A stretch of DNA of 63,652 nt, counting the filler, from Hyphochytrium catenoides (Eukaryota; Protista; Hyphochytriomycota), in assembly GCA_900088475.1 (NCBI GenBank). It is 7 parts of 7 records of this genome, joined end to end, with 100 filler letters (N's around TTAATTAATTAA, not from the genome) between each part and the next. Parts side by side here need not be neighbours in the genome. Positions count along the whole stretch, not along the records: positions 1 to 25,642 come from FLMG01003811.1; 6 more parts are not named here. One strand, 5' to 3'. This document shows positions 1-63,652 of the stretch, piece by piece. The notes under the pieces were generated by a model. The model made no database searches and was not told the DNA's origin. It saw only the letters and a program-made list of their open reading frames with translations. The translations under genes and the position numbers were made by a program. Position 1 is the stretch's first letter, and each line of letters opens with the position of its first letter.

Positions 1-480
1 CTTTCATGTCACCTTTGGGGAAAGTAATTGTGGAGAAGCCTAATAATCACCAAACCCTGGAGCATTGACTCACTGATCTGATTTCCTCTCTTGCCTACCA
101 GCTGCCACTCCTTGCATTGCCCATAAGACGTTGGGATTATCCTGGCCACAGCTATGTTCTCATGCTACTCACCAATGCCGTTCCAACTTCGCCTGTTGAC
201 AATACGGGTATTCTTTTCCAAGATTACGGAAGCATTCTCATTAATAGATCCGAAGAGCTAGACAGAGATGCGAAAGACTATTGGAAAGCTATACTTACTA
301 ATATTCTGTTACTGAAGCCGTCACAACGAGGAGAAATTACCAAACGGGCCTGCCCTAAACGGAACAGAAGGAGCACATACTTCTAGAGGCCTTCTTTCCA
401 TAAACCTTGTTGGTATGTTCGTCTACGTAAGCTTTGCCCTAGGTATAGCACAGTGTAACGCCAACAGAGAAGTGTTAGTT

Positions 481-1200
481 GGGTTAGGGTTAAGGTCTGT
501 AGAGTCAGGGAAGATTGTAGTTATTAGGGTTAGGGTTAGGGTTACGCTGCTCTTAACTGCTGCCTTAAACCGTTGCCACAGACCAGACCGCTCCCCTAAA
601 ACTAACCCTAACCCGCTCTCCTTAAACGCTGCCCTTACCCGCTGCCTTAAAGCGCTGTCCTAAAGCGCTGTCCGTCCTTACCCGCTGCGCTAACCCGCTG
701 CCCTAACCCGCTGCCCTAACCCACTGTTCTAAGCCGCTGTCCTAAACCGCTGCCTTTCCTTACCCGCTGCGCTTACCCGCTCCCCTAACCCGCTGCCCTA
801 GCCCCTTGCCCTAGCCCCCTGCCCTAACCCCCTGCCCTAAACCGCTGTCCTAAACCGCTGTCCTAAACCGCTGCCCTTCCTTTATTGCTGCCCTTCCCTA
901 CCCCTCGCTATGCCGGTCACTATGCCGCTGACTATGCCACTCAATAACCGGCTCACTTAACCGTAGCCTATCTCGCTCCCAAGCCTGCTGCCCTTTCTTA
1001 CCCGCTGCTCTTTCTCTTTCGCGGTGTCCTTTTCCTCATCTGCTGCTGCCTTGAACCTCCCATCAACCCACTCACTAACCCTCTTTCGAAACTGGCTCAC
1101 TAAACCATTCCCTATCTCACCCCTTTTCCTCTACCCTGCTGCTCCTTTCCTTTCCCCGCTGTCCTTTCCCGCTGGCTGCTTTTTTCCTAACTAGCTGCCC
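481..1200. repeat. Interstitial telomeric repeats followed by a degenerate 12-13-bp minisatellite containing CCCTAA
   Basis: GGGTTAGGGTTA at 481-492, (TTAGGG)3TTA at 524-544 and CTAACCCTAACCC at 602-614. These are followed by many imperfect copies of CCCTAACCCGCTG / CCTAAACCGCTGT / CCTTACCCGCTG that decay towards ~1200. Confidence 0.8.
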
Positions 1201-1983
1201 TACCCAGTATCTCTTCTAACACTTAATTCACCACTATCAAGTTTAGTTTCTATTGCTTCCTCGATTACCAACTGCTCTTCCTCGAATCAACTAATCTGCA
1301 TCCCCTCCCTCTGTTTTACGTTTCTCTCTCTTACTTGTAATCCATCAAAAACTCCATATGCCCTTTTGCCTCTTAGATTAACTCACTTCCTCTTAAATGC
1401 CCCTATCAATGCCTGTCCTTATGCTTGCCCTTTTCTCTCTTTTTTGCAATTCCCTGCGTACCCTCTAGTTTCTTCCTTGTGCAGTAAGGTCTCTAATTTG
1501 TTCCCTCTCTGCAACCTAAGCTAGAAGTCGCTCGGTATGCTTTTTCCATGCCATACAACATCTGGTCTTTGCTTGTTCCTGCCAATATCCCACCTACCTT
1601 GTTGATCAAGTAGTATCTCTTTGGCATCAAACTCTTATGGAGTTCAGTCCAGTCTTTTCTGCCTCTTTTATCTGATCCTTTCTGGGGGGCTTCTCGTATT
1701 CCCGTCCTGCGCCGGTATCTTTTTCAATCGTTCCTCTTAAGCCTGCTTCTTCCAACTCTTTTGTAACCCAGTGCTTGCATGGTCTTTCTTGTTCGTACTT
1801 TTGGCACATCTCTACTTTAATCCTTCCATTATCCTCTGCTTCTAAACCTCCTACGCTCTTCAGATGGGTATATTCTTCGTCCAAATAGATGGTGCTAAGG
1901 GTCACTATTTCTATCCACTTGACTCTTCTGTCTCTCTCCTATCCTCGATGATAAAGATATAGTTCTTTACCTCTCTTCTTTCT

Positions 1984-2460
1984 TATAACCTGTTTCTCTA
2001 AAACGGCCTGTGCTTAGTCGTAAGAATTTTGAGGCTAGAGACTGTAAAGAGTACTGGAAGTTACTGCTTACGTTCGGACTCTGCACTGGAAGTCTCTCGC
2101 GCACTGTCTCTGCACTAGACCGTGCTGGTCTTCTGGGTTAGACTTTGCAGATGGAAGTTCTGATGGCACTCTGAACTTCTCACTGGACACAAGGACCGAA
2201 GCTCTTGAAAGCCTTTCTTCTTTCGTGTCTCTTCTGAGGTCTTTCTCTCTCACTCCCTTCTACTTCTATCTTCTTTGCATGTGTTGCTCTTTCATCGTAG
2301 AACTTGGATATAGGAAGGAGCTCGGTAGTTCAGTATTAAGTTAGCGATTTGCGTAGTTTAGCTAGTTACCTCTAGAAGAATCACTAGATAAGAGCTGAAT
2401 GAGCAAGTAATTCATTCATCAATCTCCTACGAAGAGCACAAGTCCAACACTACCTCTCGA
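1984..2460 (-). mobile_element. Putative copia-type LTR (~459 bp, 2449 to 1991) with a PPT-like tract upstream and a PBS-like motif downstream
   Basis: On the minus strand, GAGAGGTAG precedes TGTTGG (2449), and the segment ends GAAACA (1991), followed directly by GGTTAT. GGTTAT is the start of the copia half-tRNA PBS consensus GGTTATGGGCCC, and the TGTT...AACA termini are typical of LTRs. No second LTR copy was found in the window. Confidence 0.45.
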
Positions 2461-3904
2461 CGAGCACTCAGCTAAATAGACTTCAAAAAAGAGAACGTCC
2501 TTGGATTACTTCACCTTCATAACTCGGCCACCCGAAGTTAAGACTTAGATAATGTCGCTCACTTTCTTTTTATGAATCTTAGTAGCTTGTGTGCTTGCTT
2601 TAACATGGAAAACACTTCCCTTCAATGCGCTATATGTGCCTCTCCTCAACCCTCTCTAATTGTTTCTGATATCTCTCCTCCCTGTCTCTTGTCTCTATCC
2701 CTCCAGGTGTCTTCCCCTTCTCACCCTACTCTCTGCCTCTCCCTTTCTCCCTATCTCTTTGTCTCCTTCGTGTTCTCTCTTGGTTCCTCTACCATCCCAC
2801 TTCTATCTCCCCGTCAGGCAAGAGAAAAAAGAAGGGGTATGGGAGCAGAAGCGTGAGTAGAGTAATAAAGCTTGCCCTCTGCCTTGATCGAATAAGGAAG
2901 GAGAGGTGGCAGATCTTTATCTCATTTGTTCTTCCATCACCTTTGCATCTCTTTTGTTTCTCATCTACTACTCGCGTATTCTCTCTCTTCGCGGGTCCTC
3001 CGCGGTGCCAAAAGTCAAGGAAGTGGGACGAAGAATGAAAGTGAAGGAAGACAGATGGAGTGCCGCCGTTGAACAAACCAGATAATGGGACATACAAGAA
3101 AAGGAGTAGCAGAAAGAAGAGAGGGAGAGAGTTTTGGGTTTCATCATCCATTGTCTCTCTTCCTCCACTGTTTCGTCCGATTCCTGTGTCTACCTCACAT
3201 ATATATCGCGATCATCTGCATTACCTCTTAATTTAGTTGACAAGAGAGAGACAAGAGAGAAAGACATCACAGAGCACGCACCTGATAAAGCCAGAACAAT
3301 AGAGAAACAGAGGAGAAACAAACAGAGAGAGACATAGAGAGAGAAATAGAGAGAGAAATAGAGAGAGAAATAGAGAGAGAAACGGATGGGAGGAGAAAGA
3401 GCGGACATCTCCTGTCTTCTGATTGGTATCCTTAGAAGAGAAGAATCTGCCTCATCAGCAAGACATGAAAAGAGAAACACTACACGACCCTGTCTTCATA
3501 GGCGAGAAGAGCTTTTGTGTTCTCTCTTCTCCCTTTTCTTCTTCCCCTATCACAGCTCTTCTGTGGCTCTTTTCCTTTGGCTGGTCCTAACCCTAACACA
3601 TACTTATCCTTTTATATTTTCTCTTCGTTTATTTCTCACTCTGGGTCCTTCATCAATGCACTGGTTCTCCCTTTCTCTTGGTGTCTCTCTCTCCTTTTAT
3701 CCTTATTCTTCCATCGCAGAGGAGGGTGAGAAGGTGGGGTTCAATCCAAAAGCAACTGAAGACAAGGCAGATGGTAGACTGGGTCCCAGTTCGACCTCCG
3801 GTGCCCGAAGTTCTTTGGGAAAGAAAGATCTCCATCCGCCTTCCCGATTAACTGCTGGCAGGATTCCTGCCGGAGCTGTCTACTATGTTCCTGCTTTTTT
3901 CCTC

Positions 3905-4016
3905 TCGTCCCTCACCTCCCTCTGACGCTATGGCTCTGCCCTAAGACGCTAGAGAAAGACTCGTCCCTCACCGCCCTCTGATGCTATGGCTCTGCCCTAA
4001 GACCCTAGAGAAAGAC
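3905..4016. repeat. Two-copy 56-bp tandem repeat
   Basis: tcgtccctcacctccctctgacgctatggctctgccctaagacgctagagaaagac (3905-3960) is repeated at 3961-4016 with 3 substitutions. Confidence 0.9.
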
Positions 4017-6779
4017 GTTCTCCCTTTGCGGCTCTTGTCGGAACACAAAGCCACCAGACTGCGGCTTCCGCCACAGACCCACGTCATACCTTTTTTCTCT
4101 TCCGCTAATTTTTTTATAAAATCGACTCCATCCTTTTCCTGCGAAAGATAATAGCAGGGAGCACACAGTCCAGAGGCTTGGCATGAAAAGCAGGAAACGA
4201 CAAGTAAACGAGCTAAATGGTAAAGAAGTTTGAGATTTCAAGAAAGAAAAGTCATCCCCGTGCTTCCCCAAAACCGGTGTGAGGAAAGAGACATAGAAAA
4301 TGCTGCGGAAGTAGGCGCATGGGATGATGGGCCGCTTAGGGTTAGGGTTAGGGTCATACGGCCAAGAGAAAGGTATCATACCGATGAAAAAGGACCATCA
4401 GATTTTATCAAATCATAACTCCCGGACGGCGGAAGATCTGCTCCTTCCCTGCCAGTTGGACCCTTGTGTATAATCCCGTCATCAGCTATCTTCTAGTCGC
4501 TACCGGCGATGTCCTTCCCCTTACGCCTCTGCTTTTCGGCTGGATATGTAGGAGCTTCTTTTCTGTTTGCTGGTTCCGTTCTCTAGCCCCTCTTCTGGCT
4601 CTCCCGTGCTATGCAATATGCGTCACGCACCTCTTGATTACCTGATTACTGGCGCTAGTCAAAAGAAGAACATGACCAGGGAAGATGGAGATTAATTAGG
4701 AGACAGAGTTAGACCCAGTTAGAAGGAAAGGGGACTGAGATACGACGTATCACTAATAAGCACCTATACATTGACCAGGAGACAGAAAGAGTACTGTAGA
4801 AGAAAGCCGCTGCAAAGAGAAAGAACGAATGAGACAAGAGAGGAGTGTCGAGCTAGGTACACTTTGGGAGTCTAGCTGAGGAAAGAAGCCATAGGTAAGA
4901 AGGCCAGAATAAAGAACAAGACTGCAACGTAAGATTGGGTTAGCAGACACATGATGGCAGAGAAGACAGAAAGGGAGAAGACATACTTAACTGAAGACTC
5001 TCCGTTGAGGTATAATTGGGGTCGGCCTAGACACCAGCCTGATTTCCAGCTTGAGGTGCTAACCTTCTTGGTTGCCAGCTGGACCCCAACAGTAAGCTGG
5101 CAAGCTAGGCATCCGGCTACCTATCACGACGTAGGACGGCAATAAGCTACAAAGCAAGAAGAGGAAGGGTAGCTCAGGTTGAGTCAAATCCAGGAAGAAC
5201 ATGAAGAGTTGTTATCCAATATCTAGGACAAGGGAAGTTCCAAATATAAGAAGGCGAAATGGAAAGAATGTGGAGCCGTGCTCCAGCTGGGATTTGAGGA
5301 GGAGGGTAGAGCATAAGTGAGCGAAACGGGGATAATGGGAAGCGAGTGTCTGAGCAAAGGAAGAGAAGTGAATTATGATGTAAGAGGACTGGACATCGAA
5401 AGACTTACAGTAGAAGGTTCAAGAATTCTGACTCAGCCTGATGATGCCAGGACCTACTACCTCAAGCAGCGGAGAACGGACATGATGGCTAGTTAGCTAA
5501 CGTTAGGTCGCTTGTCAATGTTGGCGTGAATGAGAATGCCGGACAACGTTGGCAGCCAGGTGGGGGGTCCCTGCAGATTACCTCTGCCTGTCCTTGGAAC
5601 GGTCGTTGCGTTAGAGTTGTCATTCAAACGTTCTTGCAAAAGTGTCGGACGCCGCGCCATCTAACTAATGGACGACCGAGAGATGATCGAAGAGCGAATC
5701 AGCCGTAATACAACTCTCAACAAGCAGCCACAGTAACCTAGAGTCGATGGATTATATTCCACGTGCACTGTCTTCATATTTAGGCCTCTCCTTTTCGACT
5801 ACGGAAGGATGACGGTCGCCATAAGTGATCAGACGGACTGGTCTCTAGCATACTCCCTATCCCTCTCTACTAATTCCCTTCCTTCTTGCACCTTCCTCAG
5901 GGTAACGCTGACCATGGGGTTTACCCTACCAGGTGACTGCCTCAGACGCAGTATTAGTGCTTGTCGATCAACTCTTGGCAGCCATTGTAGGTACTCCTCG
6001 CTGGTAGGTCAGAAGCCGATAGCCTATCTACATAACATGAGAAACTGATGGGCAAAAATATCTGTGGTGTATCTCGTTAAGGAGATCGGAGAAGGTATTA
6101 TGATAGGAGCGGAGACGCTGCACCAAGGCAATCATGATGGGGATTGTAATTACATTGTTGGGAGTAGTCCATCTCTGAGGGTCATGAGGAGGGGAAGAGA
6201 CAGAGAAAGAGTCATCAGGAAATAATTGACCAAGAGGAGCGACCAAGAAAAGAAGCGCCATAATGAGTGCGAGACAAAGAGCGCCAGCCGCTGGCGTTCG
6301 ATGAAGAGAGTGAGATAGGTCCTAATCGTTAGACAGGAGTCTAAAAAGGTCTCTAGAGGCAACTCTTCGTTCGCTTTCTGGAGAGTGGATTGGCCATGTG
6401 AGTGCGTGAGTAACGCCAAAGGGCGTGGCTAGCACAGCTGTATCCTTTACTCCTCTGGTCGGATCTGTCTCGAACAAGTACCGTGGACGCCTGGTGGTAA
6501 GACAAAGCCGTTTCTGCCAGGCGAGTCGGTTTGAGAGGCTTTCGTCATTTGGGACAAAGAGTACTATTCTAGTAGGGTCATACTCCTGTCTTGCTGGTGG
6601 CCGCTCACTGGACAGGTAGGAGGCCATCAGCTTCCCGTTTAGAGTGATATTGCTGTCGTCTTCTTGGCTTGGTGATTCTTCCGTCAAACCTCAAATCTCA
6701 CCTTCACGGCCCTTGAACTCTCATATGGTTTGCCTTCTTGTAGCAACTTGAAAGCAACTTGATCAAGCAACTGCCCAGC

Positions 6780-8708
6780 TACGAGCAAGTCAACGGCACC
6801 CAGCTACCTAGAGTCATCGCTTGACATTCTTTATGACGAACGCGCACCACCCTCAAATATGCTTCGACTACATCTACTAGTGACCACCAAACACGCAGAG
6901 TACAAAGAGATTTCATCGAGCCACCATGACCTCCGGCGGACATCCCTTCGACCAATTGATCTCTCATCTGACGTGCTAGGGCATCCTCACGTCTACTCGC
7001 AATCTGCTTACACCTTTCTTCGACAGTGGGAAGAGGCATTTACTTGCAAGAAGAATGGACCTTCACTGACCCATTTATCATATCCAGCGTTCGGCTTCCC
7101 TCCTAGTGACGGCATTCCTTCCGCACCCACAAATCTCCGCTCTCAACCTTCACGCTTGAGATATACACCTTCAGTCTCCAGCGCAGCTTTCTCATTTAGC
7201 TTCACTTCCGCCTCAGACATCATGCGCCGGTACATACAGGATTTCATCCATTGCCTGCCCTTTGCGGCCCATAGAACTATAGCCTCCCAGCTGGCTGAAG
7301 TGCAGCATCAGACTGTGCACCTAGCGACGCATCTGCTCACACAGAAAACACCTCCGCCTCTTTGAGCTCTACACCCCTTCAGAAACGCCTCCACTACCTC
7401 AGCAATGTGATCGTATTCAACCAACCTTCATCTGCGTTACCCATAGAACCATAGTATTCCAGGAGCAGCTGTCGAAGTGAATATCACAAGGCTCACTCCA
7501 GGCGACGGCATTTCCTCACGCTTAGCACCTCAGGCCTCTAGAGCGCTCCAGCGTTCTTAATAGTAATCTACGCCTTCCGCACCTCACAGCAGATACTTTT
7601 ATCAGGATTCACACCAGTGTCAGACATCTGCATGTACAGGACCAGTTCATAGTAGGTCGTGGAGGTAATTTTCAGGTCGCTTTACTGAGCAATGTGTGGC
7701 CAGTAGTAAGCCACACCAACAATGGATGTAAACTACTTTTTCACAAGGATCGCGGTCTTACTTCCCGTGTTGTCGACCTGAAGGGCTTCTGTCTGCCCCC
7801 TCCGGCCTCAACGGGCTGACGGAAAGGATCAACTTCCAACCCACTTCTCGCCATGGAGCTCGCCGTTCGCCCGTGGATGGTTCCCTGATAGTAGCCGTAC
7901 ACGCCACGAGGCCGGTGAGGAAGTTATTGTGAGTCCTCAAGCACATGGGCGTCCTGCAAGCTGACATATGATCCTACTCCTCTTCCTTCTCCCCGTCATA
8001 TATTAGTAAGCTCCTCACCAATCAGCCGTCACCGCCCAGACGTGCATACAACAGCTGCTTTGACAAAGGCGGGGTCGGAGCAGCAACAATCCTTTGTACC
8101 TGTTAACAAAGACTTTGATAGTCAACGATCACTAAGAGTTCCACCGCATCATCCTTATCTTCCAGCTCAGGGTTAGGGTTAGTCCACCTGCCGAGCAATA
8201 GATCTGGAGGATGATCAAGGGGACAGCCCGTGGCGGTGAGTAGGGTATGCTCCTTCGTGTTAGTGCTAAGCTGAAAGGACATACTCTTTTCTTTCTGCTC
8301 ACCCGGATGAAGTGACAGAGCATGCAGATGAATGTAAGCCTCTGGCTGAGGGGACCAAACTGGCGCTTGACATTACTAGCCTGCGAGCTCTCCTTGCCGC
8401 CTAGCTGGGTCAAGCGGGAGGAGGCTCTTGGCCTGAGACTGAGGCGCGAAGTCAGCCCCATTCTCTAACCGCGCCAGGAAAACCTAATATCCCCCCAGAT
8501 ATTCAACCTGCGTGCTCCGATTCCCGTCTGCTTCTGCTAACGGCCTGCTTGAGGTCCTGTGTCCTGGCGCTTGCTCTGTGTCGGCTGGTACGGATGCAGC
8601 CAGAACGTGACGAGCAGGGCCGTTACTTATTATATCACTCTCGGCCGTCTGGCAACGGGGCGACGGCTTCCTCTCCTGGACGGGCTTGACCGTGCTGCCG
8701 CAGTTCAA
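6780..8708 (-). pseudogene. Degenerate coding remnant of unknown family
   Basis: ORFs 8484-8708 and 7758-7967 are in the same minus-strand frame and are linked by protein-like sequence interrupted by a few, mostly TAG/TAA, stops. Similar interrupted frames continue to ~6800. No diagnostic motif was recognised. Confidence 0.3.
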
Positions 8709-10662
8709 TGGGGCACTGAGGTGCTGGTTTCACTGTGCTCTGTGCTAAGCTAATTTCCGTGGGATGGAGTGAAAGGANNNNNNNNNNNNNNNNNNNNNNN
8801 NNNNNNNNNNNNNNNNNNNNNNNNNNNNNNNNAGAAAGCACTATTCAGGCTAGCCCACCCTTCAACACGATAATAGCAATGCATCAGCGCGGCGGCACAA
8901 AAGGCAACAAAGGCGAGGAAAGGGAAAGAAGAATACTTTCTGCCAACCCGGACATTAGGGCGCAAGAGATCTCTGAAGATAGAGCAGGTTGAGCAGGCGG
9001 AACGAAATGAGAGACCAAAGGAGAGACTGAAGTCAGCTCAGGTAGGTGGCACCGCAGCAGCAGGCAGAGACAGAGAGGTGAAGAAAGTTCTGTCTTAGTG
9101 CTTAGTAGAAGATAAATGAGGACGGCGATGGTCTTTGACTGGTTCTTGAGGAAAGCAAGCGCTGCTAGAAGGTAACGATGACGACGACGCAACTCTCTAT
9201 TCTGCACCCTCTACTCACTTGCACCAGAAGAAGCTTCAGGGACATCATTTTGGAGGAGTTTATTCTCTTCCGGCACCGTAGTGGAAGAGCTGCTTAGCAA
9301 GCAGACCGCTTGGCCTAGTAATGACACCTAGCTTGGGATCCCGCAGAGAGAGATTCTCCTCCCTCTGTGCGCATCCCTTCTTCCATTTCTCCTGTCTGCC
9401 ACCTCTCTCTCTCTCTCTTCATCTACGTAAAACTACTTGCCCTCACGCCCCATGGCCAGAGCGCTTTGCTACGCCGTCAGCGGCCCAAAGTCCATCAGCC
9501 TCCGTTTGCTGCTATTCCTCCTCCTCGCAGCAGCTCTTCGACGCACAGCCGTGGAGAAATCCGAGAAAGACGATGATCCGTTTGCCGTCCTTCAATGGTA
9601 TAGATCACAGCCGCACGATTAGAAATAGCGACAACGACACAAGAAGCGAGAAGGTACTCATCAATCGTCTGATGCTCGATTTCCTGTTGGACTGATGGTC
9701 TTCCTTCCGTTAAGCAGATGATCTAGATTCTCTAAGGAGTTCATGCCGATGAGAATGTCCCGCTTGTGCGTTGCTAGCTGAGGACGGAGAGAGGAGATGA
9801 TCGTACACTTTCATTTATGTTAGCAGATTACATTGTGGTCCGACACCCGGTGACCATGCCTGGCTGGTGCGCATGATTAAGCGGCCTTAAGTTCATCCAG
9901 AAGTGGTAGGGAGCCTGGTTATAATTATAGAAAGCAGAGAGAAGAAGAAGGCTGAGAGATTCCTGGATAATCCTTTCTATGGAAGCAGACAGAAGAGATC
10001 TTAGTTTTCTTTTGCACCGCGCAGTGTCAGTGGGGTAAAACAACCGCTCTTGACGCAAAAGACGCAGAAAGTATTCTGGAGTGAGATGATGACTGTGAGA
10101 GAGGAGCGAGAAAGGGAATGACAGAGTAGCAAAGGTTGGGGAGGAGGATGGTTCATAAAAGTTCCTACGTTCTAAGCTCGCTACTAGATGAGGAATGAGC
10201 GCAACACATCGCAGGAGATGCTCTGAGGAGAAGAAGGCGCGAAAGCGAGGTTAGTTCAAGGAGTGCCGCGTTCTGGGATAGGCAGACCCCCAGAGAGCCC
10301 TTGTGAGGCTCACTCAGCAGAGAAGGCAGCAAGAGACAGACTATGGAGGGCACTGATGAGCTGTGACGACGTGCCGGACATTCCTACTAAGTCCTAAGCT
10401 CACAGGCTGTGCAGGAGAACGTAGACCACCACTGTCCTTGGTCGTAGCCCAGGATCCTAGCAGCGATTCTTTGACAAAATAGCCCTGAGGGTCTCGACGG
10501 GAGACTTGCCCATGCCTCGTCTCCGTATGTACTCTGAGAAATCTCAACGGTGTCACGAATAATCTGCTATTTTGTCCTTGGTCCTCCTGTGCGTGAAGTG
10601 CTGAGCTGCTGAGCGGTACGACACTGCTACTCTTCATAAGACTGATCCGCTCTCCTCCCTCA

Positions 10663-10900
10663 CTCCTTTTGGTTTATCGCCTATTGCTGATGGAGGCTCT
10701 CTCATAAGCGAAAATACATCCTCCTCTCTCTCTCTCTCTTCTCCCTTTCTCTCTCTCTCTCGCTCTCCTCTCTCTCTCTCTCTCTCTCTCCCTCTCTCCT
10801 TTTGGTTTATCGCCTATTGCTGATGGAGGCTCTCTCATAAACGAAAATACATCCTCCTCTCTCTCTCTCTCTTCTCCCTTTCTCTCTCTCTCTCGCTCTC
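10663..10900. repeat. 133-bp tandem duplication next to a (CT)n tract and an N gap
   Basis: ggtttatcgcctattgctgatggaggctctctcataa(g/a)cgaaaatacatcc... starts at 10671 and again at 10804. It may be an assembly duplication at the gap edge. Confidence 0.8.
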
Positions 10901-10951
10901 CTTCCTCTCTCTCTCTNNNNNNNNNNNNNNNNNNNNNNNNNNNNNNNNNNN

Positions 10952-10987
<36 letters not shown>

Positions 10988-11860
10988 CAGAGATTATTAG
11001 TCGCCCGTGATGATTGACAGCGGCAACGCCAAGAGATAAGACTATGACGGAGGACGCATTTCAGTTAAAAAAATCCTTCCTCATCGACTGGACTAGTGGC
11101 AAATAGGCTTCTTGTCAGCACGCTAGACGCTAATCCTAGCTGCGGAGGGGGTGACCGGCACTGGAGGTCACATTCAATGTTCTGATCCTGTGTCGACCCA
11201 ATGGCCCTGTTGCCTGACTGGACTAGGAAACTTAATTCTCCTTTTCACTGAGTAGCTGGGACGAAGACAGTGGGTGACAAGGGAACTCGCAGCAGGGCGA
11301 GACTGTGACGCTTCTTTGCCTCCTTCTACCTGCTCTATGACTTTCTTATATCACTTATAGAAAGCTCTCCAGCTGCACCAACAATCCTCTGGCTTCTGGC
11401 ATCTGCTTCTCTTCTCATGCTCGCTGTCAAGGTACGGGGGGTTCGCTCTTGTTACAAGGGAGAGAGAGAAGGAAAGGAAGAGATGAGACAGAAGGAGGCA
11501 GAGAGACAGAGGTCGGACAGGAGGCGGAGAAGAGCATATGAGGGAGAGAAGAAGGGAAGGACCCACCACTAGATGCGTCGCAGCCTTCTCTGTGCCTAAT
11601 AACTGATGTGATCATCTAAGGAAGGGAAGATTGGCCATTATACAGAGTTTATCCTAAGTTACATTTTGTTGTCTTCTATCCGCCAGACTCCAGCTCTCAA
11701 CCCATAAGAATATGTGTCAAGCTGCTCCTTATAACAGGTGAAGGGCTTGCTTAGGAGACAGCTCTGATATGGAGGAACTATAAAGCTCTTGCTGGGCCTG
11801 CCAGAGGGCGGCGTGGATGGCCCCACGCTGTCTGGGGGCGGCCCTCCGCTATTGTCTATC

Positions 11861-14800
11861 CTATCCCTCTAATTCATCTTCACCCATGCCCTTGACGGTG
11901 TCATTGAGCAACTCCTGCGCCAACCTCGTCCATTCCGTCATCTCCACACAGGCGGAGACAATTGTTCGGAGCTCCTCCAAACCACGGCGAGCGAGCTCTT
12001 TCCGTCCTGAACGGAGGAAGTCTTTCCACAGGAGCATCCTCGCGATGTCATACCGTGAGCCCATGTCCAGCTCTTGGACATAGATGGGATACTGCTTAAG
12101 CACAATCTCCATGTAGCGATAGATTTCATCTCTGCACGGTGGTGTTACTGNNNNNNNNNNNNNNNNNNNNNNNNNNNNNNAACAGTACCTCAATGACAGC
12201 GTCTCCTCTCCCTTGAGCACCGAGTACTTCCGCATCCTCCATCAATTTCTTGTCTCTTATTATCTTCCGAATCTCTTCCGCTGATGACGGTCCCATCGCA
12301 AAGAGCGCGCCAATAACTCTTGAGTACGCCGTCATCTTGTGAGCGGGCCCTTGATTGTCGAGAGCAGGAGTCAAAGCCTCTAACCGCTCGCGAGCACATC
12401 TTAAACTCTCGGAGTACTTTCCCCAGCGCAAATAAAGCTGCACCTTCAGCCAGTAGCCTGCACCCATCGAAGCTTGTTGGCCCAACAATCGCGCGGTGAT
12501 AGACTCATTCTCTATCAGACACACCTCCGCAGCATCATAATCGCCAAGGTGCATGTGAATCTCGGCTAGCAGGTTGTAGGCCTTGGCAATGGCGAAGTTA
12601 AACTTATTGGGATACATAGCCAGCTGTTCGTGTAGCCCTCTCTGGGCCCAAGACAGCGCTTCTTCGAAGTGGCGTAGACTCTTCAAGTTGACAATGAACC
12701 ACGCGATGACGTTGAAATATAACGAAGAGGAACCGTGATGCTTTGCGCCTTTTTCCTCTTCTAGCTCTGCCATAAGAGGTCGCAAGACTTCCAACGAGCG
12801 CTGTGGTTGATGAAGGTAATGATAACAACATGCAAGGTACATCATACTCATCCTCCGCGCCGTCAGGCTAAATCTCTCGGTGTTGGGCTGTAGATTGTTA
12901 AGAAGGTCCTCCAAAGACGCTAACGCAGTGACTGCATCTCCGATTTGAAGATGGAGCAGTGCCTGTTGGACTCGTATAGGCAAGCGAAAGCTCTTTACTT
13001 CCTCATCACCTAGAGAATGTGGGCGGCCAGCGTAGTCTTCATAGGCAGAGGCGATCTGCAACGCCAAGTGAGGGTTAGAAAGGCACTTGAAGCAGTAGTC
13101 AACAAGGAGATAGGTCAGACTTCCCATTGGGACGTCTCTCTGACGGCACAAGTCAAACAGCTTCCAAGCACCGCTGCAGCCCTTGTTGTTGGCACTACCA
13201 GCTGCTGTTAGCATCGCGATGATGTCTTCTTCGTCTGGTGGGAAAAGTGATTGAAGAGATTTTGGGAGGACAAATGGATCCAGCTGCAGCTGGAGAGACC
13301 AAGCCAGTAGCAGTGCATCAATCTTGGTTGAGTCTCCTTGTCGCTCATGAAAGGATTGTAAAACTTGTTTGCAGAACTGCGAGCTCGCCACACAATCAAA
13401 CCACAATGTGGCCTCCTCGCCGCTTGAGAAGTGATGGACTTCCAGTCTTGGGACCTCTCCTTCGCGAAGGAGATCACGCCGGATGCCCTGCACAATCTTC
13501 TCATGTATCTTGGACGGATGTATACCATACTTCATAGGAAGCAACGGCCGTAGCGTACGCTGGGTGATCTGATGGATGTAGACAACCTCGCCGCGCTCAG
13601 GAACAGACCTGTCTACCACAAGAAGGCCCGCCAGCTCCAGCGAACGAAGGAGTGTGCTCAAGTGATCCCTAGCGTCGAAGACATTCTTCTGTTCTTTCTG
13701 CTTTCTTTCCTCTAATGCCTTTTGCGACTCGAATTCCTCTTTGACAAGTTCGTGAAGCAGACGGGTAGGAATGCCGTTGGGAGAGAAGATACTCAGCGCA
13801 TACAGGAGCGAGAGCTGCGTTGGATCCATTCGATACGCGTTAAGCAGCTGCTGAATGGTTGTCGTGAGGCCGCGGTGCTCTCCTGAGAAGAACTGCTTCT
13901 CCCCAACCATTTCTATGGCCTCTGAGTCTGACGCAAAGTGCTCCGCTACCTGTTCAATGGGCACCTCCTTTACCAGCAGATGCCCAAGCAGCGCCACGCC
14001 GAGAGGGCTGTTCCCCAGGTATGTCATCAGTAGTTGATTGACAAGTTCAGACTTTGAGACAATGCTAGACCACACCCTCAGTCGTGTTTGGCGTGAAGCA
14101 GAAGTGGGCTTGTTAGGGAGGCTTGAACCCATAATAATGCACCGCAGCAAGTTCATCGACTCAGCAGGATCCAGAGGCATAACGGTAAGACTCTCAGCAG
14201 CAGGGACAGCGGCGATGTCTAAGGTGCAACAGGTGGTGATCAGGGCAAACCCGTCTGAGCCAAGGCCGGCAAGGAGCTCAACTACGACTGGCATTGTCGA
14301 GGGAGTGACGTCATCAAACACTAAGAAGCATGACAGCTGCTCAAAGAGAACAAGTGCTTCTGTCACCAGCTCGTGCAGTTTTGCATTGTCTGCCACTGTT
14401 CGACCGCCGATCGTAGTAATGAGAGACGCGAGACTGGACCTCAGCAGCTCCAAAGACGGCGCTGTCATCCAAAAGTGCATCTCGAAGGGACTCCAAACTT
14501 CCAGATCTGCGGAGAACTTCCTCGCAAGAAGACTCTTGCCCATGCCCGGCGGTCCCGTTAACACAATGACCCGCTTCTCAGCATTACCAAGACCCGCGAG
14601 AACACCCTGCGTAATGTCATGCATCAATCCCTCCCGCCCGACGAATCCCTTCGGAGGCGGCTTCTTCATAAAGCGAAGTTTACGCTGTCTTCTCACTTCT
14701 CTTTGCTGCTGCATCCCCTCCTCCTCATTTTCCGTTATCTCCCTCCTCGTGCAGATGGTGATGACCTCTCGATAGAGCAGTGTCTTCAACATGAAGAGTC

Positions 14801-16115
14801 TCTGGATCTCGCAGTCAAAGTCTCCGTTGGCGTTGAAGAGCTGAAGGATGGCAACGGTTGACATTATCCACTGAAGGAGGACATCTTGAGGCACCTCGTC
14901 TCCGAAACTTCTGTGGTTGAAGGCTGTTCGTGCCATGCTTAACACGTCCACATGCGAGTACCGCTTTGTGGTCTTGGTTGTCATCGTGGGCACGTCGATA
15001 CTCTTCAGCAAAAGCGGCTTGGGGTGAACGCCAAGCACACGTTCTATAACCGGATGATGCATTTCTCTTCGTAAGAACTTGCACAAAGTGGAGACGCAGG
15101 CAACCGTTTTGGCAGATTCTGCCCCAGCATCAGACAGCGCCTGGCTGTGCTCCACAAAGAGACTTACCACCGTATCCTCCGCTATATGCAGCAACTCCAT
15201 GGTTGCGAAGAGCTTCCCAGCTTCCGACCCAAGCTGCAACTTATAGAACGACTGCACTGTTGACTGAGGAACCGGAGAGAACCTCCCACAAAACTTATGA
15301 TCAGGATACTGAGCCATACGAAGTAGCCTGACCACCGACTCTGTGGCAAGCTTGCATTCTATGGCGGTGACAGATAGCATGTTATGCGCGATGAGGTTTC
15401 TAAAGTGGATGATGTGCTCTGCATGCTGAGACACCAGCAGAAGAACGTTAGTCATAGCATCATAAGAAGCTATATCATCATCGCAATATCCACCATCTCT
15501 CGCTATTTCACCTCCAAACATGGTCACCAGCACCTCTGCCCTCTGTTGACTAAGGTCCATGAGCATCAGGCAAATCCGGTACGTGTCGACTACCAAGCGG
15601 ATAAGTGGTGCCCGCGCCCCAGAGACGCCAGAGTCATCATTCTTCTGTGTCTCCGCGGTCAAGCTCTCATCGGCTGCCACGCTATTGCCGACGATTCCTT
15701 CTTTGTCAATAGACTGAGGAAGAAGGAGGGAGGAGAAGAATGGCTCAAAGTGCTGTTTGGCGAAGAGCATGAAGTGGTACAAAGCTAGGAAGTCGGCAGA
15801 GACGAAGATAGCTTCTTCTTCTGGTAACTCTCCAGCTACAGCGCTTGTTGCCGCTGATAAAGAGTCCACTACGGCGAGCTCTCCTTCCTGGTGGGGTGTC
15901 ATCGCCGCGGTCTCTCGGCCGCTGCAGCTGCTTCTCGGCTTACTAGCCTCCGGAATAGTCTCTAAAAGCTTCATATCACGCTTTAAGGGCCGGGACAACG
16001 TATGTCGCAACTCCTCTTTATGACCGCTGTTCTCTACAATGGTGATGGACTGTTCCTGATAGAACTCATGCTTGAACTGGCGGCGAGCATCGGATGGTAT
16101 ATATATTGAGCATTG
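11861..16115 (-). CDS. NLR-like STAND NTPase: tandem Swt1-like HEPN domains + NB-ARC + winged helix + TPR array (~1400 aa)
   Basis: 1294-aa ORF at 12126-16010; the frame is open to 16115 and the true start is uncertain. NB-ARC motifs: FVGRE, Walker A GPPGMGKS (14532-14555), Walker B FLVFDDV, RNBS-B LITT, GLPL-like LGNSPLGVALLG, WHD LLYALSIFSPNGIP and MHD-like YIHQITQ. The C-terminus has TPR-like repeats (e.g. AKAYNLLAEIHMHLGDYDAAEVCL). R-X4-H motifs are RNLIAH (15384-15401) and RTAFNH (14913-14930). The CDS most likely continues across the N gap (12151-12180) into the 11861-12150 frame. Confidence 0.9.
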
Positions 16116-16494
16116 TCATTGATCGGAGTGGCGCTGAGGTCTATCCATTGAAGAAGGGACCGATCATGCGGCAGGTGCAGGTTCGAGGAACCCTACTACC
16201 TAGCTATCAAGCGCATCAGCAACTGTCATCCCTGCCTGTCTCGCTCACAAAAATGTCGCTCCTCTCGTTGCTCCAGTCCCAGAACAGCCTGTCTTCTTGT
16301 GCGTCCAAACGGGAGAGCAAGCCGGCTGGTCTCCGCGGTGTACTGAGCGGCGGAGAGCCGGGCCAATTGAAAGTGGTGATGTCTCATCAAAATGTTCCCT
16401 TCCTCTACAGTACATACACCGGGATTACTTATACGGCACATCAAGAGCCCTGAAGAGCTCTTGATGAGAACGAAGGGAGAGACATGAGAAAGAG

Positions 16495-16594
16495 TCAAAT
16501 AAAAGAGGGAGAGGGGAGAAGAGAGAGAGACAGAGAGAGAAGAGAGAGAGAGAGTGAGAGACAGAGACAGAGAGAGAAGAGAGAGAGAGAGAGT

Positions 16595-16640
<46 letters not shown>

Positions 16641-16655
16641 GAGAGAGAGGGAGAC
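16495..16655. repeat. (GA)n microsatellite upstream of the NLR-like gene
   Basis: Long, imperfect GAGAGA tract visible directly in the sequence. Confidence 0.95.
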
Positions 16656-16859
16656 TGTAAGAATTGATGTCTGTTTCTAATGAATGAAGGTAGGAAATAA
16701 TGGACTGGACAGTTATGAGAAACCATGCGGGTACTTGTACTTGTACGTGTTGTAATAATGTGCGATCTACGCCAAGCGACTGATGGCTAATGATTGGCAG
16801 GATACTATTCATCATGTGAACACTGGCCTTTCTTGATAGTCTCTGAGTTATTCTTTTGT

Positions 16860-18050
16860 GAGGATACAGTAGGTTATGAGAGGTCCAAGATGATCAATTA
16901 ATGATGAGGTTTAATGAATGAATTATGATGATTGACGAGCGTGGTTGACGGTTATTGAATAAAGTCTTGACGATCGCTTCATAGATGTATTCACTGATGA
17001 TGATGGCTGCTGGATAGTTCTTTATTATAAATAAAGACGATAGAGGGTTGATGGTGGTTGATGATTGACGACGAGGCCTGTGAAGAGAATTGGTGACCCC
17101 TCTGATGTTACAATCCCTGGTTAGAGAGTCGACCTATTCTTCTATTGAGCGTAGAGGATAGTCCGACGATGATGGCTGCCCGATAGCATAATAGCTGGGA
17201 GTAGTATCTGATAATAGATAGCCGATGATGATATGTTTGAGGCTCATGGCAAATAATTTTTTAAATGATCAATGTATTGAATGGTTGATGATGGTGGACG
17301 AGGGTGGCTGAAGAAGGCTGATGACGAACTATTGACCATCACTGGCTAGTATTCAGTTTAAATAACAGAATTGTTTGACGATGAAGTAGCCGATCAATGT
17401 TGAATGATGGTAGACTATCAGAACATGATGGTTGATAAATGGTAAATGCGGATAAAGGATCGGCGTTTAATGTTTGATGGATGAAAATTGATGATTGATG
17501 AGCGCCATCGAAGGTAGATGACTGAGTTTGACGGCCGCTGGTGAAGAGCACATTGTTGATGATATTTAGATATGTTTTTGACTGACGATGGCAGGCTGAG
17601 AAGAGATGTTTGAAGAAGATGATGGATCAGTAGACAATGATGGTTATAACTGTTGGTGGATGGTTGATGTTTGACGAGCGTCGCCGAAGCTTGATGCAAA
17701 CTATTAGTGATCACTGGTCGGTATTCATTTGAAGTAGATTCTTTCACGATGGCTGGCTATTTGTTGTTCAATAGTTGTAGCTTTGACGAGCAAGTCGAGT
17801 AATCGGGTCGTCGAGTAATCGATGGTTGAGGAATGGTGATTGATGGTTAGATGATGGAGGTACTTCTATCATTGATGTTGACGATAAATCGTTGATGATA
17901 TATAGAGTAGAAGACACAAAAAGGCTGCATCGTGATGGCTAATGATCCGGAGTATATGGAGGTTGACGTTCATCGCATTACTAGCTTATTATCTATGATT
18001 GCTGGTTGCTAACTGCTAAGTGATAGCTCAAATGATTCCTCTCTATATAT
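16860..18050. repeat. Low-complexity GAT/TGA/TTGA-rich degenerate region
   Basis: Dense gatgat/ttgacg/gatggttg words and many stops, with no convincing ORF. Confidence 0.6.
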
Positions 18051-18612
18051 TGAATGGAGTGAGAGGAGGGTCCTCTGGTGATTTAACCAGCACTTCCCTC
18101 CCGAGGTCCTGAAAGTACCACTACTGCTGATGCGGTGGAGTGAGAAGATCGGTAGGCTTGGCATTTTACCAAGGGTGAAAGGCGTTTTCTTCTAGGGAGA
18201 CATCACTAAGCCAGTCGTTCTCCTTTTGGCTGGTAGAACTAGCACCAACGGACTCTGATTGCGGTCAGTCAGGTAAGAACTTCTAGGTGCGATGATTCCC
18301 ATGTCTATTAGAATAACTATTTTTTCATCGAGGAGCGCAACGATCCGCCGCTTTACAATTGGCGGAGCTATAAAATGCACACCTTGAAGCCAACGCTACT
18401 TCTTACTTTTGGCGATCGTTGTTCCTTAGATCTAGGGACCGAGACCGCAGAGGCTCCTCTGTTCAGAGCGTTGACCCCCTTCATGCGCTTTTACTCAGCG
18501 TGCTTCGCAATCGTGCTATTTGGTCTGTTGAAAGTCGTCGGCTGCAGAAGAAAGACGTGGGTGGGCATATTTTTGCCCCCGCCGTACTGTCCATCTTCTG
18601 CCACAGCAATCT

Positions 18613-21600
18613 TTATTTTTTGTCTTCCACAAAGAAGGCCTTTACACCTTCCAGAGTATAGGAGTTTAGGATCTGGAGCAGTTGCGGAATCCTTTGCGCG
18701 ACCTGGAAGTCAACCCAGAGGTTATCCTCTCCCTTCCATGCCGAGGAGGGAAAACTTAGACCCATGCTTACCTCCCTTCCCCGCAGCTTATTGTAGTCTA
18801 CATATAGATCCGTGATCACGCCCGAGAGATACTCAAACGCCTGCCCGTGGTGCTTAAGGGCCGCTCTGATCTTATCGGCGCTATGAATGACCCCTTGATA
18901 TTCAGGTGAAAGCCATGTCGAATCCTGCTCTTGCATCTTGATCTCCTACGATTCATTCGGTCAATGCAGGCAAGCAGCAACTTTGTATGCGACAAGGACA
19001 TACCTGGATAGCGTCAATTAGCTGGGAATGCTTAACAAGTTCAAACTGCGCAGCGATTCTCGGATGCGCCAAGTCCAGAACGTCCAAGACCGCTTGTTCA
19101 CTGGTCTCATGTTTAAGGGAAATTTGGACCTAGGGACAAGCGAGAGGAGGACGTGCTCACGTGTCAAAGAGGTATGGGCTTCTGTGCGCTGATCACGATT
19201 TACCAACCTTTCTGGTTGTTGCCTCTCGGCTGATCACTTCCCTCAGTATCGATATGGTTGAAGGTGAATTGGAAGAGAAGCGCGCCTCGCCCTTACTGGT
19301 GGCTTTGATTCAATAATAGTCCTAACGCTTAACTCATGGGATTGGTCTTACCGATAGAAGCATCGCAGAACGGTCCCAATGTAAGCATTTTTGAAGTATA
19401 GGTCCGCTTCTTCATCTTGAATGCGTGCGGGAACGTTTGGAAGACAAAATAGGACCCATTCATGGGCTTGGGCCAGGGAGAAGGCACCAGTTAACTGAAC
19501 AAGGAATGAGCAGAAAGGTAAGCATTGGTAGGCCCAGAGCCATGAGGTATCAATTCATCAAGGTACCGTCAAGTGGTTCAGGTTCTGAGGGAGATCCTTC
19601 TCTGTCATCTTTGAAACTCTGTGATGAAGAGATAGAGGTTTGATGCTTAACTTGCAAAGCTGTGAGGTCTTCGGCAGCAGGCTTCCTACGACGAATAGCT
19701 ACGGTATAGAAAGGAGGTCAGCCAATATATTGCGACCCGCATTGACTCCAAAGCTACATTCCAAGGCTCGGAGTAGGAATGGCATGATGGTAGTGAATAG
19801 CACCTGCATTTCGCCATACTGTCCTTCGACGGTTCGCGCCCTGATCTCCAGTCTGTCATAATTGATTGATCAACAATGATATATCCATCTTTTCTTCTAA
19901 AGGGGAGAATGACAACTAATGTGTACCTAGTTGTTGGTTCCTGGCAGCGATAGGTAGCGAGAAGGGCGTTTGTTCGCCGTTCCTCTTGCTGATTCGGCTT
20001 CGTCATAGACATGATGGCTTGCTGTTGAGGACCAGAATCCAGCAGATCGACAGGTACTCCAGCCTGGACGACAACGAAGTCCATTGGGATAGGTGTTTCA
20101 ACCTGGACATAGGCAGCAGCTTAGCGCACTCCGCACAGGGGCCCACAACAGGTTCACCTTACCGTGATCTTGTAGGCTCCCTCATCGGGGTCAAGAATCA
20201 TCTTGGACTCAACAGCGAACTGCTGGGTTGACGGCAAATACTGAAGAGTATCAGTCTGCCTTATCATGGTCTCCTTTTCTTTCATGACCTTGGCATGACA
20301 ACGCAAAGGTCAAGAGTCGACGCAGATATGGTGCGAGACGGACCAATGAACCTGCCTACCTTGGCTGAGAGCTGTGCGATCTCCTTTTTAAGCATCCGGA
20401 TCCTTGCCTCCCTCTGCAGCGTCCCCTTTGTTCTGCCATACTCGTCCTCTTGCTCCTAAAGTGGGTCGTTAGTACCAAAGCTCATGCTTTACTGTGTAAG
20501 GCGCGTGACTTACAGCTTCATGCAAGGGCTCGGTGGTATAGCTAATCACCTTGCCAGAGTAGGTAGAAACCAATATCTCATCATGTCCCTAGAGTTCAGC
20601 CAGAAAAGATGATTAGACGCCATGCCAAGTAAGATGCCTCACGGGGGTTAATTGACTCTTACCACTGTGGTTACGACACCTGCCGTTATGCTCCGTACAC
20701 TCTCCGCATTAGGATCTGACCACCTACTGCTGGGTTTGGATTCTCCCTCATCGTAGTAGATCTGCACCGTACCATCATCTCGGCCAACCTTTGAGGATTG
20801 CTTAGCTCTCCTTTTGGTATTTGAGAGTTAGCTTAAGCTTACCAGAATTTCTGGCACGCCGTCCATGTTGATGTCATAAGTAGTGAGGCAGCTGACACCC
20901 GCCAGCCCTGAATTCCCCTTCAGCGTCCAGTCTTTTTTCATTTTGCCGTCGACAAACCGATAGTGGCCAAGGCCCCCCGCTTGAGTCCCATAAAGCAGAC
21001 CCCGGGTCATGGGCTCTTCTTCACTGAGTTGCGTGGTCGTACTGCGCAAGGCGATAACAGGGCTATCCACGCCTACTTCAAGCACGCAGTCCGAGTTCTA
21101 AAGAAGCCCATGGTGAGACAGTGAAGGGGGAATCAAGGTAGTTCGCAGCGTAGAAGACTGAACCGTCAGTACGCTAGAATGATAGTACGGAGCCAAGAAA
21201 GCGACAAGAGCGACGGAATAACGAAAGAAATGAAGGTGCTTATGATAAATAGGCCCTCATAAAGAGAGCACGGTCGGGAGGACTGACCTTGATGACACGG
21301 ATGGCGCGGTCCTGGCATCCCAATATCGCGCGAGTGTCATTGTCAGGAGTCATAACATCCGTTGTCAGTGCATTGATTCTATCCCCGCAGATGTACATAT
21401 TCTTCTCCTCTCCATTCTCAAACAAGTTATAAACGAACTCTCCTCCTGTCAGACAGGTCAGAAGCGTCAACTTTTGCTGTCAACCATTTCTCTGCTGGAG
21501 GATAAGATCGAGCTCTCACCAGTGTATACGCTGTCGCCAATGACTTTAAGATTGCCAATTGTCTCTGTTAAATTTGAGTGGAAGCTGCTGCACTCCTTTC

Positions 21601-22116
21601 CCTTGGTGGTATACCCAGTCACAGTCTGCCCGGTGGCCACATACACCTGTGAAAGGGCCGGTGGAAGGCTCGGTTAGAGGTTGGCTTCGTCCAATCCCAC
21701 TTAAAGTTCTTCCGTCACCTTATCCTTAGAGCCAACATTGACTCCCAGGGTAACTGCTGAAACGGGAACGCCTGCAGCTTTAGTCTTGAATGTTGCCTAG
21801 TAGGGTAGAGAGGCTCTCAGTAGCGCAGAGACAATAACTCCTGACAGCGACGAGGACAGCACGTGAGATATGTAGAGGGCGTCGTACCAGAAATTCGCCC
21901 TTCTTGACCTGAAAGCAAGACAGAACCCCATGATCATCGCCAATGACGATTTTTTGCTATAGAGGAGTTTAGTCAACAATTGTAGGTAAAACCACAGCCT
22001 GTGATTGACCGGTTTCACACCTTCTTGCTCTTGGATGGCGGTAAGAGTTGCAAGGTGTTCCTTGCAGACCCAGAACCGACTTGAAACAGCTCTTGCTTTG
22101 ACAGACTGATATCCAT
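18613..22116 (-). CDS. BBS7: Bardet-Biedl syndrome 7 protein (BBSome subunit), multi-exon (about 17 mostly short GT-AG introns)
   Basis: Spliced exons read MDISLSKQELFQVG..., IVIGDDHGVLSCF, SFHSNLTETI, GDRINAL...ILGCQDRAIRVI, YDINMDGVPEILVGRDDGTVQIY, DEILVSTYSGKV, VPVDLLD, LLATYRCQ..TTRLEIRARTVEGQYG, PKTSQ...IKPLSLHHR, STISILREVISREAT, LSGVITDLYVDY, IPQLLQILNSYTLEGVKAFF*. These are collinear with animal BBS7 as I recall it. Confidence 0.95.
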
Positions 22117-23045
22117 ATCCCCAATAGATCGCGCTGAAGGTCTAAGTGAGGCAGAACTAGATGCTCGAGAGAACGGTCCAGCGTTTGAACTGCCCTCTAG
22201 CCTGTCAAGTGGTTACGCAATCTCCGGCGCACAAGCAATCGACTGCAATGAGTGCTTTCCAAGTGGGGTTAGGAGAAGCATGAACACTGCCAATCCACTT
22301 CCACTATTAACGTCCAAGCCTATCAATTCCTAAGAGCTGTCGGCAAGATGTTCGCCGTAGACTTAGAAGGCTTGCTGCTGTCTCAGGCCGCTGTCGGCAG
22401 CGCGGCGCCGCGTCACGCTGCTTTCTCTTTCCCGTCTTCCGTCTTCTTTCTACTTCATGTTGTCCATCTGCCCTTTGGAGAAGTCCGACCGTTACCAGCT
22501 CTAGATGGGCTTGGAAGTGGTATGTAAGTATGTAAGTAATACAAGTTATCCAAGTTGTTACGCCGTACGATAATTCTATTACTAAAATACCTAGGATACT
22601 GTTTTACTGCAGACAAAGTATCGACGGGTTTGTACGAGCCATCAAGTCTCTCCTACTATACTTTTTAGTTCTGTTACTGTACCAGGAGAATATTGCGGAT
22701 TTGGAGTCAATCTCTGTCGTCAACATACTTGAGCATCACAATCTTCTTGATGATCCAGGCTCTCGCACTTGAGCTTCAGTCTCCATTTTCCTTGCCAAGG
22801 ATCGTACCTCAGAGCTGCATTCAACCTTCAGCAAAGCGGTCTGCTTCTGGCTGTAGGGCCATCCGCAAACGCTATGTGCGGCTGTGGCTCTCTGTCCGTG
22901 GCTGCTGGCTTATCCCCAAAGGGAATGTATTTAGCTAGTGAAATCAATATTAAGTTGACAAAGCAGCTATTGCAAAATTTGGGCGTCCTAACTAGTGAAT
23001 GTGCTGGGGATAGGTCACCAAGAGCAGTAATATGCGCTCTTCAGT

Positions 23046-24582
23046 TTATGAGAGGTGCGGGCTCATAGATGCGGATTCTGCAGTCGTAATCCCTATTCTA
23101 GGGGATAGTGTGGACGAGGTGGTGCCACCTCGCGAGGCATTGCTGGCAAAGCTCGCAGCTATCGACTGACCAGCAGGAGCCGCTGGGATACCCGACGCGT
23201 GGCGCAACATACCTGTTGCTGGCTTGACATCGGGTTTAACGAGAGAGCTGTTCTCGGTTTCCCCACTACCTCTGACGTCCTGCACCATCTGCCTTAGATG
23301 TCTGATCTCTATGTCCTTATCAGCCCAATCCGCCAACAGTGTGTTGACTTGCTGCTGCAGACGTCTCTGCGTCGACTTGATCGACGCTTCTCTGCTGTGG
23401 ATGTCAGTCAAGGCAGCATCCAAACGGTGAACCACATCCTGAAGGGCGTTCTCCACATCACACTGACTTTGCCTGACAGGTTCGAGCACGGCTTCAAAAG
23501 CGTCGACAGATATTGAACGAGCCCGCGGCAGAGTTTCTGGCCCATTCGCCTCAGACTGTGTCCGTGAGAGCTCCTCGACCATCGCTGACTGCCGCGCCGT
23601 CACAGATACAAGGCTGGCAACCTGCTCTTCGAGTTGCGCGAGGCGTCGATGGAGTTCCTGGTTCTGCTGCTTTAACTCTCCGTTTTGGTGCTCCTACAGA
23701 GCAGACTTCGTTAAGCCAATTCTCTATGTTTCGGCGGAAATGCTACTTAAACGTAAGACTTACCAGCGCTAAGATGCGGTCTTCTGAAATTGCCCCTGAG
23801 AGTGAGCCTGGGGTCAGGGATAATGGTCTAGCCTCTGTACAAGGTCTGCCTCTCACTGTCTGTTCACCCAGAGGAAGTGCAAACGTTTTCTCTTGGTCGG
23901 CGGATTGTCGACTGTACTTGCTAGCCTGCACTAATGCCGCTTGAACTTGTTTGTTGCCGGGCACCTCACGCCTGGATCCCGTAGTGTGAGGTCGTATAGG
24001 AGAGGAAACGAGATGGCCCTCGCTATGCTTGGGTGAGGAGCTATCGCTATAAGAAGGGCTTCGGGTCGGGGAACAGGGAAGACGCCCTGCCCCATCTACC
24101 GTTCCTAACGCTCCTCCTGTGGCGCTGAAGGTGGAAATGAACTGCTGCAGCTTCGATTTTGGCGCATTAGACTCAGCTTCCTCACGTGATGGAGACTCCG
24201 GTTTTGGTTCCTCCATTGGTTCGCTTTTGGATTTTAGCGTGCCGTTGTCTGTGTGGCACTTAAGCTCCCAAAGACAGCGGATCACCTTTTCTCTGTCCCC
24301 ACTCTCTTGCAAATCTGCTGGGCAGAAAATTTGACCCTCGACGGCTTGCGTTTCCCGGAGCCATTTCAGAAAGCTGTTCACATTAGCGATACAGTTATAT
24401 GCTGTTGTTGATCGATGGATCCGCCCGATGGCGGCAGGTTGAATGCTATTAGCTAGCGCACAGAGGCTCTGTCCGTTCTTAAGAGCCGGCATGAGGGGGC
24501 CCTCAATGCCTTTGAAGATTCTACCCTCAATCCAGCCCTTAAGCTCTGCCTCCATCGAGTCCAACGCAGCAGGGTCGGCCAT
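23046..24582 (-). CDS. Calponin-homology (calponin/transgelin/IQGAP-type CH) domain protein with C-terminal coiled coil, two exons
   Basis: CH domain ELKGWIE...LKNGQSLCALANSIQP...NVNSFLKWL...FCPADLQE...KVIRCLWEL. A GTAAGT donor at ~23763 and an acceptor at ~23694 join it to a coiled-coil exon ending at 23046. Confidence 0.85.
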
Positions 24583-25642
24583 CGATGCTGCGCTAGTTGA
24601 AAGACCAATGTAAAGATAATCCCAATTGGCCACCAACAGTCTTCAAGGATGGCTGCCAACCTTTCAAGAAAATTGTGCCCTGCGAAGTATCTAAAACCTA
24701 TGTAGAGTCCTGTGAGGAATCGCTCGTCCTGCCATCCTAGGAGAATAGACTTTCGGTTCTTGATTACACTGCTACTTGCCAAGCACACTCATGAGGATCA
24801 GCATTGATGCTTCTGCAGGGACTGCCTCTCAAGTGTCAGCAGGCAGCGGGGAGATGAGGACCAGATCAGTGATGATGATGGAGAGCAGCAACAGTGCGAA
24901 GTGAGGAGGATGCGGTAGGGGACTGAGGAGGTCCGAGAGTCTCCAGTTTTGTCTTCGATCTGCAGAATATCAAGCGCGAACTTAGAGGAAGAGAGACTCA
25001 CTAGAAACGGCAACAGCACTGATGTCAATAAAGGCAAGACAAGACGAGACAGAGCGTGATATAACGGCTGTTTGTGCCATAGTCCTCATAGGGTTCAGTC
25101 AATAGAGCGAGTAAGTGAGAGATATTTTAGAAAGATGTCCGAAGTTGGGCATGAGAAGAACCGAGGATTGTGGGGATTCTGATGGGCGGACATATTAATA
25201 ATTTGACCGAGATACCTGCCTATATTCTTAATACCAAATCCTCCATAGTGGGAGCTGGTCCGGATATGACCGTCCCTTATATAAAGGTTAAAGGCCAGTG
25301 GGGCTATAAGTAACAGATATCAGATGACAAGAGCAGCCATGATGTCCCTTCGACACACGCCTTAGCCCCTCTTCTCACCTTGACCAGTTCTTCACACTTG
25401 GAACGGGCAAAGAGAGAGAGAGAGACAGAGAAAGAAGTGTGACAGACAGAGGGGGACCATCATAATAGATAGAGACAGAGATAAAGAGACAGAGTGCGGA
25501 TGAGAGACAGAGCCAAGGGTCAAGAGAAGCAACACGAGAGAGACACAGAAAGAGGAAGAGAGAGAGACAGAAAAGGCGTTGTAGAAAGGAGAGAGAAAGA
25601 GAGAGAGGAGAGAGAAACTCACCGATGGAGGGAGAGGCACTT

Positions 25643-25742
25643 NNNNNNNNNNNNNNNNNNNNNNNNNNNNNNNNNNNNNNNNNNNNTTAATTAATTAANN
25701 NNNNNNNNNNNNNNNNNNNNNNNNNNNNNNNNNNNNNNNNNN
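25643..25742. other. Artificial contig-join spacer (N44-TTAATTAATTAA-N44); same spacer at 37082-37181, 39259-39358, 57645-57744, 58886-58985 and 62491-62590
   Basis: An identical 100-bp construct occurs six times. TTAATTAATTAA gives stops in all six frames, as used when concatenating unplaced contigs. Confidence 0.95.
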
Positions 25743-25743
25743 C

Positions 25744-25814
25744 TTGGATCTCCAACACAATCGTCTCCAGGCAATCCCACCGAGCATCATGCGCGCAGTC
25801 ATGGAGATGGAAAG
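25744..25814 (+). CDS. Isolated exon with one leucine-rich repeat (partial gene at contig start)
   Basis: LDLQHNRLQAIPPSI matches the LRR consensus LxLxxNxLxxIPxxI and is followed by a GT donor. Confidence 0.5.
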
Positions 25815-26096
25815 GTCTCTCTCTCTTTCTATGTTCTCTCTCTCTCACTCTTCCGCTCTCCTCCATGCTTAGCGGGTAGAATTGCTACAATCTGTCTTTG
25901 TGTCCTCTTTTTGTCCTTCTTGCTCTTACTCTCTCTCTCTCTCTTCTGGCAGTCCTTCTTTCACTTATATTCTCCTTAGCTCAGCATCGTCTCTCCATTT
26001 TTGTTTCTCCGTCCACCTACGATGACTCAGGTAGCCTCTCTCCTCCTTCCTATCCGTAGTCATCACCTCATCCTCACACTCCTCTGACTGCCGGGG

Positions 26097-26165
<69 letters not shown>

Positions 26166-26637
26166 TCCCTCCCTGTCTCTCCTCTGCTCTCACTCCCGCT
26201 CTCTCCTATCTCACGGCAGTCGCTGGCCAGCTCCTCTCGCTCTCCTCTTCTCAACCTTCTCTCCCTCTCTCATCTCCTTAAGCTGCTGAAGAGAGCTTCT
26301 AGGAAAGTAGTTTTCGCGTGTCTCTCTTTTTCTCTCTCTCTTTCAGTACTCCTACCGATCCTTCTCTCCTATTAGGATGTGGACCNNNNNNNNNNNNNNN
26401 NNNNNNNNNNNNNNNNNNNNNNNNNNNNNNNNNNNNNNTCTCTCTCTCCTTCTCCTTCTCTCTCTCCCTCTCTTTCTTTTTCTCTCTCTCTCTCTCTCTC
26501 TCTTCTTCTCTCTCTCTCTCTCTTTTTCTTTCTGTCTTTCTTTTGTTCCCTTTCTCTCTCTCGCTCTCTCTCTTTCTCTCTCTCCCTCTTTATTTCGCTC
26601 TCATTGTGTACCTTCCTAATACCTTCCTCTCTCCAGC

Positions 26638-27831
26638 CCTTCAAAAGGAAACCGAGAAGCTCATGATCCGCTCATCCTCGCCAAAGAAAGAAGAAAAGAG
26701 GACTGCCAAGCTGGTAAAGCAACAGTCCCTAGGAAGACACAGTGTCTAGTGAATACTGTCTCATGAATAGAAGGAAAATGGAACGGTTGCGACAGTGGGC
26801 AGCAAGAAAAAGGAGAGAAAAGGAGAGAGGGATGAGCGAGTTATTTCCATACCCTGGTCCTTCTCTGATTTGTCTCTCGTCTCCTTCTTCTCTCTCTTTC
26901 CCTCTCTTCTCTCTCTCTCTCTCTCGTTTCTCCCTCTCTCTCTCTCTCTTTAGGTTTCGATAAAGGATGAGCATCAGCGGCTCATTCAGGACGTTGAGCG
27001 CCTGGAGAAGCAGAACGAACAGCTCAAGGAGAAGTTAGAAAGAGTCCAAGAGCAAGCAACCCGCGCTCTGGGAGAGAGAAGCAGATTGAACGAGGAAAGA
27101 GAGTCGTCAAGAAAGTAAGCTTGACGATCTCTCTTGCACCTGTGATCCCAAAAGCTTACCTCCTCCCTCATTCGCCTCTCCCACTCCTTTCTCTCCCTCT
27201 CTCTCTCTTCTTGTCGCTTTCTTTCCCTCTTTGCTAACCCTCTCCGTCCTTGACCAATCCCTAGGAGCGGGGAGGAAACAGATTTAGCGGTAAATCGCCT
27301 CAAGAAACAGTTGGAGGAGGCAGAGGTAGCTTCTTTCAGTCCTTCCTGCCTTTGGGTTAACAACGAAGGCGTCCTTTACTTTCTTATCCTCGGCTCTCTT
27401 CCTGCGTTCGTCTCTCTCTCGGCTTCTGATCGCAGATGGTTGCCCTCTCCCTCGGCCCTTCAGCTTTATTTGTGACAAGAGCAGATTGCCACCTTCTTTT
27501 GCTACGTCTTTCTTTATCATATGCCCGTCATCTGTCTCTCTGTCCCTCTCTCTCTCCCTTTTCAGTACTCTCTCCCTCCTGGTCTTCTCCCCTCCTCCAG
27601 GGCCTCTCCACTCACTTATCGCTCTTGTCCGCAACCTTTTAGGACAAACTTCGTCGGTACGAGAGCAAAGCAAAGGAGAGCGCTGAGCACATCTCCCAGT
27701 CCAAGCAGTTCCAGCAGCTGAAGAAGATGTTAGCACAGAAAAACGAGCAGCTCTTAGCCGCAAGGAAGATCATCCAAAGATATGACCCAAAGGCGTTGGA
27801 CGACATCGCGCATGAGGAAGATGATGACTAA
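26638..27831 (+). CDS. LZTFL1: LZTFL1/BBS17 homolog, 3' exons (5' part not resolved)
   Basis: Exons give ...KRTAKL|VSIKDEHQRLIQDVERLEKQNEQLKEKLERVQEQATRALGERSRL... and a terminal SQSKQFQQLKKMLAQKNEQLLAARKIIQRYDP...*. These match the LZTFL1 coiled coil and its conserved C-terminus (QQTAAYRNMKEILTKKNDQIKDLRKRLAQYEP in human, from memory). Confidence 0.8.
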
Positions 27832-28154
27832 GAGGGACCCAAGTTCCCTATCAACGTGGAAGCGAGAGCCAGACAGAGAGAAAGAGAGATATCATCTCAT
27901 GCGGAGGGAGAGACTAGCTCAGAGGGAAGAGAAGGCATTGGTAGCTCCTTATTAAGCATCAATTTGAGGCTTTTCATCAGCAAATTGAGACAGTTATGGT
28001 AACCCCATGATGCAGCCAAACGAAAGCTAGTGAAGAAAGAGTGACAGAAGCCACAGTGATAGTGCTGGCAGGCCAGAAGAGAGAGATATGAAGGGGAAGA
28101 GAGAGACATGAGGAAGGCATGGGTTGGGCCTAAGCAGTCTGGCAGACTTGACGT

Positions 28155-31100
28155 TTATCCGGTGACCATCATCAGTCCTGAAAGAGCCAGGATAGAGAGA
28201 GTAACAGAGAAGAGAAACTGTCCTAGCGTCCATCCTAGATGCGCCATAATGGCCGCCGCTAACCCGGCGAGGAACTGAGTAAACGTATAGGAGAATAAGA
28301 ACACCGAGAGAACTGCGAGGACGTTCAATAACCGCGCGATGCCATCCAAAGGTGCACTTGCGTCGTCTATTGCAAGAGAGGAATAACGACGAATCCGGGC
28401 AGGGCAGATGAGGAGGGAAAGTCAGTCACGAGAAACAGTGGGGTCACAGGGACTAAGGACTTCGCTAGTAGCCTCCTTGTAGAATATTACCGTCTTCCTG
28501 GTTACCTCTCCCTCTCTCCTTCTTTTTCCAGAGTCTATCTTCAAGGCCCCTGTGGATCTCATATCGTCTAGCACCGGCCCAGGACCTATTTCAGTGCCTT
28601 CATAACCCCTCAATGTTTCCCCCGTCAGCTATGGCAAGCCCAGTAGTCATGACAAATAAGGAGAGATAGCAGCAGGTCTAACCTGGAGGATGGTCAGCCA
28701 GTCCCTTTAGAAAGACTTTTCTGCACTCTCTAATCTGCTCCTTCCGCGACTGCTTGGGGTCCGGGACAAATGACGGACAGAATCGAATGGTAGCCTGAGA
28801 TGAATGGATAACGAGTGGTCCGAAAGTTAGCGATGAGAACGAGTCTGCCTGGTTAACAGCCTTTCCCATGTTCTTGACCATGCCTAGAGAGAGCCTGACT
28901 CCTTACCTTCCCAGTCGCAGTAAAGAAGCGGTTCCTGGGCCAGAGTTCGTACGCCCCAAAGATCAGTGCGGGTGTGATCGGGATCCCCGTGTCCTCACGC
29001 AGATGGAAAGGACCCTTTTTGAAGGGCAGAAGCTAGAAGGACAGCGTACGATGGGGTCGAGGGTAGTAAGATAAAGTTAGCAACTGCATCAAGAAAGAGC
29101 ATTTGCAATGGCAAACAGGAGATCTTGACAGAGGAAGGCGCAGAAGAAGTGCTTTCTCTTAAGGCACCTTAAGTTCAGCCAATTGTTGCTCTCTCCTCCG
29201 TCTTACTGGGCTGCCCCTTTCGTACCTGCCCACTCTTGCTCCTTGTTCCCTCAGGAGAAATCCCAATAGATCGACCCCACGTTTGCACCGAGTTCTGCGC
29301 TCTTCTCAGAGAGAGAATTGCTTTTTTCCTATTGGTTCTATCGATAGGAAGACTGCCAAAGGTCCAGCGGGCAGTCCAGCCAACAAATGGGATCATGAAG
29401 AGAGAGAGCTTGCCTATAAGCTACGATACAATAGCGACGGGCATTGTTAGAGCTTTCCAGTGCTTAGCATCGAGGCTGGAGGGCGAACATTGACTGTATA
29501 AGCCTTCTGCGGAGGATGACGCTCATCAGCGAAGAGCTAGTCTGCTCTAAGTGTCTCTAGCTATTCTTCCCTTCTTCTGTTCTCTTCGCTATTGGCTGGT
29601 GCACTCTTAGCGCCCTTTACATGATGAGTTTAGCTCATCTCACCTTTGTTACGACTGGAGACTTCGCGAGCAATATGAGAGGGTCACAGTTGGAGGCGTG
29701 GCTGGAAAGAGGAAAGTATTATAAAGACGTGTAAGACGCCGATTAAGAAACCATGTCCGAGATGGCAACATGCCAGGTTTGAACATTTGAGAAGAGAGAG
29801 AGAGGATTTGAGAAGGCATTGTAGAGGGAGAAGGTGGTCTACCTGAAGAAGACGATGGTGGAGCCCTTCGTAGCGCGGAACTCCTCGACCCCTTCCGCCG
29901 TAGAGTGGACTCCGGCCACGGCCATCAAGCCCGCAGTATAGAACCACTGGGAACGGGAGAAGAAGAAGTCCATCACCAAGCGTGTAACAGAGAACGGTGC
30001 AATTGGGGTGAGACCAAGAAAAGTAGGAACGTCTAGAGCTGGAAGCACTCTCGGATGACCAAGAAAAGGAAAGAAAAGCGATCACTCATAGGAGACAAGA
30101 GAGACACGAAATGGCTGAGAGACAAGCTTAGACGCACGTTGTAAGGTAGAAGTAGAGGTGACCGTCGGAGGAGGACTACCATAAGAGAGAGAGAGCAAAG
30201 GAAGGAAGAGAAGGGCGGACATAGAAGGTCTCCGCCGTTCGTGAGGTGTAGATACTAAGAGATAGGCTGTCCACCGTTAGACCCGGTGATTGTGACGTAT
30301 GAGAGAGGCTCAACGTGAAGATAGAGAGGTAAGCGACGTTACGGAAACAGAAAAGAGTGAAAGGAGAAAGTAAGAAGTGTTTCCGCACCTGCATAAAGTC
30401 CAAAGGCAGATAGTTATTGGGAACGCCCAACCTTCTTAGCAGCGGGTGGAGCCAACGCAATGGGGTGAGAAAGAAGAAAGCCACCATTGAAAGGAAGAAC
30501 CATAGAAAGAATGCTGCCAGTCGGAAGATCTGAAGGGGAGATAAAAAGGGCGAGAGAGAGAGAGAGAGAGAGAGGCACGTGAGGTTTTGTCCTAAGTGCA
30601 GAAAGTATTGAGATGGGCGACGTTATTGACAATCAACAGAAGTAGCGTAGCAGAAGAAGAATATGTCAACTATGGACAGAAGCTCTCGGTCAAGAAAGTT
30701 GAAAAAGGCCGAGCCTCCCGTAGGAGCAAGAGAAGGAGATGAAAGGTGTTTGAGACTCCATTTGCACTGCGTTTTCTAGGACAACGCCCGGCTCTGGAGG
30801 CTAGGTAAATTGTGGAATAAAGAAGTCACACCAAGGAAAATGAAGAACGAGGCGAACCTGGAGAGAGGGAGAAGGAAGGCAGAGAGGAAACCATAGAGAA
30901 GAGGAGAGACTGGAGAGAGAAGGAGCAAAAACAGCGGGAGGGAAGAACTAAGAGGCAGTGTAAAGAGGAGCACAGAGGAGCCCTTCACGCTGCCGCTAGA
31001 AAGAAAGAAAGAAAGAAAGGCTCAGCAAGCAAGACAGGCTCAGCAAGCACGGAAGAAGAAGAGTACGTACCGACCACAGCATTTCTAGAGGCGAAGGCTT

Positions 31101-31343
31101 AGCAACTCCTTCGAGCTGGAGGTGCTGGTCCCTGATCGCCTGACATTCAGACAGCGCCTTTTGAACCTCATTTGGCGCTTTCTCCGGTCCTCCTGCAGGG
31201 TAAGAGCGTCCGCATCGGGTCAGTATGTATAGCAAAGCAAGAGAACTACTGACTTTGACGGAGAGAGTCCGCGACCATCCTCTTAGCTTAAAGACGTTCT
31301 TCTCGTCGTTCTTAAACCTATCTTTCTATACTTTATGATTGCA

Positions 31344-31387
<44 letters not shown>

Positions 31388-31640
31388 CTCTCTGTTTGTC
31401 TCTCGCTCTCGTCTTTTCCTTTCTTGACGATCGTTTCCTTGCATGCTTACCTGCCTCTTCGACACGGTCCTCCAGGCTCATGATAAGGAGTTCATTCTTA
31501 TAGTGGGCGAGACGGCGCAGGTTGTTCCGTGCGATGCGGTTGGGATTCGTCTTGATCTCCTGCAGCTTCTGCTGGACCTCTCGTTGCAGTTGTTCCTCTT
31601 CTTCCCGCCTCTTCTCTTTGGGGGAAACCTCGGAAGACAT
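28155..31640 (-). CDS. 1-acyl-sn-glycerol-3-phosphate acyltransferase (PlsC/AGPAT family), multi-exon
   Basis: Motif I HASNCD (~29680-29700), motif II PIDRTNRKKA, motif III ISPEGTRSKSG, then LLPFKKGPFHL...IPITPALIFG. There are N-terminal and C-terminal hydrophobic segments. Exon boundaries at both ends are approximate. Confidence 0.9.
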
Positions 31641-32656
31641 CACGACTGTTTTTCACGACTCTCTCTCCCACTTTCTCCACACGCTCTCTCTTTCTTTCTC
31701 TCTTTCTTTCTCTCACCCTCTCTTCTTGTACTCCCTATCTTCAGGATTATGTTGTTCTCAGTTCTTACTGAGAGAGAGCCCTGCCGATCCTCAGGTTTCT
31801 CTTTGAGAAATGTTGCTTCTCCGTCTTTCAGCGCTTGCTAAGGAAAGAGAAAAGCTTATCAAATGCCGAGCATGCGCTCTCTTCACTCCACGAAAGAGGA
31901 GAGAGTGAGTTGACCTGTCATCGGTCATAGAGAATCGAAGAGGCAGCGAGAGGAAGTGGTTGCACAGAAGAAAGGGAGAGAAAAAGAGAGAGAGAGAGAG
32001 AGGGAGAAAGAGAGCGAAAAGAGAGAGAGACAGAGACAGACAGAGCACGGAGAAACACAGACAGAGAAACAAAGAGAGAGAGAAAATACAGCGAAAACAG
32101 ACAGAAGGGACAAAGAGAGAGAGAGTAATAGATATGGAGAGAGCCCAGACAGAATAGAGAAACAGAGAGCGAGAGAGACAAGTGAGAAATAGACAGAGAG
32201 CAGAGAGAGAGAGAAAACCTGGTGAGATTTTGACGTAAAAGACAGACAAGAGGCATCGAGACAGAGTGACATCATCTATGGGACTTAACGCGTAAGGCAA
32301 GAGTGAGATAAGACACCCTTGTGGCAATGCATATTATGTGGGAAAGGAACGGGTTCTATTATTGATACAATTTCCATACAATTAGTATAGGACTTCTACT
32401 TGTAACATCAATCCAACAATCGCCGCCGCTGCCCTTTGTTGACCGCGCGCCAAGTTGCCGCGCCTGGGTCATAGACAGCGCGGGCTGAAGAGCACAGAAG
32501 ATAAAAGAATGAGATACAGCGGCCTTGGTCTTGGGGAAAGAGAGCGTGCCAATGAAGAAGAAGGAATCTGCTTCGAATCTAGTTCTATTGACCCTGCTGC
32601 GGCAGAAAGAAGGAGCTTGGTTCGAAAGGTGGAACCGTGTGGGCTTTCTATTTTCT

Positions 32657-33901
32657 CTAAGGCTGGTTGAACCGTCTTTGACTATCGGCTGAGCCATTCT
32701 CTGGAGGCGGAGGTCTATCAGACGAGGCGGTACCGTCTTCCTCGGGAATGTAAGACAACTGCTTTGTGAGATACGTGGGTGCATACCGTTTAGCCTCCGC
32801 GCGAGCGGTCGGCTCTCCTCCTTGGAGAGAGACAAAGTGCGCATAAGCTTCTTCATCGTGCAGGGAAGTGAAGGATGTCGAGCCCTCAGAAGACGAGACG
32901 GAGAACCGGTCCCGGGTTATAGTCTTCTTATGGAGAGGGAGCGAGAACCGACTATCATCTGCTACAAGCTCTTCTGAGAGGTGCCTTGGCTTCTCACTCA
33001 GATTTCTTTTTCTTCTCGCATACCAGACAGAGAGCCATATCACCGCGACGGCTACCAGCAGAGTTCCTACTATAACCAAGGCAATCCCGAGAGCGCTAGC
33101 TATCCAGCTCCCACCATCTTCAGCTTGTGCTTGCTGGGTCGATGCGGGCCGTGCTACGGGCGGGGAGGAAGGAACCCTGGTGGCAGGAGCACCGGTTTCC
33201 GGAGGAGAGCTGGAAGATGGGGACGTAGACGGGCTAGTCGTGGATGTGGAAGTGGTGAAGGCTCTGAAACAGCTTACTGGTGTTTCTGTAAAGCCCAGAT
33301 CGTTGATGAACTCAGTCCGGCACTCATCTCTCTGTTCAGTCCTATAGTTTGGCAGGGGAGTCCTCGCAAAGAGCGCCGTGAAAGCTGAGTTTTCGTTAGC
33401 AGTGAATGAAGCATTAGTAGAGCGAAAAGCTCCACAGCTTAGCTCCTTTCCAGCCTTGGTCTTAAGCCTGAGGCCTTCTATAAAAGAACCGGCACTGACT
33501 GTGTAAGAGACTACGTAATCACCATCTTCTAAAGTCAAGCTTGCCGTCTGCGTGGTGGATTCTAGGCCGGGAAGTATGATGCCTCGCTTCACATCCTCGT
33601 TGCCTTCACCCTTGTAAGAGAGAGCAACCTGAGCTAGCAATCCTTGCAGAGCCTGGTCGACATCTGGCCGACCTTCTTTGTACCACGTGCAAGAGAAAGA
33701 AGAAAAGAAGCGAGTCGAAAAGGCGGTGCTGTCGTCTAAGGTCTGAACAGGGCCTACAAACCTAGCACATCTGCTTCCTGAGGCTCCGTATTGGACCGGA
33801 GAGCGGTTGCACTGTGCCCATGACTGTGTAAGTGTCACGGAAAGCACAGCAACAAAGAGAAGCAAGGCACTGAGGCGCTGTGTTAGCAGTGGGCTTGACA
33901 T
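32657..33901 (-). CDS. Type-I membrane protein: signal peptide, jacalin-like lectin domain, S/T/P-rich stalk, TM helix, cytoplasmic tail
   Basis: Single-exon 414-aa ORF with a hydrophobic N-terminus. LTLEDGDYVVSYTVSAGSFIEGLRLKTKAGKELSCG...FTALFAR resembles jacalin beta-prism repeats. TM helix WIASALGIALVIVGTLLVAVAVIWLSVWY is followed by ARRKR. Confidence 0.75.
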   Translation of the reverse strand: MSSPLLTQRLSALLLFVAVLSVTLTQSWAQCNRSPVQYGASGSRCARFVGPVQTLDDSTAFSTRFFSSFSCTWYKEGRPDVDQALQGLLAQVALSYKGEGNEDVKRGIILPGLESTTQTASLTLEDGDYVVSYTVSAGSFIEGLRLKTKAGKELSCGAFRSTNASFTANENSAFTALFARTPLPNYRTEQRDECRTEFINDLGFTETPVSCFRAFTTSTSTTSPSTSPSSSSPPETGAPATRVPSSPPVARPASTQQAQAEDGGSWIASALGIALVIVGTLLVAVAVIWLSVWYARRKRNLSEKPRHLSEELVADDSRFSLPLHKKTITRDRFSVSSSEGSTSFTSLHDEEAYAHFVSLQGGEPTARAEAKRYAPTYLTKQLSYIPEEDGTASSDRPPPPENGSADSQRRFNQP

Positions 33902-36900
33902 CTTTGCGGCTTTACCTAAGGGTCATTTGCCGCGCTGTGTAGCCGCGGTTTGGGCGATTGCCCTGCTTCCTCTGCGAAAAGTCAGAAAGTGATCATCATC
34001 AGAATGCGGCAGCGTGAGCAGTGGGCAAGAAGGGGGAAGCAAGAAGAGAAGATGCGACCCTCGACACACTGATTGCTGATCAATGTGTCCATGGTCCAGC
34101 GCCTCCTGACCCCTGATGGTTGGTGTCTTTCTGTGAGCGATGCTTCATAGAATGAAGCCTAGAGGAGCACTGGGCGGACTTTGGCCATGCAGAACCGACA
34201 GTGAGCAGGAGGAAAATATGGCAGCAGCCCCAACTCTTTCAGTTCCAGAGAGAAGGGACAAAAAGAAGACAGAGAGAGACCCAGAAGAGGAGTAAGAGAG
34301 ATAAGAGGAGAGAGAGAGAGAGAGGAGGGAGAGAGAGAGAGAGAGGAGAGAGAGGAGAGAGAGAGAGAGCGAGAGAGAAAACTGAAAGCAACAGGTAACA
34401 GGTATGTTAGAGAGCCAGAAGAGGAACCATCATGATGAGAAACGAACCAGAGAACCACTCCAAGAACCACCGTCAGCGATGATGGAGAGAGATGTTGGGA
34501 AAGAGACAGCGACAAGAGAGAAGCTGAGAGAGAGAGAGACAGAGACAGAAAGGGAAGAGAGACGCACCAACATAATGCTCCCTGCACTAATGATGAGGGA
34601 GAGAGACAGCACGATCGAGACAGATCGAGACAGAGAGACACAAGCAAAGTGGAAAAGGCGTTGAGACGTGTGAGAGATATGGAGAGATGTTTGTTCCCTT
34701 ATCTGTAATGGACAGCCCAAAAGAAGGCGCCCCAACCCTCGCTCTATTCCGTACCTTTGCTTATTCGCTCTTCTATGACCAAAATAGAACACCTAAAATA
34801 ATTTACCACAACCGCCCCACTGCTATTCTACAGTATTTTCTAATAAGAGGAGGTGCACCAATTTAGGATTCCTGGTTATTGGTACAAGTACATTCCAGAA
34901 GACACAGCAAAGATCCTGCAAGATCAATCCCTTTTAGGTTTTATTAGTTACTGGAGCATTTAATTTAGAACGGACAGCTTCAACAGTACGAGTAGTGGGT
35001 CGCGTACTTTTGCACTCGGTAAGACTGTCCTACGCTCCTACCCTAACTTTGCTAACCTACAAAGGCCGGTAAAAAAAAGGAACTCCTTATTTTCTGGTAC
35101 AAACAGTTCTCTGACAATAATATTCGGCTAGACAAGATTTAGGACAAGTTGAGGTCTCCCTTTATAGGCCATAAGATTCTAGCGATAGTGGAACTGTCAC
35201 CTGAGAGCCTTTACGCATGTGTGGTGCCACTACAAAGTGAAGGAAAAAGCTCTCCTAGCACTGTTTGATCATATACATGTTGTATGGTTATTCTAGGCCC
35301 AAGTCCTAAATCTGTACAAAATAGACAGGCAGGTTCTATTCGGATGTCTGCATCTTCACACTTCATTTGTAATCGACGACTACTACGGTGAACAGGCCTG
35401 CCATCGTTAGCTCATACATCCGTCTCTCTCCTCTCGAATGCCGTCTCTCTTCACTCTGTCTTCTATTGAAAATAGCTACTCTGTCTCATTTAACATCAGG
35501 GACGCAAATCTTCTGTCTTCATTCTCCTTCTTCTTATAATCTTCATTCTCCTTCTTCATCTTCCTCATCGCACCTCGTCCAGAACCCTTCTTCCCTTCCT
35601 GCTATTCTTGGTTGTCCGCCGTTCTCCAACACCTTCTTTCTACCTATGGCTCTCTTCGAGCGCTGTCTCTCTTCACCTCTCGCTCTTTTCTCAGTGACTA
35701 CTCTCCGCGCTGCTCCAATCTCTCTGCTTCTTCTTCCGCTGTTCCTACCTGAATGCACTTCTTCACCACTTATACGTAACCTTTCCTCACCCCCATTCGC
35801 CGACTCGTTATTACTATGGGGAACGACAGGAGTCTTCGAATCCACTGTCACGAGTGCATAATAGTTCTATGTTCTATGTGACCACCACCATCCAGCAAAG
35901 ATAGAAAGGGAAGAGCTACTTAATGTCAGGCTCCCAGTTGAATCAATGGAGTTGTTGCACACGCCCCCCGACCAGCACTTGTTACGTTTAGATTGCTGAG
36001 AGCATCACCTTCTATAAAGATGTCAGTAGGTGACCGAACGGCACAACTTACCAGCTACTCTTTCTTCGGGCCAGGTTAATCAACAGCTAACCAGAGAAGA
36101 GGCGGTGAGGCTGCGGAACAGGCACACCACAAGAGATGTAAAAGTGAGGCCAGTGTAGGCTCCCTTTGGTGACGCCCAATCTTTCTTCGGCCGTCTTACT
36201 TGTACTTGTAACGCCCTCTGAAGTTTGGTGTGTCCTTGCTAGATGTCATCGATGATGAGGAACACCGTCTCTTGATTACTTTGCACTGTAGGGGGGAGAA
36301 GTAATGCTTGACTTGCTTAGCAGGACATAACGACTGTGAGTCCCAGGACCGTCGTCTTCAGGTTGACTGACGGGAGCAGCAGAAAGTGAAGTCTATTTTT
36401 CTAGAGATTAGAAGGAAGGGTAATGAGAAAACATAGCAGTAGACAAGTACTACCACTGTTGTACAGGTATAAGTGCCCTCCTCTACTTACAGAAGCTCAT
36501 TGCCAGTACTGGCCCGGTAATGACCATTGTCGGCGCCGTCGTCATAGAATCCTGAGACCATCACATGATGGTTATGTAACATGTCCACACCCGCGTCAAT
36601 CCTCCTCCTCCTGCTGCATCCGTGTTCCCACGACAAGGTCTCCATACTCAGCCACTTTAAAAACCGCGCCTCATATTTCATCATATTGCCGTCGATGTTG
36701 AAGTGCAGACTTTCCTCGTCAACACGATGACAGAGCCAGCAAAACTTTGGAAGAAGTAAGATTTGTCGTCCCGAAGAAGAACTAAAGAAAGCCAAAGAAG
36801 ATAGAAGAACTAGGATTGCAAGAAGCACAACAGACGGGAAGAAGATCAAGGCCTATGCCTTTCAAAGTACTGTAACTGTACTAAGGTAAGGGTAACCAGC

Positions 36901-37181
36901 TTTTTATAAACGTCCGTAGAGATTTACAATAAACATCTGCCAGTCCTACAAGTACCAATGATCTGTCGTGGAAGAAGGGCAAAAAGGGTGAGATTTGGAA
37001 ACTTATTATAAATAACTATTACTTAGTCATCAAATCCAAGTAGTACTTAGTTGCGATCCAAATGTTCTGTCGGACTAAGCTNNNNNNNNNNNNNNNNNNN
37101 NNNNNNNNNNNNNNNNNNNNNNNNNTTAATTAATTAANNNNNNNNNNNNNNNNNNNNNNNNNNNNNNNNNNNNNNNNNNNN

Positions 37182-38413
37182 CACTATTATCAGCGCAAAG
37201 AGAGGCTGTGATCAGAGTGTCCAGGATATAAGGGTTTCCCTTCCATAGCTTTGACTCAAGCAAAGCCGACAGAAGAGCGTGAACAGGGCGAGGCCTCTGA
37301 GAGGCGGAAGAGGCAGGATTCTGACAGAGCGATCAAGAGACACACATCTTATTAGCCACCTGCTACGAGGGGCAGAGCAAGAGAACGGCCGCAAGGAGTG
37401 GATTGATAGAAGAGACTAAGAGATATCTGCTCAACCTAAACGTAGGAAGCTAGGGAGCAGAAGAAAGCTTGCGTAAGACAAGAGGACATTTCTAAAGACA
37501 GAAAAATAATGAAAGGATGAGGACAGGGGAGACGCCGAACCCTTACCTCTTCTTTCTCTCTTCTCTGGGCATTGACAAAGCCTTCCAGCAGCGGCCGACA
37601 GCTAGCCTCGGCATCTGCGCTGAGCACTGTCTTTATTAACGCCATGGCGCCTTCTCGGTCGCCTGTCAGCAACGCGCCTTCCAGTCTTAAGCGCAGTCCC
37701 AGCTGACCCAGCTCAGAGGTGAGAGACATGGGCCCCGTTGGAGAAAGAGACACAGGGAGCGTAACGTCCAACCTTTCTCTTGCTGCATCTAAGATATGTC
37801 GTGCCCTACCATTGATCGCTGCGTGGAAGTAATGAATGTCTACTAACTGACGGTCAAGGTTCACCGGCACTGCCTCTGCAGCCGCCCAGTCCTCCAGACG
37901 CTCAATCCTGTCATAAAAACCTGCCTCGCCCGCGAGCTCTATGAGCAAAGAATAAATAGTCCTATAGCAGAGCTCAGTCTGCTGAGGAGGAAGGGGAGAG
38001 CTCGAGAGAGAGGTCCGTAAGGAGGACAGCACGGAGCGTGCGCTGTCTAAGAAGGAGAGCGGGCCGTGAGGAGACCTTTGCATCCAACTAGAGAGAAGCT
38101 TCTTAAGCTTCTCGTCCGGAGAGCGCAAGGTGGAGAACGAGAGCTCATAGTCTAGCGCTTTACGGAGCGTTCGGTGGTCGCAATAGTTAGTTCGGTGCTT
38201 TGAAGTGTCTCTTAAAAGTTTCTTGAGCGCTTCAACTCTGCGAGCTCTATCCTTAGCCGGCTTCTCTTCGTCCACCGCCTCCAGCATCTGCTGAGACCGC
38301 GATGTATAGAGGCGCCATGGCCCAGCTGAAGGACCAAGCCGTGGTGAAGCCCGGATCTCTTTTGTACGTCTCCGCAAGTGCGCGGGACGGAGGCGTCTAA
38401 TCACCCGCAACAT
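37182..38413 (-). CDS. Probable mitochondrion-targeted helical-repeat (PPR-like) protein, 3'-truncated by contig end
   Basis: Arg-rich, acid-poor N-terminus MLRVIRRLRPAHLRRR. PPR-like segment TIYSLLIELAGEAGFYDRIERL. There is a GTAAG donor after ...RREKEE, with further exons running to the contig edge. Confidence 0.5.
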
Positions 38414-39479
38414 AAGTGACAGTAATGGAGATTGGTACCTGGAGGCCCAAGATAGCTAACAATTCGGCGATCACATCTGCTCAGGGTCTCGACACGCTTA
38501 AGACCGACCTACCCCAGCTCACAGCCCTACTAGCGAAAGAAGACACCTTTTGGAAGACCGTCCCTTCTACTGCTGCTCAGGTGGGGCCCAGACAGATTCT
38601 GTCAGCATCACATCTCCATTGGGAAAGAGACCGAGAGCTCAAGAAGAGATTCTCCGCGCAGATGCCAGACAGAGCTCATCGGCATTAGGCCCCAATATCT
38701 CTGTAGGTGGAGTGGTGGTGAGAAGCGAGTGGGACTTCCTGTCATGATGTGGATCAGAACCGGGTAGATCAGTCCAACTAAGGATTTGATTACTGATTGT
38801 ACACCATCTACTTTTCAATTTTATTTGGTTATCCGTTTTGTGATTCTCTGTAGAGATTCTTGGATCTGCAGAAATCTTCTTCCAAGCTTCGCATCATCAT
38901 CATCGGAGGCTCATTCTGCAGATTCTGACAATATTTGGAAGAAGCTGCTCCTCCGCTTCCTCTTTCTCCAGTCTCTGTCCGTTCTGCAAGCCCCTTGAGC
39001 CTCCTGTGCCGTCTATAGATAGAGGCCTGAACGGCCCAGCGGCTCTTAGAGCTATGATTATAAGGGTTCGGTCCCGAGATGGTCTGTGGCGCGTCCCTGA
39101 CCTTGAGCCAAACACAACGCTTTCTCAAATAGCAGACTTCGTCAGCAAGAACTATGGGGTGAAGAAGGTCTGACGAGACATTTTTGAACGTTGAAAGAGC
39201 TTTGAAAGTGACATCCTTTCTCGTCTGCAGGAAGAGCAGAGATGGTTTCTGGACCAGCNNNNNNNNNNNNNNNNNNNNNNNNNNNNNNNNNNNNNNNNNN
39301 NNTTAATTAATTAANNNNNNNNNNNNNNNNNNNNNNNNNNNNNNNNNNNNNNNNNNNNATAGTGTGCCCGACAGACAGCGAGGCGGGGAGAAAGGAGAGA
39401 GACGTATAGAAGACCAGCCCTCACTGTTGTTCCTATCAAGAGCAGAAAGAGGACGAAGGGGTGACCATCCGTAGATCAG

Positions 39480-40620
39480 GAGGCTGGAGGTCGGTCAGTA
39501 GCCTTGTCGTCCGTCTTTATAATGATAAGCGATCAGAGAAGAAGGACGTACCTACGGGACCATCATGTCACAGCGCAGCAAACTGGCCTTATAATTATGG
39601 AACCCCTTGATGTGGAGGGTTGGAGAACAGACGAAGAAGGTAAGCAACGTCTGGCACAGGAGCAGCCGGACAGGAGGAGGGAGGCTCTTCTGGTCCGGCT
39701 CCCCGTCAAAGTAGGTCTAGATTTTATCTGGAAGGTATTATTCAACAGCGAGCCAGCCAGCAAGGGAAGAACGAAGAGAAAAGAAGAGTTGGTGCGCCTC
39801 CTCTACGGGCCAGCACTGGCTCTTCGTGAGTTAAGGACCATCCATGATGAGGCAATAAGATATCATAAGACTTGAATGGGTTCTCAAGGGCAAAGCCGCC
39901 GCTGACCTCGCTGCCCTGAGACAGCTCCACACACCAGAAGCCTCAGGAAACCAATAGTGACGGAGGAAGACAGACTCGCGTGTGTAGAACGGTACTCGTA
40001 GAACCACTGGTAGAACTATTGAGGGACGATACATTATCATAGACTTTGAGGTTGGGATCAAGAGAAGGGCCAGGGGATATTGCGACGAACTCTGGGAGCT
40101 AGGTCTGACATCACGACGGAGCCGTGCAGTTATCCACTATATTAAAATAACGGTAGTGCGCGGTCAGATGTCAGGAACGGACACTCACTAATGAGCTCAC
40201 CATCTGACCAGACAGACCAACCAGAGGACTATATACGGACAAATATAGGATTCTCAATGCCGTGGGCACTCTAGCAGCCATGAGAACAACCTAATAATAG
40301 TATCCGTAGCTCTACTAATTGTACTGGTGATGAAGGAAGACGGAATAGCAGGGGATGCCGCCTTGAATGTTCGAGTCGAACTACCGTGACCGCTGTACTC
40401 CTAGGGAGTCTATAAGAAGGTCTTTCAAACAGCCTCTACTATGGGATGAGAGAGAGAGAGAAAGTATTCAGTTCGTCCACCCTCTTACTAGTCCCGCCCG
40501 GGAAAGGACTAGAACTATTATGTGGGCAGCATTCTTGGCACTATGGCAACCGCTATGGAACTTGTACGAGTAGAATCACAGTGAGAGGATCGTCAGATCA
40601 ATGAAGCGCTGGCACGTCCT
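39480..40620 (+). mobile_element. Heavily decayed Ty3/gypsy pol remnant (RNase H / integrase)
   Basis: Fragments occur in the gypsy order: FIMISDQRRRTYL (RNase H TDH-like), RLLYGPALALRELRTIHDE (integrase Zn-binding region), IIIDFEVGI (ISMDFVTGL-like), AHH...QT...EDYIR and NNSIRSSTNCT (NNSxHSSTGxTP-like). There are many indels and stops. Confidence 0.55.
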
Positions 40621-42232
40621 CCTCCCCATTGCAGGGCCTTAGTCTACTGATGACAATACCCAGTGGAAAGAGGTAGTAGGTTTTACGACGCCTGTGGCTA
40701 TCTTAAAGCTGTAAGGCCGCAGTCTGTCCCGCTAGCAGGGGATATTTTGCGGGAGAGGGGCGGCTATGATGCCCGCCTCGTCGTGTCCTTGGCTGTGATG
40801 AGCAGGAGTGGCTTGTGCAGCAGCTTGTAAAATATAATGTGATGCTGCTCTATCTTCTTCATTCTGAATGCTCTCCGTCTTTACGCCTTGATACATCGGT
40901 AGAGAGTCGTCGGCAATCCATGCAGCAGAACGCGCTTCATCAGATTCTGCAGGGTACTCCTCCTCAACAGTTTGGATCCTTCTCTGTTTACTTGCTCGTC
41001 TTCTTCTTCAGAGTGATGATGGTCTGGTGGTCTTTTGTCCCCTTCTTCCTTCTTCTTTCTTCCGTCCTATCATTATTGCTTAGAAAAGCAATGATAATTC
41101 TTCTTATACATCCTCAGAATGATGGTGTTGGGCAGCGGAGAGAGGCGAAGAGACCAAGACGCCGTGGCTGTTGCTTCTTCTTTCTATTCTTCTTCCTGTT
41201 CTTCTTCTTCTCCTTCTTTTCTTCTTTTTTCTTCTCTCTTTTTTTCCACGTTGTTAACGAGCAATGGAAGGAGAATAGCTGCTACTACTATCTGTAACTA
41301 AGAAGCAGAAATAGGAGAAGGAGGAGAATATGAAGAACAAGGAGAAGAAAACGAGGACGAAGAGGAGGAAGAAGAAGAAGAGACAAGAAAAGCTATAACG
41401 CCGTGGTGGTCGCCTCCTCCTCCTCGGCTCAACAATCTCCTCCTCCACGCTCCTCACCATCAGTAAATAAAGGAAGAATCATCCTTGATCAATCTCCTCA
41501 GTGATAATAATGATAATCAGTGATAATGATAAGGTTAGAAGGCGGCGAAGGAGAGACACCAACCACAATTGTCATCATCATCAAGCTCGGCCGCCGCCGC
41601 GCGGCAAGCAAGCAAGCGAAGGGTCCACCTGCTGCTCAAGAGGAATAATAATAAGAAGCTGCGTCAGACTCTGAAGCGCAATTCTCTCTCCTTCTTCATG
41701 ATCGCTAAAATCCGAAAATAGGGGGAGTTATTGTCGAAGGTGCAGGCACTCCTGGAGGAGCTTTGAGAGAATATAATCTCTCTCTCTCTCTCTGTGTCTC
41801 TCTCTCCCCCACCTTCGCTTCTCTCGCTGTCTCTGCCTCTCTCTCTGTCTCTCTCTGTCTCTCTCTCTCTCTCTCNNNNNNNNNNNNNNNNNNNNNNNNN
41901 NNNNNNGCTTCTCTCTCTGTCTCTCTCTCGCACACACACTCTCTCTATCTCTCTTCTCTCTTCCCTTGCACAACATAGACATTTCACTTTCAGGAAGAGG
42001 AGCACCAGCTGCGATGCTGCAGCCCCTCGGCTCGACACAGGGCAACGGAAAAGAAAAGCGGGAAGAGAGAAGAAGAAGCAGCAGGAGATTAAAAACCAAG
42101 AAGAGTCCGTTCGCTGAGCGTGGCGATAGAAGCAGCTCTCGGCCATTGGTACAGAAACCGAGAGCCAGGAGACGGGCCAGGGAAAGAGACTTGTGGCTTT
42201 GAGGAGCTGGGGATGGTGCACGCTATGCGGAG

Positions 42233-42933
42233 ATGAGCCACAGGAGGAAAGGGCGAGCAGGGCCCGCGAGAGATGAACACCTGGAGCTTGCCGCTGCGGT
42301 TCTGCAGGAAGAGACTGGAGTGCCCTGCTCTCCTCAAAGTATCTTGGCGGCAGCTCGCAATGACTCAGGGCCACAGGGAGAGACGGTAAGTACCAATGAT
42401 CCCACTGCGAGAGAGAGAGAGAGTGAGAGAGAGAGAGAGTGAGAGAGTGAGAGAGAGAGTGAGAGAGAGAGAGTGAAAGACGGTGTGTGAGAGAGAGAGA
42501 GAGAGAGAAAGAAGACGGGGGAGGCGGGCTGCTGGAGAATAAAGGCGGACAAGAAGAGAACGGCTACTTACCTTTGGTACGGCAGACGCTCTTGCTTCTC
42601 CGGCTGCTGCACCACCTCTCCTTCCTACATCTGCTAGAGCTGCATGGGACGGAGGAGGAGCAGGAAAGAAAACTCTGGGCGAAAGGGAGAGGATCCTGTC
42701 TTCTCTCTCCTGAGGAGTCCTTCTCCTGCTACTCTGCAGCCAGCACCACTCAGAGAACGCTTGCCATCTTAGTAGCGAGCCCAGGCTCTCGGGTCCAAGA
42801 GATTTTGGACTCTGCTTGGCAGCAAGCTGAGGCTCTGGAACGATATGGTGAGAGCCTTCTCTCTCACGTAAGACCATCGCGCTGCAGAAAGTAAGGAAGA
42901 AGAGGGGGAGCGGAACAAAGGTGGCGGGCCAAA

Positions 42934-42995
<62 letters not shown>

Positions 42996-45573
42996 AGCTT
43001 TATAATGCGACAAAGCTGTCTCGCCTTTCTATTCTCTCTCACTTCTTGTCTTCTCTCAGACATTCTCCTGCAGGTGGTGCGCTATCATTTGTGGGTTATC
43101 GGCTATGATCCCATTTTTCTTTCCTCTCTCTCTCTCTCTTCGTCCTCGCTGGAGGACTTGCTAAGAGACGTCCGTCCCCGGGAGCTTCTTCTGGCTCTGG
43201 GCTGGCTGATGGCAGCACACAAGACCTTTGACAAGCATAGAGAGAGAACCGTGAGAGAAGAACACTTTCTTCACTTCATGTCACTTTCCTCTTAACACCT
43301 CCAACAGACTTTGAGGTCCTTTGCCTTGGGCACTCAGACAGCGATTTGCCGTTTACTTTCTCTCCTGAAAGCTCCTCTTTGGCCCCCGACATAGCGCTTC
43401 TTCTCTCTTCAGCGGCGTGAGAATAGCTTTGCTCCGCTATCTGTGGCTTCCTTTTGTAACACTTCTCAGCTTTCTCTCTCCTGCAGTCCGTGGTAGATAT
43501 CCCTCCTGATGTTTGCATTCGAAGGAGCCTTTCTATGGCCCAGGAAATAGTTCAATCAAGAGTTAGACAGCGCGCCTCCGCGAAGACAGAGCCAAAGGTA
43601 GAGAGAGAGTGCTAATGTTTGCATCTCCTGTTAACAGCCAACGATCTTTCTCCTCAACTTCACTCTCTTTTTTTTCTCTCTTTCTCTCCTTGTGCATCGC
43701 TCAAGGTGGAGGATAGTATGCACATTGCCCATCAGCTGCTGGGGCAACTGCGTTGCCGAGTGAAGGTCCATGATGAGCTCCTGCATGCACGTGCCAAGCT
43801 GCGCCTCAGACTGCAGAGGCTACAAGGAGGTTCGGTTTGAACTTGCGCATCTTTCGTCTTCCCTCCGATACTTTGTCCTCCCGTCCTACGGTCTCTAACC
43901 TTTCTGCTTCCTCTCTGTCTATACCAGCGAAGCTTTTCCTCCTCATCTCTTGCACGAATTTTGACAGTCAACTCTTCAGCAAATGTATTCTCTGTCTCCC
44001 TTCGTTTGCTATCCTCTCCGCACCTCACATGTACCACTAGTGATCCTCTAGCGCCGCTGCCTCTGTCTCCTTCTCTTCTGCCCCAGAGCCGATCGGAAGG
44101 GTGACAAAGGGTTTACAGGGAGTTTCGTTTCTGTCTCATCGGGCTTTGGAGCCAGAAGAGCTCTTCTTCTGCTTGTCTCCTGATAGAACAACGGAAGAGC
44201 AAGATAATTTGGAGCAGCAGATGCTGCAAAGGTCAGCGTCTACGATGAGTCGTCTTTGCTAATTCCTCTGGCGTATGCCGTTTCCTCAGCCCACCATATC
44301 AGGGCTGCCCCATGCCATTGCGTCTTCCGCGTTCTCATTGCCTTTCGACCACATTTGCCTCGGTTAAGATGTAACATGAAGAACGCGCTCTATACCTCCT
44401 CATCACCCTAACGAGCGCCGCGCTGTACCTGGACTCTCTTCCTTTTGTGCCTAACGTGTTGATGGCTATCCAACTTCTTTTTCCCCGTCGGTAGAGCTCG
44501 CTTAAGTCTCTTACGCCGGTTCTGTGCCCCTGAATTCTCCCCCTGAAATCTACCTCTGATATGTGTTAGACTGGTCGCTGTCAAGCAGGTGCACCGCGCT
44601 CTGCTTCTTGAAGACTCTTTCTGGGCCTGGATGAATGAAGTGGCGGAGCTGCACTTTAAGAATGCAACGGAGGTGCAAGGATGATGAAAGGCTTTCTCCA
44701 ATCGTCTTTCTCTCTCTTCCTATCGGTGGCTCTCTCTGTTCTCTTTTCCTGCTCCCTAACTCCGCACACTCCTCTGCTGACAGCTTTTTTTCTCCGGGAC
44801 GTCTGCTTTTCTCTCTCTTACTTCTTCACTCCTGGCCCTTCGATGTCATTTTTCACTCTTGATTATCGCAGTGTCAGGCTAGATTGTTCTCTTCGTCGCG
44901 ATCCCTAAGAGATTTTGTCCCCTCTATCAAAAGCAGAAGAGCACGGAGAAGCGTGATAACGTGAAGGAGATGCGAGAAGGGGCCCAGGCTGTTCCTTTCT
45001 CTGACCCCGCTCGTCTTCTGATCGAGGAGTTGAGAGCTGACTTAGCTGAAGATCTGAAGGGAAGGGCAGACACTGTCGAGGCAGTGCAGAATCGCTGGAG
45101 CCGGAACAAGGCGAAGCTAAGCAAGACAGAGTATGCAGCACGGTAAGATGCGTTGACTATAAATTTTCCGTTTCCCTCTTGGTGCCGTGTTCTCTCCCGT
45201 TATTCTTCATCTTTATCTGCCTGTGTGACTGATTTTGGGATCTTTCTTTGGGCTCAATGCGTCTTGAAGGCGTCCCGAGCTTAAGCAGCTTGCCGGGATG
45301 GCCGACAGTGAGCTACGCGGCCTCTCAGCGCATGTAGGGCGGACGAAGTTGAAAGAAGGCAGAGGCAAGTCTGAAGAGAAAGAGGCTGAATCCACCGGGG
45401 AACTACTTCGACTGCTAGACGCTTTCTTGCTGGACGATTCGACCACAGTCGTGCTTGCCGCTCTTAAGGGAGGGGGCACTAGTGGCGACAAGCAAATCAG
45501 GAGGCAGCTTGAAGCTACGGTTGCAGCGAGCATACAGTCCTTCAAACAAGCCTACGGATTTAGCTTCATTTGA
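42233..45573 (+). CDS. TEDC1: Tubulin epsilon and delta complex protein 1 homolog, multi-exon
   Basis: Exons contain VVRYHLWVIGY...RPRELLLALGWLMAAH (cf. GSRELLLALSWLLAR), HQLLGQLRCRVK (cf. WLMGRLRFRWR) and EDSFWAWMNEV (cf. LVFWRWMDTV), in the order of animal TEDC1 as recalled. The terminal exon is ORF 45298-45573. Confidence 0.65.
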
Positions 45574-45890
45574 CAACAATTCTAGCTAAGAACGCCAGCT
45601 GTGGTGCCACTTATAGGTCTTTGCTTGTTTACAAAATCTAGAATGGGTCAGATGATAAAGACGCCCTAGCCCAGTGAGCTTATCTTGGAGCTCCCGCATG
45701 AATGGCCTCCATTGCCTTGATGTTATGCCATGTGATGCCAGGATTACTTGGCAGCCACACCTTAGAGGCAGAGGCATTTATGGCAGTTGATTGAAAAAGA
45801 TAGAGGATAGTGAAATCATGGGCGTTGGCTATTCAGTCTTTATTGTAGGTTGGCCCCTTGTGCCGGACTATCTCGGTAGGTAAAAGGACA

Positions 45891-48800
45891 TCAACGGGAA
45901 AGCCCTCCCTTCTTACTTAAATCTTGTTGTCGATGACTTCGTATAAGCCTTACCAATCCCCATCCTAGTAGAGTTACGAAGACCAAAAGGCCCACCGCAT
46001 AGAACCACGCTGAGAGGCACTGCACGCTATAGTGCGGCGGATACCAACCGCATTTCGGGCAGCTCAGTGAGCCCTGAGCTCTTGACACGGTATTAAAAGG
46101 ACATGCCGTACAATGATTGGAGCCTGACTCATTTGCGAATGTTCCCTCTCCGCATGGAATGCATGTTGCACTGTTGGAGGCGTTGGAGAAAGATCCTGCG
46201 GGACAGCTCTCACAGTTACCAAAGCGTTCTTCTCGGTATTCGCCAGGCTTGCAGTTCCCTTGCCGATGGAGAGGTAGAAGATACCTGTCAGCTCATTGAC
46301 CATTGCTGGCTGATTGAAGAGGTACTTACCGTCGAGTGTTAAGAGCTGAAGATCCGCATCCACTACTTTTACGGAGCTCTGGGGATCTAATAACTGATCG
46401 CGTTGAAGCAAAACGGTCAGGTTTGAAGAAGCGGATGGAGTTTGTAAGAGGCTTCTGGCTTCCGCGAGCGACTTGGTTAGTCTGGTCCCCTTAGGAAGAA
46501 CCAGCTCGAAAGCAATTACCAAGGATAATGCAAAAAGCAGCCGTTGTCGTTGTCGGTCTCCACTCCAAGAGGTTAGCACTTGGCCATTACCTTCCCTTAA
46601 GTATATGCGGAGTAGGTATTGCCCAGTTTGCAGCGGTAAGACTGGGTTCAGCAGCGTTTTGATGGCCAATCCTACTCTACGCAAATCAGACTCGGCATGT
46701 GGGGGTAGACGAGAGAATAGTAGGGTTCCGTTGAGAAGTATGGGGCCAGGAGACTCCAACTCATCTTTATCCGTACTGCCAAGTTGGATCGATAAGGTGC
46801 AGTCGGGAACTAGGCAAGGTCCGCATGTGACAGATCCTTCTGAAACCGTCGTTGTGCTCTTGGGACATACCACCGCATTCGTGCCGCCGGCTTCAGCCAC
46901 GAAAAATCCAATTGGAGCTAGGATACAGGAGACGGCCCCTGATGCATTGGCATAGCTACCTGGAGCACACTGTTCACACGAAGGTGTCGCCTACGATAAA
47001 GAGCAACATTCCATTTAAATAATAGTGAGGTTCACCTTAATCTAGGACTGCTCACCGCCATATCAGCAAAGTTGCCTGGCTGGCATTTTTGGCAAGGATA
47101 GTGACTTCCAAGACCGAAATGGCCGATAGGACAAGGCTCTGCCAATGACCTGTTAATTTGTTGATATCCCGGCGCAATGGAAGTGCAACTTGATGCACCT
47201 AGCGCCGGGGCGATGGTACCATCTGGACAGGGCCTGCAGGCAGCTAGACCATCTGCGTCTGCAAAGGTTCTGCAAATGACCAGAAGGCGTTTCAGTGCGG
47301 CATCGATTTAACTCAATGGTCCAAAACCTACCCCGGCTGGCAAGGTATGCAGTTGGCGCTGGTGGAGTTAGAGATGGTCCCCTTTAGGCATAGAGTGCAA
47401 GTGAGGCTACCAATCGTCCGACTAATCGAACCTGGGGCACATGGCTGACAGAAGGTACCACCAGTGGAGCTTGACGCTGTTCCAATTGGGCATGAGATGC
47501 AACTGCTTTGGCCGCTAGCATTTTGGTACGTCCCCAGGGGACAGGAAGCGCACGAGAAATCAGTCTGCACAGCAACCTGAACTAAGAACAACATAAGGTC
47601 CGCGTTTCAGAGGATTGTGTGCATACCTCATTGGAAGAGTAGAAGCCAGAGGAGCAGGGTGAGCACTTTGAACCTTGGATGCCATGGCCTGCTTGACATC
47701 GTCCGCAAAGGGATCCATTTAATGGAACGGAGCCATGGGCACAGCTGGTGCACTATCGGAAGCAAGGCGTATATGTATTTAGTATCCACTGCAAACAAAA
47801 AAGAATCGGTAGGCAAGACCTCTATCCCTCCAACGTTAAGAGAAACTCTATTCTCCAGAAAGCAGTCATAGCAGCTATGCATCCCTGAGGTGTTTGTGAT
47901 TGTCCTGTTAGAAGTAGCTGGCTCAGGCATCCCATGAACAATAAAGTTGAAGAAAGGAGAATGCGTACCCAACTGGACAGGGGACGCATATCCCAGGCGA
48001 AGAACCGTAAGTTCCTGGAGCACAAGGCTGACAAGAGCCGGAGCCTTCAAGGGAGAAGGTTCCTCTGGGGCATGTTATGCACTGAACTCACGTCGGTCAT
48101 CACCAGGGGAAGTGAGGAGACGTACATCAACAATTGAGCTTACCATGGTGCTCCCAGGGTTACTAGAGTAAGAGCCAGCTTCACAAGGAATGCACTCATC
48201 TTCACCTGCATTCCGAGTGTAATGGCCCGGTGGACATACAAGACAGCTAATGGTACTCGCGTTAGAGGCAGACCCTGCTGGGCATTTAGTACACTAGCGT
48301 TGAGAGCGCCCTTAGTAACTTACGGGTGGACTAGAAATGGATATTCATTGTAAATAGGCTTACCGCATTAGATCCAGGTGCCGGACTGATTTGCCCACCT
48401 GGACACCGCAAGCATTCACTTGCGCCGGGACTAACGGAGTAGGTCCCTGCGGGGCATTCTGCGCACGTTGTGTCATTTAATGCGTAGAATCCGGCCCCAC
48501 ACTCCTGACACTAGTGACACGAATATGATTAGCCTCTGTTTGAAAGAGAGTCAGTTTACGCATTGCCTACGGTCGTCATTCCAGCCTGTGCCGCAACCTT
48601 GCCAGGCCCGCAGGATGTACAACTGCTGGCACCGAATTCGCTCGCAGATGTCCCCGGTAAGCACTTGGTGCATTCTGCACTACCTTCCTGATTCGAATAA
48701 GTACCTTTGGGACAGAGAAGACACTTAAGAAGGACAAGCAAAAGTCAGGCCCACACATTGTAGATAGTATCCAACCTCTAGCCACAATGCTACCCACCTC

Positions 48801-51132
48801 TTCCTGGCCTGATACGTTTGCATAATATCCTGGTGAACAGGCTCTACAGGTCGTAGCATTGTATCTATAAGTGCCAGAGGTGCACATCGTACAAGCACTT
48901 CCCCCCAGGTCGGGGCTCACCGTTCCATTAGAACAAGGAGTACATAAACTTTGACCTGAGGAAGAAGAGACTTTGCCAGCAGGACAGAGTTGACAATCCA
49001 TTTGCCCTTGCTGGTCATTGTACGACCCTTCATGGCACTTGAAGCATGAGTAATTTCTCCAAAATGTCCCAGCCGGACATAACTCACAGTAGGCGGAAGT
49101 GGTGTTTGGAACACTTCCGTTTGGACATGTGACGCACCCCGTTCCATCAGCATTGGCAACATCCGTATACCCACAAGCAATGCAAGTTAAAGAGTTCGGT
49201 TCGCCGCTAATAGAGTTCATCGGGCAGCGCTGACAGTCGAAGTGGCAGTTGGACCCATTGCCAGTAGGACAGTACCGCCCAGCCGAACAAATACAAGATG
49301 CAGTCTGATAGAGCACTCGCTGCGCGAAAGATGTCGGCAGGAAAGGGCAATCAAAATGGTGGTTTTCTCCAGAGAGATCAGCCCTTGCGCTATTAAACAT
49401 AATAATTGCATGAGAATAACTAAAGGTCGTCATAGGTAGCATGGATAGAGACTTACACTGATCCTGGCAGCTGAGGGATGTGCCCAGAAAAGAGATTCTT
49501 CTTCAAGAAGCTAAAAACTCTCGTTAGGGAACCTCTCAGTTGACATAAATGAATACCAGGCTGAATACTCACATGTCATTGAGGTTGACAAGGGATGTCA
49601 ATGAAGCTGGTAGAGACCCATTTAGGAGATTTCCCTCAAGGTTTCTATCAGCATGGTATATCCGTGTCAGGGTATGGAAAGCATTACGCACTAGTCTGTC
49701 CTTACATCAAGCGGATGGAGACAGGAAAGGCTGGGAAAGGGCCGCTAAAGCCTGGGGTGTTGTTCGCCGCAGCCCTGCGTTAATCAGGATAGGACAGGAA
49801 AACACTCAATGAACCATCTTTGTAAAAGGGAAGGGACGCACTGGGCTTACACTCTGATCAACTTCGTGGATGCTGAGAAACTTGGTAGGAATCCTCCAAA
49901 AGAGTTCCAAGAGACGTCCCTAAGTGTCACAGTCATCTCTATGAAAGCCAAAAAGATCAGGAGACAGGGCATTCAGAATAATATCTTACAGTAATTGGAG
50001 GGCAGAGCTTGTTGGTGGAAGAGGATCCGTGAGTTTGTTTCCGCTGAGGTACAGCTTTGAAATGGGACTGGTGCTGAAAGCGATAGACGGTAATGGACCG
50101 GAGAGATTGTTTTGCGACAACTCTCTGTGAATACAATTCGTAAGTAGTCTAAACTTTGCAGAGGGGATAGCCATAATCAAAGTGCTTACAAGATCAGGAT
50201 GTCTAGTGAAAGGACGCTGGATGGTACGGACCCCGATAGCTTATTCTGACTCAGGTACCTAAAATCGAGTTGTTAGTTGTTGCATTCAATAAGTGCTTCA
50301 TCCATAGCGGAAGCAAAGGCGACAAAGAACTCTTACACTTCTTGCAGACTAGGTAAGTAAGATCGGGAAAGCCATCCTGGAATGAGACCGCTAATAAGAT
50401 TGTTCCTTAGAAACCTAGGAGAAGAATGTGTTATATGGTGAGAGAGGCAGTGTAAGCTCCTCGAGGCTTCCGCAAAGCCGTCATGAAAGCAGTGGAGAGA
50501 CACTTACAGCTTCTGAAGTTGGTTCATCGCTGGCGTTTGCAGTACTACGTCATTAAGGTCGCAAGAAAGATTTGCCTGACTCAGAGATCTTGCAAAAGAT
50601 GAGCAAACAGCGCTTTCAGTCTAAGTATGCAGGAGAGCGCCACCTACATTCCAGTAACACGAAAAGGAGGGTCCGTGGTTGTATCGCATTGAACACCATC
50701 CCACACGTCATACAGGACAGAGGGCTCCTCCCCATTGGGATAGTAGAGAAGTGTGCCTGTGCAAGGGTCCACGATCATCCCCTCTTCACAGCCAAAAGAG
50801 AAATAGTTTGGGTCTTCTGGCACCGCTGGACCAAAGCACCAGTTCCTAAACGTCCCAGTCCATGAGGCCTGTTTGCAGACCTCTGCCAGTTGTATCAAGA
50901 AGTTTACTACAGCAATTTGTCAGCTTAGAATCAGCTCAGGCATGCCAAGCAATGCTTACCATCGGACGGACTCGTCTGTTGGTTGTTAAGGAATATGCTG
51001 GGCACAGTCGCAGATGGAAGCACCCCTCCCAACTTAGTATGGAGAAGGAGGAATAAAAGAGCTGCAAGTACTTTCCAAAAAGCCATCACGCTTAGAGACT
51101 AGGGATAGGCAAGACCTTCGCAAGCTAATCAT
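45891..51132 (-). CDS. Cell-surface receptor-like protein: signal peptide, plant-type LRR N-cap and LRRs, long array of Cys-rich GCC2/GCC3 (ephrin-receptor-like) repeats, TM, short tail
   Basis: N-terminus MISLRR...FWKVLAALLFLLL; cap DPC...WDGVQC; LRRs such as YLSQNKLSGSVP, ELSQNNLSGPLP and LEGNLLNGSLP, roughly one per exon. Many CPxGTY/CxxCxxG repeats lie at 46900-49300. TM WFYAVGLLVFVTLLGWGLVRLI is followed by ~15 aa and a stop at 45891. Confidence 0.85.
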
Positions 51133-53008
51133 GCAATCCTCTGTTTGCTTTATGCTTGATTGCAACCGGTAGACGATGCTTTACAGCGCTTCGCCTCTGA
51201 AGCCGCATGGGGTGGAGATTGAGCCACTGAATGGTACAAGAACATAACAAGAGGCAACACTTTTTTTAGGTACTTATCGTGTGCTGGTGCTCTAAGTTCA
51301 CCGAAGGCCTTAGAATTGCGATCATGTATGCAAATCGCTTCTCCTGAGACCGCTTATTGGAGTTTTGGAGTGGGGACTAGCCGCTCCTTCACAGCCTTAT
51401 GCTTCAGACCTGTGCTTTCGTGGTGATGAGAAATGGAGTAAAAGTCTCAATGCCTTGTGCTGTCCCTGTGTCCACTACAACCTGCCGCCGAGAAATGACC
51501 GACAAGGTTATGGAAACAACATTTACTCATTCTTTGACTAACGAACAGTCACATGGGCTTATTGGATACCTTATAAATAAGGCTGTCCAACTGATGCCAA
51601 GGTGGATTGATATTTATAGGCGCTTATTATGACCTCAACTACGCCCTCTGAACGCGAAGTGGACGTACGAAATGTTTTCCCCCCGTATTTCTAGGGCTGT
51701 AGCGCAACTAGCCATAGCATTCTGAAATGCTGTTTCTCTAATTGCAACCCCTCCAATTACAAATTACCCAAAGCAACGGCCACACGCAACGGGGCACAGG
51801 TTCATGACAAATTTGCCTCTGTATTCTCATTGGTTTCCCAAAGACACTAATAAGAAGATCGCTGTTAGCGACAGAACAGGCCGCATGTATCCTAGAACAA
51901 GCTTGTCTCATTTTGTTGTTATTTCTGTTCACACCTCATTGGATAGCTTTTGTAGAATGTGGGGCGGTAGTGGCTTGTTACTGTAGCTACTACTCTTATG
52001 CTACCTCGAGTTCTATGAAATAAGTATTGAGGTCTGGTGGAACCATAACGCTCTGCTCTTATGAGGGCATATATTAGTGGGGATACCGATAACTGCCAGT
52101 GCAAAGTAAAGATCCAAATAGTACGAAGAGTTTCACCCGAAGATGTATGGTCTATCAAAATAAGGGTTCTTCTTTCTTATTATCCGCTGACTGGGTAGGA
52201 ACCCTAGGATAATTGTCACGCGCTCCTGTTTATTACTTATTTTGTGTTATTATTAGAGAGGCACTTTCTGGCATCAGCAGACCTTTCCGGCTTTTTATTT
52301 GTGATTGATGAGTAGAACTACAGTTTTACAGTATGAAAGAATCTGAATTTTGACTATGGAGTTGTCTGTAGACCGACTACAGTACTCTGTTACTACTTAG
52401 GTAGTCCTGGAACAAACGTTGTCTTCAAGTTTACTACAAAGGACTTTCGTTGGGAGCTCAAAGATCACAATACCAGGCCCTTGTATTGGTAGAACTACAG
52501 GGGGTATCTTCGCCGTTATATCCTTCAAGGGTGAGATGCTTGAAAGGATGGGCAAGGTGAATTGCTTCGTATCTGCCGCACATATCTCTTTCTTGAACAA
52601 GCCGTTCCAGAGAAGATTTTTTCCTCTCGCCATGTGCTGGTGAATTCTACCGGACTGTGGGTCATAGCACGCAGCAAGAGGCAGCCTCAGTACGAAGAGC
52701 GGATGGGATATGAGGAACCACACGTAATTCAACTATTTATTATACATTATCTTTGTGTTACGTAGCTCCAACTACCCAGAGGGAGGAGAAGAATAATCTC
52801 ATTACTTCTAAGAGAGGAAGAAGAGAGACAACAACGGCTAGAAAGCTTTGGTCTCTTCATAGAATGACTAAAATGATGTTTGAAATATTCCTTCGTGGTA
52901 TAATGATGGCAACACGGCGCGGCGTGTATATGTGCCAAGCATCTTCGTCCCCTCTCAGTCTGCAAAATCACTAGACTGATCACTTTCTCCTTCCTGCAGA
53001 TAAATGAA

Positions 53009-54961
53009 ATGATAGTCCTTACTTCAGCTTATTTGAAGGTTATTCTCATTATCGGCTTCACTGTCAAACACGTTAGGCTATTGGCAGCACAATCTTCATT
53101 ATATGGAGCTCACGAGTCAACGGCAACGTCTTCAACTTGGGTACTTATACTGCCTTCGAGCTTCGAAGTGACCAGAAGACGAACAAGCAAACTCGATGGA
53201 ATCATACTGGTGGACGCGGATGGGTATAATAGCAGTACAGATCCTCAGTACGAAGTCCTAATCAGTGTGACGCAGGGTTACTTATCCATAAGTAGTGTAG
53301 AAGCCCTGCGCGGAGTGACCTTTAGAGTCGGGGACGGTAACTTTAATGCTGAGATGAGCTTTCATGGCAATTACGCGGAAACTAAGCAGGCGCTGGAGGG
53401 TCTGACTTTTACACATGTCAACGCCGAAGTTCAAGGGAAGAATAGACTCTTCTTCTCGGTGGAACTGAGTCGGATCAGTCAACGTAACATCTCGACAGCC
53501 GGAGATCTAATCCCCATCAACATTTTAGCACCGAGGGGCACCAAGGAAGGTTTACGAACAGTTCGTGCAGATAGCTATTATAGGAGAATGGATAGTGTTC
53601 ACCCGTCTGAACCTACAATTCTTTGTCAGTTCAAAGAGTACGGGCTTTGCTACCTACCACTTTCAGCAGCTGTGGCGCTTGGCATTTGCGTCGTCGGCTT
53701 CCTCGGCCTCCTGACAATAATGTGGCTAAAAAGAAGAATGAGTACTCTTACAAGGTTCTCCAAAAGGGTTTCCAGCCACGATTCCTCTTCGCCTAAAGAA
53801 GAGCAAGCTCCGTCCACCATCTCGTCTCAGGCCAAAGCTATCAGGGCCAAACCCATCAGTCTCTCTGAAGTCGCCGTTGAGGCACTTCCTCGTAGCGATA
53901 CTACGGACACTAGGACCTTGAACTCAAACGTCTTCATAGAAGAAGCACTAGCAACCCTTTCTACTCCACAAACCCTGTATTTTGTGATAACTCATCTCGA
54001 GTTGACGGATAACGTAAGTGTAAGGCAAACCGCAGCCTGGATTCACAAGCTTCTGGGAAAAGCAGATGAGCGTGACGACCTTCTAGTGTATCTGATGCAG
54101 AAAGAGCTGTCTTCGTTGATCGCTGAGGGACCCGCAATTGTAAAACAGTTGTCCGCCTCAACTCCGTCAAAAGCATCCGGTGGGGAGCAGACTCTGAGAG
54201 CATTCCTCACCTTATCTTTGGCTCCTCAGATTGACAAATGGGCAGAGCCTGTTGTTCGTACCGCCATCGGGTACGTCTCCTCTTTAGACGTAGCTAAACA
54301 GCTCCAAGATGACAATCTTCGCATGAACGAGGAGCTACTGCTTATTTTGCGTGGTGTGAAAACAATTCTCGAAGAGACCACCGCATGCATTGATAGCCTG
54401 CCCTCTGCATTGCTTTCTCTTCTGTCAGCTACCGTCAGAACATATGGACAGGATTCCCTAGGCACGAACTATCCATACAACCGATACTTCGGTATCGTCG
54501 CAATTAAGGATGTCCTCATCAGATGTATAAACCCAGATGCAGGCACTGAGGAGAACCTATCCTGCCCAGCATCTTGGAAGCAGACACTTCGACTTATTAG
54601 CAATGCCGCAGCTGACATTTGCGCGGATGGTGCTGAACGTTACCTCCAGAATGCTCCCTATACCTGTTCCCAAGACCCCCAACTAAAGAACCTTTGCACT
54701 GAATTAGACTCTTTAAGGCGCCGTTTATTTTTTAGAGCCTCCCTCAATTTGGATAAGCATGCTGGCCCTTATGAGCTTGCAACAAGTTCCAAACTAGTTA
54801 ATTTTGGTGCTAGGCAGTCAGAGCTGGAGCAGATCATCCCGGATATAAAGAAGACACTATTGCTTGGGCTAGATTTCGCCAAGATAACCCTTAACCCTAC
54901 CGCTAAAGCCGATGTCCAACAGATCAGACTTATTCTGGAGGCACTGATGCTACAACCCTAG
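53009..54961 (+). CDS. Single-pass membrane protein with an adhesin/cadherin-like ectodomain repeat and a degenerate cytoplasmic RasGAP-like domain
   Basis: 650-aa uninterrupted ORF. The ectodomain ISVTQGYLSI...GVTFRVGDGNFNAEMSFHGNYAETKQALEGLTF resembles repeats of giant bacterial adhesins. TM at ~53654-53728. The helical cytoplasmic region has LLVYLMQKEL, IDSLPSAL, VLIRCINPD (FLRFINPA-like) and KQTLRLISNA (RRTLTLIAKV-like). Confidence 0.7.
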   Translation: MIVLTSAYLKVILIIGFTVKHVRLLAAQSSLYGAHESTATSSTWVLILPSSFEVTRRRTSKLDGIILVDADGYNSSTDPQYEVLISVTQGYLSISSVEALRGVTFRVGDGNFNAEMSFHGNYAETKQALEGLTFTHVNAEVQGKNRLFFSVELSRISQRNISTAGDLIPINILAPRGTKEGLRTVRADSYYRRMDSVHPSEPTILCQFKEYGLCYLPLSAAVALGICVVGFLGLLTIMWLKRRMSTLTRFSKRVSSHDSSSPKEEQAPSTISSQAKAIRAKPISLSEVAVEALPRSDTTDTRTLNSNVFIEEALATLSTPQTLYFVITHLELTDNVSVRQTAAWIHKLLGKADERDDLLVYLMQKELSSLIAEGPAIVKQLSASTPSKASGGEQTLRAFLTLSLAPQIDKWAEPVVRTAIGYVSSLDVAKQLQDDNLRMNEELLLILRGVKTILEETTACIDSLPSALLSLLSATVRTYGQDSLGTNYPYNRYFGIVAIKDVLIRCINPDAGTEENLSCPASWKQTLRLISNAAADICADGAERYLQNAPYTCSQDPQLKNLCTELDSLRRRLFFRASLNLDKHAGPYELATSSKLVNFGARQSELEQIIPDIKKTLLLGLDFAKITLNPTAKADVQQIRLILEALMLQP

Positions 54962-55874
54962 GAGGGGTGGCGACGGATTGATCACCAGCGGGAAAAGTAC
55001 TCCCCGCGACAACATCCCAGAGTTTCCAGTGTGCATCAGCAATCGTTCTGTTTCCCCGGGCAGAGTGGTGAAGGCGCATCCCTAGGAATAATTCCCCAAT
55101 AAAAAGCGCCTCTTCTTCTCCCTCTCCAGGCTCCTCGTCCGACCGCCACTTCGCTTCTTCCACGCCATTAGGGTCTGTCTCTCTCTTGTGAAGAGCTTAA
55201 CAAAGGCAGAAAGCGACGACAGAGAGAAATTAGAGAGGAAGGAGAGAGAGAGAAGAGAGAGAGAAGGGGGGGAGGGAGAGAGGAAAAGAGAGAGAGAAAG
55301 AGAGAGGTAGGTGAGGGACAGAGAGACAGAGAGAGAGAGAGAGAGAGAAAAAGAGGGAGAGAGTCAGAAAGAAAGTCTCTCAAGATTTTGCGCTATCTTC
55401 TATGAAAAACAAAATAGTCAAGGAACGAACCAGTGCTGTCTCTCTCCTGCCGGTCTCTCTCCGGATGTCTCTCCTGGTCTCCATTTCTTCTCTCTGCCAA
55501 AAGGACCTCTTCCCTCTCAAAAAAATTGCCGGAGAAGAGACTCCCCGGTCTCCTCAGAGCAGCCCGGACTCTCTCCCAAAAAGAGGGAAAGCTCGGCTTG
55601 GGACAGAGAGAGAGAGAGAACGAGGCATTGACCAGGTCAGCAGACGGAAGCTCCAAGTCTTTATCTTCAAAGCGCTTGTGCAGTAGCGTCAGTCTCTCTC
55701 CATATCCAGCTTGAAAAGAAGAGGAGAGAGAAAGGAAAAGTCAAGAAGAAGAGAATCTGACCAGGAGTTTCTAATCTAACTTTAAGGGGAGAGGGCGAGG
55801 GAGAAAGAGGAGAGAAAGAGAGAGAAAGAGAGAGAGAGAGAGAAAAAGAGAGAAAGAGAGAGAGAGAGAGAAAA

Positions 55875-55907
<33 letters not shown>

Positions 55908-56049
55908 AAGAGGAAAAAAGGGGAGGATGATAGAGAGAGGGGGTAGAGTAGAGAGAGAGAAAGACAAGAGATCCAAGAAAGTCTGCTTAGTCAGCCACGC
56001 GAACAGAAGACATTGAATTGAACCACCCTATCCCTTCCTTCTCTTTCCT

Positions 56050-56110
<61 letters not shown>

Positions 56111-56556
56111 TGCTCGCTCTTACTCTCACCTCCCTCAGCTCTCCTGCTGAGCACGTGCAAGCACTCTGCAGAGCAATCCACGGCCAGCACTCGCCATCCG
56201 CGTCTAAGAAGCTCCATAGAATCTGTTCCAGCCCCACAGCCAAGATCTATCGCCAAGGGAGGGAGAGAGAGAGAAAGAGAGAGAGAAGGAGAGAGAGCAT
56301 TGTCGCGGCACAGACTAGCTCTTCCCTGTCTCTCTTTCGTCTTGGCGTCCCATAGCGTGAGGGCGAGAAGAAGAAGAGACGACGGCTTCTGTTCCCTTTC
56401 GGCCTCTCTCAGGTAGACTTGCAACACTCTCTCAGCTGTTAACAAAGGAGGAGAGAGAGCCTGCACTTCTTCTTCCTCTTCTTCTTCTTCTTCTTCGTCT
56501 GTAGAAGAGGAAGAGACACCGGAGGACCAGCTGCCGTCTCTCTCTTCTCTTGACAT
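54930..56556 (-). CDS. Class I SAM-dependent methyltransferase (bacterial TehB/TPMT-like family), multi-exon
   Basis: AIDLGCGAGTDSMELLRRGWRVLAVD (motif I), DLVNASFSLSLCPKPSFPSFWERVRAALRRPGSLFSGNFF (~55460-55640) and C-terminal HWKLWDVVA (HWHxFHVVA-like) in ORF 54930-55163. Confidence 0.8.
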
Positions 56557-57067
56557 CACGCTTCTCTCTTCTATCCTATGAAGGCAGGAGAGAGAGCCGG
56601 TCCTTTTGAAGGAAGCGGAGATTTGCCCGTCAGCGGCTCAGGAGGAGTTTGCCTCATAGTGTTAAACTTGGAAAGTTTGTGCTGGGAAAGAGAGAAAAGA
56701 GAAAAGGCGATGAGAAGCACACTTCTGAAGCTTTCTGTCTGAGAGGCAGCGCCAGCTGGTTGTGGGAGAGAGAGAGCGGAGCGAAAGAGAGAGAAAGAGG
56801 GAAGAGAGAGAGAGAGAGAGAGAGAAAAAGGAGAGAGAGAGAGAGAGAAAAGAGAGAGAGAGAGAAAGGAGAGAGAAAATAGAGGGAGAGACAAGGAGGG
56901 AGACGGGAGAGAGACCAGCAGGAGAGAGAGACAGAGAAAAGACCTAGCAAAAAGCAAGAAGCAACAGAACGACGGAGAAAAGATCACATCAGGAATAATC
57001 AAGCAGTCGACGCCTATGATAACTATGAAAGTTGACAGTAACGCCTTTTAGCTTGAGATTAGTACCT

Positions 57068-57138
<71 letters not shown>

Positions 57139-58275
57139 CACACACATTTTCTGTCTTATTCTGTCTCTTGATGGCCTTCCGTCTCTTTCTTTGAAAAGAT
57201 TTGCCCTGGTGGCATCAGAGTCATCAGTCTCTTTCGTGTTCTCTTCTCCTTCATCAGGTGCCCCATTCTCTTTCCTCTCTCCGCCAGAACAGCCTCTTTT
57301 TCCCAAAAGCGTGAGAAGAGCGAAAGAGAGAAGACACGGACAGAAAAGAAAAGCGAGCGCTGGGAAGTTCAGTCACGAGCGAGAAAGAGAGAGAGCAGCA
57401 CAGACATTCTTCCTTGCCAGAGGCAGAGGGACGGAGAAAGACTTTAGAGCGAAAGGCAGTGGCGAAGGTAGACAAGGCGAGACATATAGAAGGGGAGAGA
57501 GAGAGAGATTTAGGAAATCGGTAGGAAAGAACCAAGAGAGAGAGAGAAAAGCAGGAGAGAGAGAGAGAAAAGCAGGAGAGAGAGACACAGAGAGAGACAA
57601 AGCACAATGAGCAGCAGCTCATTTGCCCTGGAGCCTTCCTCCTCNNNNNNNNNNNNNNNNNNNNNNNNNNNNNNNNNNNNNNNNNNNNTTAATTAATTAA
57701 NNNNNNNNNNNNNNNNNNNNNNNNNNNNNNNNNNNNNNNNNNNNTGCTCTTGAGCTGTTTCCTCCTCCTCTTATTCCCGGGCATGGTTCTGGGGTAGCAT
57801 AGTATTACCTAGGGAACAGTTTCGTTAACCTCGGTATATGTTTGTTTAATTCGGTAGATATCCTAACCTTGTCCTAATATTTATACTGTCTGTTGTTTAG
57901 GAGCCTAAAAAGAGTAACAAGTTAAATGTACTACTTCATTAACCATAAGAAAGCTGATCATGAGGACTAGAAATAGTCAGTTGCAGCCCACTCCTGGTGT
58001 CAGAAGTTATCTCTTTGTCACTCTGTCTTTATCCCCTCCAGAAGAAAACCAAAGTGATCATGGTGATATTGTCGCCGCTCTGTCTTTGAGCTTTAGCTAT
58101 TCTCGGCGTTCTCATAATCAAGAGAAGAGAACCAGCGAGAGAAAGAGAAAAGGAGAGAGGAGAAAGAGAGAAAGGATGGTCATATAATTACAGTGGTGGG
58201 AGAGAGAGAGAGAGAGAGAGGAAGAGAAGGGGAAGAGAGAGAGAGGAAGAGGAGGGGAAGAGAGAGAGAGAGAGG

Positions 58276-58325
<50 letters not shown>

Positions 58326-58839
58326 GAGGAGGGGAAGATAGAGAGAGAGAGGGAGGGCGAGAGAGAGAGAGGAAGAGGAGGGGAAGATAGAGAAAGAGAA
58401 AGAGGGAGAAAGAGAGAGAAAGAGAGCGAAGGAGAGAGTGAGAGAGAGAGAGAGAGAGAGAGACATAAGAACAAAAAGCAGCAGCAAAGATAAAATGCTG
58501 ATGTTTCACAAGCACACCAACACCACCTTTTGCTCAATGAAAAAGCAGAGATCCGAAGATCTCTAGCAAGGTGCGGGAAGAGAGAGAGAGAGAGAAAGAA
58601 AGAGAGAGAGAGGTGGCTAGATGGAGAGATTGAGAGTTGAAGAAAGGCAATAGAAAGAGAGAAAGAAGAAAGGAGAGAGGTGCTTATTGAGCGTGTTTCG
58701 GTCGTAGGAGAGGACAACAGCGAAGAGGAAAGCGAGTGGGAAGAGAGAGCAAATCGGAAGAGACACCAGAACAGAAAGAGACAGCAGAACAGAGGGAAGA
58801 GAACACGCCGTGGGAGTGAGAGAGAGAGAGAGAGAGACA

Positions 58840-58885
<46 letters not shown>
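55780..58885. repeat. Dense (GA)n/(CT)n microsatellite zone (similar tracts at 25400-27600, 31340-32220, 34260-34640, 41780-42990, 60480-61010 and 63100-63652)
   Basis: Long GA/CT tracts are visible directly. They generate the many spurious (SL)n/(ER)n ORFs in the ORF track. Confidence 0.95.
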
Positions 58886-59031
58886 NNNNNNNNNNNNNNN
58901 NNNNNNNNNNNNNNNNNNNNNNNNNNNNNTTAATTAATTAANNNNNNNNNNNNNNNNNNNNNNNNNNNNNNNNNNNNNNNNNNNNCGACATCAGCCAGGC
59001 GTTTACACTGCAAACGTCCTGCTCATAGTAG

Positions 59032-59067
59032 TAGGGTTAGGGTTAGCCTAACCCTAACCCTAACCCT
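59032..59067. repeat. Head-to-head telomeric repeat junction (TTAGGG)n-(CCCTAA)n
   Basis: tagggttagggttag-c-ctaaccctaaccctaaccct: perfect 15-bp inverted arms (59032-59046 and 59048-59062) around one base. Confidence 0.9.
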
Positions 59068-59940
59068 GGTCAGGAAAGGGAAAAAGCTCCGGCCAAGGAG
59101 AAATCACCAGAGGTGCATAAGCGCTACAGGGAGCGGCAGGAAGAGGCCTATGCGCTCATCGGCCTTAGCGTGGCAGACAGCCACTTCTCTTTTATCAAGC
59201 ATGCTGGTTCGGCAGCAGAAGCATGGGACGCGATACGGGACCATTTCATGGCTTCTGCGGATCTCGATATTCGAGAGATGCGCAACGAACTCTTCTCAAT
59301 CAATTTAAGAGAGGGTGAAGATATTCAAGTCCACATCACCTCTATCAAGACGCTTGTAGGACTGGAGTCACTAGGCAGGAAGGTTGAGGACGTCGATCTT
59401 GCCAACACCTTACTGACGAGCCTACCACCTTCCTACCGGTCTTTCGTTCATGCCATCGAGTACGGTGGTGTCACTAGTGGTGCCTCGGCAGCTGGGCAGC
59501 CCTCTCCTACCCTCATCATCAACATGTTGTTAAGGGAGGCACGGAAGCGAAAGAAGGACTCAGGTCTGGACGATGAGGACAAAGCTTTGAAGGCGAGGAA
59601 CGAGGGCGGGCTGGAAAGGAAAGGAGAGACCTGAGCCAATTGAAATGCTTCTTCTGTCAGAAGAAAAGGCACTTCAAGAAGGATTGCTACAAGCTGAAGA
59701 AGAAGCTGGACAAGGAGAAGAAGAATTCCCAACAGAGACCTGATAACGAGCGTGCCATGATGGCACACTCGGCTGTTGGAAAAAATGATCAAGTAGATCC
59801 TGTTCTCTTCTACGTGGACTCCGGAGCCACAAGTCATATGTGTGGGGATAGAAGCTTGTTCGATAGCTACCAGTCCATCCCCCCACGACGAGAACGAAGA
59901 AGGAACCATTGAGTCCGGATAAGGAAGAGCAATCCTATTG
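59068..59940 (+). mobile_element. Ty1/copia gag-protease remnant (UBN2-type gag, zinc knuckle, aspartic protease), disrupted
   Basis: AYALIGLSV...SAAEAWDAIRDHF...LLTSLPPSYRSFVHAIE; CCHC knuckle CFFCQKKRHFKKDC; protease FYVDSGATSHMCGDRSLF. There is a stop/frameshift at ~59632-59640, and the element is truncated after the protease. Confidence 0.92.
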
Positions 59941-61479
59941 GAACGAAGGGAAAGGGGCCACAGAAGTAAGAGAGAAGAGAACAGCGTCACAAGTGGCAAG
60001 CAGCTTCATTTGTTGAAAGGGGCGAAGAGAGATAGAGAGACAGAGACAGAGCGAAGGACAGAAAGGGAAAGAGAGAGAGTTGGAGAGAGACCTCACTCCG
60101 AGGAGAGGAGATGGAGATGGCAGGGCGGGAAGGGAGGTCGACAAAAGTTTGAGAGAAAGATGCAGAGAGATGAAGAGGAGAGAGGGAGAGAGAACTCAAC
60201 GGCAACTATCTTGGTCGGGCTTCCAAGAGATGGCAACGTCAAATTCCCGTCTGCGTCCATAGAATTGTACACGAGAATCAGAAGCGAGAATCAGAGCTGG
60301 CTCTTCTTTTCCTTGTAAGCCTTTCTTCTTCTCTCAGCTCTGTCCTCTCTCGAACGCGAGAGTCTTCTACGCTTTTGGTGCATTTTTAATGCTTTTTGCG
60401 ATCCTCTCGCGCCTTTCTAATGGTCTGCCGCCGTGGTCTGTCTTCCTAGAATTCGAGGAAAGAAGGGTCCAGCTACAGATACAAAGAAACGGGAAAAGCG
60501 ATGAGGGGAGAGCGAGAAAGAAGACAACGAGAGAAAGAACAAGAGAAACGGGAAGACTGATAGAAGAGAGTGAAAGAAAGAGAGGGAGAGAAGGAAGAAG
60601 GACGTGAGAGGGGGTAGGAGAAGAAGCAGGGAGGAAGGAAGGGAAGAGAGAGCAAAAGAGACGAGAGCGAGAGAGGAAGAGGAAGAGGGATCGGGTATAG
60701 GGTAAGGCAGGAAGGGAATACAAGTTAGGGCTTCTAGGCGAGAGGAAGAAAGAGAGAGGGGAGAAGGGACGTCCCAAGGATTTCCAAGGAGAGATAACGA
60801 TAAGGGAAAGTGTCTAGCGGAAGAGAGGAGACAAAAAAGAGAGAGAGGTAAAGGTGGAGGGAGAGAGATACAGTGACAGTAAGACGAAAGAAAGGAAGAG
60901 AGAGAGAGTCAGAGGGAGAGAGAGGGACCGAGAAAAAAGTCCCCTTCAGAGGCTTATTAAGTTCCTCCTGATTCAACAATCTTCGCCATCCACTCTCTCT
61001 CTCTCTCTCTTTATTCTGCGCTTTGCGAAGCTCTAAATTCTACTGCTCTTGCGTCTGACTGAGCTCGATCGTCTAGCTGATCTGACTGTGGTGCTGGAAC
61101 TTTCTCCATCTCAGTATTGCAAGCTGAGCATCCAGATCTCCCTCATCTCCTCTCTTTCTGAAGGAGGGCTATAGCCGTGGCTCTTTGCTTGACTGCCTTG
61201 CATTCCATACTTATCCTCTCCTATTCTACTCTCTTTATTTTTAACTTCTTCCCCTCGTTCCTTATCCACTGCACTCGTCTCTTTTCGGTCTCTCTTCCTC
61301 CTTTTATTTCCCTCTCTCGCTCTTTCTGGGTTTTGCTGTCATTAGCTCCCGATTAGAACTTCTTCCCATCGCCCGAGGGAGAGAAGGTGGGTTTCATGGC
61401 AAAAGTAAGATGGACAGGGTAGACTTGATATCTATTCACTCTCCCTTGTCCTGCTAGCTGAGAGAGAGAGAGAGGGTGT

Positions 61480-61800
61480 TGTCAGGGTTGATTCTGCTTG
61501 TGAAGCACCACCTTCGCCAGAAGCGGAAGGTGAACTCTCATAGACTTCGTCCTCGACAATGATGTCCCAGCAATCTTCCTTCATGAGGAGAAGTTGCATC
61601 TGCTGCTTCCATTCAAAGCAGTTTGCAGCTCCTGTTAGCTTCTCAAAGGAAGTGGAGAGGGAAGACGTGGAGGAGATGATGATGGTAGATGTCTGGTAGA
61701 AGAAGAGTGGGCCTTTAATAACCTGATTAGATGGCAGGGTTGGTTGGAAGCTCTTCTTCGTTGTGGTGCAAATAGCAGAATGAGATTAATGAAGATTGTG
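61480..61800 (-). mobile_element. 5' end of a copia element: LTR end, PBS-like site and gag N-terminus (DUF4219-like)
   Basis: Minus strand ...ATCA|GGTTATTAAAGGCCC (61709-61725) resembles LTR-CA plus the GGTTATGGGCCC PBS. It is followed by FEKLTGAANCFEWKQQMQLLLMKEDCWDII, the copia gag N-terminal motif. The upstream LTR boundary was not determined. Confidence 0.75.
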
Positions 61801-62281
61801 AGCTTGAGCAAAGCTCCATGAACTAATGATCCCTAAGTCCTATAAAGCCTAAGTATGCAAAGCTATAAGAATGACACGCATGAGGGAAAGCAGAGAGGAC
61901 TACTGCTCTTAGCAGCGGGAGAGAAATGAGAGTGTTAGAAAGTAATTGAATGGTCGCCAAGGGATTCATCGTCTCAGACAAGAGAATCAGCAATAAACTG
62001 GTGGCCAGAAGGAAGGGAAGAAGTAAAGTCAGAAAGAGAAAAATGTTCACGAAGTAGGAACAACTTTCTTAAGAAATTTTAATAAAGTAGGACAAGGAAT
62101 CAAGAAGAAGAAAGTTCCTTGCTATAGAGAACCCAGAAGAAACAAAAGGGTTCTCAACAAGGGGAACGTGACAACATGGAACCACGCACTACATTTGCCA
62201 GGGAAAGAAGTCTATCAGCTATAAAATTGACCTTGATAAGAGATGTACTGTTAGAGAGTGGCCGGTACTGATTCTACTGAC

Positions 62282-62446
62282 CTTCTTACAGCGTTTTCTC
62301 TGCTAAGATGCTTCTGCCAGTCCTCGAGTCCTCCTCCGACCCATTAAGCACAGTGCACCAGTAACGAGGCAGAAGTAAGACGTAGAAGTAAGGATTAACA
62401 TAACAATGGTAGTAAGGTGGCTTAGCAGAGAAAACGCTGTAAGAAG
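62282..62446. repeat. Perfect 26-bp inverted repeat pair with 113-bp spacer (MITE-like or foldback)
   Basis: cttcttacagcgttttctctgctaag (62282-62307) and cttagcagagaaaacgctgtaagaag (62421-62446) are exact reverse complements. Confidence 0.85.
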
Positions 62447-62590
62447 TCTGCCAATGAGAGTGAAGGCTGAAGGACAGAGAGGAAACCTGANNNNNNNNNN
62501 NNNNNNNNNNNNNNNNNNNNNNNNNNNNNNNNNNTTAATTAATTAANNNNNNNNNNNNNNNNNNNNNNNNNNNNNNNNNNNNNNNNNNNN

Positions 62591-62622
<32 letters not shown>

Positions 62623-62650
62623 CCTTTCTTTGTGTGTTAAGTCTCTTTTC

Positions 62651-63092
62651 TTAGGGCTGGAGGTCGCACCACTCGAGTCTCATCTTGATTTCGCCTCCTT
62701 TCACGTTGTTCCCTACAAGCTGCCACTTGTTGAAGATCTTCAAGAGAGAGAGAGAGAGAGAAGAGAAAGAGAGAGAGACCGTTAGTCTGGGAAAGAGAAG
62801 AGACAGAGAGAGAGTTTTGAGGACTTGGGAGATATGTGGCTCTCTAGACCGGAAACGCTGTTGAGTAGCCTCGCATTAAGCTGTCCCTTTTGCTTTTGGC
62901 GCCTTCTCTCTCTTTTTCTCTCTCTCTCTCTCTAGAGAGAGAAGGCCTTCCCTCACCTGTCCCCTGGTCCTCACATCGTCCAGCTGTATCTCCACAGATC
63001 CCAGGAGCGTGGTCCTGGTCAGGATGTCTCTCTCCCATAGTTCCACGGTCATTATGTCAAACTTATGCACCTCCGGGAGGTGGAAACAGAAC
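62651..63092 (-). CDS. Last two exons of a C2-domain-containing protein (5' part not resolved)
   Basis: FCFHLPEVHKFDIMTVELWERDILTRTTLLGSVEIQLDDVRTRGQ|IFNKWQLVGNNVKGGEIKMRLEWCDLQP* follows the C2 beta-strand pattern, with GT-AG boundaries. Confidence 0.8.
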
Positions 63093-63096
63093 CTGA

Positions 63097-63127
<31 letters not shown>

Positions 63128-63289
63128 AAAAACGAGAGAGAGGAACAGACGAAGCATCAGAATAGGCGTGGACAGAGAGAGAGAGAGGATACGAAATAGC
63201 CATAGAGAAGTCAACAAGATACTCTCCTCGTCCCCAGCCTCTCAACCGTGCCCTCTCTTTTCTCTCTCTCTCCCTCTCTCTCTCTCTTC

Positions 63290-63324
<35 letters not shown>

Positions 63325-63652
63325 GCTTTATCTGTCTCTCTCTACCTTTCTTTCTTGTTCTCTTTTTCCCTGTTTCCTTTCCTGTCGCTGCTCTGACTTC
63401 TCCCTCCCTCGCTCATCTTTCCTTGTTCATTGAACGCCATCTCTCTCTCTGTCTCTCTCTCTCTTTCTGTGTCTTTCTCCCTCAATTCTCTGTCTCTCTC
63501 TATTCTCTTTTCTCTTCTGTTTTATCTCTCTTGTGTTCTCTCTTCTCTCTCTCTTTTACTCATCCTGTCTTTCTCTTTCCCTCTATTCTTTTTCTCTTTT
63601 TTCTGTTTTATTTCTCTTTCGTTCTTTCTCTCCTCTCCTCTCTCTCTCTCTC

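Follow-up and report, generated by a model that had tools for sequence, protein, structure and literature searches.

Introduction

Receptors of the NLR type that kill through an enzymatic domain have been studied thoroughly in plants, animals, fungi and bacteria, but work on those of protists is very scarce. HEPN domains can also work in pairs within a single polypeptide, as in Cas13, where two of them in one chain form one site. The HEPN fold is an up-down bundle of four helices, in which an insert separates helices 2 and 3 and helix 2 contains an acidic residue. HEPN-NACHT NLRs are known in invertebrates, including proteins of cnidarians and cephalochordates that combine a HEPN domain of the CXorf38 family with NACHT (PMC8662601, PMC3710099), and bacteria have HEPN-STAND proteins as well as bNACHT proteins with a HEPN effector (PMC3710099; 10.1101/2022.07.19.500537). 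Swt1 carries two HEPN domains in one chain; this dyad comes after a PIN nuclease and no longer has the catalytic motif (PMC3710099). HEPN motifs follow the rule R-x4-6-H, the arginine being followed by a polar residue, and they close helix 3 just ahead of the loop that leads into helix 4 (PMC3710099).

Here we analysed a gene in a window of 63,652 nucleotides (the whole stretch of DNA studied, filler included) from the hyphochytrid Hyphochytrium catenoides. A previous interpretation of the same DNA, hereafter the sequence-only reading, had proposed an NLR-like receptor with a double HEPN effector and noted that no double-HEPN NB-ARC-TPR protein is known from a protist. This novelty was overstated, as the literature already contains HEPN-NACHT NLRs, HEPN-STAND proteins of bacteria and the HEPN dyad of Swt1 (PMC8662601, PMC3710099, 10.1101/2022.07.19.500537). 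We found that the protein varies a known HEPN-NLR design and is not wholly new. It belongs to a family of three NLR-type proteins whose N-terminus resembles one, probably two, HEPN domains.

Results

The gene is located on the minus strand of the window, and the following features describe its frame.

11861..16115, minus strand: whole open frame of the gene, including the assembly gap; stop codon at 11861-11863
15972..15974, minus strand: likely start codon, the first in-frame ATG
12151..12180, no strand: assembly gap, written as 30 N; 206 letters in a public contig
11861..12150, minus strand: C-terminal tail past the gap, 95 codons plus the stop

Residues are numbered as in the sequence-only reading, which counts from a TTG at 16010, so that the likely start is M13; an alternative start is M37 at 15900-15902. 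Counted from the first ATG, the protein has a length of about 1,430 aa. A literal reading of the 30 N would end the frame, open from 16115 onwards, with a stop at 12126. However, a public contig of run X2 spans the junction between 12150 and 12181 and has 206 letters there, versus 30 in the assembly. Two bases plus these 206 letters let the next full codon begin at 12148, which is the only open frame of the tail, and with this gap length the 95 codons down to the terminal stop are therefore in frame with the gene. The insert is open in the tail frame over the 30 letters covered at each edge, between which lie a further 146 letters. The open frame from 11861 to 16115 proposed earlier is thus real, with the bridging contig keeping the tail in frame.

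Three DNA runs, made from two samples, cover the locus. Among the allelic variants, 14 were synonymous and 18 non-synonymous, none was a stop, and there was one indel of 3 nt. A neighbouring gene on the same contig encodes a CH domain, which identifies the contig as eukaryotic. Similarity of the post-gap tail to the C-termini of the paralogs was undetectable, and a search for RNA runs for the locus found none. Overall, the locus is best explained as an intact gene with a single exon that encodes a STAND (NB-ARC) NTPase.

The central and C-terminal parts of the protein carry the following features.

13965..14585, minus strand: NB-ARC domain, residues 476-682, above the Pfam threshold
14532..14555, minus strand: Walker A (P-loop) GPPGMGKS, residues 486-493
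14307..14318, minus strand: Walker B FDDV, residues 565-568
13995..14015, minus strand: GxP/GLPL-type motif GNSPLGV, residues 666-672
12372..12590, minus strand: best TPR-like stretch, residues 1141-1213, TPR_12 22.6 bits against a cut-off of 30.1

With a Pfam score of 25.5 bits (gathering score 23.5), Walker A, Walker B and the GxP motif in place, the NB-ARC/STAND motifs are complete, as had been claimed, and an MHD-like YIHQ is located at residues 811-814. The NB-ARC profile matches plant ZAR1 and NRC1 in the PDB (E 7e-8). This part of the protein moreover resembles bacterial NB-ARC-TPR proteins (NF040586, E 1.4e-21, under the cut-off of that model). The C-terminal TPRs of the same claim did not hold at Pfam level in this copy, where all TPR models, of which TPR_12 is the best, stay under their gathering scores. 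The TPR-like stretch is enclosed by a helical C-terminal region of about 600 aa. In both paralogs the TPR threshold is passed (TPR_12 42.4 bits and TPR_2 29.1 bits), the 42.4-bit match being in an ORF downstream of the C637 NB-ARC frame that may belong to the same gene. The layout of effector, STAND NTPase and TPR-like region suggested for a eukaryotic protein was borne out. PADLOC defence models, including Avs, gave no match apart from one at the level of the P-loop to mad8 (E 0.003).

The genome contains only three NB-ARC genes, and all of them carry the same N-terminal domain, which is found nowhere else in the genome. This helical, putative effector module of about 360 aa contains three R-x4-H motifs that are invariant among the paralogs, which share 26% identity.

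15384..15401, minus strand: R204-N-L-I-A-H209, canonical HEPN R-N-x-x-A-H motif, invariant in the three paralogs
15054..15071, minus strand: R314-R-E-M-H-H319, invariant R-x-E-x-x-H, at the end of predicted helix 2 of unit 2
14913..14930, minus strand: R361-T-A-F-N-H366, invariant R-x4-H, at the end of predicted helix 3 of unit 2

The positions of R204/H209 and R361/H366 agree with those given earlier, and the conservation of both motifs across the genome's paralogs, proposed there as a check, was found in three of three. The R314-x-E-x-x-H319 motif is a third one that the sequence-only reading did not contain. All three invariant histidines are located exactly 5 residues past an invariant arginine, for which the chance is about 3e-7, and the 455 aa analysed contain four R-x4-H motifs where about one is expected from composition. 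Both R204/H209 and R361/H366 end a predicted helix that is followed by a loop and another helix (helices 177-210 and 216-234 for the former, 353-365 and 375-394 for the latter).

Homologs beyond this genome were not found in the protein, genome and metagenome searches that we made. With the N-terminal 419 aa as query, phmmer gave 0 matches among 1.84 billion representative proteins. Word-indexed searches likewise gave 0, whether the query was the N-terminus, the NB-ARC/TPR part or a unit 1 profile (E 10). Pattern and tblastn scans of bacterial and archaeal genomes and of metagenome contigs revealed 0 relatives, and an exact-product look-up of a paralog returned no record. Pfam searches at E 10 with the N-terminus, with each unit and with all three paralogs gave no HEPN family match, nor did HEPN_Swt1 and HEPN_DZIP3 match anywhere in the whole genome; the Pfam HEPN match that the sequence-only reading proposed as a check for each unit was thus not found. 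A PDB sequence search with the N-terminal profile returned only a chance match to ORC2. The protein-language-model neighbours of the module, of unit 1 and of unit 2 were all HEPN_Swt1 or HEPN_DZIP3 clusters, with scores of 0.85-0.89.

The two units of the module are located as follows.

15291..15815, minus strand: unit 1, residues 66-240, candidate Swt1-like HEPN unit
14739..15263, minus strand: unit 2, residues 250-424, second four-helix unit and linker helix, HEPN-like by predicted structure only

Unit 1 has E89-P90-F in helix 1, D142 in helix 2 and the RNxxAH motif at the end of helix 3, followed by helix 4. All three elements of the HEPN rule are present: R-x4-6-H, a polar residue after the arginine and the position at the end of helix 3. 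Compared with a 36-sequence reference of genuine PF18731 domains, unit 1 reached an hhalign probability of 60% and a P of 8.6e-5, whereas the controls (reversed, NB-ARC and 40 column-shuffled profiles) gave P 0.026 or worse. When the six motif residues were masked, P dropped to 0.16 with the register unchanged, which shows that most of the signal comes from the motif. The comparison with Abi_2 gave P 0.003. Using MAFFT, 27 reference HEPN_Swt1 domains align across all of unit 1; EPF is placed on RPF, the helix-2 aspartate (D142) and helix 4 coincide, and RNxxAH falls on the motif in 27 of the 27 references. In a paralog, the motif region matches the HEPN end of Csx1 weakly, and a PDB sequence search with unit 1 and its references returned Csm6 with E 0.016, a match that owes much to the references.

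The assignment of unit 1 as a Swt1-like HEPN domain, made in the sequence-only reading, is upheld by the profile comparison and the end-to-end alignment, but not by Pfam or by the motif-masked comparison, and we regard the homology as moderately supported. In the AlphaFold model the core helices of unit 1 have a pLDDT of 74-93; since HEPN references were part of its alignment, this half of the model is not independent evidence. Generic four-helix bundles match the unit 1 model as well as HEPN structures do, among which 1ufb scored Z 5.0. An Atlas shape search with unit 1 yielded only an unnamed 182-aa cluster.

Unit 2 (250-395) likewise places an R-x4-6-H at the end of helix 3, but the residue after R361 is T or A rather than the polar N, D or H. 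Its profile comparison with HEPN families by hhalign gave no signal (P 0.1 against PF18731 and 0.36 against Abi_2), and a PDB sequence search with unit 2 had no matches. The view that the module consists of two similar helical units holds for the helices, which align in the same order, but not for the sequences, where the internal duplication gave an hhalign P of 0.14, which is not significant.

A first AlphaFold run, based on the three paralogs only, was unusable (pLDDT 37). After unit 1 was anchored by references, the pLDDT of unit 2 rose from about 40 to 57-81 by block, while its own alignment held the three paralogs only. Among 48,161 chains, the best VIA match of unit 2 was the C-terminal HEPN domain of yeast Swt1, 4pqz, with Z 7.7, rmsd 3.7 and 126 of 136 residues aligned; all VIA Z-scores are < 8, and the tool itself flags this range as one in which chance matches of helical bundles are common. 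Of the 50 listed matches, at least 12 were HEPN structures that align on unit 2. Foldseek against the PDB found no match below E 0.1, and a second look at its list by VIA gave mostly TRP-channel helices, which is uninformative. A complex prediction of unit 1 with unit 2 (ipSAE 0.00) is evidence neither way. Judged from the predicted structure, unit 2 is probably a second, much more divergent HEPN-like four-helix unit.

Discussion

Our data provide insights into a small family of STAND proteins whose architecture, motif conservation and three-gene structure can be read directly from the genome. The best explanation of the whole, to which we give a probability of about 0.5, is a STAND NTPase with a TPR-like sensor, a HEPN domain (unit 1) and a divergent HEPN-like unit 2, with RNase activity as the output. 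This suggests an immune or cell-death sensor that may act by destroying RNA. By analogy, we infer the steps from ligand to RNase activity as follows. A ligand would be bound by the TPR-like region, and its binding would release NTP-dependent oligomerisation of the NB-ARC domain. Oligomerisation could then bring HEPN modules together and complete a metal-independent RNase site, and the cutting of RNA of the cell or of an invader would lead to growth arrest or death. Unit 1, of the Swt1/Abi2 type with R-N-x-x-A-H, may be the main catalytic unit, and unit 2 may supply a partner half-site or serve as a scaffold.

Several other readings of the locus have to be considered. Contamination, an error of the assembly or a gene that is no longer functional might be suspected from the gap within the gene, from the search for RNA evidence, which found none, and from public protein sets lacking a homolog. 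Any of these is highly improbable, given that an independent contig bridges the gap in frame, that three DNA runs from two samples cover the locus, that two paralogs occur on other contigs (48 kb), that the same contig carries the eukaryotic CH-domain gene and that stop codons are absent among the allelic variants. The N-terminal domain could alternatively be an unrelated orphan helical bundle, with its HEPN likeness convergent or due to chance and its R-x4-H motifs serving another role, for example metal or nucleotide binding. The lack of Pfam and Foldseek matches, Z-scores below 8 and an hhalign signal that comes mostly from a six-residue motif would fit such a domain. However, the alignment of unit 1 with PF18731 spans four separate landmarks, the hhalign controls never came near the observed P, the structural neighbours of unit 2 are enriched in HEPN domains although its alignment contained no HEPN sequence, and three independent language-model queries led to the same clan, so that we consider an orphan bundle quite unlikely.

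A HEPN origin without RNase activity, in which the module would be an RNA-binding head or an oligomerisation or adaptor head signalling onward, like inactive Swt1 or sacsin-type HEPN, is also unlikely in our view. Structurally, the nearest match is the C-terminal domain of Swt1, which is considered to lack catalytic activity (PMC3710099), and none of the active HEPN families matches at Pfam level. On the other hand, inactive HEPN domains typically lose the motif (PMC3710099), while the canonical R, N, A and H are invariant here in paralogs of only 26% identity and two further R-x4-H motifs are invariant too. Units 1 and 2 might also, as the sequence-only reading proposed, pack against each other within one chain, with R204/H209 and R361/H366 forming a Cas13-like composite RNase site under the STAND/TPR switch. 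Both motifs are invariant and located at the HEPN helix-3 end, the rise in pLDDT of unit 2 suggests that the units were modelled in contact, and Swt1 itself has a HEPN dyad (PMC3710099). Against this, unit 2 has neither a polar residue after the arginine nor a HEPN signal at the sequence level, and the Swt1 dyad is regarded as inactive (PMC3710099); we hold an intrachain site to be possible but doubtful. A bolder version is similarly tentative and would describe an NLR family of three genes, private to this organism, that either evolved here or was acquired and has since diverged beyond recognition, with a self-contained tandem HEPN RNase whose Cas13-like site is under the NB-ARC/TPR switch and with R314-x-E-x-x-H319 as an extra or regulatory site that no described HEPN family shows. 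A STAND-controlled HEPN RNase with a divergent second unit remains our preferred explanation.

Every NB-ARC switch in this genome appears to be paired with the same HEPN-like head. If the preferred explanation is true, the family would offer a small system, open to experiment, in which a unicellular eukaryote uses the degradation of RNA as its immune or cell-death output. Moreover, the N-terminal domain is invisible to Pfam and its relatives were undetected among 1.84 billion representative proteins, which makes it useful for testing how effector domains that evolve fast can be found.

The protein shares individual features with several known systems. As in Cas13, two motif-bearing HEPN-like units may, according to the model, share one polypeptide, but a sequence or structural match to Cas13 and the guide-RNA apparatus are absent here. 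For unit 2, the top structural match is the C-terminal HEPN dyad of Swt1 (yeast 4pqz), which also has two HEPN domains in one chain; unlike in Swt1, the motifs here are invariant and the module is coupled to a STAND switch. The best sequence relatives of unit 1 are bacterial proteins in which a Swt1-like HEPN domain is combined with a DUF499 AAA+ ATPase or a SNF2 helicase (Ava_2192 type; PF18731). They too have HEPN N-terminal to a P-loop NTPase, but with a single HEPN domain, a different ATPase class and no TPR, and their identity to unit 1 is only about 10-15%. Bacterial HEPN-STAND, bNACHT and Avs-type receptors have the same order of effector, STAND NTPase and repeat sensor, and the NB-ARC part described here resembles bacterial NB-ARC-TPR proteins (NF040586). 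In contrast to these receptors, the present gene is eukaryotic, has no PADLOC match and has no relative in the scanned bacterial genomes. The invertebrate HEPN-NACHT NLRs likewise have a HEPN effector N-terminal to a STAND NTPase, and their inferred role is in RNA-directed defence or cell death. They combine NACHT with one HEPN domain, from a different family, and with repeats of other types, whereas our protein has NB-ARC, a TPR-like C-terminus, probably two units and a unicellular eukaryote as host. If our reading is true, an NB-ARC-TPR example, probably with tandem HEPN, joins the HEPN-NLRs of invertebrates and bacteria.

Results

A head shared by all NB-ARC genes of the genome

We found that the gene under study (minus-strand frame 16115-11861) belongs to a family of three in the 61 Mb genome (4,759 contigs). 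Genome-wide, only three NB-ARC loci exceed the Pfam cut-off, namely this gene and two paralogs on contigs C637 and C2747, and a profile search with the N-terminal helical region, here called the head, returned the identical three loci and no others. Since both searches give the same loci, each NB-ARC gene bears the head and the head is confined to NB-ARC genes. The three heads share only 26% identity and 36 invariant columns. These include both motifs singled out in the sequence-only reading, R204-N-x-x-A-H209 in unit 1 (residues 66-240) and R361-x4-H366 in unit 2 (about 250-424); the paralogs it suggested looking for conserve both. It overlooked a third invariant motif, R314-x-E-x-x-H319, where the predicted helix 2 of unit 2 reaches its far end. 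All three invariant histidines stand exactly 5 residues past one of the four invariant arginines (chance about 3e-7).

In the C637 paralog (L005:2820-8769, minus strand), the NB-ARC frame stops after 973 aa and is followed by two further same-strand ORFs of 380 and then 399 aa, the latter with clear TPRs (TPR_12, 42.4 bits); this gene probably has introns, or else assembly frameshifts. Two more long STAND-type genes, G000:C547:6657-7229 (minus strand) and G000:C51:54642-54968 (plus strand), whose open frames span 1,717 and 1,775 aa, match NACHT, not NB-ARC. The head profile misses both in the genome, which makes a different effector head probable for each.

Domain architecture and gene model

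Residues are counted from the TTG at 16010, as in the sequence-only reading. Its description of a protein of about 1400 aa with NB-ARC motifs holds: the NB-ARC domain (residues 476-682) scores 25.5 bits against the Pfam cut-off of 23.5, and the Walker A, Walker B and GxP motifs are present.

Features of the gene and its contig
15972-15974, minus strand: first ATG, M13 (the next ATG is M37)
Residues 486-493: Walker A, GPPGMGKS, conserved
Residues 565-568: Walker B, FDDV, conserved
Residues 666-672: GxP motif, GNSPLGV, conserved
Residues 811-814: MHD-like motif, YIHQ, conserved
23746-24636, minus strand: CH (calponin-homology) domain ORF, E 1.2e-11

A profile of the NB-ARC region matched the plant NLRs ZAR1 and NRC1 (E 7e-8 to 2e-7). 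The bacterial NB-ARC-TPR model NF040586 (NCBIfam) gave E 1.4e-21, yet far under its own cut-off, and no PADLOC defence model matched past the P-loop. Pfam TPR models pass their thresholds in both paralogs; in this copy, for which C-terminal TPRs had been proposed, they match residues 1141-1213 sub-threshold.

With the 30 N of the assembly gap (12151-12180) taken at face value, a single open frame runs from 16115 to 12126 on the minus strand; beyond the gap, the sole open frame differs from it and comprises 95 codons, ending at a stop at 11861-11863. The locus is present in three DNA runs from two samples; for RNA, the record contained no run. A contig of run X2 covers 12001-12150 and 12181-12467 with 206 letters in between, so the true gap is 206 nt instead of the 30 written. 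Adding the 206 to the two bases left in front of the gap yields 69 codons with one base to spare, which puts the next full codon at 12148, in exact coincidence with the open tail frame. Of the 206 letters, 30 at either edge are open in this frame; if the central 146 are taken as stop-free, the product would be about 1,430 aa long, counted from M13.

The variants listed between runs or haplotypes (14 synonymous against 18 non-synonymous, no stops, a 3-nt indel as the sole indel) form a pattern that fits a functional gene under only moderate constraint. At 11773-12030, 12779-12866 and 13600-13629, two haplotype contigs occur within one run, each at about half depth and diverging by up to ~5% (14 differences in 258 nt), which shows that the material sequenced is heterozygous or mixed. 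A 245-aa ORF at 14038-14775 (plus strand), antisense to the NB-ARC region, is most likely a by-product of the long coding frame opposite it and no gene.

The presence of the CH-domain gene identifies this contig as eukaryotic. The adjoining ORF at 23049-23603 has weak coiled-coil-type matches. On both sides the gene is bordered by long AG/CT dinucleotide microsatellites (16504-16654 and 10724-10798), one of them about 400 nt upstream of the start of its frame; they account for the spurious 'SLSLSL' ORFs seen at 16226-16815. Adjoining a further assembly gap (10917-10951), positions 10650-10916 contain a duplicated 133-nt unit. A degenerate array at 606-881 holds about 20 copies of the 13-nt unit CCCTAACCCGCTG, with longer repeat periods (69 and 82 nt) and contig-internal, telomere-like CCCTAA(A) blocks.

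Unit 1 as a probable HEPN domain

The Pfam check of the proposed HEPN assignment came back empty: up to E 10, neither unit matched a HEPN family, and nothing matched the head, its parts or the paralogs. The Pfam models HEPN_Swt1 (PF18731) and HEPN_DZIP3 had no match in the whole genome, and no homolog was found in 1.84 billion representative proteins, three word-indexed searches and two contig scans. When a language model was queried with the complete head and with each unit separately, the neighbours fell in HEPN_Swt1 or HEPN_DZIP3 clusters every time, with scores of 0.85-0.89, under the 0.9 line of the method.

Unit 1 was next compared with a PF18731 reference of 36 sequences, from genuine domains gathered in about 800 bacterial genomes; in three gathered proteins checked by Pfam, HEPN_Swt1 is fused to DUF499 or SNF2. 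The three-paralog profile of unit 1 matched it from helix 3 through the motif to helix 4 with a probability of 60% (P 8.6e-5), the best P among controls (reversed sequences, the NB-ARC alignment, 40 column shuffles) being 0.026. Masking the six motif residues dropped P to 0.16 with the best alignment in unchanged register, so the motif supplies most of the signal, which is common among HEPN domains. Against a 23-sequence Abi_2 reference, unit 1 reached P 0.003; comparing the Swt1 and Abi_2 references with each other, as a positive control, gave P 1e-8. The Swt1-like features claimed for unit 1 reappeared with MAFFT, where 27 PF18731 reference domains align across all of it: in helix 1, EPF lines up with RPF/SPF, D142 corresponds to the aspartate conserved in helix 2, RNxxAH matches RNxWAH, and the fourth helices coincide, with R204 and H209 invariant in 30/30 rows. 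Moreover, the HEPN end of Csx1 weakly matched the motif region of one paralog (E 0.0065).

AlphaFold reached pLDDT 37 with the three paralogs alone and a mean of 65 with the PF18731 references, which cover unit 1 only; the unit 1 core helices then reached 74-93 and unit 2 57-81 despite no reference over it. In both models, R204..H209 and R361..H366 each end a helix, followed by a loop and a helix. The HEPN structure 1ufb matches the unit 1 model (VIA, Z 5.0), but HEPN sequences guided this half, which is thus not independent evidence. A Foldseek search with the model gave no match. We consider unit 1 a Swt1/Abi2-type HEPN domain, with a probability of roughly 0.8.

Unit 2

Unit 2 gave no profile signal against the PF18731 reference (P 0.1), although R361/H366 falls on the motif, nor against the Abi_2 reference (P 0.36). 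The two units had been described as similar; when they are aligned, the first two helices of one do fall on their counterparts in the other, but the similarity is not significant (P 0.14). In the exhaustive VIA search, the top-ranked structure was the yeast Swt1 C-terminal domain (4pqz) on unit 2 (rmsd 3.7 Å, 126/136 residues), at Z 7.7, and the tool itself warns that Z < 8 is frequent among helical bundles. At least 12 HEPN structures align on unit 2 among the 50 matches listed, including 1wwp, 1ylm, 2hsb, 1jog, two Csm6 structures, Roquin, sacsin, AbiF, AbiA and one HEPN toxin. This enrichment, not the Z score, is suggestive of a HEPN fold in the modelled unit 2, and we lean slightly towards a second, highly divergent HEPN-like unit.

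Discussion

The best-supported mechanism, by analogy, would be a STAND switch with a HEPN-type, metal-independent RNase head as output; we infer ligand, oligomerisation, RNase activity and biological outcome each by analogy. One active site of HEPN RNases takes two motifs (PMC3710099), and two partners for unit 1 may be considered. The sequence-only reading proposed unit 2 of the same chain, in a Cas13-like manner, which we regard as unlikely. The partner half-site could also come from the head of an adjacent protomer, following NB-ARC oligomerisation.

Our full-text search found no paper uniting HEPN, NLR and protist. What is new is that NB-ARC is combined with a TPR-like sensor and with a HEPN head that bears motifs and is probably tandem. 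New are also such a protein in a unicellular eukaryote, the strict 1:1 occurrence of the head with all NB-ARC genes of a genome, and a divergence of the head beyond the reach of curated models and 1.8 billion proteins (0 matches). Related designs have already been described. In bacteria, HEPN domains stand N-terminal to STAND NTPases (PMC3710099; 10.1101/2022.07.19.500537), cnidarians and cephalochordates have fusions of the CXorf38 family with NACHT (PMC3710099), nine invertebrate taxa have HEPN-NLRs (PMC8662601), and Swt1 has a HEPN domain dyad (PMC3710099). Compared with these, the novelty lies in combination, host, 1:1 coupling and divergence.
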